Assembly: GCF_052425735.1 (NCBI RefSeq)
Contig: NC_135761.1
Span: forward strand, 34,038,001 to 34,102,000
From: Oculina patagonica
Lineage: Eukaryota
DNA length: 64,000 nucleotides
Direction: 5' to 3'
Shown: positions 1 to 64,000 of the stretch, piece after piece
Numbering within the stretch: the first letter of the stretch is position 1
How the letters are laid out: every line of letters begins with the position of its first letter
Notes under the pieces: model-generated
The model's input: only the letters and a program-made list of their open reading frames with translations
What the model was told of the DNA's origin: nothing
Databases searched by the model: none
Position numbers and translations under genes: made by a program

Positions 1-349
1 TTAACACGCAGATGCAAAAGAGATTGATATAAAACAATGAGGCTTCCAGTTCTGTGCCTTGCATGGAGGAAAGAACAGTTCTGAATATCAACAGGCTTTT
101 CAAATACTTATTGAAATTAACTTAAATAATATTAATATACATTATTCTTTATATTGAAAAGGCGTCATTAGGTCTTTGCCATGATAAGATATTTTATTTA
201 AACAATTAATTCATTGTTTTTCTCACTGTTCATTTAGATGTTTCACAACAGCAAGATGAAGCGTTTACTGGAAACATTTCTGTAGAAGAAAATAAACAAT
301 TGAAGAGAGTAAAAAGACGCAGAGAGAGCAGCGGAAGTTGGGGAGAAGA

Positions 350-530
350 GAGGAATGCCTGCTTCAGGGCTATTCAAGAGAAAACTCATGTAGTAGTGAG
401 CTACTTTGACCTACATACCCAATCACACCATGATAAGGTACTCAAGCCAGTGTTTGGTGTCTGTGATTATTGGTATCGTTATGAATTTGCCAAGACACAC
501 ACCAACTGCTGCATGAAGGCTTATGAGGAT
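350..530 (+). pseudogene. Helitron/Helentron-type Rep (HUH) domain fragment; further copies at ~1485-1660, ~2600-2780, ~4465-4635 and ~10950-11120
   Basis: Translates as VVSYFDL..QS..DKVLKPVFGVCDYWYRYEFAK. The 4570-4630 and 11060-11120 copies continue DYWYRYEFARSLGQIYWH, matching the Helitron Rep motif-2 context (YWxRxEF..RG..HxH). Confidence 0.75.
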
Positions 531-813
531 GTTCCACAACAGCAACCCTTTTCAAGCCATTTACAGATGGAATTCAACCAATAAGCAGCCTAAAATTTGG
601 AATATTTAACTTGAAATGTGGACCAAATTAATTTATCACTGTTCTCAGCTAATATTTCTAAAACATTTTTTTATTTTTTGTATTACCGTTTTCTTTCCCA
701 TCTTTGTTTGTTTTATTTGTGTATTATAAAAAATTGTTTCTTAAATGTATTATTTCTTCAAATTGGTTTCAAAGTTGGTTGGGTTTTAGAAGCCGTGAAG
801 TTGTTATTTTACG

Positions 814-1143
814 ATGGTTTACTCACAAGCGCAATTAGAAGAGAAAATTATTCAGTCAACTGATCTGATGTCGCAGTCTTATCAGATATGTTTGGAAATT
901 TATCAAACACCAAAGGTAGATATTATTATCAAACTTGATGATTTCAAAAAGCAATTACCTACAGCTGACTTGGATGTTGTGGAAGAAGAATTTGAGAAGA
1001 GTTTGTTGCTGTTTACTGAGATTAAGAAGATGATTTCTGAGGAGCGAAAGCGTCGTCGTTATGTTCAGCAGCTGAAGAATAAAAAGAGGCTTACTAATGT
1101 GAAGACGAATGTTAAATTAACACGCAGATGCAAAAGAGATTGA
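814..1143 (+). CDS. 109-aa helical/coiled-coil ORF with basic C-terminus, in the tandem-repeat unit (copy 1); unknown function
   Basis: ATG-initiated open ORF with a basic ERKRRR...KNKKR tail; duplicated at 1944-2273 with one amino-acid change. Confidence 0.4.
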   Translation: MVYSQAQLEEKIIQSTDLMSQSYQICLEIYQTPKVDIIIKLDDFKKQLPTADLDVVEEEFEKSLLLFTEIKKMISEERKRRRYVQQLKNKKRLTNVKTNVKLTRRCKRD

Positions 1144-1943
1144 TATAAAACAATGAGGCTTCCAGTTCTGTGCCTTGCAGGGAGGAAAGAACAGTTCTGA
1201 ATATCAACAGGCTTTTCAAATACTTATTGAAATTAACATTAATAATATTAATATATACACTGTACATTACCGGTATTCTTTATATCAAAAAGGCATCATT
1301 AGGTCTTTACTATGATTAGATATCTTATTTAAACAATTTATTCATTGCTTTTCTTACTGTTCATTTAGATATTTCACAACAGCAAGAAGATGAAGCGTTT
1401 ACTGGAGACATTTCTGAAGAAAATAAAAAATTCAAGAGAGGAAAAAGACGAAGTGGAAGCAGCGGGAGTTGGGGAGAAGAGACCAATGCCTGCTTCAGGG
1501 CTATTCAAGAGAAACCTCGAGTAGGAGTGAGCTACTTTGACCTACATACCCAGTCACACCATGATAAGGTACTCAAGCCAGTGTTTGGTGTCTGTGATTA
1601 TTGGTATCGTTATGAATTTGCCAAGACACACACCAACTGCTGCATGAAGGCTTATGAGGATGTTTCACAACAGCAAGCCTTTTCAAGACATTTACAGATG
1701 GAATTCAACCAATAAGCAGCCTACAATTTAAAATATTTAACTTGAAATGTAAACCAAATTAATTTATCACTGTTCTCAGCTAATATTTCTAAATTTTGTT
1801 TTATTTTTTGTATTACCGTTTTCTTTCCCATCTATGTTTGTTTTATTTGTGTATTATAAAAAATTGTTTCTTAAATGTATTATTTCTTCAAATTGGTTTC
1901 AAAGTTGGTTGGGTTTTAGAAGCCGTGAAGTTGTTATTTTACG

Positions 1944-2273
1944 ATGGTTTACTCACAAGCGCAATTAGAAGAGAAAATTATTCAGTCAACTGATTTGATG
2001 TCGCAGTTTTATCAGATATGTTTGGAAATTTATCAAACACCAAAGGTAGATATTATTATCAAACTTGATGATTTCAAAAAGCAATTACCTACAGCTGACT
2101 TGGATGTTGTGGAAGAAGAATTTGAGAAGAGTTTGTTGCTGTTTACTGAGATTAAGAAGATGATTTCTGAGGAGCGAAAGCGTCGTCGTTATGTTCAGCA
2201 GCTGAAGAATAAAAAGAGGCTTACTAATGTGAAGACGAATGTTAAATTAACACGCAGATGCAAAAGAGATTGA
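1944..2273 (+). CDS. 109-aa ORF, tandem copy 2
   Basis: Near-identical to 814-1143 (one S>F substitution). Confidence 0.4.
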   Translation: MVYSQAQLEEKIIQSTDLMSQFYQICLEIYQTPKVDIIIKLDDFKKQLPTADLDVVEEEFEKSLLLFTEIKKMISEERKRRRYVQQLKNKKRLTNVKTNVKLTRRCKRD

Positions 2274-3167
2274 TATAAAACAATGAGGCTTCCAGTTCTG
2301 TGCCTTGCACGGAGGAAAGAACAGTTCTGAATATCAACAGGCTTTTCAAATACTTATTGAAATTAACTTAAATAATATTAATATACATTATTCTTTATAT
2401 TGAAAAGGCGTCATTAGGTCTTTGCCATGATAAGATATTTTATTTAAACAATTAATTCATTGTTTTTCTCACTGTTCATTTAGATGTTTCACAACAGCAA
2501 GAAGATGAAGCGTTTACTGGAGACATTTCTGAAGAAAATAAAAAATTCAAGAGAGGAAAAAGACGTAGAGAAAGCAGCGGGAGTTGGGGAAAAGATAGCA
2601 ATGCCTGCTTCAAGTCTATTCAAGAGAAATCTTGTGTAGTAGGGAGCTACTTTGACCTACATACCCTGTCACACCATGATAAGGTACTCAAGCCAGTGTT
2701 TGGTGTCTGTGATTATTGGTATCGTTATGAATTTGTCAAGACACACACCAACTGCTGCATGAAGGCTTATGAGGATGTTCCACAACAGCAAGCCTTTTCA
2801 AGCTATTTACAGATGGATTTCAACCAATAAGCAGCCTAAAATTTGGAATATTTAACTTGAAATGTAAAATTTATCACTGTTCTCAGCTAATATTTCTCAA
2901 TTGTTTCCTAATTATTTTCTGTATTATCATTTCGTTTCCCTCTCTATTTGTTTAATTTGTGCATTATAAAATAATTCAGAAGCAAAAATTTTATTCATAA
3001 CATATATTGTACTACAGAAGTGATGCGTTTTGGTGTGGCAATGCTCAACATGGCACCCAAATATGCTATCAAACCACCAGTTAATATTGATATTTTTATC
3101 ACGCTTTTACCGTGCAGTAAAACGCAGTTAATGGAAAATGAAGACAGTTCGGTCAAAGCCTATTTTA

Positions 3168-3452
3168 GGTTATCGACTCCTTTCCAAAGTGGCTAGACGC
3201 TTTCACCGCCTACATGTTGGTGATCGTCGCAGTCCATCCTACCCGGGCCCTAAAGCTCATTAAGTACTAGCAGATTATCAGTAAGGCCGTTTCAAAGTTC
3301 AAGGGTCTAGCTTGGCTGACCTACGACGAGCAGTTTCTGTCGTCGCGCTGCCTACGATCTTTCTATAGCATGGAATAAAAATCGACCTAGAACTTTGGAC
3401 CATAACCTTCTCTGGCCTCGCTAAGCCACATTGTTCTGTGTGCTCTAGCCCC
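3168..3452 (+). pseudogene. DIRS/Ngaro-type (tyrosine-recombinase retrotransposon) gag-like fragment
   Basis: Manual translation: VIDSFPKWLDAFTAYMLVIVAVHPTRALKLIKY*QIISKAVSKFKGLAWLTYDEQF/RRAAYDLSIAWNK/IDLELW. This has the W..AF..Y...P.R...L..Y...W..YD.QFR...W..ID..LW pattern; one stop and two frameshifts. Confidence 0.7.
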
Positions 3453-3947
3453 TTAGCACTACAAAAGTGATGTGTTTTGGTGTGGCAATGCTCAACATGG
3501 CACCCAAATATGCTATCAAACCACCAGTTAACATTGATATTTTTAACAGTTTTACAGGCAGTGCCAACTTAAGACAGATAAGGGCTACTAGGAGGCTAAC
3601 TTTTTACTCCCTCTCAACCAAAGGCAATTCCACAAAATAACAAATGAATAGCAAAAAGAAGTTTTGAATGCTCTATAAACTAGTTTAATCAACAAGATAT
3701 TTTAAATGAATTAAAAACTATTAGGAATCTTACTGGGAACTACTTTCTATACCAGAAATAATTGATTTCCTTTCTCAGCAGGATAATCCCATTGAAATTA
3801 GTGTGACAGAAGACCTGACTATGGAAGAGCTGGAAAAGCTTACAAAGAATGAGCTCAAGACCAAATATAAGGCTGGTGGCTATAATGTATGTCATCACTG
3901 CTAAAGAACAGTGAATGTGTAAAAGTGTTTTGGAGACTTAAGCATAC

Positions 3948-5425
3948 AGGCCAAAACCAGCAGTGAAATCAAAGTCACAGGAGCTTTGTACCTTGGTGTA
4001 GTAAGTAGTCAATGTGTATTTACCGAGTGGAGACTAGGTCCAAGTGATGACATGTTGTGAAAAAGAAACGTGTGCTCGACGTATGGGTCGAACAGCAGAT
4101 GAATATTGTCATAAATTCCGTTGCGTTATGGAATAAAACGTTCATGTTCAGAGTTACAGGAGCTTTGTACCTTGGTGTAGTAAGTAGAAACATGGATTGC
4201 CTTCACTTTTCATGGCTTTTCCCTACTATCAAGACTACTGAAAGCAATATCGAGGCAAAAAAGAATGAAAGCTTTGAAAAGGTGAGAACTCCTAAAGAAG
4301 GAAAGGAATATTAAGATAAACAGCTATTAACGAACACTTAATGTGATGTGATCGATGAAGAAGATGAGGGTTTACTGAAAACATTTCTGAAGAAAAAATA
4401 AACAAATCAAGAGAGGAAGCATTGGAAGATGAAGAAGTAACAGTAGTTCAGGCAAAAAATAGCAAACCCTGCTTCAAGGCCATTCAAGAGCAAAGTCATG
4501 TAGTAGTGAGCTACTTTGACCTATGTACCCAGTCATATCAATAAAAGGTATCCAAGTCAGTGTTTTGTGTCTGTGATTATTGGTATCGTTATGAATTTGC
4601 TAGGTCTTTGGGTCAAATTTATTGGCACCAACATCTGATTTTTCGTGGGGATGTTTTTTGTTTAAGTGAAGGGGGGTTTTAAGGGAGGGTTGGTTGTTTT
4701 TAGAGAAGAGGGACTTCTCTGCAAGGTATTTCCCACCAGGCTGGGAAACTTGGGTTGACTCTCATAGTCAGGGAATCAAAATATTCTATCCCATGGGGGT
4801 CAAAATATTCATTTCATGGTCGCCTTAAAATATTCTCTGGGGGGTGAGGGGGGTTTTGTTGAAATGCAGAGGGCATTTCAAGAGAATATTTCTTTTATTT
4901 TTACCAAAGTAGCCCTTCAGGAGAGACAGATAATGATTACACAATTTTATTTTGCCATAGTTGTAATTTAACATAGCCTATGGACATGAGGATCTAACTG
5001 TAATATTTCTAGCTATCATAGCAGCAGTCCTGCCGAGAGCTAACAAAGGAACAACTTAGGATAAATAGAAAAACAACAACGTCAGTTATATATAAATTCC
5101 TGTCAGTGGTTGACAACTTGAAGTAGTTTAATGTGCACTGGCTTCTCAGATCAACCAACTAAAGAGAGACAGCCAGCCAAACCAGCTTTTGCATGAGGCA
5201 AAAAGAAAGGAAACGTTTGAGCTACAAAAAACCTACAACAAAAGAAGGAAGGAAAAAACCCTGAAAGTCTCAGTTCAGTTTAATTTCAGAGAATTATGAT
5301 TATTGACTAGTCGATGTTATTGATTAGTCAATGATTTCATAGATGACTCATCAAGCATTCACACAACACTACTATCAAAGTACATCTGGGACCTGAGAGA
5401 CAATAACACAGACTTTTCAATTAAA
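3948..5425. repeat. Segmental duplication block; the second copy spans 9035-13079 and is interrupted by extra sequence
   Basis: 3948-4337 ~ 9035-9243; 4340-5288 ~ 10818-11766; 5298-5424 ~ 12953-13079. Confidence 0.9.
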
Positions 5426-5852
5426 CAAGAAGTTCTGGTATAAAAGGCCTGGCTCCTCCTCCTGTTCCCGCCTCTGAATTCAAAATGTGAAAAAATGGCG
5501 GACAACTGCCGTTTGACAGATACATATTCTAAAAATTGAGTCAATAGAAAAAAAATCAAGCCTTCTTCTTTTTCAGCATTAGCCCTATTATTGTATGCGA
5601 AATCACTGAAATTTTGGTGCGATTCGTGTTTGCAGTTCAAATTTGTCGCCGTATTGGGAGCATGACCTTTGACTGAGGCCTGTTCCTCCCACCAAATCTC
5701 TTAATATCAAGCCTGCATTCGAATTGAAAAGCAGCATTCAACTATTATGTATGTGTGTGATTCTTTCCAACTATTTTCCGACCTTACAGAGTCGGTTTTT
5801 GAGAGCACTTCGACTTGTTTCGACTTCGCTTGTACTGGCAGGAAAGCTAAAA

Positions 5853-7770
5853 ATGGCTGAGCAACTACCGGTGTCCGAGAAACCGAAACGCGATAGAAAT
5901 CATTGCACTTTACAGTTCGAAGCTCCATTGGAGGAAACTTCCAGGATAGAAGCGTTAAGAGATAGGGTAAAAGAGTGTAAGCTTCGCTGACAAGTGGAGA
6001 ATAATACAGAGTGGCTCGAAAGGGTTTTGGATGTTGTCGAGATGATGCAATCTAGCTCAGCTAGTCCATTGAGTCAGCCATCTTCTCCGACTCCAAGCCC
6101 CTTTCTAACGCCTTTAACACCTCCACAAGGTAGATATTTTTCATCTAGCATTTCCCCGGGTTCATCTCCTATTCTTTTCCCAAGTCCACCTGGCTCGTAT
6201 CTCTTCTCCTGTGGCCGTAACTCCGCCATCAGGCCAACGACATGTGGAGAAACACAAACCAGTTGAGGAAGATGACGGCAACTACTTTGTGGCCTCTACA
6301 GCAACTGTTCACCGGCTATTGAAATCTTTGACTGAATTGAACGGGAAATGCCCAAGTTGTCACAGAGTAATGCTTTTAGAGACAAGGTACATGCAGCGAA
6401 GGGGGCACATCGGAAGAGTGTCGGTGCGGTGTCAGCGAAACCATGAAGTTGTGTGGTTTAGCTCACCGATCGCTAACTCGAAGTTTTTGATAAATTCATT
6501 TTTTTATTATAGGCCGCTTTACTGGAAATTTTGCAGTTAAAAATAATATATTACAATGATTCTATATTACAATGATTTGGAAATAGTTGAATCAATAACT
6601 GGACTTTTCTGCAGCCATTTGTTATTATTTGAATGCTGGATCTTGTTATTGCAGAGCCCATGTTCTAATCGACCTAATCTAGTAGTTTCCAATATACTGT
6701 TATGTCATGTTCATTCAGTTTCCTTTCGATTCATTACATGAAGGCATCAGTGAAGTGCATTTTGTTACAATATTTGCGATAATCGGAGGCTGTTGTGTAT
6801 CTGGAAGTCATAAATCCCTTAGTCTAATATAATTTATACAGGGTGGATTTATACAAGGCAAATTCATACAAAGTGGATTTTTATAGTTTCTTGTGTTATT
6901 TCACGTCATCCAAATAATTATAATTTTCCCCCTTTTTTTGCTCTTTGTACTAGGATGATTCATAGATTTTTAAGTTCGGGGCTCACGGAAGCCCAGTTAA
7001 GGGGTTTTATGGAGGCTGCATCCCAAAGCTCTGTAGAACACACCTACCTTGATACAGGTATAACTACTACAACTTAGAACCGTTAGTGACATGATTCTAG
7101 TAACTGAAGAAAGTAGTTGGTCAATTTGTCCACAATGCATGTGTGCCAGTCTAAGACTTTTTATTAGCATATTGGTGAATTGCCCCTGGCTATTAATTTT
7201 TAGACTGCTATGTTGATAATTTGTGAACTTTGTCCAAAACTTCACAGTGTTTCATATCCACTAACCCATTCTGGCTGAAATTTGAAAGTAAGATATTCTG
7301 CAGATTACATGGCACAGAATGGGGATGTGAGTCCAAAAATGCCATGCTCCTGTGTTTATACGTCTTTTTGCCCAGAATAGTTAACAACATTTTATACTTT
7401 TGAAACTGATTTCAATGTTCACTGGTTTAACATTTTCTCTCCTTGACAGGTCATCATCTCTGATGCTCGACACGATTCAAGAAGAAGTTAGCTCACTCCA
7501 GGTTATCAAATTCTGATGTTCCCGGCCTTAAAATAATCCATATTTAACCTATTAACCAGTTACTTCAATGGTTATTGCCATTTCACAAAGCTCTGAGTGT
7601 GGTTCATGGCTGGCTACAGTTTCACACTGTCCAATGCAATAAGCTCTCATCTGGTTACTGTACACAATCAAGAAGAAAACGATTACATTCAGCACTGTCA
7701 CAAGAGAGAGAGATCATGGATAGGGCTGAATGGTCGAAGTGTAGAAGGTTCAATTGTATGGACAAACAAC
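5853..7770 (+). pseudogene. Degenerate spliced Kolobok-like DDE transposase
   Basis: ATG 5853, in-frame stop 5988, frameshift ~6200. Contains CPSC...GH...C..NH..WFSSP...IN, then exon-like RMIHRFLSSGL (~6954) and VIISDARHDS (~7451), each after an AG acceptor. Confidence 0.5.
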
Positions 7771-10700
7771 TAAGTAGCTTAATTAATTAACTCATCTGGG
7801 TAAGGCCCTTTAAATATCGTTTCTTCAGGAACGATGACCAAAAAAATCACCGAAAATTCATTCTTCGTCCCATCCCCACAAAACTTGGCAGAATGCATGA
7901 CAAGGGAATTACCCAGTCCCGAAGCAAATTTGAGCTAATATACTACTCAACATAGAACACACGATATTCTCGCATTTTCAGTTTCACAAACCGAACATGG
8001 CGTCAGCTGCGAAGAGGTCGCGAACGGTTGCTGTGAGCGTTGAAAGAGTTTAAGAGCTTTTAGAAGAAGAAGATAGTTGCAATGAAGGTATGTCAAGCGA
8101 TAAAGAAAGCAATCTAGATCGTCAACTGCAAAGTTCAAGCGACGAATCAAGGTAAGAGTTGAGTAAACTATACTACATATGTTACTGCGTAAGCTCGCAC
8201 GTGGTCTGAAATGCAATGAAATGTGTTTTATCGTTGCTCTTTACATTCGAAACGTTGACTACTGCTTTGAATAAGTATCTAGATTTACATTTGAGTATCA
8301 GGAAATCAATATATTTGAAGTAAAAGGGTTTTTGTGGCAACAGAAGATAAAAATGTATTGTGGTGTTCTAAACTCATAAACATAAAATTTTTGTCTAGCG
8401 GTTCAGATTTTATTCTCGGCATCTGCTTACTCAAATAAAACTCCAACACTCTATAAATGGAGTTATAGTCAATGCATTCTGTTTTCTATACTTTTGGTAA
8501 TTGGTATTTTGACTTTTTAGTTGTTCTCGTAAACATGACATGTTTTTGGTTTTAACCTCAGTACACACTGTGTTTTATCCCATTATGGTTTTTGCATTAC
8601 TACTCATGCAGATTAGAAATACAAATGTTTTTTCATTGAGCTGACAATTATGATGATATGTTTATCTGTTAATTCTCTTTAAACATAGAAATTGAATAAT
8701 TTAGAATAACTGTCGTTTCAATATATATCAGGAATTTATCTCACTATTATAATTTTGCATTTACTGTCATTTATCGTACACCTCTTTTCAATACTTTTTC
8801 TTTTATCTATGTGTAAAGGTCAAGAGATCTTTAGAGAAAAGACTGGCAATCATGGCCTGGTTTTCTGCAATCCTAATACGTTGCTGCTTTTCATATTCAC
8901 TTTCTTCAACTACAAGATGCATCTTTGCAAGACGTTTTTGAGATTTACGGACCTGGAAATCTACATAGAATTCGTGCAAAGAGAATTCACCATACCAAGC
9001 GACGCTTAGAAAGTGGCGCCAAAACTGATCGTGTAGGCCAAAACCAGCAGTGAAATCAGAGCTTTTTACCTTGGTGTAGTAAGTAGTCAATGAGAAACAT
9101 GGATGCCTTCACTTCTCATGCCTTTCCCCTACTATAAAGACCATTGAAAGCAATATCGAGGTGAAAAAGAATAAAAGCTTGGAAAAGGTGAGAATTCCTA
9201 AAGAAGGAAAGGAATATTAAGATAAACAGCTATTAACGAACACATGACAACTTCATCTCGATTTGAGTGTGTACCGCAAATTTTGCGGTCGTTAAGAATT
9301 CATATATTCAGTCTATTGTTCTAGCTCATTACATATTCCCGCCGAGTAGTTTGCCGAGAATGTGGCATATTTCCGAAGAGCCAAAAGAGCGCAAACGCTT
9401 TGATGTAGGTGAGACTCTTTCCTTTCGTTTTGCGAAATTCAATAAAACCTCTGGGACTAACTTGCTGCTTGATTGATTCTGAAATGTCACTGTTTAGCGT
9501 GCTGCAAGCCGGCGACAAGAAGCGAACAACTTTTGCGGAGAGTTTTGCGGAGACCACTCAAAAAATATATATATATCAAGTAGTATTTAAAACAATGTTG
9601 GCTTAGCAGACACCAACAATCCCGTTGTTGTCATTGCTGAAATGCACTGAACCTCGCAAAATAAATTTAAAATGCTGTACAACAACCTTCGACTTAAACA
9701 ATCGTTTCGCTTGCAATTGCAAATGTAAACATTGCTGTCGCTTGTGTAAATAAAAGTTTCTCAGGCGAAAATAACCTCGATTTCTTGTCTATACACTTCG
9801 AGGATTTTTTTTTCTGTGAATTAAGAAAAAAATTTCTCCGCTTGTTTCACGGATAACTTCAGTTCCTTCGTTTTAATTTATCGAAAGCAAAACTTAAAAC
9901 TCGAATTCTGAGTTGTTAATTTCATATGTCGGCGCGACAAAAAGTCGCGGAATGTTTTTGAACAAACTTCAAGATTTGACACGAAAAATTAAACACAACC
10001 TTTTATAGAAAAACATCCGTATTAAATAATGCCAGGTAACAGTACTTGAAGAAAGTAACTATTAAAATGTGATAGGTTACGTTTTAGTTGTTTGTTTAAC
10101 TGAAGCGCTCACGTCGATCTTTCGCCAAAAATATTAAATCCGGTTGACTAATTAAAACTCCGGCTGCATACAGATTTCCACTTTTGGATTAAAACGTAGG
10201 GTAAACGCCATTCCAAATCTTCACTCCGTTTTGGATCGTTTTGATTGAGAAAAAGGCCTTACATAATTCACTTTTGTGGTCGGCAGTTACAGGATAAACA
10301 CGCGCCTTTTGTTTACAACGCAGACAATGCATAATTCCGCCGCCACTTCTTACCGAAAAAATCGAATCTCGGCTTACAGTGGTCGTCAGAAGTCGTTCAA
10401 CATCTCATTTAAATGGTCTCAAAATGCTCTGATTCTATAAATACAAATCAGTGTTCGCATTACTGGGCGGAATGTTTAAATTCTCAAAATCTTCAAACTA
10501 CTTTGACAAGTTCATTCACACATGTACGAACAAAACAGTAAACAAAAGGATACTAATTCAACTGTCCAGTTCGTAGTCGCTTAATTAACCTATTGTGTTT
10601 CTCCTTTGAAATCGGTTAAATGTCTTCCCCCTAACTATCGCACCTTTTTTCAAGTCTGACAAAACGAATGGTACCGAACACTCTTCGGCGTTATGTTCGT

Positions 10701-11769
10701 AAACACCGAAGGTATTGCCTGAAGGAATAAACCGAGCCCTCAGGGTAAAAATGTCAGCGGCTTCACCCATTTCTGAATGACACTCTCAAATCGTCGTGAA
10801 GTTGTAATGCACTGAAGGTGATGTGATCGATGAAGAAGATGAGCGTTTACTGAAAACATTTCTGAAGAAAAAATAAACAAATCAAGAGAGGAAGCAGATG
10901 TAGAGGAAGCAGTGGAAGATGAAGAAGTAACAGGAGTTCGGGCATTAATAGCAAACCCTGCTTCAAGGCTATTCAAGAAAAAAGTCATGTGGTAGTGAGC
11001 TACTTTGACCTATGTACCCAGTCATATCATTAAAAGCTATCCAAGGGAGTGTTTTGTGTCTGTGATTATTGGTATCGTTATGAATTTGCTAGGTCTTTGG
11101 GTCAAATTTATTGGCACCAAGATCTGATTTTTCGTGGGGACATTTTTTGTTTAAGGGAAGGGGGGTTTTAAGGGAGGGTTGGTTGTTTTTAGAGAAGAGG
11201 GACTTCTCAGCAAGGTATTTCCCACCAGGCTGGGATACTTGGGTTGACTCTCGTGGGCAGGGAATCAAAATATTCTATCCCATGGGGGTCAAAACATTCA
11301 TTTCATGGTCTCCTTAAAATATTCTCTGGGGGGTTTTGTTGAAATGCAGAGGGCATTTCAAGAGAATATTTCTTTTATTTTTACCAAAGTAGTCCTTCAG
11401 GAGAGACAGATAATGATTACAAAACTTCATTTTGGCGTAGTTGTAATTTAACATAGCCTATGGACATGACGATCTAACTGTAATATTTCTAGCTATCATA
11501 GCAGCAGTGCTGCCGAGAGCTAACAAAGGAACAACTTAGGATAAATAGAAAAACAACAACGTCAGTTATATATAAAATCCTGTCAGTGGTTGACAACTTG
11601 AAGTAGTTTAATGTGCACTGGCTTCTCAGATCAACCAACTAAAGAGAGACAGCCAGCCACACCAGCTGTTGCATGAGGCAAAAAGGAAGGAAAATTCGAG
11701 CTACAAAAACCAACAACAAAAAAAGGAAGGAAAAACCACAAAAGCCTCAGCTCAGTTTAATTTCAGGGA

Positions 11770-12139
11770 AGAGGAAGAGATGAGAGCAACAAATGAGTGG
11801 TTTGTACCACTTGTACGGCTTGCCCATTCATAATGTAGACTATGAGAGGGGTTTAGCCTTAAAAATATCCTTTAAAATTGTCAGAGTTCAGAGAAATAGA
11901 CTTCTAGCAGAGAGGTTGGACACACTGATGGTTATTTCAGCTGAAGGACCACTACTGCAAGAGTTAATTCCAATTTAAACATGCACTGATGATTGGAAGG
12001 CAGAGAAATCACAAAGGATTTTTCCACATCAGCCATGAACCGCGAGTAACTTTGTCCCTCAAATGTTCCTATAGGGCACCTATTTTTCAGCAGAGGGGGC
12101 CCTGGGACTCCCCAAGGCAATATCCTGGTGAGAACACTT
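11770..12139 (+). mobile_element. hAT transposon 3' end: C-terminal dimerisation-domain remnant and right TIR
   Basis: LPIHNVDYERG...RNRLLAERLDTLMVISAEGP...W..K..RIF (ZNF862-like hAT C-terminus); ends CCTGGTGAGAACACT, the reverse complement of a (C)AGTGTTCTC-type TIR. Confidence 0.7.
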
Positions 12140-12141
12140 AA

Positions 12142-12798
12142 GGACGTTCGCGCGAAAATCTTCCAACATTGCAATTTTTCTTAAAAGTTCACCAGAGCTA
12201 GTTTATCAGCTACTTTTATCAGAAATGTAAAAAAGAGTGGGGGTCACCGACTTCGTTCCCGAGATACGATAAGCAAAAGAGGGCGCGTATTTGGATAAAT
12301 TTCACTTAGTCACTCGATGTGACCTCAGCGGCTTCGGGCGACAAAATATTTTAAATGAATTGATGTAGGCTAACTTTCTTTGCCTGAATTTATTTCAGTG
12401 GGTCTATTGTACAAATATATTTCGCTTTTGAAGTCCCTTTAGGAAAATCTTGCCTTAAAGAATTGGATTTGCGAAAACTCGAGGCTGGAAAATGTGACTG
12501 ATTTGGTCGCGCGCGAGGGGAGAAAATGAAAAAATAACAAACTTTCAACATTGGAATTTCACTCCTTTTTTGTCAATCAGTTGAGATTTATCAGTAAAGG
12601 TGGTATATCCCGAAAAAAGTGGGGGTCACCGACCGTTTAAGAGAGGAAACTGCAAGCGAAGTTAACGCAACGGCTACCCACCTTATATGTGTTTGGAAAG
12701 TTTTCTCAGCGCACGCGCTCATGTATGACGTGGCATGACGTTGCAACATGAATTACGTGCGCAGTAAGGTTGAGCATAAACAATAAGCGCGAACGTCC
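12142..12798. mobile_element. MITE with TTAA TSD (Kolobok-like non-autonomous element)
   Basis: TTAA-GGACGTTCGCGC ... GCGCGAACGTCC-TTAA; internal repeat GTGGGGGTCACCGAC at ~12237 and ~12619. Confidence 0.85.
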
Positions 12799-13079
12799 TT
12801 AAGTTATCATAATTATAAATAGAAACTTCTACTTTTCCAAAATGCATGAACAACATCTCAGTACTAAAATATATAACATACTTTGCATCTTTTAGGACTC
12901 ACTGTGATAAAAGTGGCACATGATTTATATCTTATATGTTTATTGGCTTGTTGATTATTGACTTGTCGATGGTATTGATTAGTCAATAATTTCATAGATG
13001 ACTCATCAAGCATTCACACAACACTTTTATCAAAGTACGTCTGGGACCTAAGAGACAATAACACCGACTTTTCAATTAA

Positions 13080-13581
13080 GGGCCTCTTCACATGAGCCCG
13101 GTTTACGGGCTGCCTCAGTTACCAGGACGGATTTTGACCTCTGTTCATATGGAAAATTTTAGCCCGGTTGACGGGGATAAAATTCAAGAAACGAAGGCAA
13201 AATGGCGACACATAAAGTTGCATCTTTCGCGACTATCGTAGCTTTTTTGACCCTTGTAACTTTATTAATAAAGCTAATTCGCATATTTCTGAAGTGGAAA
13301 TAGATACAAGGCAAAATTAAACCATTTGGACCACCCAATTACGAAAGGGAAGCTATTTTCTCAAAAAAAAAGTTGCGTCCCGGCGACCGGGCTGGAGCGT
13401 TCATATGGGAAATTTTTTTTTCCCGGTTTTCGAGATCTCGGTTGCAGAAACCGAGATATCGGTAACCGGGCTGGCCCACCTTCTCATATGAACACATCCA
13501 AAATTTTACAAGAAAATAGGAGTGAACCGAGATCTCGGTAACTGGGCCAGCCCGGTCAACCGGGATCATATGAAGAGGCCC
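13080..13581. mobile_element. PIF/Harbinger-type MITE
   Basis: TIRs GGGCCTCTTCACATGAGCCCGGT / ACCGGGATCATATGAAGAGGCCC, flanked by TAA on both sides. Confidence 0.85.
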
Positions 13582-13585
13582 TAAG

Positions 13586-13862
13586 TTGTCCATTGTCACA
13601 CGAGCAAGCTCTTACAGGGAAAACCCATCATGTTGCAATTTGTGTCTTACAAAGAAGCTTTGCACACTATCAGCTGACAGATCTACTTTCCTAAACAAAA
13701 GATCTCAAATTGTTACCAAGTGCAGGCACGAAAACAAATTCTATACAGCCAATCACAAACAGGATCGCTCCAACAATCCTTCACGAGTTTAGTTTAAATT
13801 GTATTCCAACCGTCTCTTACGGCACAGTCTGATTGCTTTGTGCATGAAACTCTAGTAACTAT
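13586..13862 (+). mobile_element. Penelope-like element 3' end: GIY-YIG endonuclease C-terminus and a degenerate hammerhead-like motif
   Basis: CNLCLTKK...LNKRSQIVTKCRHENKF is a typical PLE endonuclease C-terminus; followed by CTGA-TTGC-tttgt-GCAT-GAAAC at 13829-13850. Confidence 0.7.
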
Positions 13863-15430
13863 CCCTACACTCCTACGATTGTGTGAAACCATTAACAGTT
13901 TTCTTTGTTAATATTTAAATGCAATAAATTATTTTCACCTCATTTGCATTAATTTCACTGTTGAATGGCTTTCCATGTACACTACATGATGTACTAAAAC
14001 TTTGAAGACTATTGGTGACGACTGACTGTGTTAATCAAGGCACATGTGTTAAGGTGCACTGGACGATGGAACACTCTACAATGTTCTGCCATTTTGCCTT
14101 GTTAACTTTAGAACAATACAAGAAAGCACAGACAGAAAGTAGATTTTATGGCTAAACTGAAACTGGAAAAGACAGTTGCCTGCCAGAGTAATGTTGTTCA
14201 ATTGGAAAACACATCACAGGTTTTCCAAGGTTATTAGACAGGTAAACTGCCTTGGAACAATGTTTGAAATTGTCATAAAACTTAGTTAAAGCTAGTATTT
14301 CCTTTTTGCGACTTTTTTTGCTTGTTTACAAGCGAAAATAGGAGAATAGCAGTTATGTGGGGCAAATTTGGGACATTCTTGTCTACTCTCAAGGGACTTT
14401 TTTAATTTCTCAAGGGAATATTTTAATTTCTCAAGGGATTACTTTCCGCTGTGGGTGATCACGCGATCTCGTGGAAAAACGTGACTTGTCATTTACAAAC
14501 ATTATATAACAATGTTAAAAGTGACATGTCAGCTTTCTTATCTCAACGCACGTGTGTCTGAAAGGCGATCTATAAAAAGCGTCGCACAAACAATGGATTG
14601 CGTAACTAAAACACGAATAAATAGCCACTAGCACTTACATCGTTTAAAAATTACAAACGTCAAAAATAAACCATACCAAAAAACTTGCTCTTTTCAAAGA
14701 TATTATTGAAGTTACAACAAATGCAAGAGATGGGGGCTTCTTTTAAGGCTTCTTTTTTAGGCCAAATTTGGTCGCTACAAGCGCCCATTCTATTTCGTCA
14801 TCAGCCTAGGTCGTTAGGGACGTGACCTCGCGTTGACAGCAATGTTGCATCACAGGCAGACCACCCTATGTGTTCGTGGTTAATTATTGTTGTTGACATG
14901 AGACGAACAAAAGAAATTTTGAAATCTATAAGGGTTACTGAAATAAAGCTCTGGAAATAACATATCTAACTACATTTCGCTCTAAATATCTCAATAAAGT
15001 TTAATGAAACGTTTATCGACTCATGTGTTGTATTTCTTCGCCTGCGCGGGCCGTTTTAAGCACTTTTTTTAACTGATTTAGCCGGCCGAAGGCCAGTAAG
15101 AGAGAAAGAGGAGACAAGGCTTGCAAGTCGGCGGCCGCCAGCAGCGACCTCCTCCACTTCAAACCGGAATTAATGCCAAACTACTGAAAATCTCACCTAT
15201 CTGACGACGGCTATCGATCGGTGAGTTGTTGCTCTATCTCTTCGCCGAATTTGAACTTCATCCCTCCAATAGTTTCCGAGAAAATCCACGCTGAAATCAT
15301 GCATACGGCTTTTTGACTGCACAGGATAAACCTTCGACTCATACTTCATGCAAAAAAAGTCGGTATCTCGAAGAGACTTTGATTCTTTTTTAAAATTAAG
15401 CAATTTTGTAGGAATTATGCAATTTTTGAT

Positions 15431-16149
15431 TGTCGGGGATGAAAGCGTTACGTTGAAACATGAACTTTGCGTGACAATGAAATATGAACTATTCGGACAT
15501 TTAACTATTGTGTAATTTATTGTACATGTATTGTGATGGAGAGATGCGAAATAACCAGAACGAATCAGTGAGAATAAAGGAGAATGAAAGAGAAACCAGA
15601 GTGATTGTTTGCCGTTAAACCATTTACGACAAAAGTGGCGACCCTGCCAGGACTCCTGTAACAGGAATCACCGAATATGGCGAAAACAGCTGAACAATTG
15701 ACCTGCAACAGACCTGTAGAAGGGAGAGGTGAAATACTTAACGCAAACGCCAGAGAATTCCAACCAAGAAGAGCCGCAATTGATGCACGCCAGCGAATAG
15801 CTGCCATAGCGCAAGATGAACTGGATGAAAACTAGACTTGAACTGCATGCTATCATTTGAGTTTCAAATTAGTTACAGTTGTACTTTCAAATAGCAGATT
15901 TATCACATTCTATATTTGCCTCAAATATCTGAGTCAAATAGGGGGAGAGTGTCGGGATGAAAGCGTTACATTGAAACATGAACTTTGTGTGACAATGAAA
16001 TATGAACTATTCGGACATTGAACTATTGTGTAATTTTTTGTACATGTATTGTGATGGAGAGATGCAAAATAACTAGAACGAATCAGTGAGAATAAAGGAG
16101 AATCAAAGAGAAACCAGAGTGATTGTTTGCCATTAAACCATTTACAACA
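15431..16149 (+). mobile_element. Miniature (TRIM-like) internally deleted BEL/Pao LTR retrotransposon
   Basis: LTRs 15431-15631 and 15950-16149 (TG...CA); PBS TGGCGACCCTGCCAGGA; PPT AATAGGGGGAGAG; imperfect 5-bp TSD TTGAT/TTTAT; internal 52-aa ORF 15677-15835 ending EFQPRRAAIDARQRI. Confidence 0.9.
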
Positions 16150-16789
16150 TTTATTAATTAGGCAAAAAGTTGCAATATGAGGTCAATTTTGCAAAATCGC
16201 AACGTCGCATTATATCAGAAGTCTTGTTTCTTGTAAGTTCACATTGGTTTAGTGTCGGGAATTTAAAAACAAAACTTTCAATGGACGTTATTAATTGAGA
16301 CATTTTGTTCCATTCAGGATGTTTTCGGTATATTTTTACAGACTCCTATGCCTCGCAACAAGGAGGAATTTTAAACGCACCTTTTGAAAAACATCAAGGC
16401 CTTTAATTCCAGTGGTAATCTGTCCTTTACATTTACAACGGTCAATACACACTGATGTTGATTTTGGTTGGCAGCAAGGCTTACATTTGGTTATTTGACT
16501 CATGGCAAAATAATTTCACATCTTATGGCTATCTATCCTGCAAGCAGGCTCACCTTGTGTTACATACGAGTCTCTGTCCCGGTTTGGGCAATCATGTTTT
16601 GCGGCTTTACCACTAGCATTTCTATCCCAGGCGGCATACATCATGTTCCATGGACCACAGGCAAGATTGAACAAATTTGCCTACTCATGAAGCCAACCAG
16701 ATTGCAGGATTGCCTGCTTGCATGCTGAGAAAAAAATAAAAGCCCTAATTATTCAACTGATCAAAAAAAGATGACTATTAAAGCAGGAG

Positions 16790-17120
16790 TAGACATAGAG
16801 GCATAGACATAGACATAATTTATTTATCCACAAAGAGCTTAGAAGCCGTAGCTCGTTAAAACGCTCTCATGAAATAAAAAAGGTTTAAAAATTACAAATA
16901 AAAGACGGTTAAAAAGGTAAAAAGTGCATATATGTACAAAATTGTGAATATGGTTTGAATAAATAGAAATCTATATAAATATTACTCTAGTTAATTATTA
17001 AAGTTCTTTAAAAAATTACAATTTCAATAAAGGTCTTTAAAAATTACAGTCAACAGAAAGACCAACTGCAGTAATTTCTTAAAAGAGGCGAGACCTTTAG
17101 CCTGGCGGACTTCAGATTTA
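16790..17120 (-). mobile_element. 5'-truncated LINE (CR1/L2 group) 3' tail
   Basis: Minus strand reads EVRQAKGLASFKKLL, then an AT-rich UTR ending in AATAAA-like sequence and a (CTATGT)n microsatellite tail. Confidence 0.55.
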
Positions 17121-18614
17121 ACCACCAGTATAACAATTTACAAACAGCATTAAACAGTATCTTGTACTAATACAAAGGAAACTTATAACCTGAGAAAAGG
17201 AGTTCTGATTTAATCTGATTACATGCAAAGCGAAGGGCGACAACTTGTGTTTACTTCCTTCGTAAAAATAGGTTATTTAAAGTGACCAAATGTATTTCAC
17301 CGAACTAGAGAATATATTCACTTCAAAGTAGAAGAAAATAACAAAATAAATAATCACTTCCCACCAACTGAAGTGAACTGTCAACAACAACTGCAGTGAT
17401 CAGATCTAGAGTCAACTGAGTGCGGTCGATAAGCTTGATGAGGGTTGCGAACAAAGGCAGAAGAAACTAAAAAATCTCCGGGTTCCTTTTTAGTTTCATT
17501 GAGTAGAAAAGAAAGTTCGGAATTATAACGTTTGAAATAATTTTCTGGTGGATTAACAAGGCTATAAAGTCAGTACATAACAAAAATTGTACGAGTCTAT
17601 CATTTGCACACGCAAGCGTGCGATCGCGAATGAAAGCGAGTAAAACGGTTAAAAAACACCAAGATGAAAGAATAACAACAATAGTCTGTGAAAGTAGACT
17701 TAATTTAACAGTGCAGTGCTGCAGTAGAGATTAAAACACAGAAAAATTCAGCCTACCTTGCCACGCAAACACTCCTTGTTGTAATATAACCCCTTTTTCT
17801 CGCCGTCTGACGAATCTTGCTTGTTGTTCCCGGATGACTAGTACCCAGAGTCCACGGCACACGGCACACGTCATACGTCATGCGTCACGCGAGGAGCAGG
17901 GAACAGTGAATGCGTGAGGCGAATGGCTATCTTTCCATTTCCTCCCTACTAGCACTCTCTGATAATTTTTTTTATTTCAGGGAAAGAAAAAATAAAATAA
18001 AAAAACTGACAAAGTGAAACAACGAAAAACACCTGATCGCAGGTAAGTAGTGAGTACGCAGCTTCGCTGAATGCATATCACAAAAAAATACCTTATTATG
18101 GGAAGTTAACCCTTCATGAAATTAACGCGAATTTCACGAAAAAATACCGCTAGAACTAAAATACAAAAATTGAGAAAATACAAAGGGTCGTAAAAATTAG
18201 AAAGAAACACATTTATGTGCTTAATTAAAGGTTACACAACGAAAAGTAAAATTAAAGATTAACGGCTTTCGTTACTTTTAATGTCGTGTGCAACGTTTCC
18301 CTTGCCTAGGCGATAAAATTAAAACTAAGCGAATTAAGGCGAAAAGGTTAAGCTAATATAGCGTAAAAACAAAATATTTACCTTGGTACTGCCTTGATAA
18401 CTCAACAAAACTTGTGCGCCTTTGCGCTTTACTTCTTGAGATAAGACTTGAAAAATCTTATTACGCTAACTGAAAAGCACAACTTCATAACTAGAAGGTG
18501 GCGCGACACATTCGTGTGCGCTTTCGCGCGATTCAACGATAGAAGCGCGCGCATGTAAATGCGTAAGAACAAGTGTACAGCAACGTCCAAACAATGAAAC
18601 AATAAATAATACTA

Positions 18615-19201
18615 ACTAGTAATACGTGACTCGCAGGGCCTCGCGAAGCTCTGGGTTATTGTTGGCTAGTATCGGCGAAATACAGCAGACAGAATACAAA
18701 CAGAAACTGAACAACAACGAACTGCACGATTACAGAGACTTCGACAAAATACAGCAGACAGAATACAAACAGAAACTGAACAACAACGAACTGCACGATT
18801 ACAGACCCAGCAGTTTATAGCCTGAATAGGCGTTGAGGGAGTATTATGTGGAAATCAGTGTTATTTTAATCCGAAAAGAAAAACGATAAAAATGAAAGGC
18901 TCAGGATTCGAACCCACAAAAAAAATAATAGTAAAAAAAAAAAAAAAAAAAAAAAAACCTAGCCGGATTCGAACCCCCGCCCTCAGTCCCGAAGATCTGA
19001 TTTCAAGTTCGACGCCTCACGCCATTACGCCACCAGCGCGCGGCCGTGTGACGTCATTTCCGCCAGACACCAAGCTCACAAATATATATATATAATATGA
19101 CCGTAAACTCCACACGAGATTTCATCCCGCCTGAGCCCTTTGAGGGACAAAATTATACACCCCGCTACGCTCGGCCTTCGGCCTCGCTTCGCGAGGAATA
19201 A
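18615..19201 (-). mobile_element. Non-autonomous Helentron/HINE-like rolling-circle element
   Basis: Asymmetric 11-bp inverted repeat CCTCGCGAAGC (18639-18649) / GCTTCGCGAGG (19186-19196); GC hairpin at 19160-19196; ACTAGT terminus; internal (TA)n; 63-bp tandem repeat encoding RQNTADRIQTETEQQRTARLQ (ETxEQRxxRL, STPR-like, seen in Helitron N-termini). Confidence 0.65.
18958..19037 (-). pseudogene. tRNA-Ser(UGA)-like degenerate Pol III module inside the HINE-like element
   Basis: A box TGGCGTAATGG, loop CT-TGA-AA, long variable region, B box GGTTCGAATCC, then poly-T. Stems pair poorly. Confidence 0.5.
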
Positions 19202-19324
19202 ATGGACTTCATTTGCGTCTTGCTAACATATATATTAAAGTAATTTTAAGCAATAACGTAGTGTGGCGTCTTTATTCTTTTAACAGTCTCCCGCTTGTTT
19301 AAATATCTTTACAGTACTCTATGC

Positions 19325-19560
19325 ACGCTGGCAACAAATTTCGGTGTTGCAAGTTGCAGCAACATGTTGCACAAAGTAGAACCGAGTTCTACTTTTTGCA
19401 ACAATTTTTTTCAACTTCCAACACCGAAATTTGTTGCGAGACAAGTTGAGCCCGCGGTAGTTATACGTGCAACAACTCGTTCAACTTGCAATGCAACAAT
19501 GTTGCGAGCAGGAGGGTTGCGAGACAAGTTGAACAAAAATGTTGCCCGTATTACCGGGCC
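19325..19560. mobile_element. Harbinger-type palindromic MITE, left end truncated
   Basis: Repeated GCAACA/TGTTGC palindromic units; ends TGTTGCCCGTATTACCGGGCC-TTA. Confidence 0.7.
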
Positions 19561-20590
19561 TTAAGAGCAACGTTCTAAATTAAGCGAAACAACAAGCAGC
19601 TCCGTCTCTTAAATTTGGGGCCACCTCCTCTTCCGGAATAGCAGGTTTCACTATATATTTTTCTATTCCAGTTTATTTTTACCTTACTAAACACAACGGT
19701 TTGAAATAACGGGGTACAACTGTATATTATTTGGGGGTTCTAAGGTTAAATTTAAAAGACGTTAATCTTGAAACATAGCTCCTTTGAGGACGAATGAGAT
19801 GACTCGTTCTGATGAAATAAAAGACTATAAAGGAATAGTTTCCGAGCCTTAAATCCAGTCCACGGGTATTTATTTTATTTATTTTAGTGATTTTTCTGAA
19901 CGCCATCACAAAGGTTTAAATAGCGCTGTAAAACCCTTACGCCGTCTTTCTATCGATCGTAGAATAAATTAACATTTTGCTTGTTCAGTGCCATTGTAAA
20001 ACATTGCTTTAAAATCTGTACGCCCTTCGTGAAATTCCTTGCGCTGGGGGGGGGGGGGGGAGAGCAGGCGAGGAGAAATCCCGATAGCCACCAGACCAGA
20101 CAAAGTTTACGTAGAGAAAACTCTGCAATAAAAAACTCTCGCCCTCTTTAGTTGTAGATGTGTTTTTTTTTTTCTTTCCCCGAAAGCGGGAGAGCCCTGG
20201 TAGAGTAGCTGCCCGAATGTAGCTAGCCACAGAGACTGTGGAATCCGAAACGTAGTCCTTCGATCGACAGTCTGCCTAGTCCTCAGGCGCTATCCCTCTT
20301 CCATAATAGTCATTGCTTGAACTACTATCTACCCACCCACCCCCCCGTTTCCTTGCGCTTCCCCTTTTCCCGCATCGAGCGACCCGGCCAATCGGGGTCT
20401 GGGGTGACCGGGCGAGGCAGAGAAAACTTTGAAGCTCCGCCTGTTAATTTAAAAGAGGGTAACCTACAATTACTCTTTTGCGCTTGTTCAGTAGCATACT
20501 CTTTCTTTTTTGTTGTTGTTGTTCAAGTACGTAATTTTTGCCGCATCTTTTATTCATATCAAACTTGTAAATGGCCCAGCTCACAACGAG

Positions 20591-20690
20591 TCTCTCGTAG
20601 CTCAGTTGGTTAGAGCGCCCAGTCAGTATCTGGGAGGCCATGGATTCGATTCCCGTCGAGGGATGAGATTTTTTCTTTGTCCCACGCTTC
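20591..20690 (+). mobile_element. tRNA-derived SINE; head 20591-20664 folds as a tRNA-Thr(AGU)-like cloverleaf
   Basis: Acceptor stem TCTCTCG/CGAGGGA, D arm GCTC/GAGC, anticodon stem CCCAG/CTGGG with loop TCAGTAT, T loop TTCGATT. U33 and G53 are mutated, and a SINE-like body GATTTTTTCTTTGTCCCACGCT follows. Confidence 0.7.
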
Positions 20691-21735
20691 TATTATTGGA
20701 AAACAATTACTCTTCATTATTTTTATTCATATATCAAAATTTTGCTATAAACAAGGCATGGCTTTAGCGTTTTAAAGAGTGCAGAAAAAACAGCATCCGT
20801 TATTGGAATACGAACTGATGATTGATTCGTAACATTTTATCAGGAATAAATTTTTGTTCGACGGTAGATCGGGCCTGGAGAGATCTTTTTGTATTTCGCG
20901 TTGACTAGCGCTTTTTTAACGGCGCCCAGGTTTCCCTCCATTTTGGTTGACGTTGTGAAGTGACAGCATAAAGAGTTACCATGAAGATAGCCATGGCAAC
21001 CGATCACATTTACAAAAACTGATTTGTTTATCGGGCGCTTGTCTTAACGAGGTTCAAACATGGATAGTTCGTGTTCACGTGACGCTTGGAATACACATTT
21101 GGGCTTCGTGCATGAAACTATTTTGAACGGTAAACAGACTGTAGAAGTTTTCGTTTCTGATCCTAAGCGAGTTCCTGATTTTTCTACTAGTGATCACGCG
21201 CTCCTGAAAGTTTGCCGTGCAGCAGAAAGTTAGTTTGCCGTGCAGCAGAAAGTTTGGCTTCACAGGTGGGCGTTTCCTCTCCCTTTTGTTTTATCTTTTT
21301 TTTTTTTCTAACGAGCTTTTTTATAAAATTAGAAAAATGCGCTTAAAACAATGCCATTTGTAGAAATTTACGAGACCGCAAACCTTCTCCTGCGCATTTA
21401 AATGTTCAAGCAGACTGCTTCGACAACTTTCAAAAAGCCCGTAAAAAAATACAGGACTTAGGGAATGGCTTGTTCTTTTCAGTCCGTCGAGAATATCAAT
21501 TGTGGGGAAAGTAATTATTTTATTCGTTAGCGTTACAACTGAATCGTTTGACCAGATAGCCGTAGTATAATTTCATTGACGAAGATAAAGTTTATTGAAA
21601 ACGTCCGGAGAAGAAAAGACAGAAAAAAAAAAGAACAGCGCGCGGATAGAGCTTTTGATTGTGACATCATCAACGGCTTTCAAAGTTGAACTCGAGAGCG
21701 CGCGCGAGACAAACGGCAGCGAGAAATAACAAGAA

Positions 21736-24700
21736 ATGTCGGAACTAACCTGCGATCAGAGCGTTCTTTTTTTGCGGCGAGAGAAAATAGATAAGAAAAG
21801 GACGCCGGATCGCAGGTTAGAAATGAACAAAAAATAAGTGTAAAGGGCTTAAGATAATTACTTTGAAAAGGCTATATCTAAATCTGAGACGAAAAAGCAT
21901 AAAATAGTATTGCCGTAAAATTCGCTAGTTTACTCCAAATGGTCGTACGCTAACGCGCCGTTCGTAAATTGTATTTAAATGTTCACGTTTAGCACACATT
22001 TTTTATTGTAGTCAAAACAAGAAGCACAACAACTCAAGGTGAAGATTGCTGGTGAGTGCTACATTGTACTTCATCCCATTACAATGATCAAATATATGCA
22101 TAGCGAATTTCGAGTTTAAGAAATAATTTATTCCGATAATCTATTTTTATTGAACGTTGACTCAGCGGCGAAACACATTTTCACATGTTTTATTTTATGT
22201 TCTGATTAATGTAGCTAAGGACAAGGAAACAGCGGGTGTTGATAACAGGCTATGGGAGTTACGGCACAGCGAGGTTAAAAGCCAATCTGATTTTGCAAAG
22301 AAACTAGAAGCTGTAGATCGAGAACTAGAGAAAGCAAAACGGATCTTACTGGAGGCTGAAAGGAACGTTCGTGAGAAGGTGGCAGAGGTCCAGAGGCTAC
22401 ACCAAGACTTTCGATTAATGTACGGTACGTGACGTCATCTACAATCTGGCGCTGTCTAGGTGTCAAAGGCTAAGGAGGGTGTCGAAAAGCGAGGCGGAAG
22501 GGGGGAAGGGTATCAACATGTATCAAAGTAATGATACTTTTTACTGGTTATGTGTTGTTTGTAATGACGTGCAATTGTTCTTCTGGACATTAAACAATGA
22601 GCATTACTAATCGTTGTGATTTTAAACTTCTCGCAGATGCAGACAAGCACGACAAAAAAGAAGAAACACAAGAAAAGTTAGAAACAAGTAATGACCAAAA
22701 AAGAGGACTTGAGACGAGGCTTTTCAATGGTATGTACAGTTCGACTGGGTTTATGAGACAGTATAAATCAGTTGAAAAGTGTAAACGCTGTTTGTAAGAA
22801 GGTGATACAACACTTGACGGGGCGTAGGTAGATGCCATCATAAAATCTGCCAAACTGGGCGTTACCTAAATTTTACCACTGCCATACATTACGAAACCCA
22901 CAGTCGAGTAAGATCACAGTGACTTAGGCCGGCCTGGTTTACACTAGCGACATAACGGCAAGGTAAAGCAAATGCAAAACAAAGAACAAAAACTCACGTT
23001 GATGTGTTAAGTCGCCAGTGTGAACAACCCAACAAAATGACATAGTTTAAGCGCAATGACGTAGGCATAACGACGTAAGGGACGAGCTGAATTTTTGTTT
23101 TTGTCGTTAGTTTTGTCGTTAGTGTGAACCAGACCTTATTTGTTACAGTTTATGTATGATTGACGCATGGAGCCAGTCGAGTGGATAACCGTTTCTAAAA
23201 AGTAGACATTGTGACAATTGTTTCTATCATGTTGTTTCTCTAGGTAAAGATTACTTTAAAGCTCAACCGTCGTGGTTCGATTCCTTGTCAGACAACACTG
23301 GTAGGATTAACGTCCAGTTTAAGGAGAAGACAGAATGCCAGAAAGAATTCCAGACGGCCGGCAATACTTCCCATCGTAAAGGAAAAGCATTTCCAGAAAG
23401 AATCAAAGGTACAAATAATTGAATCCTTTGGTTTGTCTACGTATCAGCCCAGAGCAATGAATTATCTCTGTTCTCAGCATTTAGGCAGAGGTAAAAAACC
23501 TACAGGGGGACGTTCGATCGATCGAGTCCAATATGTTTCTTTTTTTTTTCTTTCCTCCTTTAGCTGAGGATTACTTTGAACTTCAACCGTCGTGGTTTGA
23601 CACACTGCTGACCAACGTGGGCTGCCTTGATGTCAAGTTTAATCCCGTGCCAAGAGAAGAAGCAGCGTTCAAGAAGCAATCCCACACAATTTACAGCACT
23701 TCAGGTAACGAGTCAGATGCAACAAGATCTAAGATTCTTTTCTACGTATATATCGTCTTATCACGGTGAACAAAATTCTATCTCAGCTGCATTCGACTCT
23801 TTTCAAATTAATTAACTAAATTATTTTTTTTATGTTTTTTTTTAGCTGATGTTTATGGACAGAAGAAGGTTCTTTATCCGAAAAAAAATACGCCTTCACC
23901 TATCGTCCCAGCCACTAGCGACGACTTCACAGCAGCGGCGTCCGAAAGGACCCATGGGTGCCTGTCTGCCAATACTTGTTACTTATTTTCGGATTCAGGT
24001 ATAGTTACATGTACTAGATAACGAAATTTAATGAGTTCGGCGTCTATATGCAATGGAGAGAAATTCGCTAGTAAAAAGGGGGAAAAAGAAACATCGAGTC
24101 ATGCAGCCTATACTGTTGGAGCTTATCCCGGTTTCTGTAGCATTAAGCTGACCGTTGGGACACCGCAACTCCCATTGTTAGTAAAGGGACATAGGTACAT
24201 TTGAGAAATTTAAAACACAGTGAGAGACTTTTTTTCGCTTAGGCGGTTTGTTTTCCCATTACAGACCACGTGATGTTCTGCAGAGAATTTCCTTTTCATC
24301 CACATAAAATTTATTCATTTATATACACGCGACTATTTGAAAATTTGAAAGCAAGAATCCATAAGAGTATCATCGCATGGTCTGTGGGACCACACAATGG
24401 GACAACAAAACGCCCAAGCGAAAAAGATCTATTATCTTGCGATTTCCTTTTTACCAATATTCTTGTATCTTCTTTTCTAAAGAATCCAAACCGTCGTGGT
24501 TTGACACTTTAACAAACAACATTGGATGCGTGGAAATTGAAAATATGCCAATCACGAAGAAAGACGTCAGGAATACATATTTTTCATGTAAAAGGATAGA
24601 TAATTCAGGTACCGATAAAACAAGGTTTCTTCAAGCTAATTGCATTTCTCTGGGGAGTTAAATGTTTCATGTAATGTTTAATAAATGAGCAGCGGTGTTT

Positions 24701-25220
24701 TATCAAGTTTAGAACACGAGGCGCAGCCGAATGTGTTAGACTTGATAAAACACGAACTGCGAATTTATTGAACGGCTTAAAACTCTTCTGATGTAGATCA
24801 ACTCATTCTTGCACTAATATTTAGATTTGGGGCTAATTTGGCCTAGAAAATTGGACGTAAAGTTTAGCCGTGTCTTTATCAGATATAAAGACACTCATTA
24901 AACATTAATTTCTTTTGTATTTTCTTAATGAATTATTAATGAGTTTTTAAGGGAGAAGAAGTCTGCTGTTTGGGTTAGTGGCGATAGTGCATAAGACAGT
25001 ACACGATTCCAGTTTTAATAGCATTGCCAGTTAGGAAGTTTTCTACTCCACACCTGAACGGGATCCTAAAAATAGTTTCCCTTGGAAAGACCTAAGAGAA
25101 TCTCCTGAGTCTTTTACCTGCCGTTTTACTAACACTTCACTTCTACAATAAACGGTGGAAACTGTATGCTTAAAAGTCGAAGTAGATACATTGATTTCGT
25201 TTGTTTCATCTACAGAATAG
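21736..25220 (+). CDS. Multi-exon gene of unknown function (~320 aa): N-terminal coiled coil and three PSWFDxL repeats. Exons: 21736-21839 (candidate, MITE-interrupted), 22012-22051, 22215-22424, 22637-22729, 23244-23408, 23564-23704, 23846-23998, 24483-24608, 25216-25220 (candidate terminal)
   Basis: Seven consecutive internal exons have AG/GT boundaries and no stops. Six are symmetric phase-1 (210, 93, 165, 141, 153, 126 bp) and splice into one frame. First and last exons are less certain. Confidence 0.8.
21746..21819. mobile_element. 74-bp MITE (TAACCTGCGATC TIR; Academ-like)
   Basis: TAACCTGCGATC ... GATCGCAGGTTA; a related half element lies at ~18030-18045. Confidence 0.75.
22931..23135. 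mobile_element. Intronic Harbinger-type MITE
   Basis: GGCCTGGTTTACACTAGCGAC ... GTCGTTAGTGTGAACCAGACC, with TTA nearby at both ends. Confidence 0.7.
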
Positions 25221-26079
25221 TATCCACGTTGCAAGTCAAGCTAAAGGACTCGATGTCTTGTTCCTCATTACGTGCATATTTATTTTTTTCATAACATACG
25301 ATTCAGCAAAAGTGTTAATATATATCATTTAATTTTAAAACGTTTTTATATTTAGTTACATGAATAGTTTAGAAATTTTAGCTCTGTAAATATTTATTTT
25401 ATTAAATTACATTTTCTTAGTGGTACATTAAAATGTAATGAAAACTGCTAAACGTTTTCTGCATTAGAAAGATTTCAATTAATAATGTTGAAATGTTAAC
25501 ATCGACACGTATTCTCTTACTTGTCGATAATGTCTCAGATGTATTTATACAGAGAGAAATCACAGATATCTAATTAATCGTGGTTACAAACATGTAACAT
25601 TGTGCACTTTCAAGAGACATACATTAGCTATAAAATGTGATGTTTATAATAACAGAAAATAAAAACGTCTGTAGAAAACAAATCTGTTGCTGTGTTTTTA
25701 AAGGAACCTGCTGAAACCGTTCTAGTTTATGCGCACCCCCCCCCCCCTCGTTATAGTCAGCTCGGCGCTACGCGCCTCGTTCGATATCTGCCATCTCATA
25801 TCCAACGCGCGCTTGCGGAATAATTGCTTTAACAATATACCATTGACCATAAATGTAGTAGCCGCATAATAAACGTTAACGAGAACAGCCGGGGAGCTCG
25901 AATATTGCAATTCTTTGGGCGTTACTAATAAAACAATTATTTCAATCGCGCTCGTTGGATATAATGTAATGTAAAAACTTTATTTAAACACGGGAAACCA
26001 TCAGTTACAATAAGCTCAACTATTAAAGAAACTAAAACTAAAACTGCTTTACATGATTGCCGTGTGGGATATGAGATCG

Positions 26080-26590
26080 TTAACAACAACAATACAACAA
26101 TAACAACACTTTATTAAACCACGCGACACTTAGGAGCGCAAGCGCTCGTAAAAATGTCTGCGTGAGCGCAAAATTGTATAAAGAAAAAAAAATTATATAA
26201 ATATCTATGTAAATATGTATTATATAATAGGCGCCTAAAAAGAGTTAAAAATATTAAAACCTAAAATATTAATATAGTAATCGTTTAAATGTTAAAAGAT
26301 CTTTAGCGTCCCTTACAAATGGTGGTATTGAGTTCCAGATCCTGGCGGCGATGAAAGAAAAGGACTTATGCCGCCATTCCAAATTGCATCTAGGCATCTC
26401 TAAAATTGTACCGGACCCCCTTAGGTTATACGAGCACACTTTAAAATTAAAGAGATCTTGAATATAGCTTGGAGCTTGATTATGTAAGCGTTTATACACA
26501 AGGACTAATGCCTGAAATTTCCTGCGCTGTTCTAGCGAGCTAATGCCTACAGTCTTCAAAAGAAACTCATAAGGAGTTTGCCTGAAAAAG
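26080..26590 (-). mobile_element. 5'-truncated LINE (L2/Crack group): ORF2 C-terminus, 3'UTR and microsatellite tail
   Basis: YEFLL...SLEQRR...VYK.LH..APSYI..LF....YNLRG...KSFSF.AA.IWNSIP...LTFK; AATAAA followed by a (TGT)n-like tail. Confidence 0.85.
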
Positions 26591-29500
26591 CCTATCAGCC
26601 CATAATTGTTGAACATATTCCGTTCGATGAAATATTGGTCACCCAATTTCATAGCCAGATGAATGCACAACAAACCAACAAAGTCGCAGGGGCATTTCAC
26701 AAGTAGGTAGCCTCAATAGGCCTGATCACGGTCCTCGACGCAATCTTGACGAGAAGACAAAGCGGGCAGAAATTAAAGTGTTGTTATCAGTAGGAATACG
26801 ACGGCATACATCTTTTTAAAAATCGAATTCTAGACAACTTGCGAACTGTAGAGTTAAGATACTAGGCAAAAGTTTTAATTCGCCAAGTTTGAACGATGTA
26901 GACTGAACGCGTTCAGTTGCGTTTTTCATTTCCCGTGATCTACGCTATTATCATCGTCACGTGAAACGATTATCCGTATCTCTTGAAGTATATTTTGCCT
27001 CTTGTTTGGAGAGACCCCGCTCGTCCCAGGCCTATGACGGGGTGGGAGGGGGTACTTCCATATATGGGCCTTATATAGATACTAATGGAAAGCTCTGTAT
27101 TACTTTATTTACGTAAATAAATAACACAGTAATTTGAAAAATTTTGATTTCATTGATGCACTGAAAATTCATTTTTAACCATATTCCGATACAAAGAATA
27201 CGATATTTTTAGTTGCTTCGACGCAAAATCGTTAAATCGGGAGTTTTTTACAACGATATCCCAATTTACACTGTAACAATAGGTATTTTGCTCTCCCTCC
27301 ACATCGCGTAAACCCGGTTCCACTTATTAGTTCTTTTTGCTGCGCTCTTATTTCTCACAGGAAGCAGCTATGAAGTTTTGTATGGCGAGCCGAGGCACCC
27401 CCACGTTTAGAACATCTTTTAAAAATCTACTCTTAAAAAAGTTAAAAGTCGTTATTTTTTAAGATTTAATTTATAACTCTAAGCGTAAGGGGTGAAACCA
27501 AACTGTATCGCTAGGTACCAGGACTTTTCAATTCATAGGTGCACAGTTTTTTTTTTTTTTTCTTTTCGACAAGTCTAAAGGCGACACCAAAGCCAAGGCT
27601 TAAAAGAGTGGAACACACACCACGTAGCTACTAAATAAGTTCAGTTAACAAACAAGAAAAAAAAAATCAAATATCTACTTAAAAATTTATTCCCAACTAA
27701 CTGCACAACTAGGAGATGGGCGATAAAGAATATGAATATAGCATATACCTTTTACTTGCAGTTTATCCATCGTTTTATTTTTCATTCCCTTCTACAAAGC
27801 CATGATTACAAGCTGTAAAGTTAAACCTCTCATTAACATAGCTTAGTCTTAAGCTCTCGTTGCGTTGGCTTGCTGTATTGTCATTTTTGTAAATAATGTC
27901 ATATGTTCACTCAGACTTGATCCATTTGTCCTCATTGAATAGGCGGACTTTAATAACGGCTTGTGGGTGGTACAGATCCCTCTCAACAGGCCTAATATAA
28001 TACACAATTTAGCTTTAAAAGTATTTATACCGGCAATTTTTCCAAAAAAATTAATAAATAAACTAATTGTTAAATTTTGTCTAGCCCCAACAGAAAAGAT
28101 ATATTCAAACCTTACCCCCCAAAAAGGATATCTTTAAAAATTTTGTAACAAGCTTTGATCATCTCTGCCTATGTACGCATTGCGGACTCAGCAGAAAAAA
28201 GGCGGTTACCAAGCGGTAATGCCTTTCGGTCGCTAATTCGCGCCATTTTCATTCATCAGTTTTGAGAGAATGACGAAAGCAAGTCTTCGGAGCTAAAAGA
28301 ATTTCAAAAGGTATGCTAAAACCAGCTTTAATTTTAAGGTATAGCTTTGGAACAGCCTTTTCGAAGTATCTTCGAGTCAGTAAAAGTATTATTCGAATTT
28401 TGTTTAAGCAGGAAACATATGCAAATAAGTTTTCGTGTTTAAATGTATGCACTTGCAGAGAACCCGACACGGTCTTGTGAAATGTTTGCCTGCTGGCGGC
28501 CGTCTTCTCGACAATTTCTTCTGGTTTTGCAAAAGAGTAGTGAATTTTCACTCTTTATAGATGGACTACGCAAACCAAGAATAACAAACACTTCAACTAT
28601 GAAGAATTGTAGAAAATTAATTGATTAAGGAACACGAAGAGTTTTAAAGACAAAAACTCAACTGTAGTGTTGAAAAGCCCCGGGGAAAAGCCTCAGTTTA
28701 GTTGTTTCCTTCAAGTGTGAAGCTAAAGGCTTTCTCCTAAACGCTACTTATTTAGTTATTTCCAGCTTTCGCGTTGTTAAAGGTCGTTTAATTTGCAGGT
28801 CAGACGTACGAAAACAGCATGAAGCTCGCATGGAGGTGTCAGAGGTTTGCTTGGTCCTCGAAAAATAAGGTAAGCCGGTTTATAATTCGTTTCATGTTTC
28901 ACTTCAAGGCGAAGCGTCTTGGTGAAATAAAATCAGTAAATCTGTTCGATTTCTCTGGTCGAGCGAGGTGGAAGATTTCCACGGTAAATATCAACATTTC
29001 CTAGCCCGTTTTTTAACGCGTTTATTCATTCATTGTCTTGTAATTATTTTAAGTTCAATGTTCATTATACAATTTACAGAGCCACAAAAAAGGGGAACAG
29101 TAAAATATTCCAATTCAAAGATACACTGTCAAGGTGGCGGACATTGTTATTAAATTCACGGTAAAAATTTTAAAAACCATTATTATTTGTTAAATTGGAA
29201 TTTATCAATTCCCGTGGACAAAATCCATGACAGTGAGAACAGAATTCTTCCCATTTATCGCATGGAATTTATAATTTTAAGTATCATTCATGGCTATCTT
29301 TCAAAATCCCTCATGGTTTCTGCATGGCAAATGGCCTTGTTCCACGATGGGAAGTTATAAAGTTCCATAAGTGTTTCATCCCAAGAAAAGAATATAAACA
29401 AAGAAATAAATATATGACAATAAAGAATTTCCTGATTATTGTTTTGACCAGTCTTGAAAGAAACTCTACTTGTAGGACTTGTAGGGTGTTAAGCCCATTT

Positions 29501-30442
29501 CTTGACTTAAATGAAAAGCCGCTTGCAGGCTATACATACTTGTATTATTAATCTCTGTGTTATTGACAGCATAATTATGTTCTGATTAACATGGCAAAAG
29601 TGATACTGAATGAAATGCGTACAGCACAACATTGCAAGAAGTAATGACTGTTTTAAATCAAAGAATCTCATTTTCTTGACTGATGGCAAATAGTGTTTTG
29701 TTTTTGCATAAAGTGTCAGATAAACAAGGTAGTTAAACTTAAAAATGGAATCTAAAAACCAGTGCAGCTTACTGCAGTAGTGTGAAAGGGAGGGTTGGAA
29801 TAGGGGTATGGAAATCCGCCGATCAGTCATAATTTAATGACCAAATTCGTTGGTAAAACACATCTGGAGTTGTTCTGTGTCGGCTAAGAAGCAATCAGCA
29901 TTTGACCATATTAACGATTAACTAAAAGAACAAAAAAAAAACACGAGATCCGCGGCCATTTTCCATCCGCCATATTTTTTCGCCGAGATGATTGATCTGT
30001 GTTTGAAATCGCTCGGCAATTCGCCTCTCCATATCTTTGCTGTTGCTAACTTAACGCTGGCCCAGCTCTTGGATAGCCAAAACAAATGTTTCCTGAAGTT
30101 TGTTTCCGGAGTCGCTGACATTCCACGTACATTGATAATATTGATCTTTACTGTACCATACTAAGTAAAAGCAGTTAACAAGCCAAAAAAGTCTGTCTTT
30201 CAAAAGTAGTCTTGTATTCAAAGGCTGTACTAATAATCTATAACAACACTATATAGTCTTATGGTGCCATTTCCGTAGTTTCAATGGCACTAAACAAAAA
30301 AAGTTTTAAAACTGTAAAAGATAAACTAAAGTTCACCTTTGACTCTAAACTGTGTTTCTCTTCTGGTACATGTATGTATGTGTATGTGCTGTTTCCTGAG
30401 TCCCTCTTCCTGTGTTTCAAGGCTGGTGAAAACTTTTAAGTT

Positions 30443-30543
30443 TACCTTATTGTTACTTATTTTCGCGGGACTTATTTTCGCGAAATATTCCTGTTGCATT
30501 TTCGCGAAATTAAGTACCCGCGAAAATAAGTAACAATAAGGTA
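30443..30543. mobile_element. Tc1/mariner-type MITE
   Basis: TACCTTATTGTTACTTATTTTCGCGGG ... CCCGCGAAAATAAGTAACAATAAGGTA, a 27-bp inverted repeat with TA termini. Confidence 0.85.
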
Positions 30544-32344
30544 GTGAAAACTTAAAACTTTTAACTTTTAAGTTTAGCAATCTTAAAAGATTGCAAAATC
30601 AACGTCATTTAAAATGCAGAGAAGTGAATATGGTAGTTTGCTCCCTCTGTGTTTGTGATCATTTGGAAATTCTTGGATGATGAAATGACACGTGCTTTAA
30701 TTTTGGTACAAACACTCACCTGCTTCAAATTCATGCTAGACTGGCTGTCAGATGTTTCTCTTTTCTCTCATTTTTCTCTTTCCAAAAGGAGATTTACTCC
30801 AGAAAATTTCAATATTGTATGAAAGCACCCATGATTCATCTACAAAATAAGTACAATACATAGAGTAATTGTGCTTGTTATTTCAAATCTGCTTTACACT
30901 GTACACCCTCCTGCTGCTTTACACTGTACACCCTCCTGACTTCAAAACTTGCTTCATTACTCCCTCCATTGTACTCCACTCAGTCCAGTTACAACTACAT
31001 TTACAACTACAACTACTGTAAAATGTCACCTAATGCACATGTATAATAGTTGCTCTCCCTCTGGCATGTCATAATTCTTATTAAGAAAGTTTCTTATATC
31101 TGCTATGGGCCTTGTTTTGTCCAGTGATGACACATCCACCTTTTCAGACATCACCATGGACATAAACCAATTGTGCATTTTGTTTTTGTTGTCTATACAC
31201 ATGTCCTTGACACTGGTCTCCTACCACATGGTACTTCCTTCCTTTTGATTTTAATAAGGTCAAAAGTGCCATCACTGAAACCTCAGACTAAAAATAACAT
31301 TATTACTACAAATATTACAATAAATTAGTTTATTTATACCAAAAGCATTTGTATTTACCAGTCTATCAACTATTGGACTAGTTTTAAAATGATTTCATAT
31401 TTAATTATTTAATGATTTCAACCAGTGATCATCAACAAACAGATGACCATTATTTCCTCTATCCCAAAAGTTACAAACATCAGCTGTTTATAACTTAAAT
31501 AATATATGCATGTGGGCAACATGTTCTTATAACTACATCATAATTGTGAATTTAAATGATATGTTCCCTTGCCTTATAAGTTTATCCTTGAAAGTCAAAG
31601 CTATTCTTTGAGATACCCCGGTATTCTTTAATTTCTTGAAATCTATTCTTTCATTTCTTTGCTAGAATCTTTGGGGAGCCTGAAGTGGCACCACCAAAGT
31701 AATACATACTAATAACAATGTTTAAACTTATGTTGCTTGAATGCGAGGAGGTATGATGTTGTAGTGAGCAGTCAAGGTACGAAACAGCATTCCCAACTTT
31801 CTACAGACACAGCTTTGTTTTTGAGAAATCCCTGAATGTGTGAGTTAACAATTTTGAAAGGGAAAATTATCATTTTCTAACGGCCAAAATACACAGTTTA
31901 GTATATTTGATGTTATCCAAGCTCCCTTGACAAAAAAATACACAATAAAAATATTTCTATTAAAATTTGAGAGTTTTCTTGAATTGGGTGTCCTGTGTTT
32001 TTGGGGGATTTTTAGTATGTTGCTAAGCAGACCACCCTGGAATGTATGACAGTAAGAAAAATTCTGTTGCAATTTGTGTGATAACAAACCATAGATTGAC
32101 TGAACTAATAGTGAATAGTGAAAGAAAAGAGATGCCACCATTTAGCATATTGACCAATAGTAGGCCATGGCAAAAGGCTGTGTTACTGTGTTGCTCTTCC
32201 TTGCCTTCCTTTTCAGTTTTCCTCCCGATTTTTTGCTCTCGGTCTTGACTAAACTATTTAACCCCTAAAAACATTCTTTTAAAGAATCTCATAATAAAAT
32301 ATAACAAATTTAAACATTTATTCATGCAGTCAAGTTATAAAATA

Positions 32345-32890
32345 AATGTAGTGTTTTGTTTCATACGTTACGTTATTTCTGAGCGCGTCTTCATGCAGAA
32401 TGTCTTTCACGATATGGAAAATGTTTTCGATTGGATTAATGTCGGGACTGTGAGGAGGAATTGCAATTAGTTTTGCCCCGATTCCCTCCAGGCAGCACGT
32501 GCTTTTCCAGAATTTTGGCTGGGGTCACCATCCTGAACGAAAACCTTGCATCGTCCCTTCCTTGAATCACGAAACATTCTTGTGAATTCCCTTCCAACCT
32601 GAGGCCTGCAAAGATGTGTTGTGGATGATTAGATTAGATATGTGGGTACACGTATTTGTGATGTGGTTTTGGGAGATGTGACAATGAATTCTGTGTTACA
32701 TGATGGAATGATAATTGAGTACAATAATTATTGTGAGGCTGAAGAAGCTGACTGTGGCTGATCTCATTTATAAGGTACCCGGTGGTGATGTGGATCGGCA
32801 TAACAAATATAAGGTAAATTGGATTTGGTTTTGGTTTGCCGTTTTTGAAGTAGCTTGGTAAACATTGCTCATGGTGTAGGGCTGATAACC
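32345..32890 (-). pseudogene. Chimeric remnant: Penelope-like RT fragment joined to a Tc1-like DDE transposase fragment (copy 1)
   Basis: PKPHHKYVYPHI..NHPQHIFAGL, then FVQDGDPSQNSGKA/IPPHSPDINPIENIFH; second copy at 46755-47260. Confidence 0.75.
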
Positions 32891-33757
32891 ATTTAAATAA
32901 AATAAAAATGAAAACTTTATTTATCCTGAAGGGCCAATCAGTGATCATTAGATCACTGGTATAAACTGGCGATCAGCATTAAGTATAAAATACATCTATT
33001 CTTAAAGTTGTAGAAGATTTATATATATACATATTAAAAATTGACATTAAAAAAAAATACAAGTATTCTGGAGTTTATGTATCAAATTCAAGCATTTAAA
33101 AAGAAGAGCAAAGAGCATTTGACATTTTTTTTGCAAATCGTAAAATGATATACCTTGGGTACCACATATGGATCTGTTTTGACAATTTCTTCTATTTTCT
33201 TCCGCATCGCTTTAAAAAACCTTTATAACCTTTTTATATAACCTTTGCTTGAGAAAAAAAAAACGTTTCACAGGATGTTGAATTCAAAGTAGTTTTCATT
33301 GTGGCATTTCTGAGCATCTTACCGATGCGTTTCTTGCAGAGTTCTTGATTTCCATCCCTAGCATGGTTTAAACCATTTAGGCTGTCGCATTTACTGCAAG
33401 TATCTTTTCTTTAAGGCCAGTCCCTGGCCCTCGCCTCTATTGAGATAATATTTACCAGAGCAGAACTATTTTGTGCATGAGTGCACAAATTATGGATAAT
33501 TCCGGGCTCAAAACAAATGTGAACTTACTTTGCCAGCTTCTACTTCCTGTCAAGAGAAAGAAAAAGACGATTTTAGATCACAGAATAAATAACGAAATAG
33601 TTTCCGAGTCATGAAATATTAAAACGTCTGTGTGAGGCATGAAATAGACTTAAGGAGATAACATGTTATCAATTGAAAGATATTCATTAATGCATGCAAC
33701 AAGTACATATTACGCACGCCACCGATGTGTGGAATGGGACCCAATTTTCGCCTTGCT

Positions 33758-33768
33758 GCCCCGCCCAC
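33758..33768. promoter_or_regulatory. GC box (Sp/KLF-type) inside the left TIR; mirror copy at 37326-37336 in the right TIR
   Basis: GCCCCGCCCAC / GTGGGCGGGGC, each ~100-115 nt upstream of an inward-facing ATG. Confidence 0.45.
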
Positions 33769-33881
33769 TTTCGTTGTCAAATTCCATAAATTCCTTAGGC
33801 TCGCCAGTCTTCTGCGTGCGTTTGACCGCTTGCTCTCCTTCGCTCGCTTGATCGCGAAAATAAATCAGCTTTTTCTACACC

Positions 33882-35278
33882 ATGGAGAGAAACATGTTTA
33901 AAGTTATGGGTCCAGGCGACAAGTGGATAAAACTATTTTTATCAAGCGAAGAAATTGCAAGTCTAACTATGGATTCCCTGCTATCAAGAATTCAAGAACG
34001 ATTTCCTAGCCTAAGAAGAAGCACTGTGAGCGTGAAATATTAAGATGGAAATGATTGGATTAAACTGCCTGCAGACGATATCGACTCTTTCATCGATATG
34101 TTAGAAAGTGCACAGGAAGAAAGAGAAAACTTGAAGAGAGTGACCCTAAGAGTGAACGAAATTGCGTTCAGTCCACCAGGTTTATTGAAAGGCGCCACGG
34201 TGCAGACGGTGAAAACGGCACAGCAAAAACGTCTTCGGTCGTCGCCATCTACATCTCCAAATGCAGTAAGCGTTCCTGAAAGAAAGAAGCACAAAATAGC
34301 CACATCGAAATGCTTAGAAGAAAAATTCTGTGATACTACCGCTGAATGGAAATATGAAACGCCGACCCAAAAGTATTTCAACAAGCTCGAAGAAGAAAAA
34401 AAGCAACAACAGGATTTGGTGTTAAAGAAACAAAATGAGCTGTTGGAACTTGAGATGTCCTGTAAACCCTTAACTACAAATAAAAAGCCACTTTGCTCAA
34501 ATTGCCACACGCCAGGACATAATAAGACAATTTTCTCGTTCGCGGCTTGTGTGTCGGCATCGATTTGTAAGGACATCAAAAGGCATCCAGAGGAAGAAAA
34601 ACATTATAAAACTATTCAACCCGAACTCAAAGCTGCGAAAACAAAACTAAAGAAATTGGAAGAGGATATTGCCACCAAAAGAGAAAGTTTTGTCTCTAGT
34701 ATCAACACCTACGCAGCGAAAGTTCAAGCGGACTTGATTAACAGTAATCAGGCGAAATATTTACGACAAACAGCAACCGGCGACAAAGTCCCCATGATTG
34801 TAAACACGGACATTAGAAAGCTTGAAAAGATTTGCAAGGGCAAGGTTCCGCCAAAAGGTGAAATACAACAGCTTCTAAAGGAGTACGACGAAAACTTTTC
34901 TGTCACCCGAGTAAAAGCAAACACTGATCATTCTATTAACCCTGTGAGAAAACTTTGGGAACGAAAGGGAATCGTATTTCCTGGAAGCGGCGTGCTGCCA
35001 AACCGAAAGAGCGAGAGTGTCGCGAGTAGCGGTTGTTATTTTTATGGAAAACCTACTTCTACACCGGTCACTGGAACACCTATGCCTGCTTATCACAATT
35101 ATTATGTTACGAGCCCACAACTTTGGAAGAGGAAGAACGCCATCTCGAGAGAGGATTGAGTGAAAGTTTGAAAACCTGTCCTCCTGAAAGTTTGAAAACC
35201 TGTCCTCCTTCCTTTTCAAAGAAAGATGTCGACTCGGATTATGGTTTAAGCTTATTGTTTGAAGCAGCTATTTTATAA
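33882..35278 (+). pseudogene. Transposon ORF2: PB1-like N-terminus, CxxCHxxxH/CxxxxxCxxxxxH Zn-binding motif, coiled coil, acidic UIM-like tail; disrupted
   Basis: ATG 33882 is in frame with ORF 34098-35159 across one TAA (34041, in VKY*DGNDWIKL). A likely frameshift near 35080 leads into the 35033-35278 frame (EPTTLEEEERHLERGLSESL...GLSLLFEAAIL). Confidence 0.7.
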
Positions 35279-35533
35279 AAGGTACTGAAACCACAAGTAG
35301 TCGGAAAGGGAAACAAAAATGAATGTTCTACCTGGCACTAGTGAAGGGGGGACAGGGGCCGGTGCCAGGGGAAAAGGGGAAGGAAGTGGGAGAAAAGGCG
35401 GTAAGCGGGTCTCCTTAGGTGCAGGGAACCTGTAGAAAATAAAAATTTTGCAGCATTTCGTTATATTTCCCAATAGATATAAGACAGAAAAAGGCGGGAC
35501 GCGGAAGTTAAGGATACAACAGAGACCCCCTGT
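35273..35533. repeat. ~260-bp purine-rich dispersed repeat; near-identical copy at 42343-42604
   Basis: TTATAAAAGG(T/C)ACTGAAACCACAAG ... GGATACAACAGAGACCCCCTGT occurs at both positions. Confidence 0.9.
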
Positions 35534-36145
35534 TGGTGACTAATCAGTAACTCTATTTAAAACTTTATTATTCGTTGAGCTACTGAACAAACCCGTCTGC
35601 TACAGATAACAAATTGTTGTTTGATGACTTTGAATTTGAACTGTGAAATTTTAGGTAAAAGCCGAATTTTGTTTACTTACGCATTGTAATCCCACAGCTC
35701 TCTGTTGACAAAATATTAAATGTTATCTTTGTTGTTGTGTTTAAGTATTACATGTTAAAGTTTCTTATAGTTATAAATTGGCTTTGAACGCGTGAAAAAA
35801 TTACAAACGCAACATAAACATTGATGTACATGATTGGCGACGAGTAAACTTTTTTGTTTACACTCAGTGCGTGAAATAACATAAGGTTTGTAATAACTAT
35901 TGCTAAGTTGACAATATTTCACGGAATTTGTTACTTTGATCTTCGGAATTTTTAAATTACAAGGAAATCATTGAAGTTGTGCTAAAGTAAATAAAGAACA
36001 TAATTATGTTGATTCATGTCTGTTCTATTTGCAACCTTGTCTGCCTTGTGCTGCGCTCGAGTGTCACGAAATGCTTATCAAGTCAAGCTTCCCATTTGGA
36101 ACAATTTAAATTTGCCTTACAATGCAAGAGTTAGAAAGAGTAATG

Positions 36146-37225
36146 TTAAATGTAACCACAAAAGGCGAAAAAGCCTCTCATATCTTGGGATGTTATTTCT
36201 TTTAGCGCTTTGTGCACTGCCACGTGCAGACTGTCTTTTAAAAGTTCTCTATACTCGAAGCGTCTCAGAATAGTCTTAAGCTTGTTGAAAACATTTTCAG
36301 CAGGGTTAAATTCAGGAGAATATGTTGGTAAATAGACGACTGTGCAACCAATTTCATCCAGCCATTCGCCAAGAGCTTGTCCTGCCCGGTGATGATGAAT
36401 TGGCGCGTTGTCAATAATTACATGATCGCCATAACTGTACGCCGGCTTGCCATCGGGAAGATAAACTGAAGATGCTTCTTCGAAGAAAGAGAGAAAAGAA
36501 AACGAATTGCTGTTACCATCAACTGTGTTGGCATAGACAATGCCATCAAGACCACACATTAGATTTAAGGTAACATTAGGAGAATTGGCATATCGCACGA
36601 TCTCGACAGCCGGAGTGCCACAAAGCGAGTGGCCACTGTTGGGCCTACCAACATCTGGGAGCTTGATCCCGGATTCATCGAAGAACTTGAGTTTATAGGG
36701 GTCAACTGTGGAAATGTAGTTGACATAATCTTGACAGTAATTAAGATTGTCTGGGGTGAATTTCTCGGCAACGGGTCTTGTAAGCTTTTTCCAAGTCCAC
36801 TTTCCGTCGGTCATGTTTCGAAGCTCTCGCTGTATTGCTGAATTTGACGTTCCTCCAGGAATATCACAGTGCTCGCTGATATGCTTATGCAGCTCACCAA
36901 TAGTCATTGAAGCTCTGTCGGTCTTAAGAAATCTTACAAAGTCAGCATCATCTTGTTGAAGGTGTTTTACACCAGCTGTATGCCTTTCTGTGATTCCCGC
37001 ATTGCCGTTATCTACTAAGTCTTTCCAGATTTTTCGGACGGTATCATATTTGACTCTGTTTCTCTTAGCTATGACTGAAAAACTTCCAGGGAAAAAGCCG
37101 GTTACAAAATCGCCACAGTCTTCAACGATATCTTGTATTATTTTTCTTTTCAAGTCAACCTGAAGGGCTCTCCCGCGATCGTAAAATCTACCAAGCTTGC
37201 TGAATTCGGGTAAACCTTCTTCCAT
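36146..37225 (-). CDS. Intact DD37E transposase (IS630/Tc1/mariner, DDE_3 type) with paired-domain-like N-terminus, 359 aa
   Basis: Catalytic motifs KFFDESG, IIDNAPIHH and YSPEFNPAENVF, with 37 residues between the second D and E. N-terminal SKLGRFYDRGRAL..DLKRKII resembles the paired/PAI subdomain. The likely start is the ATG at 37225, since the upstream ORF extension lies in the TIR. Confidence 0.9.
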   Translation of the reverse strand: MEEGLPEFSKLGRFYDRGRALQVDLKRKIIQDIVEDCGDFVTGFFPGSFSVIAKRNRVKYDTVRKIWKDLVDNGNAGITERHTAGVKHLQQDDADFVRFLKTDRASMTIGELHKHISEHCDIPGGTSNSAIQRELRNMTDGKWTWKKLTRPVAEKFTPDNLNYCQDYVNYISTVDPYKLKFFDESGIKLPDVGRPNSGHSLCGTPAVEIVRYANSPNVTLNLMCGLDGIVYANTVDGNSNSFSFLSFFEEASSVYLPDGKPAYSYGDHVIIDNAPIHHHRAGQALGEWLDEIGCTVVYLPTYSPEFNPAENVFNKLKTILRRFEYRELLKDSLHVAVHKALKEITSQDMRGFFAFCGYI

Positions 37226-37618
37226 CGTAGAACCACTTCCTTGTTGATTTGAAAACGGCGCGAAAGTCTCTTGGCCGCCGTGGCATGTTGCGAGCTTTAG
37301 GAATTTATGGAATTTGTCAACGAAAGTGGGCGGGGCAGCAAAGCGAAAATTCAGTCCCATTCCATACATCGTGGCGTGCGTAGTAGTACCCTTTGAAAAC
37401 ACCTACCTTGACTTTCTCTGGTCTTTCTGCCATGGCTTTTGTTTTTTTGGGGGGGTTGTTTGCCGTATTTTTTCATGTGTTTATAAAAACATGGCGAAGT
37501 TGAAATTTTTTGCTCCACAGAAAAAGAAAAAGTTTTGTCATCCACTTTCAAATTTCTGGGCACCTTGCACGGTCCAATCACATGGGACCACAAGATGCAT
37601 GAAATACACTTTAGGTTT

Positions 37619-40600
37619 TGTAATAAACCAAGGACATGAATATTGTAGATCTACATGCTTTAATAATCACGAAGAAGAATGAATTGAAAATGTACATTGC
37701 ACAACAGGGATATCCGATTACCGATAACATGAATCGCACGTGACTAGATTATAACATTCCTCCCCCTTAAGACTTTTGCTATTTCCATTTAAAAAAGTAC
37801 ACAAAAACGCTGAACTGAAGTATAACAAAAACAATCATTAATGATTTTCACGTAATGTATGTCACGCAATAACTCTCGTTGATTGCTAATCAATGTTCAT
37901 GAGCAATGTCTCAGAAATTTTTAAAGTTCATAGTCCTTGAAACGTTCCGGTAAACGTCGGTTGCGGACTGGGCGTGATGGTTCAGCCTCTTGTGTGTCAG
38001 ACGAACTCGCGGCGACCGGCTTGGGAGGACTACTCGGTTGGGTTGTGTCTGCCGTGTAATCTGCCTCGGGCACCACTCCTGGTACCAAGATCTCAGGATT
38101 TGTCATTGTTGGGTCTTGATTGTGGTTTTTCCGCAAATGGTCCTGATGTCGTCGAACAACTCGACCATCCGGTAATTCTACTAGGGCTGAGACTGGGCCA
38201 GTTGCCTGCACCACAGTTCCTTTCTGCCAGGACTTGGGGGAACTGAAGTCCTTTATGAACACAGGATCACTGGCTTCAAAATTCCTGTGTTTGGCATGGT
38301 GGTCGTGGGTCTGTTTTTGATGTTCTTGCTTCTGTCTCACCAGACTTGCAGTGTTGGGAACTATGAGGTCGAGCTTAGTTCTCAGCTTTTTCTTCATCAG
38401 CAGCTCCGCTGGTGAAACCCCTGTTGTCGTGTGTGGCGTTGTTCTGTACTTTAGCAGAAAACGTGACAACTTGTCTTGCATGGTTCCCTCTTCCATCTTC
38501 TCTATCCCTTCTTTGAAGGCTCTCACTGCTCGCTCTGCCTGGCCATTCGAAGCTGGATGGTATGGTGCTACTTTGGTGTGTTTGATGCCGTTTTTTGAGA
38601 GGAAATTCTCAAACTCTGCACTTGTGAAATTGGGCCCATTGTCGCTGACGATGGTTTCTGGGAGACCATGGGTCGCGAAAATTTCCCTTAACTTCACAAT
38701 GGTGGCGGCTGATGTTGTACTTCGCATTATCTGGACATCCATCCATTTGGAATGTGCATCGATCACCACTAAATACATGTTGCCTTTGTATGGCCCTGCA
38801 TAATCAATGTGCACTCTTGACCAGGGTTGACCGGGCCACTCCCATGGGTGGAGAGGTGCTTCTGCTGGGGCCTTCTGGTGTAGCTGGCATTGCTGACACT
38901 TTTTCACGGCATCTTCTAGTTCACGATCCATATTTGGCCACCACACATAACCACGTGCAAGGGCTTTCATTCTTGATATGCCCGGATGGGCTTCGTGAAG
39001 CTCGGCTATGACTTGCTGTCGTCCTTGAGGTGGAACTATCACCCTGTTCCCCCATAGAACGCATCCACCTTCTATGGTTAACTCCGCTTTCCGGCTTAAA
39101 TATGGGTGTAGCTGTACATCCTGGCAGTGGTTTGGCCATCCATTAAGTGTAAACTGGTGCACTTTTGAGAGAACAGGATCGCGCCTTGTCCATTCTTGGA
39201 TATGTCGTGAGTTGACTGGGGTGTGGTCCAGATGTTCTAACAGCAAAACTGTCTCTCCAGGTACAGGAACTGACTCTGGCATCTTGGACAAGGGAAGTCG
39301 ACTTAATGCATCCGCATTGGCGTTTGTGTTCCCTGCTTTATAGGCAATCTTGTACTCGTATGCTGCCAAGGTAAGGGCCCACCGCTGAACTCTCGGAGAG
39401 GCTTGTTGAGGTACTCCTTTCTTCTCGTTAAAGAGCCCTTCCAGCGGCTTGTGATCAGTCTGTATGGTGAACTTCTGACCGTACAAGAACTGATTAAACT
39501 TCTTCACTCCGAAGATAATGGCCAAAGCCTCTTTTTCAATAGTGGAATAACCACGCTCAGCTGTGTTCAACGATCTTGAGACATAACCAATTGGGCGCTC
39601 TGTTCCATCTGCCATCCGGTGGGAAAGTACCGCCCCTACTCCATAATCGGAGGCATCACTCGCCAACATCAGTTCCAGATCTGGCTGGAAATGCACCAGG
39701 AGGTTTGCAGACTGAAGAAGTTTCTTGGATTTGTCGAAGGCCACCTGCTGCTCGGTCTTCCAAGACCACTTTGTACCTTGTCTAAGGAGCTTGTGCAGTG
39801 GTTCAAGTACTGTGGCGATGTCTGGTAGGAAACGATGATAATAATTCAGCATTCCCAGAAATGCTCGCAGCTGTGTAACATTCTCAGGCACTGGGGCATT
39901 CTGTATGGCTTCCACCTTAGCTTCTACTGGCTTGATACCACGACCATTGATCACATAACCACAATAGGTGACTTCCGGCACCATGAAGAAACACTTTTCT
40001 TTTCGCAACCGCAGCCCAGCTTCTGACAGCTTCTTAAGTACTGCTTCTAAATTGGCAATGTGATTGTTGTCGTCCTTCCCGCTGATGAGAATGTCGTCCA
40101 TTCGCACAATGACATGAGGAATGCCTTGCAAGAGGTTTTCCATTGTCCTCTGAAAGATACCAGGTGCAGAAGAGACTCCGAAAGGCAGTCTATTGTACTG
40201 AAATAGCCCTTTATGAGTGTTTATGGTGGTAAACTTTCGTGACTCCTCATCTAGCGTCATTTGCTGATATGCCTGCGACATGTCTAGCTTTGTAAATTTC
40301 TCACCACCTCCCAGAGTAGCCAGAAGATCTTCTGTCTTCGGTATTGGGTAATTGTCCAGTTTGGACACTTGATTGACTGTGAGTTTATAATCGCCACAGA
40401 TCCTTACAGTCCCGTTTGGCTTAGCGACTGGTACAATGGGTGCTGCCCATTCGGAAAATTCCACTGGCGATATAATCCCTTCACGCTCCAATCGTTCGAG
40501 TTCAAGTTCGACATTAGTTTTCAATGCGTACGGCACTGATCTTGCTTTGATATATTTGGGTTCGGCGTCTTGATCGACGTAGATCTTCGCCTTTACTCCT

Positions 40601-41994
40601 TTTAGCGTGCCCAATCCTTCCATGAATACATCGGGGTATTTCGAAAGCACGTTTTGAACTGCCGATGGGGGGCTTATCTCGCTTGCCACGTGAAAGATTG
40701 TGTTCCAATCTAAGCGGATTTTCTCCAACCAATCTCGACCAAGTAAATTTGGTCCGTCGCCTTTGACAATGATGGCGTTTAAATTCTTGTGCTGGCCTTC
40801 ATATTTCACTGGAACCATGACTGCTCCGAGTACTGGAATCTTTTCTCCTGTATAAGTAGTTAGGACTGCTTTTGATGTTTGAAGTGGACCCAATGCGTCA
40901 CGCAATCTTTCGTAAGTTGCTTCGTTTAGTATCGTCTTCGACGCACCCGTGTCAATTTCCATCGTGTTTTTCCGTCCACAAAGTTCTAGATCCACTTTGA
41001 ACGATTTCTTCCGATCGCTGGACAAATGATACATGGCATAGACATCATCTTGATCGGCGCTTTCTTCGACAAAGTGCGTTCTTTTACCATCTGGCCGGCG
41101 CCCACGTTTGGCCTGTTTTTGCGATTTCTTCTTTCCTTGACACACTTTAGCCATGTGGCCTTTCTTTTGGCACTTGTAGCACACTTCATTCTTAAACTTG
41201 CAGCTCGAGGGATCGTGGTTTCCACCGCAGCGATAGCACTCTTGTTTTGGCTGAAAATTCGGAGGTTTAGCTTCTTCGACCTTGTTGACATTGTTGTCGC
41301 TGCCGGGCGTCTTGCCGCCTAAATCCTTTACATTCCTGTTTGCCATTTCGGTCGCTGTAGCGATTTCCACCGCCTTTTCGAATGTGAGCTCCCGTTCGGC
41401 CAACAGTCGTCGTTGAATGCGATCATCGCTGATTCCACAGACGAGTCGATCCCGTAGCATGTCTTCGAGTGTTCTTCCAAACTGGCAATGCTCTGAAAGC
41501 CTTCTGAGTCCTGCGACGAACTCTGCAACATTTTCCCCTTCGAGGCGACTCCTGCTATGGAATTTAAATCGCTCGACGATCACACTTGGCTTCGGCGAGA
41601 AGTGGTTTTCCAGCTTTTCCAAGATCTCTTTTAAATCCACCTCGCCCGGTTTCTCGGGTTGTAACAAATCGCGAATTAACCCGTACGTTTTGCTTCCACA
41701 AACGCTTAGCAGGATAGCTCTTTGTTTCTTCTCGTCTTTAATTTCGTTTGCGGCGAAGTACTGCTCGAGCCTTTCCGCGTATTGAGTCCACGATTCCTCT
41801 GACTCCTTAAATTCACCTACGTTCCCGAAGGTTGCCATGTTTTTCCTCGTCGCCAATGTAATAAACCAAGGACACGAATATTGTAGATCTACATGCTTTA
41901 ATAATCACGAAGAAGAATGAATTGAAAATGTACATTGCACAACAGGGATATCCGATTACCGATAACATGAATCGCACGTGACTAGATTATAACA
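37619..41994 (-). mobile_element. Full-length Ty3/Gypsy (Mag-like) LTR retrotransposon
   Basis: 138-bp LTRs at 37619-37756 and 41857-41994 with one mismatch; perfect 5-bp TSD GGTTT; PBS TGGCGACGAGGA (tRNA-Ser(GCU)-like); PPT AAGGGGGAGGAA. Confidence 0.98.
37921..41838 (-). CDS. Gag-Pol polyprotein, single intact ORF (~1305 aa from the ATG at 41838)
   Basis: Two Zn knuckles (CYRCGGNH...C, CYKCQKKGHMAKVC), protease IDTGAS, RT (LPFG...VRMDD), RNase H (DASDYG, EKEALA, TDHKPL), integrase HHCC and DDE (HIDYAGP, SDNGPNF, GQAER). Confidence 0.97.
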   Translation of the reverse strand: MATFGNVGEFKESEESWTQYAERLEQYFAANEIKDEKKQRAILLSVCGSKTYGLIRDLLQPEKPGEVDLKEILEKLENHFSPKPSVIVERFKFHSRSRLEGENVAEFVAGLRRLSEHCQFGRTLEDMLRDRLVCGISDDRIQRRLLAERELTFEKAVEIATATEMANRNVKDLGGKTPGSDNNVNKVEEAKPPNFQPKQECYRCGGNHDPSSCKFKNEVCYKCQKKGHMAKVCQGKKKSQKQAKRGRRPDGKRTHFVEESADQDDVYAMYHLSSDRKKSFKVDLELCGRKNTMEIDTGASKTILNEATYERLRDALGPLQTSKAVLTTYTGEKIPVLGAVMVPVKYEGQHKNLNAIIVKGDGPNLLGRDWLEKIRLDWNTIFHVASEISPPSAVQNVLSKYPDVFMEGLGTLKGVKAKIYVDQDAEPKYIKARSVPYALKTNVELELERLEREGIISPVEFSEWAAPIVPVAKPNGTVRICGDYKLTVNQVSKLDNYPIPKTEDLLATLGGGEKFTKLDMSQAYQQMTLDEESRKFTTINTHKGLFQYNRLPFGVSSAPGIFQRTMENLLQGIPHVIVRMDDILISGKDDNNHIANLEAVLKKLSEAGLRLRKEKCFFMVPEVTYCGYVINGRGIKPVEAKVEAIQNAPVPENVTQLRAFLGMLNYYHRFLPDIATVLEPLHKLLRQGTKWSWKTEQQVAFDKSKKLLQSANLLVHFQPDLELMLASDASDYGVGAVLSHRMADGTERPIGYVSRSLNTAERGYSTIEKEALAIIFGVKKFNQFLYGQKFTIQTDHKPLEGLFNEKKGVPQQASPRVQRWALTLAAYEYKIAYKAGNTNANADALSRLPLSKMPESVPVPGETVLLLEHLDHTPVNSRHIQEWTRRDPVLSKVHQFTLNGWPNHCQDVQLHPYLSRKAELTIEGGCVLWGNRVIVPPQGRQQVIAELHEAHPGISRMKALARGYVWWPNMDRELEDAVKKCQQCQLHQKAPAEAPLHPWEWPGQPWSRVHIDYAGPYKGNMYLVVIDAHSKWMDVQIMRSTTSAATIVKLREIFATHGLPETIVSDNGPNFTSAEFENFLSKNGIKHTKVAPYHPASNGQAERAVRAFKEGIEKMEEGTMQDKLSRFLLKYRTTPHTTTGVSPAELLMKKKLRTKLDLIVPNTASLVRQKQEHQKQTHDHHAKHRNFEASDPVFIKDFSSPKSWQKGTVVQATGPVSALVELPDGRVVRRHQDHLRKNHNQDPTMTNPEILVPGVVPEADYTADTTQPSSPPKPVAASSSDTQEAEPSRPVRNRRLPERFKDYEL

Positions 41995-43673
41995 GGTTTA
42001 GATTTGAATCGGGCCGCAGAGAAGAGCCCCATACCCATAGAAAATTAACAACCCCATGCTTTCTAATTTAATTTTAATTCTAATGTAAAAAAGACTGCGT
42101 TCTAATAGGGAACTTAAAGTATCACCTACGTCACTAAAATAAGAATACATACATAAAAATTAAAAAATGACAAACAGGGAGGGGGGAGGGTGGTTAACCC
42201 CATGCTTTTGGTTTTTCACGGTCATCATGACTGGCGACAACGACGCCCCAACATGGCGGCCATGCTTCAGAAGTCCATTGAAGGTTATGGTTGCCGTCAG
42301 CTTATGCTAAGCAATCTTTTGTCCACAATAGTGCAATTAATTTTATAAAAGGCACTGAAACCACAAGTAGTCGGAAAGGGAAACAAAAATGAATGTTCTA
42401 CCTGGCACTAGTGAAGGGGGGGGACAGGGGCCGGTGCCAGGGGAAAAGGGGAAGGAAGTGGGAGAAAAGGCGGGAAGCGGGTCTCCTAAGGTGCAGGGAA
42501 CCTGTAGAAAATAAAAATTTCGCAGCATTTCGTTATATTTCCCAATAGATATAAGACAGAAAAAGGCGGGACGCGGAAGTTAAGGATACAACAGAGACCC
42601 CCTGTACCCCTCCACACAAATTACTTACCATGAGGTTGAAAAGGCCCTGGTGGTCATGTCCTTATGTCCATTAAATTAGGCCCAGGTGGCCTCGTCCTTA
42701 TGTTCATTTAACTTGGCGCAGATGGCCTCGTCGTAGTTTTATGTGTCCATTAAACTAGGCATATTAGTTCTGCCGTTTCTATTCATCAAAGGTCTCATGA
42801 TACCCCGTCCACTGGTGCAAGATACTGGTGTTGTCTGAATGGTCATTAGCGGTTGAATACCATTGTTTGCAGGCCGTCTTCTCTCCCTACTATTAAGTCC
42901 TCTGGCATAAACATCGCAAGAAGAATGCATTGGAAACGACAGCCTGCTGTGCCACGCAGTGCGTGGTCGAAACCTTTTCTTGAAGAACTAAGAGGCTTTA
43001 AGTTTTACTACTTTTTGGTCTAGTAAAACTTTCTGTGTTTGTTGGTCGGACTCTGCACAATGACTTTGCACTGTTAGACAAAAATGACAAAAGTGTTACC
43101 ATCGCCTGTAGCCAGAGTCATAAATATCTGGCCCATACTGCCATACTAAGAACCAATCATTGTAGGATTCATTACTGTGGCCAAAAAATTAAATGGTTAT
43201 ATTGATGGTAATATTATTGTACCATACTAAGCTAAAGTAGTTAACAAAAAAAGGTCTTACTTTTAAAAGAAGTATTGTATTTGAACGCTGCATCAATAAT
43301 CTGTAGCAATACCAAATCGATGGTAAAGGTGTCATTTCCGTAATTTAAATGGCACTAAACAGAAAAAAAGAGTTTAAAAACTCTATAATGATAAACTTAA
43401 GTACACGTTTAACTCTAAACTATCTTTCTCTTCCGATATGTGGTATTTCCTGAGTTTCTGTTCCTGTGTTTCAAGGCTGGTGACAACTGAACATTGTTAA
43501 ATCAACAATGTACATTTAAAATGCAGTGAATTACGGGTAGTTTGCTATATACTTGTGTTTGTGATCATTTAAAATTCTTGAATGATGAAATGACACATCA
43601 AATTCATGCTAGACTGGCTGTCAGAAGTTGTCTCTCTTTTCTCTCATTTTCTCTTTCTTAAAGAAGTTTAAGA

Positions 43674-43732
43674 AACTTCGTTGCTGCCCTATGTGCCACA
43701 AAGGCATGTTGGGCAGTAAGTAAGTAAGTAAG
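43674..43732 (+). mobile_element. Tiny 5'-truncated RTE-like LINE tail
   Basis: GTTGCTGCCCTATGTGCCAC...(AGTA)n, flanked by a ~12-bp TSD AG(A/G)AGTTTAAGA. Confidence 0.65.
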
Positions 43733-44659
43733 AGGAGTTTAAGATGAATAAAATACATTTTGGGTTAGATATGAATGCACGCAACATATAATAAGTCCTT
43801 TTCAAAACACTCACTTTGTGTTTTTCTTTTGTTTTTCAACCACGTGGTGAAGGAAAATTTTTTGTTGCTCCACAGAAAAGAAAAACCTTACGCCATCCAA
43901 TTTTAAATTTTGGTGCACCTTGCACAGTCCATTCTATTGGGACAAATTGGGTGTTCAAATAAGATGCAAATATGATTACATTAATTCTTAAGAGCTCACC
44001 TCTACTTCTGCTTCTACTTGATCTTGGTGCAAAAAAGTGAAAGCTTGCATCTAAAACACAAACATATGATATCTTATACCGCCTTTGAGAAAGTGACCTT
44101 TTTACTTGTATTCAGTTACAAAAATTAATAGACAGTAAATGTTTGGGTATTATGAGGAGGTACAAAGTGTAAGCTTGCAATTCATAACAAAGATTTTTTA
44201 AAAAATATACGTTTCGCCTTGGTCTTCTTAAAAGCCCCAGAAAAACTATTCTTTAACACAACTTTAACTGCCATATATGTCAGACTATGCTGATGAAAAG
44301 GCATGAACCAGGGCTAAATGACACAAAAGCACGGTAGCCTGTAGGGTACTCCTTACTTTCTTACGCAGTGGTTTATTTTCAATTCACAGTTCTCCACACA
44401 GTACGGTTCTTGGTATTTTTCTAAAAGATATTCCACTTATACACATGTAACTCCTAATGATCACTGCATTTGTCATGATTATTAAAAACTTCTAGTCACA
44501 ATGACATGGTGGCAAGTTGCAAACTTGCCATATTTTTATCACGGGTGTTCAATTAATTACAACATATGAAAATCTGCAAAGCAAAGCTCTAACAAAGCTA
44601 TGCTGCATTACACGCATTCAAAAGTACCTTCCATGGCTTGACCTTTTTACTTGTTGTAC

Positions 44660-45560
44660 AAGGCCATACCCTCATCAAAGGAAAGATTCTTAGTGGGCTT
44701 AAAATTATTTTGGCATTTATTCAAATAAAGTTAAAAATCGGCCTTGTCTTGTGAAGGCGATCTAAACCTGGAGTTCCCTGAGCAGGTTCCCTCTAGGATC
44801 ATTAAAGTGCAACTAACAACTCATTTAATAATAACTTTTCTAAGGCATAACCTTTTTAATTCCCTGATAACCACAAACCTCATCAGAGGACCAGTATAAA
44901 GCTAAATTAAGGAGTTCATTTATACCCATGATAATGTGAATTCCTTGATCTCTGCATGCATAACAGGAATGAAATTAGTGAGGCGCTTGGATAAATTTGA
45001 AAGCTTTTGTCAAGCGTATCGGTTGGTTTCCTCAACAATAAAATCCCATAAATTATCATCTTTAAATGCTACAAAGTAATGTAAACGATTAGGATTAGCA
45101 GGTAAGTTAAAAGTTAAGCCGGTCGGTGCTGTGAAGGCTGGAACTTGGAAGTCGCTGAGATGGTCAGTCCATTGAGCTTCTTCTTCTTTGTCGGCCATGT
45201 TGAATCCAGGTGTTGGGCCGCTATTGTCTTCCTGACCGTCTCTATGTACATCACCATCACCATCATTATTACAACCTCTACACTCAAACCCATTAAAGCT
45301 TTCTTCATCTCCCGAACCCGCGAAAATCGCCGGAATATCGTGTTCGCCTTCCGCATTCTCTGCCACTGTCTCATCATGTGCTCAAAACTGTTTTCCAAAA
45401 ATCCCCGTCACTTGTCAGCTGTCAAACAAGCGCAAAAGACAGCAAATGATTGGTTTATTTCCCATGTTTGTTTTATTGTCAACAAAACACAAAAATCCCC
45501 TCAGGGAGACTGGGGAAAGGGTTTTTTTTTTCGGGCGGCACAGGCATTTTGAGGGTGGTT
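44660..45560 (-). pseudogene. piggyBac (PGBD4-like) transposase remnant, copy 1
   Basis: Acidic N-terminus, LWDFIVEETNRYA, IMGINEL..LALYWSSD, LHFND; stops and frameshifts. Confidence 0.85.
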
Positions 45561-46754
45561 TTTTGCACGGGCGGCTATGAGTGGCAGAGGCGCCGTTAAC
45601 TATCTTTTTATGCAGACTAATTTTCTTTAAACATGTTTTGAGTGTCTGAGGTGAAAAAAAGTTTGTTATTTTTTGTTCAAAGGTTTATAGAATAGAATAA
45701 AACTTTCTTTAATGTGCCACTCCACTTAACTAAAGAAGCTTCTTTGCAGGAAGCCCACAAAAACTTAAACAAATAAATGACAAAACAAAAGGGAAAGTAA
45801 AACTTAGCTATTAATCTAAAATTTTGATTATTTATATATTAGTAGATGTGTAAGAATAATTAAATATTACAACACTAATTAAATGAGGGGAAAGTGTCTA
45901 AGATCCGACAAGCATTAAAGGTATACGAACTTTTAATTACCTTACCTACAACAAATCAATATAATAATAATATAATAATACTTTAATAATACTTTATTTA
46001 TATAGTGCTATTTCTATTTCTAACCAATAGCGCTTTACAAGTTTTTTACAATTAAAAATTACATATCTATATAAAAAAATTACAATTTGTATATAATAAA
46101 AAAATAAAAGATCAACAATGACAATTTGTCAAGGGAAGGATAAGAGCCAGACGCGAAACAACCTCGTTTGGTCGTTTTTATTTGCAGGCTTGCAGCAGTT
46201 TCTTGTACAGAGGCCGTGTGCACCTTGTTTAAACATTTTCACGTGAGGGCATGCACATAGCCTTAATTGAATTCAATTATGCATAAGAGTAGAGTAGAAC
46301 AGCTATCGAAGTAAAGTAAAAAGTAGAAGTTCTAAAAAATATTTAAAATTAATAAATGGTAAATTGAAACAGCTGATATATAGTTGTGTGACATGATAAG
46401 AAACACAAAAGTATTTTGACAATGATTTTGTGATTTACAGATAGGGAAGTAGCCGCTGTAGTAACCCTCTGCATTGGGATCGTTAAAATGTTGCCATTGC
46501 GTGAAGGCCTGCTTTTTCTCGTCCAATCTTTTCTTGATTCCTTCATTGACACTTTGCTCAAACAGTGGAACGCGTCCAAAGCAATAGCTCATCCATTATT
46601 TCTGCTTTACATCTTCAAAAGACTTTTGTCTCGACACGTAATCTACGAAGGCTTAACGGTTACACATTTGTACGCGTGCCAGTGACTAATTTAAGTCCAA
46701 GTGAACACTTGTCTAGGCCTTTAATAATGTTAAACATGCATAAGGAAAACTCTT

Positions 46755-47260
46755 CATGTGTTTCATATGTTATTCTGAGCGCGTCTTCACGCATGTTTTC
46801 GATGGGATTATTGTCGGGACTGCAAGGAGGAATTGCAATTAGTTTTGCCCCGATTCCCCTCTAGGCGGCACATGCTTTTCCAGAATTTTGGCTGGGGTCA
46901 CCATCCTGAATGAAAACCTTGCATCGACCCTTCCTTGAATCACGAAATATTCTTGTGAATTCCCTTCCAACCTGAGGCCTGCAAAGATGATTAGATGAAA
47001 TATGTGGGTACATGTATTTGTGATGTGGTTTTGGGAGATGTGACAATGAATTCTGTGTTATATGATGGAATGATAATTGAGTACGATTGTGAGGCTGAAA
47101 CAGTTAATTGTAGCTGATAACACATTACTTACTATTTATAAGGTGGTGATGTGGACATCACAAATATGAGGTAAATTGAATTGGGTTTGGTTTGGTTTGG
47201 TGTTCTTGACGTTGCTTGATGGATGGGGTAAACATTGCTTATGATGTAGGGCTGATATCG
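46755..47260 (-). pseudogene. PLE-RT/Tc1 chimeric remnant (copy 2)
   Basis: PKPHHKYMYPHISSNH...KVFIQDGDPSQNSGKA; same junction as in 32345-32890. Confidence 0.75.
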
Positions 47261-50200
47261 TTGTGTAGTTCATCAATTCCCACTATTTTCTTTAGAATCG
47301 CTTTACCCAAATCTGTTATTTTGACATGACCTTTGCTTAAGAAAACAACGTTTCATAGGATGTTGAATTCTTTTTCCTAAGCTAGGTGTTTTGTTTATAA
47401 AATTGATAAAGAAAGAGATATATTGTCTCATCTTGTAAGGAATCCAAAAGGACAATTATGTTTAGTACTTAATTAAAACAACCGTGAGGGACGGAATGGG
47501 AATAAGCTGAGATCTGCAAATGTGGTTAAGGACCTACAAACTTGCACATATATTTTGCAAACCATTTGGGACCATGTTGTTGGACTCTACGTGCGGTGTT
47601 CCTAAATAAATAGTACGAATTTTCTTAATTTTTAAATGGATTTACAATACCTTTTTTTCTGTTGCGTTGAATAAAAGACAAGCCAACACGGAAGGTCATC
47701 AAACGTATGATTTTAGAATACAAAATACAAGAAATAACATTGGCACAAGCTTACAACATAAAGAACACAAACAACTTTTAAAAAACTGATAACAAGAGAC
47801 TACCTTTCAACCCATTGCTCATATTACTCATTAGCCTCAAAGATCCACAAAGTACATGCCAACTACCGTAAATCAACATTCCTTTGTGTTACTAATATAG
47901 CTACTATTGTTAATAAGAAACAAACTTACTGTGAGATCCTGCTCCCAGCTGCAGGCTGGCAAGCCACCTGATAGGTGCCTCTTGCCGATATATTTGATCC
48001 ATTACTTTTTTAGGAAAGATAAACTTGTTTTTCCGCTTTTAGTTTTGTTGAAAACTTTGCCCCCCTCTTTATCTCCTGCAATAATTGAAATTAACATTCA
48101 GAAATTACTGTTTTTACTGACTTTTTACCCATGTCAAAGCCCTCAATAGCGATTTATAAACTAGTGACTAGGAAGTTCCATTCTGCATCACTTCTGATCA
48201 CATATTTTTTAAAGATGGAACAATTTGTTTTCGACTGACACAGCAAAACGTGGCTCATGAAAACTTCACTTTGCAAATACGATTTCGCTGCTGATAAAGT
48301 GTAAAAAACTGGGTTACCAACAGAATAGAGAAAATTATAGCAGTTGTCAATTGTGTGTAATGTTGTATCATATGGTGGCTCCTGCATTGAGATATGTGTA
48401 GTGAAAAAATGTATTGTTGCAGCCCTATTCCTGAGAGCTCGAGGAAAGTGGAGATTCAGGAGCAAAAGAAGGATCAGGAGAGGGAGGTACTACTTGAGAC
48501 TTTTGGAGAGGCACATTGGCTTCAGAAGATTGCTTACTTGAAGCTGGCTACTGCCTGGCCTTTCCACAGCGTCAAGCAGCAACCGTCCCCTTACTCTACG
48601 CGAACTGGCTACTGATCTGGCCTTTTTTTTAGAAAAGTCTTCGTCTGAATAAGAGATCCTTTTTGGCATCTTCATCGTCACTGTCAGGGGGTACATTTAC
48701 TAATTTGTTGTCAACAGGTTTAATTGTATTTCTTTTTTTCTGGATGTCATTCCATATCTCTTTTTTCCTAAAAAGAAAAGAGCAAAACATCCATCAATAC
48801 ATACCAAAAAACATGCATAGACATGCATATATGTTACCCATACTGTCCACATTAAATCAAACAAAGACAACAACATTATTGAGCTTTGTTAAAGGAAAAG
48901 ACCCTGGTTGTTATGGATGACTTCTGACTATCATATCTTGGGCTCCATGACTATCCTTGGTTTAGTTTTAGACCATGTTTGTTCTATACCAATATTGGGG
49001 TTGCCTCCATTCTCCATAGTCATGACATATTTGGTATGTCATGTGACCAGAAAAACTCACACCGATAACAATTATTATTCTTTGTTTAAATTAACACCAC
49101 AAATAAAGAATGTCTCCTATTTTTCTGCTTGTGAAAACTGGTTGTAGGCGCATGCTAATTTTGCTGCCCAGGGATTGAAGTTGTTATCTTGTGTTGTCAG
49201 CCGATATCTGGTCTTTGAACATCCTGCTAGAACAAAAATAATCTTTCTTTGATTCTTGTTCCCTGTAAGGCTGAATAGCTGTGTTAGGCTTCGGGTAGAT
49301 TAGACCCTGTTTTCCTTTTTGTAGGGTCAGGATTTATAAGAACTCGATTTCTGCCAATGCCACCAAATTCATTAGTAGTTTGCTTGGTAAGGGGAATTGC
49401 GGTTTCGTGAAATGAGTCCTTTGCTGAGATTTTCCGCCAAACTTTTGTATCCAGATCCACGATCTTTTTGTTTATCATTTACTGAAGAAACAAGCTTTTT
49501 ATTTGTATTTTCAAGCTGGCACAAAACACACAAATTGCAGTTAACAGAAAGCCCGTGCGATGCATATATTTCACCTCAAAACAGCCCATTTGTACGTGAA
49601 AAATCAGTCAGGCATTCCTTGCTCGTACCAACAACATCTATTAGGCGTGCCTTGCCACTTTCGCACAATTTTTATAATTAAACTCTTTAAACGAGCTAAA
49701 AAAGACTGAAGTAAATTAAGCAAAGTACAATTCTTACGGTTATAGTTAGACATTTGGAACGTATTTACATTAGTTTTTGGTGACGACATGGCTTTTTATA
49801 AGCCTGCTGTATGGACCCGCCGACCGCCGCTTAAACTTATGATGCTTATGATTAGGATCCAGATAAAATCTCAATGGAATGTTAATCGACAAGGTAAAAG
49901 GAACTTATTCCGAAAATTTTACACTTGTATCACTAATTTGAACAATTCCGCTATTTTTTTCTCTAATCTTCTGAATTATGGGTGTTGCTCTTAAACTTCA
50001 AAGGCCATTTACTGAGGTCTGTTCTAGGAGTGCTTTTCCTTGTGGATCACTGTCAACTTAAACTGATGTGGTTGGCTCATGGCCAAAAAGATTTGGAATG
50101 ATACAAACCTTAATCCATCTCTTCATGTCATGCACAAACATAATAAGTGTGCCATCAATGGATGGAGTGTAACTCATGCCAATCTCTCTGATAAGCTCGA

Positions 50201-52679
50201 GAAGGGTCCTTGGTCTTGATCAGCTTCCTAGGAATAATAATAATAATAGTAATTAATAATTATATTAATTTTTAAGTTTTAAGCCATAATTTTAGTTATA
50301 ACATGTAAATCGTGTTTAATAGTTTAAAACAGCTTCTAATATAAATAGTTTTTTTTTAATTCTGTAATAGTTATACATGGTTTTCATGCATTAACATGGG
50401 GGCCAGAAAGACATTCATCTTCCTTTGCATAACAGCAACTGCATCTCTTGTTTTCCATTTTTTTTCTCGTAGTTCCTAAAAAGGTATGAACATTTAAAGG
50501 AAATACCTTTTTTTAAAGTTTATACCTGGCTGGGGCACTGAGAGTGCTTGTTGAATAAATAACTGTGGTCACTTGAATAGAAAAATATTCCTATTATCTA
50601 AAATACACACAAATTAACAATTAGATATGGAAGGTTGAAAATGGATTCCAGTAGCTTGACCGTTAAACATTCGTATCTCCAAAAAAGAAGACTTTCTCCC
50701 ATTCTCTCATTCATTTAGTCTTGGTGGTGAGCTCAATATTACTGTCTGCATCTTCCTTTACATCCTTTTGTTCATTCTCATTGGAATCTTTGGTGCTAGC
50801 TGGCACTGGGCTTCTTCATATATATGAATGTTGATCCCGTCAGCCTCAATGGTGATACTGCAATTAATGCATGAAGTCAAGTGACCCAAAAGAGTTTTGC
50901 ACTCCACTGAATAAATCAAATGTATCAGCTTTCACAAGAAAAATAGAATAAATGGAGGAATTCATTAATATTTAGTCCTCAGGAGCTTGATGAACAGCAA
51001 CAACATTTGGTGAACAGCTCCAAACATTGGATTGATCGATACTGGAAGCCGCTTCTTTTGAAACCCTCATGTGAAACTACAGAAAGTACCATAAGACCAT
51101 ATTTATCAACTTATTTGGACTTTATTTAGGACATCACACTTGGACATGTTGTCTCTTAGTTGTTCTAGGACATCGACCCCCCCCCCCCAAAAAAAAAAAA
51201 AATAAGGCAGTTTATCATTATTCCCTGTTAGCTTCGCGATGATTCTTTGCTCAAATTGTTGAATATATCTTGGTTTCAAGCTCTCCAATGTTTACTTTAG
51301 GGCTGTTCCTTTGTCCAAAAAAACCTCTTCCTTCCGCTACAATAAATATTCTCCTATTACCCGATTGGAAAATTTACCCACACTTGTCTTGGTCCTGTGA
51401 ACCATTCCTTTACCCCTGAAGTAAGGCAACAGTCCCCCTCCACGGTATACAAAAAGTTATTCTGCCCCCCCCCCCCAAAAAAAAGTTTTTCTCTCTAATT
51501 CTAAACAAGAAAGAAACCCAAGGAAACTCTAGAAGTTTTGTCCACACCCTCTCATTTGTTTATAAAAATAATTATTTTGGTTTGTTCAGGGACGGGGGTG
51601 GGGGTTCTGGGGCCACTGTGTCTTGTATGCCTACTATTTTATTTTCGTTCTTCTGTTTTAGATTTAAAAATGAATTTTAATTCTAACAAATAATGCAATA
51701 TGAATAGTGAAACATTGCATTCTCTCTTTTTGCCATTTAAATACAACCATTCCTCATGGTGAATGTCAAAATAGAACCATATGTCGCTTGTAGAGCTGAG
51801 GTTAGCGTTGACGAAATCCATTTGTCGGGCTCGCTTTTGTGGGGCCCAGTTTTGTGAATATAAAATCCATTCTGAAACACACACGATGAGCAGCCATTAC
51901 CAATAAAAAATAATAAAAGTTTGAATGTGTCGCAGTCTCTTATGGGTTTTTCCAGAAAAGCGCTTGAATGTCCTTTGGCCAGAAGTAGAGAGGATAAAAT
52001 AAGTTGTCATTTCCAAATGCTGGTTGGAAATTTGCTGTCTGTCGTCCACTGTCGAGAGGTCGGATGTGAGAAGAATAGAATAGTAAAGTGGATTTTAATG
52101 TAGACTCTGTAGTGCCCATGTTAAGGAAAGAGTTGTATGTAGTATAAGAATAAGAGTAGAAGAAGCGTAATGAATTTTGGGTTATGTAAAACCTTAAGAT
52201 CTACTTGGGTAAAAATATAAGATAAGGAATTAAGGATTTATCAATTGATTTTGGCTATGGTATAAGAGGAATTAAAAAGTTTTTAGGGTCGAGAGCTAGG
52301 GGTATTATTCTGTTATTCTGGGCAAGATGCAGTTGGCGGAAAGGTAGAAGTCTTTTAATTTCTGCATTCGCTTCAAAAGCGTTTTAAAGTATGTTTATCA
52401 TATATGGTTGTAGTCAGATTCAAATAAGAGACAAATGAAAACAATTAGCTATGATTTAACAGCGCTAAGATGATTGTGCAGAAGACAGGCTAGATTAAAA
52501 TACCCTAATCAATTGCTTAGCGAGACTTGACCTAAAATTTAATTGTCAAAGTTTACCCCTTGCCCTAAACAAATAATTTATTCCCTAAGCATTACATATT
52601 GATATGTCAGTTAAATACCAAAAAATACCAACACCCCCTATAAAATGACTGACCTAAAGAATAATATATGCAAGTGATC

Positions 52680-54125
52680 CGCATGATCAACATCCCCATG
52701 GCCATGTTGTACAAATCAATTACAGCAGGTTTTGGGATTTCCCGATCAGTCCTCATACGGCACCGCAGCTACATCATCTACTAAGAGGCTAACAATAGTG
52801 GCCATAACAATTCGTTTTTCCTGACGGGCTACTCCCCCCCCCCTCACGATTACACCTAACAGTCCAGCGTGCATAAAAATCATTAGTTTCGAAATACTCT
52901 ATCAACCTAGTGGTTGTGAAAAAATAATCAAAAAATGATGATGATTTCTGTTCAGGAAAGGTCTAATCAACTTAGTTATAACATCATAACCTAATCCGTA
53001 AATATGCAAACAGCCATCAAGTTCTTTACCTAGATAAACATTAATAATCAAAACATAGCTGTTACTAGAATCGGACGCCATCCAAACTTTAATGCCGTAC
53101 TTATTAGTCTTAGCAGGCATGTATTGTCTAAAAGGTACCCTTTTCCCATTACCGATCAACCCTCATCAATGGAAAGATTCTAAGTAGGCTTAAAATTATT
53201 TTGACATTTCCCTAAATCAGAGTTAAGAATTGGCCTAATCTTGTAAAGGCTATCAAAACATGGAGTTCGCCAAGCGGGTTCCCTATTAGAATCATTAAAG
53301 TGCAAATAACAACTAATTGTAGACATAACCTTTTTAATTCCCTGATAACCAAAACAATCATCTGAAGACCAGAATAAAGCTAAACTGGGGAACTCATTTA
53401 TACCCATACTGATATTAATTCCTAATAAAGCCTTTATCTCTGTGCACATAATGGGAACAAAATTAGCGAGGCATCGGGAGAATTTGAAAGCGAGCGTAGC
53501 GGTTGATTTCCTAAACAATAAAATCCCATAAATTATCATCTATAAATTCTACAAAATAATCTAAAGGATAAGGATAATCAGGTAAGTTAAAAGTTAACCC
53601 GGTCGGTGCTGTGAAGGCTGGAACTTGGAAGTCACTGAGATGGGCAGTCCATCGAGCTTCTTCTTCGTCGTCCCGCTTGAATGCAGGTGCAGGGCCACCA
53701 GCGTCGTCCTATAACTGTCTCTATCTACATTACTATCTCTATCATTATCACTACATCGACCCTCAAACCCGTGGAAGCTTCATTCATCCACTGAGTCCTC
53801 CAAAACACTGTGATAAAATGTTTGCTCTCTGCATTCTCAGCCATTGTCTCATCGAAATTCAATAGTGCACGTGAACCTTTTTTCAGAAATTCCCAACCTT
53901 GTGGGGCCTGTCATCAGCTGTCCAAAAATTTGCAATAGACGGCAAATGATTGGTTAATTACCCTTGATTGCTTCTATGACAACAAAACAAGAAAATCCCC
54001 TCAGGGGGAGTAGGGAAATGACCTTGACTCCACACGGTTTTTAAAGCCAGTTTCAGCCGGCATGGGAATTTGGGGGGTGGTTTTCATGCGGCCAGTTTTG
54101 GTCAGCACTAGATCCAAGGGGTAAA
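52680..54125 (-). pseudogene. piggyBac (PGBD4-like) transposase remnant, copy 2, with degenerate terminus
   Basis: EIKALLGINISMGINE..LFWSSD, LHFNDS, LYKIRPIL, SIDEG, FRQYMPAK..KYGIKVWMASDS; paralogous to 44660-45560. Segment 54000-54320 recurs at 58091-58380. Confidence 0.9.
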
Positions 54126-54871
54126 TGTGTAAATTAAAATTAATCTTAGCTTGCTGTTCTTCCAGTAGTTTGATAAAGTACATTTTTACAGTGATGCTGA
54201 TATTAATTGGCAGATGCGTTTTTTAACGGGGGACTGTGTGAAGAAGTCAGGTTTCTAAGGTGGTTTTTGAAACTTGTCGTTGAGAGAGTAGATTGTAGGT
54301 TGTAGATGGTAGCTTAAATGGACGGCAAAAGTGTTGCCCCACACCGCTTTCATGTTACCCCCTCTGCCCAAAGCAATGTTGAATTTGCAATTTCCATGTG
54401 AAACGTTTGCTGTACATCCACACAATAGTCCTTCTGTTTCTTTTCTCCATATACACACCCTAGGTGCCCATGGCCATGCACGATCTGCAGGGTTGAAGTT
54501 ACGTAGAAAAATCACCTCATTTAAGGAAAATGCTACCCGAGGTTTGAGGTTTTGTGCAAACAGTATCCTCTTTTAAATGTAGCTGTTAACAGACCCTTTT
54601 GACATACCCTTGCAGTCTTTGCTTGAAGGAAACGTTGGACTGCCCTAAATGTGTATTCGACCGACACCTGCTTGCCGTGTTAGTTGCCTTGCAGTAAATT
54701 GACCTTCCTGTTTCCTTAATTGTGGAAATTCATTTTAGAATATAAAAGCATAATAAATATGTTGCCTAGCCCTTCATCAATGGAAAGTCGATTTCAGTTA
54801 AAAACGCTGGCTTTCGCCATGAAAACAAGTTTAAGTTCAAAGGCATGCACGTGATATAAGAGCGCGACAAC

Positions 54872-56100
54872 CTAAAGTTTTCGAAAATCTGAATTCAGAC
54901 CATGTGGCTGACTGGTGCCCAGCTTGAAAATTAGGCGCATTTCCTGGCGTTTGCGTAGTTTATTTCCACCGCAGAGCATGACCCCTCGGACTTGTGCGTC
55001 TTGCAGGGTGTGTCCGTTTGCATTAAAATGCTCTGCGACCAGAAATCCTGGCAGGTTCTTCTCAATGCTGCGGAGATGTTCACCGAAGCGTTCTCTTAAT
55101 GTCTGGCCTGTTTCGCCAATGTAGACGTCGGAGCAACGGCGGCAAGAAATGGCATATACCAAGCCAGATGACTGACAGGTGAACGCATCCTTGATGTTAA
55201 TTGAGCATTGGAGACCCTGTAGGGCTCTGTCATGAGAAGTGTAATCGCAAGTGCGACAGCGGTTGTGGGTGCAAGGAGAGGTTCCCACGTGAGCGCCAGG
55301 TTGGTTACGGTCGGCGGTGTGCACTAAAGTGTCTCGGACATTGCGATCAGCGGCGGCTGAGGAAAGATTTCTTTGGATCGCCAAATAGAATGCTGAAGTT
55401 GCTCTCGAGGATCTGGTTGATTCTTTCACTTAAAGGGTGGAATGTGAGAACCAAGGGAATTCGACTGAGGTCTCTTCTTTCCGAGTCTTGATGTTTGATG
55501 ACGTCATCACGGAGAGGAGGCACAGAACCCATGTTGAACGAAAAAAGAAATCATTTCCTTGCCTTTCTCCAGAAAATCGGAGTCGTCAGAGCACAGACAC
55601 AAAAGTCTAAGAAGTTGACCACAGGGGAGACCATCCTTGCAGTGCCGAGGATGCGAAGATTGTTTGTGAAGATAGCTGTGCGTGTCTGTGACCTTGTAGC
55701 GGATGGAAGTGCTGATGCGATCATTTGTAATGCAAAGATTAATGTCCAGGAAGGAGATGTCAGAAGCAGAAATTGTGTGCGTACACTGAAGGGCAGGGTG
55801 GAAGTTGGACACAAAGTTGATGTAGTTGTCAAGCTCTGAGCGGCCTCAACAAGCAACTCCAAGTACATCGTCGATGTAGTGCTTGTGGAGTTGGGGTACA
55901 AAGCCAGTGTACTGCCATGCAATTTGTTCCTCGATATAGCCCACAAATAAACATGCATAGTTGGGGCCCATCTTGCTGCCCATGGCGACTCCTCCCGTTT
56001 GTTTGTAAAATTCTCCATTGAAGGTGAAAGCATTGAGGGTCATCACAAGTTTCGGCAAGACGGGTTAAAGTAGATGTAAGTGGGTTGACAACTGTACGAC
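54872..56100 (-). pseudogene. 5'-truncated Penelope-like retroelement (Neptune-type): RT core and GIY-YIG endonuclease, frameshifted
   Basis: NAFTFNGEFYKQTGGVAMGSKMGPNYA, YIDD, FLDI, YLH..SSHP, RIPLVLTFHP, CxxxRCxTC, LVYAISC..C..YIGETG..LRERFGEH, PHGLN. Confidence 0.92.
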
Positions 56101-56152
56101 CATATCTCATATATTAAAATATATCTCATTTCAATCTTTGGAAAACAAAAAT

Positions 56153-59100
56153 ATTTCTCTATGGCCAAAGAGTCAACAGCAGTTTAATACAGCTGAAGTT
56201 CTAATCAGTTGGTGTTTGGCAGTGCTACCATTAATACAACCAGAATGCTTGCATTTGTTGAAAGTGTCTGGTGACAATCAAGTAAGTAAATCACTTCAGC
56301 TTGGCGCATAAAGAAACGAACCTCCTTGATTTAAATTTAGATCTTGACATCTTATGAATAAGTACATCATAAATGTGATAAGGGAGGGGATGCAAATTAA
56401 CCCATTTCACTCACAAAGTTTTAAATCCCAGAAAAGTAAGCCATGAAAAAAGGAAATTAATCTTTAATTTATTTAAAGTAAATATAGTTTTAGTCCTCAA
56501 GTAAGAACTGTGCATTTATGTGAGCACATTCTCCCTGAACCATTGCATCTTACATCGTAAGGTACTTTGCTGGATCCGCTTTTGCCTTTAGACCGTGCTT
56601 ATAATACTTCTCTCTTTCAGACAGTTATGCCACTGTAAGCATAAAGGCACTGTTCGCTTGTGCAACAGAAGTGCCTAAACATTAATCAGTACAGTACATA
56701 AAGTGACCGTGCATTGAGAGTTGTACCATTTGAACATAAACAGTGTGTTGGGAAGAACTGTGCCATTGGAGCTTAAAGACGCTGCATGCCTGTGCTTATT
56801 AAACAAAATTGACTGTTCAAAACGTTTCACAACTCAAGCATTAAGACAATGGTCATTTGTGCTTATTAAGTAAACATGAGTGTGTAAAGGGTTGCAACAT
56901 TTGAGTATACAACCCCGGTTGCTACTGTTTATTAAACAAAAAGATGCCAGGCACCAATATCTTTCAGATGCATTTACTGGGATAAAGTTGTTAACATTTC
57001 CCTGTGAAAGAGACGGATTAACAAAGTGGTGTGTCACCTTCCCTTTCTTCTCTCCCCAAAGAGCTTCAAAAGTGGTGATTTCTGTTTTAAATAACACATC
57101 CTTTGTTGAACTGTCGTGGTCAATGTGAAAGTAAAGGGTAAATTGAATGATTTACTTGTACCCCTAACATTTAAAGTTTGAGTAATTTTCATTGCCGCAC
57201 ACTGGCTTCTCAAGGTGCAGATAAGAACTTAACTCCTCAAGTCTTGTATTGTGTTGCATGTGTTACGTGTTCGAAATCTAGTGAGATATATCATCGATTA
57301 GTTAAGGTACAATAAAATCAGCTACAATATTTAGAAAGAACAATATGTACCCAATGGTTGTCTTTGAGTTTGGCCTAATTGCCTTTAATTTATCAATGTT
57401 ACGTTTTTACACATAGGGTTCTTTAATTCTGAGCCAATTATAAACAGTTATTGGATGAGGTTTTTGTGACATCCAGAATAATCAAGGAAGAGGTAAGTGT
57501 TATCAACCAAAGCCGAAGGCTAAAGGCTGAGGCTGATAACGCTCACTGTCATTCCATAATTTTGGAGCAGCCAAATAAAAAGATCTGTCCCCCAGCGTAG
57601 TTAAAGATATGCGTGTAGCAAAGTTTAAAAGTATTCCATCATTTGACCTTAAATTATATCTACGGCCACTGTTATCCCTAACAGATATAAGTTCGGAAAT
57701 GTAAGGTGGAGTGAGACCATGGATAGCCTCAAATGTTAACAATGAAATCTTAAAGTCAATACGAAACTTAACAGGCAACCAATGGAGTGATGGGTAATGT
57801 GACAGTATTAACTTTGTCTGTTGTGAACTGTTTGCAATTTCTGTAGCTTACATGTCGGTAGCCCATATAATACGCTATTAAAATAGTCAATACGACTAGA
57901 AGTAAAGGCATGCATCAATGTTTCCTTACATTCCTTACTATCCACTCCATCAGCACTTAATAGGGCGTGCCTGTGCAGGGCTGTCACATTAATAGAGGAG
58001 TGTGTTTGGGAGAAGTACAATGTTTGAACCTGGTCTTGATGTTGGCATGAGTAGTTTTCAGAGTAATCGTGGAGACAGTATACTTGATCTCTCAGGGGGA
58101 GTGGAGAAATGACCTTGACTCCACACGGTTTTTACTGCCAGTTTTAGCTGATGGCGTGATTTTTACATGGCCAGTTTTGTCCAGCGATGAAACCAAAGGG
58201 TAATTGTGAAAATTAAAATTAAGCTTAGCTTGTTGTTCTTCCAGTAGGTTTATAGGGTTCATTTTTGTAGTGACGCTGATAGTAATTGTGGACTGTGCAA
58301 AGGAAGTCAGGTTTCTAAGGTGGTTTTTGAAACTTGTAGCAGAGAGAGTAGATTGTAGGTTGTATAAGGGAGCTTAAACCGATGGAACTCTATCACTTGG
58401 CCTTTCGGCCTGATCTCGATGAGCAGCTAGATGACAATCAAACTAAGTGAAGTGATAAAGTTTTAGCAAATCTTTATTTGTCAGTTTGTTGTTTTCGAGT
58501 CTTGTTTCATAATAAATTTTCCGAGTTTAGTGGCTCAGCACTTTGATGATCTTTGAAAAAGGAAAATGTTTCTCTGTAGCGAAAGAGTCAACAGCAGTTT
58601 AATACAGCTGTAGTTCCAATCATTTGGTGTTTGACAGTGGTACCATTAATACAACCAGAATGCTTGCATTTGTTTAAAGGGTCTGGTGGCAATCAATTGA
58701 GCAAATCACTTCAGCTTGACGCACAAGAAAAAAGAACCTTGATTCAAATTAACATCTTGATATCTTATGAATAAGTATATGATAAATGTCATAAGGGAGG
58801 GGATGCAAATTAACCAACTTCACTGATATAGTGAAAAGTAAGCCATGAAATAAATATAATTTTAGCCCTCAAATAAAAGCTGTGCACTTATGTGAGCTCT
58901 TTCTCCCTGAACCATCACATCTATGGTAAGGTACTTTGCTGGATTCGCTTTTGCCTTAAGATCGTGCTTGTAGTATTTCCCTCTTTCAGCTAGTTATTTA
59001 ATACATCAAAAAACATTACTGACCATTGCAGATTGATCAGCAATTATTTTATCTGATTATTCTAACCACTAATTTAAAATTGAATTATATTTACGTAATA

Positions 59101-59720
59101 TGTATAAAAATAAAACAACTCTAAAAATAACAGCCTTACCGTTTCTCTGTGGCCAAAGAGTCAACAGCACTTACCGTAGTTCCAAGCAGTTGGTGTTTGA
59201 GAGTGGTACCATTGATACAACCAGAATGCTTGTAGTTTAGAAAGTGTCTGGTGGCAATCATTGTGAACAAATCACTTCAGCTTGACACACAAGGAAACAA
59301 ACCTTCTTGATTAAAATTAAGATCTCGACATCTTATGAATAAGTATAAATTAACCCATTTCACTCACATAGTTTTAAATCCAAGAAAAGAAAGCCATCAA
59401 AGAAAGCAATTTAATCTTAAATTTATTTAAAGTAAATAAAATTTTACTCCTCAAGTAAAAACTGTGCACTTATGTGAGCACATTCTCCCTGATCCATCAC
59501 ATCTTTGGTAAGGTACTAAACTAGATTCGCTTCGCTTTTAGACCGTGCTTGTAATATTTCTCTCGTTCAGCCAGTTGTTAAAGACATTAAAATACATTAC
59601 TGACGATTGCAGATTGACCAGAAATTATTATATCTGATTATGCTATCTATCAATTTAAATTGCATTACATAATGTTTATAAAAAATAAAACAACTCTAGA
59701 AAAAAAAAAAACAGCCTTTA
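56153..59720. repeat. Triplicated ~480-575-bp unit: 56153-56630, plus a tandem pair 58568-59140 / 59141-59720
   Basis: TTTCTCT(A/G)T..C.AAAGAGTCAACAGCA ... ACAACCAGAATGCTTG ... AAGGTACT is shared by all three copies. Confidence 0.85.
57545..57945 (-). mobile_element. L2-clade LINE ORF2 C-terminal fragment
   Basis: HAFTSSRIDYFNSVLYGLP...KLQ; WLPVKFRIDFKI.LLTF.A.HG..P.YISELI...YNLRS...GDRSF..AAPKLWN. Confidence 0.9.
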
Positions 59721-60244
59721 CCGTCGATCAATATACAAAACATATTTCACTTAGAATTGCTTTCGCCATAACTGCAGTTGTTTTTTGCGTTGGGTGTCAG
59801 TTTTACAACTACAAAGCTTATCTTTTATGCAAACAGACATTGCACATTTTCTAAAACGAAGAAAAAGAAAATTGGAATTTTATAGAATGACATCTGTGCT
59901 ACCCTAATGTCATCTGAGAGCTGTACGCAACAAGGATGGAAACACAGCAACACTGAAAATGTCAAACAGTGACAATATTTATTGAAATGATCTTTGTTAA
60001 AGTACAACAAGGCTTGTTTAACTAACACTTAATATCTAAAAGTTGTACAAATGTCAATACAGTTACAACATTGATAGCAAGGCTTTTTTCACCAACCTTT
60101 AGGATGATAACGTCTGGAAATTCTTTCTTCCAAGGATTGTATAGAAATGTAGATTTGCAGACTACTGGCCCCTCACCTATCTCCTCTTTATATAGTTTAT
60201 ACACCATCTTTCTTCTCTCCCCAGAGAGCTTCAAAAGTGGTGAT

Positions 60245-60600
60245 TTCCGACATCCTCTTCTTTGTTGACTCGTCTGTTTTGCTATAACTTTCACTTCTGT
60301 GACCACTGAAGGACATTATGTGGCGGGCTTCAAACCCAAATTTGTTGAGGATTGTTACGGCCGGAGCTCGAATGGAATGATTTGTGTACTCCTTTGAAAG
60401 CCCTGCTTGCTTTGATATTTGTTTCATCATTTTTCCTAACGAGTGTTCGCCAACTACCATGTTGTCGTACCACACATCTGAATTTGGTGTTAGTTTTGTC
60501 TTTGGGCATTGGAACAGAAACTCGTTTTGTGGGTTTAGATGCTGTAAATACTTCTCAAAAGAAGCAATGGGATCTTTGAGAACAGGATCTTCTAGTGAGT
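60245..60600 (-). pseudogene. Crypton-type tyrosine recombinase (DUF3504-like) C-terminal fragment
   Basis: DPIASFEKYL..LNP...LFQ.P...WYDNMVVG...LGKMMK.IS..AGLS..YTNHSIRA..VT.L...GFEARHIMS.SGHRSES, containing the HxxR and H catalytic motifs. Confidence 0.85.
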
Positions 60601-60647
60601 TACTTGGTTTGATACATCGTTAAAAAAGTATCCCATTCACGTCTATA

Positions 60648-60691
60648 ACGGCCTTATGCGCCTACTGGTGCGACAAGACTTGATGATGATG
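60648..60691 (+). mobile_element. 44-bp 5'-truncated RTE-like LINE tail
   Basis: GCCTTATGCGCCTACTGG...(TGA)n, flanked by a perfect 13-bp TSD ATTCACGTCTATA (60635-47, 60692-704). Confidence 0.8.
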
Positions 60692-62330
60692 ATTCACGTC
60701 TATATTTTTCTGGTATTTTTCTTGTTAACAGCCACAGTATTTGAGCTCTTTTAGCTCTGGATTACATTTGATCGGCTGAATATCCTTGGGGTCTTTGTCT
60801 TCTGAATTTCCATTTTTTTTTTTGCTTGGGACAGAAACTCGATTTAACTGTAAATATTAAACCAAATATAAAATTAAAGCACAACATATACGTTAAAAGT
60901 CTTAAATAAATAACTGTAATGTACTAATGGTGCATGCACAAAATTGAAATGGAAGACCTGACATTTATAATGAGTGGGTCATGTCAGAAATGTAAAAAAA
61001 CAACATTAAATGAATGAATGAAGGGATGAAGGAACAAACAAACGAACGAATAAAACCTTTTTTTGTAGTATCTAATAAAACCACAATAAAATAGTGATGG
61101 GACACTATTGAAATAAGAATAAAAAAATATACTATATATATGAGGCCTGACAACACAAAAGGGGTCTTAAAAATTAAGACACTTGTTATAATATTAATCC
61201 AATTTCTGTGCATACTGGAAGGTAGTGCATTGGGTTCTTTTGAGCCTTTTTAGTTGCAATGGAGACATTGCAACTTGTTATTACATTGTTTTCAACCTGA
61301 GCCTAGTTCTGGGAAGTTTTCTTGTGGTGATGAAGACAAAAACTTGTAAAAATAAATTTAGTTGATTTTGTGTGTTTTGTTGTTGTTGTTTTTTTTTCTT
61401 TGTTCAAGTAGCATGTTTATAGCACTTCAAGTCGCTTTTGTAAGGAATGTTCTTTTTGGCAGTTGACCTGTAGATGATTAAGGTTATCCACTCTGCAGTT
61501 CTGCCTTCTTGCATTCGTTGCATTTGTTTCCATATGCGCGACCAAGTGTTCGTTTTGTGCTTGGTAATTCATGCGGTCGAAATCGTTTCTTATCTGCATT
61601 ACAATGTCTATCCCAATATTCAACAAACAGGTTGTACCGCAACATTCCAAACGCAATTCGCGAACAAATCGAAACGGTCTTCTTGGCTACTTTTACAATG
61701 GTCTCTCGACGTAGAGGCGTTGCAAGCTCATTAACTCGTTTTCTTTGCCGATGCAAATCCACTTGCTGTTTGTCAAATTTATAGTGAAAACCTTCATCCA
61801 TAATTCGACACGACGAAAACTTCTTACAATGATGCAAAATGCCCCAACTAGATGGACGGACGTTGTAGAGCAGGGGTGACGTTTCTAAGTATTTTGTTTT
61901 GTTTCAATTACTACTATTTAGAATCACGTGCGTTTTAGTTAATTAAGAAAGACCAACATCAGCGAAGCCAGACTTCAAACTTAATTTGTTTTTGAATTGA
62001 AGTAAATTATACTTCAAATTCTTGAGGAGATCATGCTTTGTATATAGCCAGCTGGTCTGCCTCCTGCCAGCTGGGATTTTTAACCTTGTTATGTTCATTT
62101 AAAAAAATTGTTTCCTCTGTTTCAGTGGCATGCCTGCATTTAACTAGCTTTCTCGTAGAGATATGAAGCTGAGTGCATGGCCACTATAAGCAACATTTTT
62201 ATTTTTTCATTTCTTATGTCTGTTTCATAAAATTTGAGATTGAAGCTGGGATAAATTTTTTTTATATAAGTCTGATGTTTCTTTGAGTTGTAGCTGGGAT
62301 TAAAACTATTATATAGATATGATATGAGGA

Positions 62331-63719
62331 TTAAGTATTGTGGATAAGTTTTGAATGTAAGCGTTTGTTAGTAAGAAGCATGGTGTGGAGTTTTGTGGTG
62401 TTACAATAGGCTTTGGTGAGTTTGGGAATGTGCATGTTGTGGTATTTGTGTAGTATGTGGCGTACGACTTTGTCAGTTCTCGTATGTTTGTTGTATTTGG
62501 TGCGGTAGTAGATTGTCAAGTTGTTGTTTTGTCGTTTTTTGTTAGTACTACGTCGTTTGTGAGCGTTGTAGGGTAACCATGGAAAAGAGATGACTGTAAT
62601 CAGTTTGTAGTAAAAATGTAATGTAGTAATGTAGTAAATAATCAGTTTGTCAGGGTAGTCTAGTGCTGTTAATCGTAGGGTTAATAGTTTGTGGATGAAG
62701 TTGTAGTCCTCGATGATTTTTGATAGTCTGCTGTATTGTATAGTTTCTGTCTTTATGGTGCCAGTGAAAATGTGTTGTGGATGATTAGATGAAAAATGGG
62801 GGTTCATGTATTTGTGGTGTGTTTTTTGGTAGATGTGATGATGAATTTTGTGATGCATGATGGTGTGATAGTTGAGTGAGACTGTGAGGTCGAGGTAATG
62901 AATGGAATGAAAGTTGATAGTGAAAGTGATGGGGAGTTCTGTAGAGTTGTAAATTAAAGGAAATCGTATCATGTCTCGTTCTATAAAAATGTCTTTCAGT
63001 ATTAAAATAATATTGTCTAGTTCGGTGCCAAGTAACCGTAAAGGGTCAGAGGTAGTCCAGCTGTGTGCAGTAATGATTGGTCGTCCAGTCAGTTTGTCCA
63101 GGTTGGAAGGAGAGGCTGTAGTAGTAAGTTTTTGTGTACTTTGGGGAGAAGTTTCATGTAAGGTAGTTGGCAGTTTGTCTGGGGGGGGGGGGGTAGAGTT
63201 CAGTAGTCGTTTGTAAGGGGGGGTAGTAATTAGTTTGTCAAAACGTAATTGGAGTTTGCGTAATAGTCTGTTTGAGTTTATAACAGTTGTTTTGAAGTCA
63301 AAGTTGTCAATGCGTTTGTATGTAGTAGTGTCTTTAAAATGTCTGTTATATTCGTTGGTAAACCATGAAGTGGGAACAAGTGCGCAGCCCATGTTTTTGT
63401 CTGTCTTTGTAAGTACAATGTCGTCGCGCTTGCTGATTGATTGTATGTAGGTTGTGAGTGGTTGTGTGATGTTAAGGTGTTGTTGTTTGAGGAGTGTATG
63501 TAGGTTGTTAGATTGTAGGTAGTGTTTGGTGTATGAGGTGGTGTTGTGGACATAATCTTTGATGTGTAAATTAAAATTAGGTTGTGTTTGCTGTTGTTCT
63601 AGTAGCTTGATTGGGTTCTTTTTATAATAGGGCTGATATCTGTGGTTGTTTTTGTTCTTAGATGGTGGAGGAGCTTTCATAGATTTGCAGGTTCCTTTAC
63701 ACACAGTAGAAAATTGCAA
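62331..63719 (-). pseudogene. Penelope-like RT ORF with the catalytic core deleted and no C-terminal GIY-YIG
   Basis: TDKNMG, Y..HF.D..TY, GRPII, YLDLTV, IYQK...Y.HFSSNHPQHIF.G.IKTE..YSRLS are present. Motifs A, B and YxDD are absent. The coding strand is very A/C-rich. Confidence 0.8.
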
Positions 63720-64000
63720 TCAGAATACCCCTGACCTTCCCAAAATGATAGGGAGAACATTATAATATGCATGGCTATTATTTTTTTAAGTGCTTGAACC
63801 TAAAATGACCAAAAGTATTATCTTCCAAGCCATTGATTAAATGAATAAGAGATTCATTATGAACTAGTCTGCCTGTATTGCTTAATCGTTTGGCAGTGAA
63901 GTAGAGGCAGTATGTTTCGAATACTTTCATACCCCTTTGCGCTGGCCAAAGAACAGCACCATTTAATAACTAAGGGGTGAAATCTCATTCCTTTTGGTTT

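Follow-up and report, generated by a model that had tools for sequence, protein, structure and literature searches.

A DD37E transposon of the stony coral Oculina patagonica carries two convergent genes between terminal inverted repeats that may act as promoters

Tc1/mariner-type elements are the textbook minimal transposons, with one gene, and form the basis of widely used gene-transfer tools. L31 elements, which belong to the DD37E type, have been described as carrying an extra open reading frame, ORF2, of unknown function. The TRT, L18 and mosquito (MS) families of the same DD37E type are, to our knowledge, single-gene Tc1-like elements. L31 is named after Mariner-31_CGi (PMC7325037); both PMC7325037 and bioRxiv 10.1101/656579 cite Puzakov et al. 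2018 for it. Its recorded hosts are seven bivalves, one nematode, Exaiptasia and the scleractinian Acropora digitifera (Dupeyron et al. 2020, PMC7325037, Additional file 1). L18 has also been reported from cnidarians (PMC10379824; bioRxiv 10.1101/656579), and the length of the spacer that separates the E from the second D is insufficient by itself to define a family (10.1101/656579).

Here we describe an element within a stretch of 64,000 nucleotides from the stony coral Oculina patagonica (hereafter the window, to which all positions refer; Table 1). It is an old, non-autonomous copy of a multi-copy cut-and-paste transposon. [quoted passage not shown] The borders of the insertion are fixed because a contig of run X15 skips the element, joining 33707 to 37385 with one letter between. 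This element-free site is approximately 90% similar to the window locus and probably paralogous to it.

Table 1 Features of the two-gene element, in window coordinates.
Feature	Position	Strand	Basis or remark
Whole element, 3.67 kb	33710-37383	.	TA target duplication at both sides
TA target-site duplication, left copy	33708-33709	.	Sequence; junction shared with related copies
Left TIR, ~97 nt	33710-33806	+	Terminal block TTACGCACGCC...TGTGGAATGGG and inner block with GC box
Unique segment, left TIR to ORF2 ATG, 75 nt	33807-33881	+	Candidate 5' UTR or core promoter
ORF2 (accessory gene), inactivated here	33882-35543	+	Comparison with other copies
Dispersed repeat, 264 nt, secondary insertion	35271-35534	.	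Replaces 8 nt in the last ORF2 codons
AT-rich spacer (GC 0.32) from one stop codon to the other	35544-36145	.	Presumed to contain the 3' end of each gene
Transposase gene, 359 aa, open frame	36146-37225	-	Paired-like N-terminal DNA-binding region and DDE_3 core
DD37E residue D183	36677-36679	-	
DD37E residue D272	36410-36412	-	
DD37E residue E310	36296-36298	-	
Unique segment, right TIR to transposase ATG, ~62 nt	37226-37287	-	Alignment of ends
Right TIR, with GC box	37288-37383	-	Repeat search, end alignment, related ends
TA target-site duplication, right copy	37384-37385	.	Sequence; X15 contig; related copies

The TIRs had been predicted to be imperfect, about 98 bp in length and equipped with a GC box each, which agrees closely with our measurements. 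An inverted-repeat search paired two arms of 82 nt with 91% complementarity (33723-33804 and 37290-37371), and pairwise alignment extended the match to the termini YTACGCACGCC (33710 and 37383), giving approximately 97 nt with one indel. The GC box CCCCGCCC is present in both arms, at 33759-33766 (+) and 37328-37335 (-). The 64-kb window contains exactly two occurrences of a 22-nt core of the TIR that includes the GC box, where shuffled sequence gives an expectation of 0. Pairwise alignment of the two ends showed that their similarity fades within the unique segment ahead of ORF2. Inward-facing start codons beyond each TIR were likewise correctly foreseen: those at 33882 (+), some 76 nt inside the left TIR, and 37225 (-), some 63 nt inside the right, agree with the conserved N-termini of relatives. 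From the left end to the ORF2 ATG there are 172 nt (GC 0.51, CpG observed/expected 1.33) and from the right end to the transposase ATG 158 nt (GC 0.50, CpG observed/expected 1.34).

The element is a member of the IS630/Tc1/mariner group, as given by its DDE_3/IS630 transposase with a paired-like N-terminus, its TA duplication and its TIRs. The transposase matched Pfam DDE_3 at 3.4e-19 (cut-off 28.6 bits) and the NCBIfam IS630 family at 7.8e-29 (101 bits, cut-off 100), and a PDB profile search matched the catalytic core of SB100X at 5.9e-5. Residues 3 to 136 of the family profile match the paired domains of Prd, Pax5, Pax6 and Pax8 at approximately 1e-5, and PF00292 is annotated in several relatives. 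The catalytic triad had been read as DD37E, and rightly so: D183, D272 and E310 are the same in all 13 transposases compared (34-96% identity), and 37 residues separate D272 from E310, a spacing also present in L013 and L014. The window transposase is 96% identical to P0034 of Oculina patagonica; it possesses a Cys where at least 90% of relatives have Gly and a Ser where relatives have Tyr. Named relatives come from Montipora capricornis and Paramuricea clavata.

Judged by triad spacing and host range, the element most likely belongs to L31 (DD37E). It shares with L31 the DD37E triad, the TA duplication, the TIRs and a host range that includes anthozoans, the last amounting to consistency and not to proof. 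From TRT, L18 and mosquito (MS), which are other DD37E groups, it may be told apart by their descriptions as single-gene elements. The original prediction had pointed to two-gene L31-type elements from bivalves and hexacorals; these hosts match PMC7325037. The literature that we searched contained no paper describing ORF2 in L31 elements. The ORF2 ascribed to L31 may correspond to the gene described here and likewise converge on the transposase. The two-gene design has probably been described already as the L31 group.

Reasonably complete members of the family all carry ORF2 tail-to-tail with the transposase between TIRs of approximately 100 nt. ORF2 converges on a DDE_3 transposase in 19 related loci from other corals and metagenomes, with such TIRs in 8 of 8 loci inspected among the 19; other copies thus also have ORF2, and the two-gene layout does not represent a one-off capture. 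The convergent layout was seen in L001, L002-L006, L008, L009, L010, L012, L013 and L014 (L012 and L013 being contigs that end inside the TIRs). A systematic scan of metagenomes yielded 14 loci with a family transposase, ten of which have ORF2 downstream on the opposite strand; the other four comprise two that are too short to judge and two visibly broken copies. In the same scan, none of 66 more distant IS630-like loci had an ORF2 partner. Across seven lineages, pairwise identities of ORF2 and transposase are correlated (Spearman 0.92), and the convergent pair persists down to 21-24% ORF2 identity.

ORF2 is not intact in the window copy. Comparison with other copies revealed an in-frame premature TAA at 34041-34043 (TAT elsewhere), a 6-nt deletion near 34795 that removes an invariant Trp-Leu, a 4-nt deletion after 35081 and the insertion of the 264-nt repeat. 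Since this repeat interrupts the last ORF2 codons, the true stop is the TAA at 35541-35543. Copy L008 lacks the repeat, as do contigs belonging to runs X1, X5 and X15, where AAATGGTC is found instead. Intact ORF2 relatives comprise 421-469 aa. A second copy of the repeat, 97.7% identical, is located at window 42340-42605, and the window copy of the transposon sits in a repeat-rich region.

The ORF2 protein opens with a PB1-fold domain, behind which comes a long helical hairpin that has an invariant Cys/His zinc module at its tip. Residues 1-95 were modelled with a pLDDT of approximately 87 and their best Foldseek matches are PB1 domains (NBR1 2bkf, TM 0.80, rmsd 2.8). At the sequence level the match is borderline, Pfam PB1 being reached in the relative P0261 at 6e-5 with 23.4 bits against a cut-off of 23.6. 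SAM domains take the place of PB1 in the relatives P0273 and P0296. The model of the core has a pLDDT of 93 and includes the invariant residues C52, C55, H56, H60, C65, C70, C76 and H82. Nine ORF2s with 40-57% identity to the reference sequence share 84 invariant columns, and the dN/dS between L001 and L011 is 0.22; ORF2 is under purifying selection. Because a structure search returned no informative match for the core, the role of ORF2 is a guess. The protein also has a nuclear-localisation-like basic stretch and C-terminal helices resembling UIM and Sin3-interaction motifs. It is probably a self-associating partner or regulator of transposition, predicted to bind nucleic acid or chromatin.

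We then consider how the two genes might be expressed. The space within the element from its end to each start codon is 106-211 nt and is mostly TIR, so any promoter that the element itself carries has to lie within the TIR or right next to it. The upstream ends contain 16 GC-box hexamers in 3.9 kb and the interiors 0 in 25.7 kb, and CACGTG (the E-box) is 6-fold enriched in the ends, counts that are inflated by the duplication of the TIRs, the relatedness of the lineages and the higher G+C of the ends. In lineages with the GC box, the ends are GC- and CpG-rich and the spacer AT-rich. A hexamer scan located poly(A) signals in the spacer at 35715 and 35990 (+ strand) and 35564 (- strand), with positions that vary between lineages. 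The GC box is absent in L009, L013, L014, L018, L024 and L028, making it a feature of a clade and not the defining or general promoter of the family. In L022 it is present at both ends in the opposite orientation, as would be expected of a host factor acting in either orientation more than of a site for the transposase. The strong conservation of the GC box in the window clade equally fits a protein-binding site used in transposition.

From the layout of the ends and their motifs, it is plausible that the TIRs serve as promoters of both genes. The explanation that we favour, and hold to be rather probable, is that of a two-gene DD37E family with inward promoters on the TIR side and ORF2 as an accessory factor. 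The paired-like N-terminus of the transposase would bind the terminal block that is conserved in each TIR, with the element then excised and pasted into TA sites. Each gene would be transcribed inward from its own element end, an Sp1/KLF-type GC box approximately 105-120 nt upstream of each ATG being the best candidate promoter element in the window clade; both transcripts would terminate in the AT-rich spacer. ORF2 would be required for propagation of the family.

A less likely reading, to which we nonetheless give appreciable weight, takes the conserved inner block of the TIR (the GC box with ACTTT) to be bound by the transposition machinery, whether by the transposase, as a second site of the kind known from IR/DR elements, or by the zinc module of ORF2. 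Promoters would then reside in the unique 60-80 nt that separate each TIR from its ATG, and the two genes would be regulated independently. In 11 ends from four lineages with transposases 30-45% apart, the terminal block is conserved and CCGCCCACTTT invariant, whereas adjacent TIR sequence drifts; CCGCCCACTTT is tandemly duplicated in L002/L003, a pattern often seen where binding sites form direct repeats. The inner block, however, is unlike the terminal block and so does not duplicate that site. How far it lies from the end varies, being 21 nt further in for L010, and the reversal of the GC box at both ends of L022 would be atypical of a transpososome site. The stretches from TIR to ATG are not alike at the left and right ends, and promoters of Tc1/mariner elements have been mapped to this interval (PMC6446368); the segments are, however, short and not conserved across lineages.

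It is improbable that the element lacks a promoter of its own and is expressed by read-through or from nearby host promoters, with the GC box and E-box as by-products of base composition. None of the sampled element words was present in three runs on record as RNA, and all 19 runs that hold the element are contigs of unknown molecule type. Contig depth is even over ORF2, spacer and transposase, and the contigs continue into foreign flanks, so that they look like DNA and not RNA. The ends are also more G+C-rich than the body, rendering GC-rich hexamers likelier by chance, but 16 against 0 is far above the effect of a G+C of 0.5 versus 0.4. Moreover, two intact genes that purifying selection has preserved in lineages whose transposases share 39-72% identity need dependable expression at new sites, and convergent genes would require read-through from both sides. 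That ORF2 is a host gene captured once by the window copy or a recent subfamily, with no role in the transposon, we regard as very improbable: ORF2-core relatives with no detectable neighbouring transposase do exist (P0258 of 789 aa in L016 and the solo ORF2 of L011), but L011 is a truncated element with its left TIR still present, and the deep conservation of the convergent pair in 19 loci, the tightly correlated divergence of its genes and the low dN/dS of ORF2 all argue against capture.

Extending the favoured reading of TIR-side promoters, we offer as speculation that a single mirrored sequence of approximately 100 nt is both landing site for the transposase and inward promoter, coupling expression of the transposase to that of a self-associating zinc-module partner with a PB1 or SAM head. 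The convergent transcripts might meet in the AT-rich spacer and possibly form dsRNA that limits the element, and ORF2 might represent a previously uncharacterised class of accessory protein acting at the TIRs or on chromatin. Should the mirrored ends indeed drive both genes, they would offer a compact natural case of symmetric promoter use with possible control by convergent transcription. The conservation of a second gene through deep divergence implies a requirement in transposition or its control beyond the one-gene paradigm. The window locus itself carries a modest message, being a dead copy of a family that probably already has the name L31; the main value lies in a clean anatomy of the family, a description of the ORF2 protein and a list of intact copies for a test of activity. 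For L31, we know of no description of an N-terminus with PB1 fold or SAM domain, of a zinc-tipped helical hairpin or of the GC-box and E-box content of the ends.

Among other known systems, the Tec and TBE elements of ciliates belong to the same superfamily and possess extra ORFs, one on the complementary strand, including a zinc-finger protein in TBE (PMC7325037); Dupeyron et al. position DD37E(L31) beside Tec (PMC7325037). Tec and TBE differ in having DD34E transposases, three ORFs and TIRs of very different length (~700 bp in Tec), and in a host biology of programmed DNA elimination.

Both inverted repeats of Sleeping Beauty reportedly have some inward promoter activity. In Sleeping Beauty, Bari and Hsmar1 a promoter resides between the TIR and the start codon, within the 5' terminal sequence (PMC6446368), similar to the arrangement considered here. 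These elements have one gene, however, leaving any activity of their second end with no gene to drive, whereas the window family has a conserved gene behind it.

PIF/Harbinger transposons encode a DDE transposase and an obligatory second protein inside the same TIRs, the partner being needed for nuclear import and TIR binding. They belong to another superfamily, with a Myb/SANT-like partner, a TAA/TWA duplication and an orientation that is not fixed as convergent, but it is this pairing of transposase and partner that provides the working analogy for ORF2.

The element is a discrete insertion flanked by TA on both sides, with termini reading TTACGCACGCC on the left and, as the reverse complement, CTACGCACGCC on the right. 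Alignment of the two ends revealed inverted repeats of ~97 nt that matched at 91% with one indel, and a 22-nt repeat core including CCCCGCCC was found exactly twice in the 64-kb window and not at all in shuffled sequence. The TA on both sides, the ~97-nt repeats and their shared core bear out the imperfect, TA-flanked terminal inverted repeats (TIRs) with a GC box that had been proposed. The borders of the insertion were fixed by a contig from sequencing run X15, in which position 33707 is joined straight to 37385 with a single letter between. This contig was rejected as an empty allele; given that it shows only ~90% similarity to the flank, and that the flank itself is repetitive, it is probably a paralogous unoccupied site and is no evidence on recent insertion or excision.

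The two-gene layout is a property of the element. In every sufficiently long locus (L001, L002-L006, L008, L009, L010, L012, L013 and L014, from other corals, metagenomes and, for L008, a second Oculina copy), the accessory gene ORF2 and the gene for a DDE_3 transposase (353-361 aa) meet tail to tail, intact ORF2 relatives being 421-469 aa in length. Both genes are intact in the copies of the coral behind runs SRR26904552-59, and intact natural copies include those of the L003 and L010 type. TIRs of ~100 nt were found in the inspected loci, with the contigs of L012 and L013 ending within them. When metagenome contigs were scanned with the transposase profile, ORF2 was present downstream and on the opposite strand in 10 of 14 family-transposase loci; two others had too little downstream sequence and two were plainly degraded. 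The same scan also took in 66 IS630-like loci that are more distant, and all of them lack ORF2. Pairwise identities of ORF2 (21-55%) and transposase (39-72%) across seven lineages were correlated with a Spearman coefficient of 0.92, which rests on 20 mutually non-independent lineage pairs, and dN/dS for ORF2 in the closest intact pair was 0.22. A profile search placed ORF2 relatives in 544 clusters at the 50% identity level, and named relatives of the family occur in Montipora and Paramuricea. A one-off capture of ORF2 was rejected on account of the convergent ORF2-transposase pairs across loci.

The transposase matched Pfam DDE_3 (3.4e-19) and barely exceeded the curated cut-off of an NCBIfam IS630-family model (101 bits against 100). 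The family profile matched Prd and Pax paired domains over residues 3-136, as well as the Sleeping Beauty SB100X catalytic core. D183, D272 and E310 proved invariant among 13 aligned family members (34-96% identity), with 37 residues lying between D272 and E310, confirming the DD37E assignment. The original prediction as a whole is supported in part. The open frame in the window is no proof of activity, because the protein carries Cys where at least 90% of relatives have Gly, and Ser where relatives have Tyr.

The window locus is a fossil in which ORF2 is dead. The two-gene element seen in the original reading is confirmed, except that ORF2 is not intact in this copy and carries four lesions, listed in the table below. 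Of the four runs compared, three have contigs without the 264-nt repeat, and L008 lacks it as well. It has a G-rich centre and a second, 97.7% identical copy at 42340-42605.

Table. Features of the transposon and of the adjoining retrotransposon (window coordinates)
Feature	Position	Strand	Remarks
Discrete insertion	33708-37385		TA at 33708-09 and 37384-85; read from sequence
ORF2 start ATG	33882	plus	
ORF2 lesion: in-frame TAA	34041-43		TAT in all contigs aligned there and in the second Oculina copy
ORF2 lesion: 6-nt deletion	near 34795		loses invariant Trp-Leu
ORF2 lesion: 4-nt deletion	after 35081		
ORF2 lesion: 264-nt dispersed repeat	35271-35534		replaces 8 nt of the last codons
ORF2 true stop TAA	35541-43		
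Transposase frame	37225 to 36146	minus	359 codons, open
Retrotransposon open frame	37921-41856	minus	1311 aa; protease, reverse transcriptase, RNase H, integrase
Retrotransposon direct repeats	37619-37756 and 41857-41994		138 nt, 99% identical

The protein encoded by ORF2 was without significant match in Pfam and NCBIfam, and a sequence profile search of the PDB gave best E-values of ~1 (the NBR1 PB1 domain, the APP YENPTY peptide and the SF1 knuckle). The head of the protein, its first ~95 residues, is modeled as a beta-grasp fold (pLDDT ~87) with PB1 domains as best matches (NBR1 2bkf, TM 0.80). In the distantly ORF2-related protein P0261 this region scored as PB1 at 6e-5, just short of the Pfam threshold, and in two others, P0273 and P0296, the head position ahead of the same zinc-hairpin core is taken by a SAM domain (Pfam 6e-4 and 2e-3). 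PB1 and SAM are both self-association modules. Their exchange points to self-association as the putative conserved role of the ORF2 head.

The head is followed by a disordered linker rich in Ser/Pro and Lys/Arg, and then by a conserved YESPTQKFF motif. This invariant motif (ORF2 residues ~146-160, window ~34350-34395) resembles the internalisation/PTB-binding motif YENPTYKFFEQ of the APP tail; the likeness is a weak PDB profile match (3dxd, E = 0.89) and may be due to chance. The core of 200 residues, modeled from 30 sequences at pLDDT 93, forms a long antiparallel helical hairpin followed by a small helix/beta-hairpin domain. At the tip of the hairpin are the invariant residues C52, C55, H56, H60, C65, C70, C76 and H82, comprising a CCHC knuckle and further ligands. 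Searches with the core returned nothing under E = 1.6 in Foldseek and only generic helical hairpins in VIA-align, at a Z of ~8 that is the noise level for helical models. By eye, the C-terminal helices bear a likeness to ubiquitin-interacting and Sin3-interaction motifs. The modeled architecture fits an oligomerising accessory factor that might bind nucleic acid or chromatin.

The original prediction also held that the mirrored TIRs could act as promoters for both genes, and this is a reasonable candidate reading of the sequence. Its strongest support lies in geometry: only 106-211 nt separate the element end from the start codon, so that an element-borne promoter has no other place. Promoters of Tc1/mariner elements have been mapped to the 5' terminus (PMC6446368), in agreement with this argument. 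Alignment of 11 ends from four lineages revealed that the TIRs drift except in two conserved islands. The terminal island reads TA|CTACG and then ...CGA..TGTGGAA.G, while the inner island is CCGCCCACTTT, with a CCGCCC core that is invariant across these ends. In L002 and L003 the inner island occurs as a tandem duplicate; it lies 21 nt deeper in L010, and is missing in L009, L013, L014, L018, L024 and L028. Several lineages possess CACGTG instead, and elements of the L009 type have an E-box. L022 carries GGGGCGGG at both ends in reversed orientation, 20-45 nt upstream of the start codons.

GC-box hexamers numbered 16 in 26 upstream segments (3.9 kb) versus none in 25.7 kb of element interiors, and CACGTG occurred seven times in each, a 6-fold enrichment in the ends; both counts are inflated by TIR duplication, shared ancestry and the greater G+C content of the ends. 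That content is 0.43-0.53 for ends of the GC-box lineages, with a CpG observed/expected ratio of 1.2-2.0, and the spacers are at a G+C of 0.28-0.34. As a test of the putative 3' overlap of the two genes, poly(A)-signal hexamers were set aside, since they differed in position among lineages and are expected by chance in a spacer of 30% G+C. The element was found in 19 runs, none of which is recorded as RNA, and all of these data are Logan contigs, uninformative on starts, ends and strand. Contig depth was equal over ORF2, spacer and transposase, with breaks within the TIRs and one contig entering a different flank. The even depth and the entry into foreign flanks make the contigs look like DNA of a multi-copy element.

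Three loci depart from the two-gene pattern. At L011:3815-5369 (coral assembly ERZ25067556), a left TIR is followed by an intact ORF2 of 462 codons, with homology stopping exactly at the stop codon. No transposase was found within 4 kb of this ORF2, and a 7tm_1 receptor gene is situated ~1.2 kb away from it; the locus is a truncated copy or, alternatively, a candidate for a domesticated ORF2. L017:6742-11083, from Oculina, is a truncated copy: it holds the transposase half only, ends ~140 nt beyond the stop codon and continues into a Pao/BEL-type retrotransposon. This locus encodes the RefSeq-named LOC144664917, the transposase being 96% identical, and since only half an element is present, what is annotated there as a 'gene' is the remnant of a transposon. 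P0258 (L016:266-2635) is a distant ORF2-core relative of 789 aa with a long Ser/Pro-rich tail that retains the YESPTQK motif, the zinc-tipped hairpin and the UIM-like helix. Transposase was undetectable on its 5.5-kb contig, and P0258 could be a relative of ORF2, either a host protein or a domesticated one, or its ancestor.

Other repeats lie next to copies of the transposon. In the window, an LTR retrotransposon at 37619-41994 directly adjoins it, and the protease, reverse transcriptase, RNase H and integrase domains assign this neighbor to the Ty3/Gypsy type. The L001 copy has an extra 80-nt inverted repeat (95%) immediately outside its own TIRs (L001:4731-4810 and 8205-8284), and it appears to have landed within a palindromic or MITE-like element.

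L31 elements reportedly carry an ORF2 of unknown function, as is said to have been described by Puzakov and Puzakova. L31 is a DD37E family of the IS630/Tc1/mariner group that takes its name from the Pacific oyster element Mariner-31_CGi (PMC7325037; 10.1101/656579). Its hosts in Dupeyron et al. 2020 (PMC7325037) are Exaiptasia, Acropora digitifera, a nematode and seven bivalves. Our literature search on L31 returned mentions as a DD37E family only, with no description of ORF2 found (PMC7325037, 10.1101/656579). By description, L31 and the window element are alike in that both are DD37E and both reside in anthozoans.

Follow-up and report, generated by a model that had tools for sequence, protein, structure and literature searches.

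Tc1/mariner-type elements are the standard example of a transposon with a single gene, and gene-transfer tools have been built on them. In the stretch of Oculina patagonica DNA analyzed here (64,000 nucleotides in all, referred to below as the window), an element of this type carries a second, interrupted reading frame at positions 33882–35278, which raises the question of whether this frame is a passenger or a gene of the element and what its product does. The frame is a pseudogene, namely a decayed copy of a transposon second gene, here termed ORF2.

Element and transposase

The element is a 3.67 kb two-gene DD37E DNA transposon of the IS630/Tc1/mariner type that occupies positions 33710–37383 and is flanked by TA duplications (Table 1). 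Similarity begins directly after the TA in seven of the eight copies aligned (the window and six other loci), the eighth being without a terminus. The element ends are about 100 nucleotides long, and the inverted repeat formed by 33723–33804 and 37290–37371 is 91% complementary. The spacing between the second aspartate and the glutamate of the transposase is 37 residues (Asp273 to Glu311 of the 360-residue query), as read from an alignment to SB100X (DD34E) with a three-residue gap. The D-D-E residues are kept and comparison with other copies gives a dN/dS of 0.10–0.15. The named relatives found for the transposase come from corals, an octocoral and a hemichordate, with bivalves not among them. 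None of the public runs containing the element is registered as RNA, and one of their contigs covers ORF2 and the transposase together, as DNA would.

Table 1. Positions in the window of the element's features, with residue numbers referring to the intact ORF2 protein unless a middle model is named.
Feature	Positions	Strand	Remarks
Left TA target-site duplication	33708–33709	.	Twin TA at 37384–37385
Left terminal inverted repeat	33710–33806	+	5' of the ORF2 start; alignment reaches the terminus
PB1 domain of ORF2, residues 1–95	33882–34166	+	Broken by TAA at 34041–34043
Basic/Ser-Pro motif KRLRSSPS in disordered linker	34227–34250	+	Arg115, Ser119 and Pro120 (nearly) invariant in alignment A2
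First long helix of antiparallel coiled-coil hairpin	34362–34460	+	Helix 159–191; pLDDT >90 as middle-model helix 10–43
Zinc module at hairpin tip (predicted)	34494–34586	+	C-X2-C-X4-H-X4-C knuckle plus His207, Cys221, Cys227 and His233
Second long hairpin helix	34587–34700	+	Helix 234–271; middle-model helix 85–122
Central alpha/beta domain	34710–34964	+	Best-conserved part of the family; pLDDT 94–97; contains the 6-nt deletion site
Frameshift site	35081–35082	+	4-nt deletion after 35081; ATCA present in L004 and in contigs of three of four runs
UIM-like motif EEEERHLERGLSESL	35126–35170	+	Shifted frame; predicted helix 416–432; conserved in alignment A2
24-nt tandem duplication (ESLKTCPP twice)	35161–35208	+	Exact direct repeat; present in L004, single in L003; varies among copies
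SID-like C-terminal amphipathic helix DYGLSLLFEAA	35237–35269	+	At the extreme C-terminus; conserved in the clade
Foreign block, 264 nt	35271–35534	+	Substitutes for 8 nt; truncates ORF2, severing the last five codons
DD37E transposase (DDE_3)	36146–37225	-	Open; convergent with ORF2; Pfam DDE_3 E = 4.7 × 10−19
Right terminal inverted repeat	37287–37383	-	Followed by TA at 37384–37385

Lesions of the window copy

The reference used for the lesions is a natural intact copy from the same genome (L004:1339–2745, encoding 469 amino acids) with 96% DNA identity to the window copy. Statements about the intact protein are drawn from natural intact copies, while the window copy of ORF2 was searched piece by piece. 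The frame runs from 33882 to 34040 (53 codons), is interrupted by the TAA codon and resumes in the same frame at 34044, the stop being the result of a T>A change at 34043 in what is the codon for Tyr54 in L004. The UIM-like and C-terminal motifs are readable in the frame of 35033–35278. The initial annotation had repaired a stop at 34041 and a probable frameshift near 35080, and comparison with L004 and, for the frameshift, with the contigs of public runs shows that both are real; its tally of the damage was nevertheless incomplete, as three further lesions had been overlooked. These are the substitution of Cys216 by Phe (G>T at 34534, codon 34533–34535) at a position that is more than 90% conserved across 85 relatives, a 6-nt deletion after 34794 that removes Trp304 and Leu305, of which Trp304 is invariant in alignment A2, and the 264-nt foreign block.

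The foreign block has a 98% identical twin at 42340–42605 and displaces the original Gly-Asp-stop of ORF2 to 35535–35543. It is absent from the contigs of all four public runs, three of which have AAATGGTC instead, while one skips 261 nt with AAATG. The lesions are private to the window copy in that the contigs of the four runs show intact letters at every lesion that they cover. With five lesions in ORF2 and about ten of its 13 private substitutions being nonsynonymous, set against an open transposase frame under the constraint given above, the earlier description of a second gene decaying beside an intact transposase is sound.

Linkage to the transposase and selection

A transposase homologue lies within 12 kb at 55 of the 60 ORF2-homologous loci of this genome. 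The paired genes are convergent at 30 loci, in tandem with ORF2 first at 13 and in tandem with the transposase first at 12, and the order differs among subfamilies. Pairing extends down to identities of 24–36% for ORF2 and 29–52% for the transposase. Of three loci inspected in other assemblies, two likewise have ORF2 beside a DD37E DDE_3 transposase, and the pairing seen elsewhere is convergent in an ENA contig and divergent in GCA_013332695.1. At least five near-identical copies within one subfamily have an intact ORF2, with the frame of the partner transposase open at each of them. The family comprises 832 homologue clusters at E ≤ 1 × 10−3, and no host paralogue existing on its own turned up among the best matches.

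Within subfamilies, the dN/dS of ORF2 is 0.37, 0.36 and 0.27 (overall range 0.27–0.38), well away from the value near 1 against which the initial annotation had proposed to check the family, and between subfamilies a pN of 0.27 is found against a saturated pS of 0.75. Constraint is weaker on ORF2 than on the transposase (0.37 versus 0.10–0.15). The linkage to the transposase persists down to about 25% identity and is found in other organisms as well, so that ORF2 belongs to the core of the element and the label of transposon cargo that it had been given has to be dropped. The gene has been passed on together with the transposase and is kept under purifying selection. The co-divergence of ORF2 and transposase (rho = 0.56, p = 0.09) comes from ten non-independent pairs and is suggestive only. 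Some transposase homologues are without a nearby ORF2 match, as judged from 1.5 kb flanks and hit coordinates, and ORF2 may therefore be dispensable in some lineages.

N-terminal PB1 domain

The AF2 model of residues 1–95 (pLDDT of about 90) has the beta-beta-alpha-beta-beta-alpha-beta order of a ubiquitin-like beta-grasp, and seven of its ten best Foldseek matches in the PDB are PB1 domains (TM by target 0.57–0.76, probability 1.0; E only 2.6 × 10−3, with the whole protein as query). A search of the ORF2 family profile against the PDB produced the PB1 domains of AtNBR1 (E = 1.1 × 10−4) and Cdc24 (E = 1.7 × 10−4). The clade to which the window copy belongs shows no match to Pfam PB1 (PF00564) by itself. 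Its N-terminal profile aligns with that of a sister clade (hhalign probability 99.4%, E = 5 × 10−22), in which four of eight members score above the Pfam PB1 cut-off (25.1–30.6 bits against 23.6), and across the family 16 of 30 N-termini match this Pfam entry.

Residues that are invariant in the window's clade are Lys7, Tyr53, Asp55 and Asp66, and the lysine of strand beta-1 and the Y-x-D-E-D-G-D run align with their counterparts in AtNBR1. The OPCA motifs of relatives are canonical (FRDEDGDYVNL and YADEDGDFVNL), whereas the version in the window's clade, YYDGNDWIEL...DD.DSF, is weaker. The N-terminus of ORF2 is thus a real PB1 domain by fold, by profile and, through its relatives, by Pfam, which upholds the PB1-like assignment made from the sequence of the window copy, for which a missing beta-grasp fold had been named as refuting.

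Linker, zinc module and central domain

The linker that follows the PB1 domain is modelled by AF2 with a pLDDT of about 30, and the basic motif within it is a candidate nuclear-localization signal. The two long helices beyond it form a hairpin that matches only generic helical hairpins in VIA. In intact copies the knuckle at the tip of the hairpin consists of Cys203, Cys206, His211 and Cys216, the last of which is missing from the window copy. Among 85 relatives Cys206, His207, His211, Cys221 and His233 are invariant, and Cys203, Gly210, Cys216 and Cys227 are more than 90% conserved. A search for zf-CCHC (PF00098) gave no Pfam match at E ≤ 1. The pattern of eight conserved Cys/His residues predicts a two-zinc module that caps the coiled-coil hairpin; a zinc finger and a long coiled coil had both been noted previously, and the two can now be placed together as one antiparallel unit with the CCHC knuckle at its tip.

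Residues Tyr291, Trp304, Cys318, Gly320 and Pro323 of the central domain are invariant in alignment A2. Searches for relatives of the central region (profile against the PDB, Foldseek, VIA-wide and Atlas shape) returned only generic helical hairpins or matches with TM < 0.35, and these structure searches barely covered its second half (middle-model residues 124–223), for which reason no new fold is claimed. Pfam produced no match for the pieces of the window copy, a search of the intact protein against the PDB by sequence gave coiled-coil noise only and an ESM Atlas feature search returned no usable match. A Gag or nucleocapsid relative was considered and rejected, since only the knuckle spacing is in common and the Atlas TM is about 0.3.

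Tail motifs

Conservation within ORF2 is lowest in its disordered tail, the length of which varies. Relatives of the window copy carry canonical forms of the ubiquitin-interacting motif (UIM), such as EEEEEQLKIALSIS, while the window's clade has a glycine at the UIM alanine position. With patterns that were composed after the sequences had been seen, the UIM-type motif is found in 45 (loose) or 14 (strict) of 81 non-redundant tails, compared with 0–1 in shuffled tails, and the C-terminal Ala/Leu helix is found in 33 of the 81 compared with 0.1. Pfam UIM (PF02809) gave a single sub-threshold match among ten relatives (14.2 bits, cut-off 21) and none for L004.

The published patterns for Sin3 binders are phi-Z-Z-phi-phi-X-A-A-X-X-phi for the Sin3-interaction domain, SID (PMC1557813), and phi-x-x-L-phi-x-phi-A for PAH2 binders, the motif of TGIF1 being C-terminal (PMC8657803). 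The peptide LSLLFEAAKMV and its clade variants fit both as a pattern match only; other subfamilies have AAxALLxL instead, and the AF2 confidence for the C-terminal helix is low. Both motifs that had been read from the damaged frame recur in homologues, where a lack of conservation would have counted against the initial reading. The two tail peptides resemble ubiquitin- and Sin3-binding motifs.

Possible role of the ORF2 protein

Because intact copies encode a PB1 domain, a zinc/hairpin module and ubiquitin- and Sin3-like tail motifs, the ORF2 protein is probably the interface of the element with host machinery. On balance, the best explanation is that ORF2 is the core second gene of the element and encodes a trans-acting adaptor to host chromatin or ubiquitin systems. 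The protein would self-associate head-to-tail through its PB1 domain, the zinc-capped hairpin and central domain would hold either nucleic acid (element ends or RNA) or the transposase, and the two tail peptides would engage ubiquitin-marked host proteins and a Sin3-type corepressor, so that the transposition machinery is linked to these host systems. Action in trans would also allow an individual copy, like the one in the window, to forfeit ORF2 and still have an open transposase frame.

A positive transposition cofactor, comparable to the Myb-like protein of PIF/Harbinger elements, is a possible though rather unlikely alternative, in which ORF2 would bring the transposase to the element ends or to the nucleus and bridge the ends by oligomerization, with the tail being secondary. 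The stability of the association with the transposase over great evolutionary distances, the retention of ORF2 in recently active copies, the basic linker motif and the suitability of a PB1 domain and a zinc module on a hairpin tip for bridging are all consistent with such a role, but the structure searches recognized no DNA-binding fold, ORF2 is under looser constraint than the transposase and no ORF2 was detected near some of the transposase relatives. That ORF2 is a host gene captured by one transposon, and hence true cargo, or an unrelated neighbour is very improbable. PB1 and UIM elements are elsewhere characteristic of the signalling and adaptor proteins of hosts, but the 55 paired loci with their three gene orders, the persistence of pairing at 24–36% ORF2 identity, its recurrence in other assemblies and the failure to find a stand-alone host paralogue among the best matches argue against this origin, and the captured-gene reading was rejected on the linkage data.

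Other alternatives concern the tail. The sub-threshold Pfam UIM score, the low model confidence and the poor conservation and variable length of this region would be expected if its motifs were convergent low-complexity features of a disordered segment, with only the PB1 domain and the zinc/coiled-coil core being functional; this seems distinctly unlikely, given the very strong enrichment over shuffled tails (45 of 81 versus about 1, and 33 of 81 versus 0.1), the retention of individual positions in the first motif (acidic run, hydrophobic, Ala/Gly and Ser) and the constant location of the second at the extreme C-terminus. ORF2 could also be a self-limiting repressor that, bound to the element, recruits Sin3/HDAC through its C-terminal helix, damps expression of that element and spares the host. 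The fit of LSLLFEAAKMV to the Mad-type SID and to the PAH2-binder pattern, its C-terminal location as in TGIF1 (PMC8657803) and its conservation in the clade would agree with this, but the likeness is one of motif, other subfamilies carry AAxALLxL and the UIM and PB1 domain are left unexplained, and we regard a repressor of this kind as improbable. A further proposal, unlikely but slightly less so, is a polymerizing scaffold resembling p62/NBR1, in which PB1 filaments or condensates would form round the transposition complex and the UIM and Sin3 helix would couple it to ubiquitin signalling and histone deacetylation. If true, a superfamily regarded as requiring the transposase alone would have, in this scaffold, a protein dedicated to the host interface.

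The long retention of a second protein, whose relatives fall into about 830 clusters, implies a requirement that the transposase alone leaves unmet. The domain assignments make an "ORF2 of unknown function" experimentally addressable through PB1 self-association, metal content, binding to ubiquitin and to Sin3 PAH domains and the effect on transposition. They also bear on how transposons of corals and other marine invertebrates handle the chromatin and protein-turnover systems of their hosts.

Comparison with known systems

The element probably belongs to the L31 group, on the basis of its DD37E signature and its two-ORF layout. Later work on bivalve L31 elements is said to have found a second ORF of unknown function regularly in full-length copies, and reportedly names cnidarians as additional hosts. 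To our knowledge, no domain interpretation of the L31 ORF2 has been published, and our literature search found the DD37E(L31) family name and no paper on this ORF. The L31 (DD37E) group of Mariner-31_CGi-like elements (Puzakov et al., 2018, as cited in PMC7325037 and bioRxiv 10.1101/656579) has the DD37E spacing, TA duplications and inverted ends in common with the coral element.

Individual parts of the protein recall other systems. The knuckle has the exact C-X2-C-X4-H-X4-C spacing, with Gly-His, of retroviral-type zf-CCHC, but it sits at the tip of a hairpin and outside any Gag protein, and the four extra conserved Cys/His residues suggest a second metal site. The SIDs of Mad1 and TGIF1 are, like the C-terminal peptide of ORF2, short amphipathic helices, that of TGIF1 being similarly C-terminal, and this likeness is at the level of the motif. 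The Myb-like gene of PIF/Harbinger elements is likewise a noncatalytic second gene of variable orientation beside a DDE transposase, although the transposase is of another superfamily and the accessory protein is an unrelated DNA-binding protein of the Myb/SANT type. A cofactor role has been demonstrated for the Harbinger protein, whereas in the coral element it would follow by analogy.

A parallel in architecture exists with p62/SQSTM1 and NBR1, in which the PB1 domain has the same acidic cluster and beta-1 lysine as in ORF2; the PB1 domain of AtNBR1 is both the best profile match of ORF2 and the structure with the top TM by target (0.76). Unlike p62 and NBR1, ORF2 shows no LIR motif, its zinc module is of a type other than the ZZ finger, its ubiquitin-type element is a UIM-like peptide and not a UBA domain, and it is encoded by a transposon. 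The order of PB1 domain, zinc module, coiled coil and ubiquitin-binding element in p62 and NBR1 is nonetheless paralleled by that in ORF2, with the PB1 domain as the one homologous part.

Element structure and condition of the window ORF2 copy

The two genes of the transposon are enclosed by an inverted repeat, and in seven of eight aligned copies the similarity starts directly after a TA, the terminus of the eighth copy having been lost. The transposase has three extra residues relative to the catalytic domain of Sleeping Beauty (DD34E); its second Asp and its Glu are thus 37 residues apart, which identifies it as DD37E. In the window its frame is open, the D-D-E residues are kept and the differences from other copies are mostly synonymous (dN/dS 0.10–0.15 at dS 0.12–0.15).

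The window (G000:C4:34038001-34102000 of the organism's own 529 Mb genome), for which the top named protein matches belong to the stony coral Oculina patagonica, holds a broken ORF2. The frame opens with an ATG at 33882 (+), runs for 53 codons and resumes at 34044–35156, and the final two motifs of the initial annotation are encoded in the frame of 35033–35278. No Pfam family was matched by the separate pieces. Close copies in the same genome include an unbroken frame of 469 codons (L004:1339-2745), and the intact-protein analyses are based on this and other natural copies rather than on a consensus or a repaired frame. The window copy is 96% identical to L004 at the DNA level and differs by five lesions, among which are the two that had been anticipated, a stop at 34041 (TAA, 34041–34043) and a frameshift near 35080 (a 4 nt deletion). 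The original Gly-Asp-stop is displaced to 35535–35543 by the inserted block. Contigs from four public sequencing runs show intact letters at each covered lesion site; the lesions are thus private to the window copy. About 10 of the 13 private substitutions in ORF2 are non-synonymous, a pattern expected under neutral decay.

Features of the element and its surroundings (positions in the window; lesions relative to L004)
Feature	Position	Strand	Description
Element	33710-37383		TA at 33708-33709 and 37384-37385
Inverted repeat	33723-33804 / 37290-37371		82 nt, 91%
Transposase, DDE_3	36146-37225	-	359 codons, convergent with ORF2
Lesion 1	34043		T>A, Tyr54 to stop
Lesion 2	34534		G>T, Cys216 to Phe
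Lesion 3	after 34794		6-nt deletion, Trp304-Leu305 lost
Lesion 4	after 35081		4-nt deletion, frameshift
Lesion 5	35271-35534		264-nt block in place of 8 nt; last five codons lost
Tandem duplication	35161-35208	+	exact, 24 nt
Twin of 264-nt block (about 35270-35534)	42340-42605		98%, 7.07 kb rightward
Direct-repeat pair	37619-37756 / 41857-41994		138 nt, 99%
Ty3/gypsy-type gag-pol frame	37921-41856	-	1311 codons, uninterrupted, ~0.5 kb past transposon right end

Several further features of the locus were observed. The transposase carries 30 private changes and no indel, against the 13 mostly non-synonymous changes and four indels of ORF2; this contrast within one element may mean that the copy is chimeric or that its transposase half stems from an older lineage split. 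The tandem duplication doubles ESLKTCPP in the ORF2 tail and varies between copies: the window copy and L004 have two units and L003, another locus of this genome, has one. Only one further full-length copy of the 264 nt block (84%) exists in the genome. The translated gag-pol frame shows, by eye, zinc knuckles and protease, reverse transcriptase and integrase motifs, and is flanked by the 138 nt pair. Together, the nested direct repeats span the gypsy ORF and, of the DNA transposon, the right half but not the left; their history could involve ectopic conversion, a solo LTR with a further insertion, or an assembly error. A contig from a public run with another organism label (X8) joins 34157 to 34278; the 120 nt absent (40 codons, in frame) fall in the disordered linker between the PB1 domain and the coiled coil and have ends (GA..CT) that are not intron-like, so that this is probably a deletion variant. 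In a second public run (X15, contig depth 39) 33707 is joined to 37385 and the whole 3677 nt element is absent, with a shorter side of just 27 nt and one extra letter at the joint; the contig may represent an allele with an empty site or come from a further copy of a repeated flank.

Domain organization of the ORF2 protein

The initial annotation had proposed a PB1-like N-terminus, a zinc finger, a coiled coil and UIM-like and SID-like tail motifs, and the intact copies support this architecture, at the level of sequence patterns for the UIM-like and SID-like motifs. In the AlphaFold2 model, residues 1–95 (pLDDT ∼90) adopt the beta-beta-alpha-beta-beta-alpha-beta order of a beta-grasp fold, and the top PDB structure matches are PB1 domains (PKC-zeta/p62, Cdc24, AtNBR1, NBR1, Par6/PKC-iota and p40/p67phox; TM by target 0.57–0.76, probability 1.0), with E-values (2.6 × 10−3 to 1 × 10−2) that are modest, the search having been run with the full-length protein. 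A sequence profile from 30 family N-termini matches the PB1 domains of AtNBR1 (E 1.1 × 10−4) and Cdc24 (1.7 × 10−4), aligning the beta-1 lysine and acidic run of the family with their counterparts. Pfam PB1 is matched by 16 of these 30 N-termini, four of which pass the cut-off; the window's own clade has no direct Pfam PB1 match and is linked to the PB1-positive clade by hhalign (99.4%, E 5 × 10−22). The ORF2 domain carries the lysine as well as the acidic cluster; PB1 domains with these two features, as in p62, NBR1 and related proteins, are of the type able to polymerise head to tail.

In the disordered linker that follows, the motif KR-x-R-x-S-P-S-P is conserved and may serve as a nuclear signal. 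Among 85 diverse relatives, C206, H207, H211, C221 and H233 are invariant and C203, G210, C216 and C227 are more than 90% conserved. C203, C206, H211 and C216 are spaced exactly as in a C-X2-C-X4-H-X4-C knuckle, and the remaining four Cys/His ligands suggest a putative second metal site. A deep-alignment model of residues 150–372 (mean pLDDT 91.6) places the Cys/His module at the tip of two long antiparallel helices, followed by a compact alpha/beta domain. Structure searches with this model, in which its second half was little covered, returned only matches with TM <0.35 or generic helical hairpins; SMC hinge arms were among the latter, as was the Rad50 rod in the Foldseek list.

The tail contains two recurrent peptides. 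EEEERHLERGLSESL, noted initially, is kept across the window clade and predicted to be helical, with a Gly where UIMs have their key Ala; textbook UIM patterns occur in more distant relatives (e.g. EEEEEQLKIALSIS and EEEEAQLEIALQAS). With the 17-position Pfam UIM model, a single one of ten relatives gave a match, which at 14.2 bits lies below the cut-off of 21. The extreme C-terminus reads DYGLSLLF-x-AAK in the window clade and AA-x-ALL-x-L in other subfamilies. With patterns defined post hoc, from sequences already inspected, both motifs recur in homologues: among 81 non-redundant tails the UIM type is found in 45 (loose; ∼1 in shuffles) or 14 (strict; 0.0 in shuffles) and the C-terminal pattern in 33 (0.1 in shuffles). 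LSLLFEAAKMV matches both the Mad-family pattern phi-Z-Z-phi-phi-X-A-A-X-X-phi (PMC1557813) and the PAH2-binder consensus phi-x-x-L-phi-x-phi-A (PMC8657803), and at the motif level resembles the PAH2 binder TGIF1, which likewise uses a C-terminal helix (PMC8657803). Since PAH2 accommodates helices in both orientations (PMC1557813), the mirrored AA-x-ALL-x-L would be at least compatible with PAH2 binding.

Association with the transposase and selection

Own-genome searches with ORF2 and with the transposase place a transposase homologue within 12 kb of 55 of 60 ORF2-like loci, mostly at 0.4–2.3 kb, and the pairing persists at ORF2 identities of 24–36% and transposase identities of 29–52%. Gene order varies by subfamily while the pairing stays (30 convergent, 13 tandem with ORF2 first and 12 tandem with the transposase first), and a divergent order is found at L045, a locus from another assembly. 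On contigs from other assemblies, a 573-residue relative is convergent with a DDE_3 gene and a 587-residue relative divergent from one, a third contig being too short to show a neighbour. Pairing this consistent, across deep divergence, three gene orders and two outside contigs, argues against the initial description of ORF2 as cargo. In a distant subfamily (L021–L025 with L041–L042, e.g. C5:18781129-18784290; 25% ORF2 and 41% transposase identity) at least five near-identical copies encode an intact 476-residue ORF2, and the paired transposase frame (387 residues) is open at each of these loci, indicating recent movement of two-gene elements and suggesting that the activity is very recent.

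The ORF2 family comprises 832 clusters (50% identity) at E ≤ 10−3 and 110 at E ≤ 10−30. ORF2 is under purifying selection: dN/dS is 0.37 (L003/L004), 0.36 (L011/L012) and 0.27 (L021/L025) rather than near 1, and in a comparison of two subfamilies pN is 0.27 where pS is saturated at 0.75. Of the two genes ORF2 is the faster-evolving, and a small test of their co-divergence is suggestive only (rho 0.56, p 0.09).

Functional implications and relation to known elements

The ORF2 protein is conserved, under selection and linked to the transposase; it has an N-terminal PB1 domain, a coiled-coil hairpin that bears a Cys/His module, and a tail with two recurrent peptides. Such a protein might oligomerise through PB1, bind nucleic acid or the transposase through its middle region and use its tail to recruit a Sin3-type corepressor and host proteins marked with ubiquitin; to this adaptor reading as a whole we give somewhat better than an even chance. 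The net effect might be to aid transposition, as a Harbinger-like cofactor, to limit it, as a self-repressor, or to counter host defence. Within the adaptor reading we incline towards a positive cofactor, since ORF2 is retained in copies with recent activity.

Within the Tc1/mariner group, the DD37E(L31) family has the Pacific oyster element Mariner-31_CGi as its founding member (PMC7325037; bioRxiv 10.1101/656579). The window element shares with L31 the DD37E signature, TA duplications, inverted ends and a second ORF, a likeness at the level of shared features. Subsequent studies of L31 elements from bivalves reportedly found an ORF2 protein of unknown function to be regular in full-length elements and pointed to cnidarians. 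To an element of known type, the present analysis adds a domain and motif reading of ORF2.
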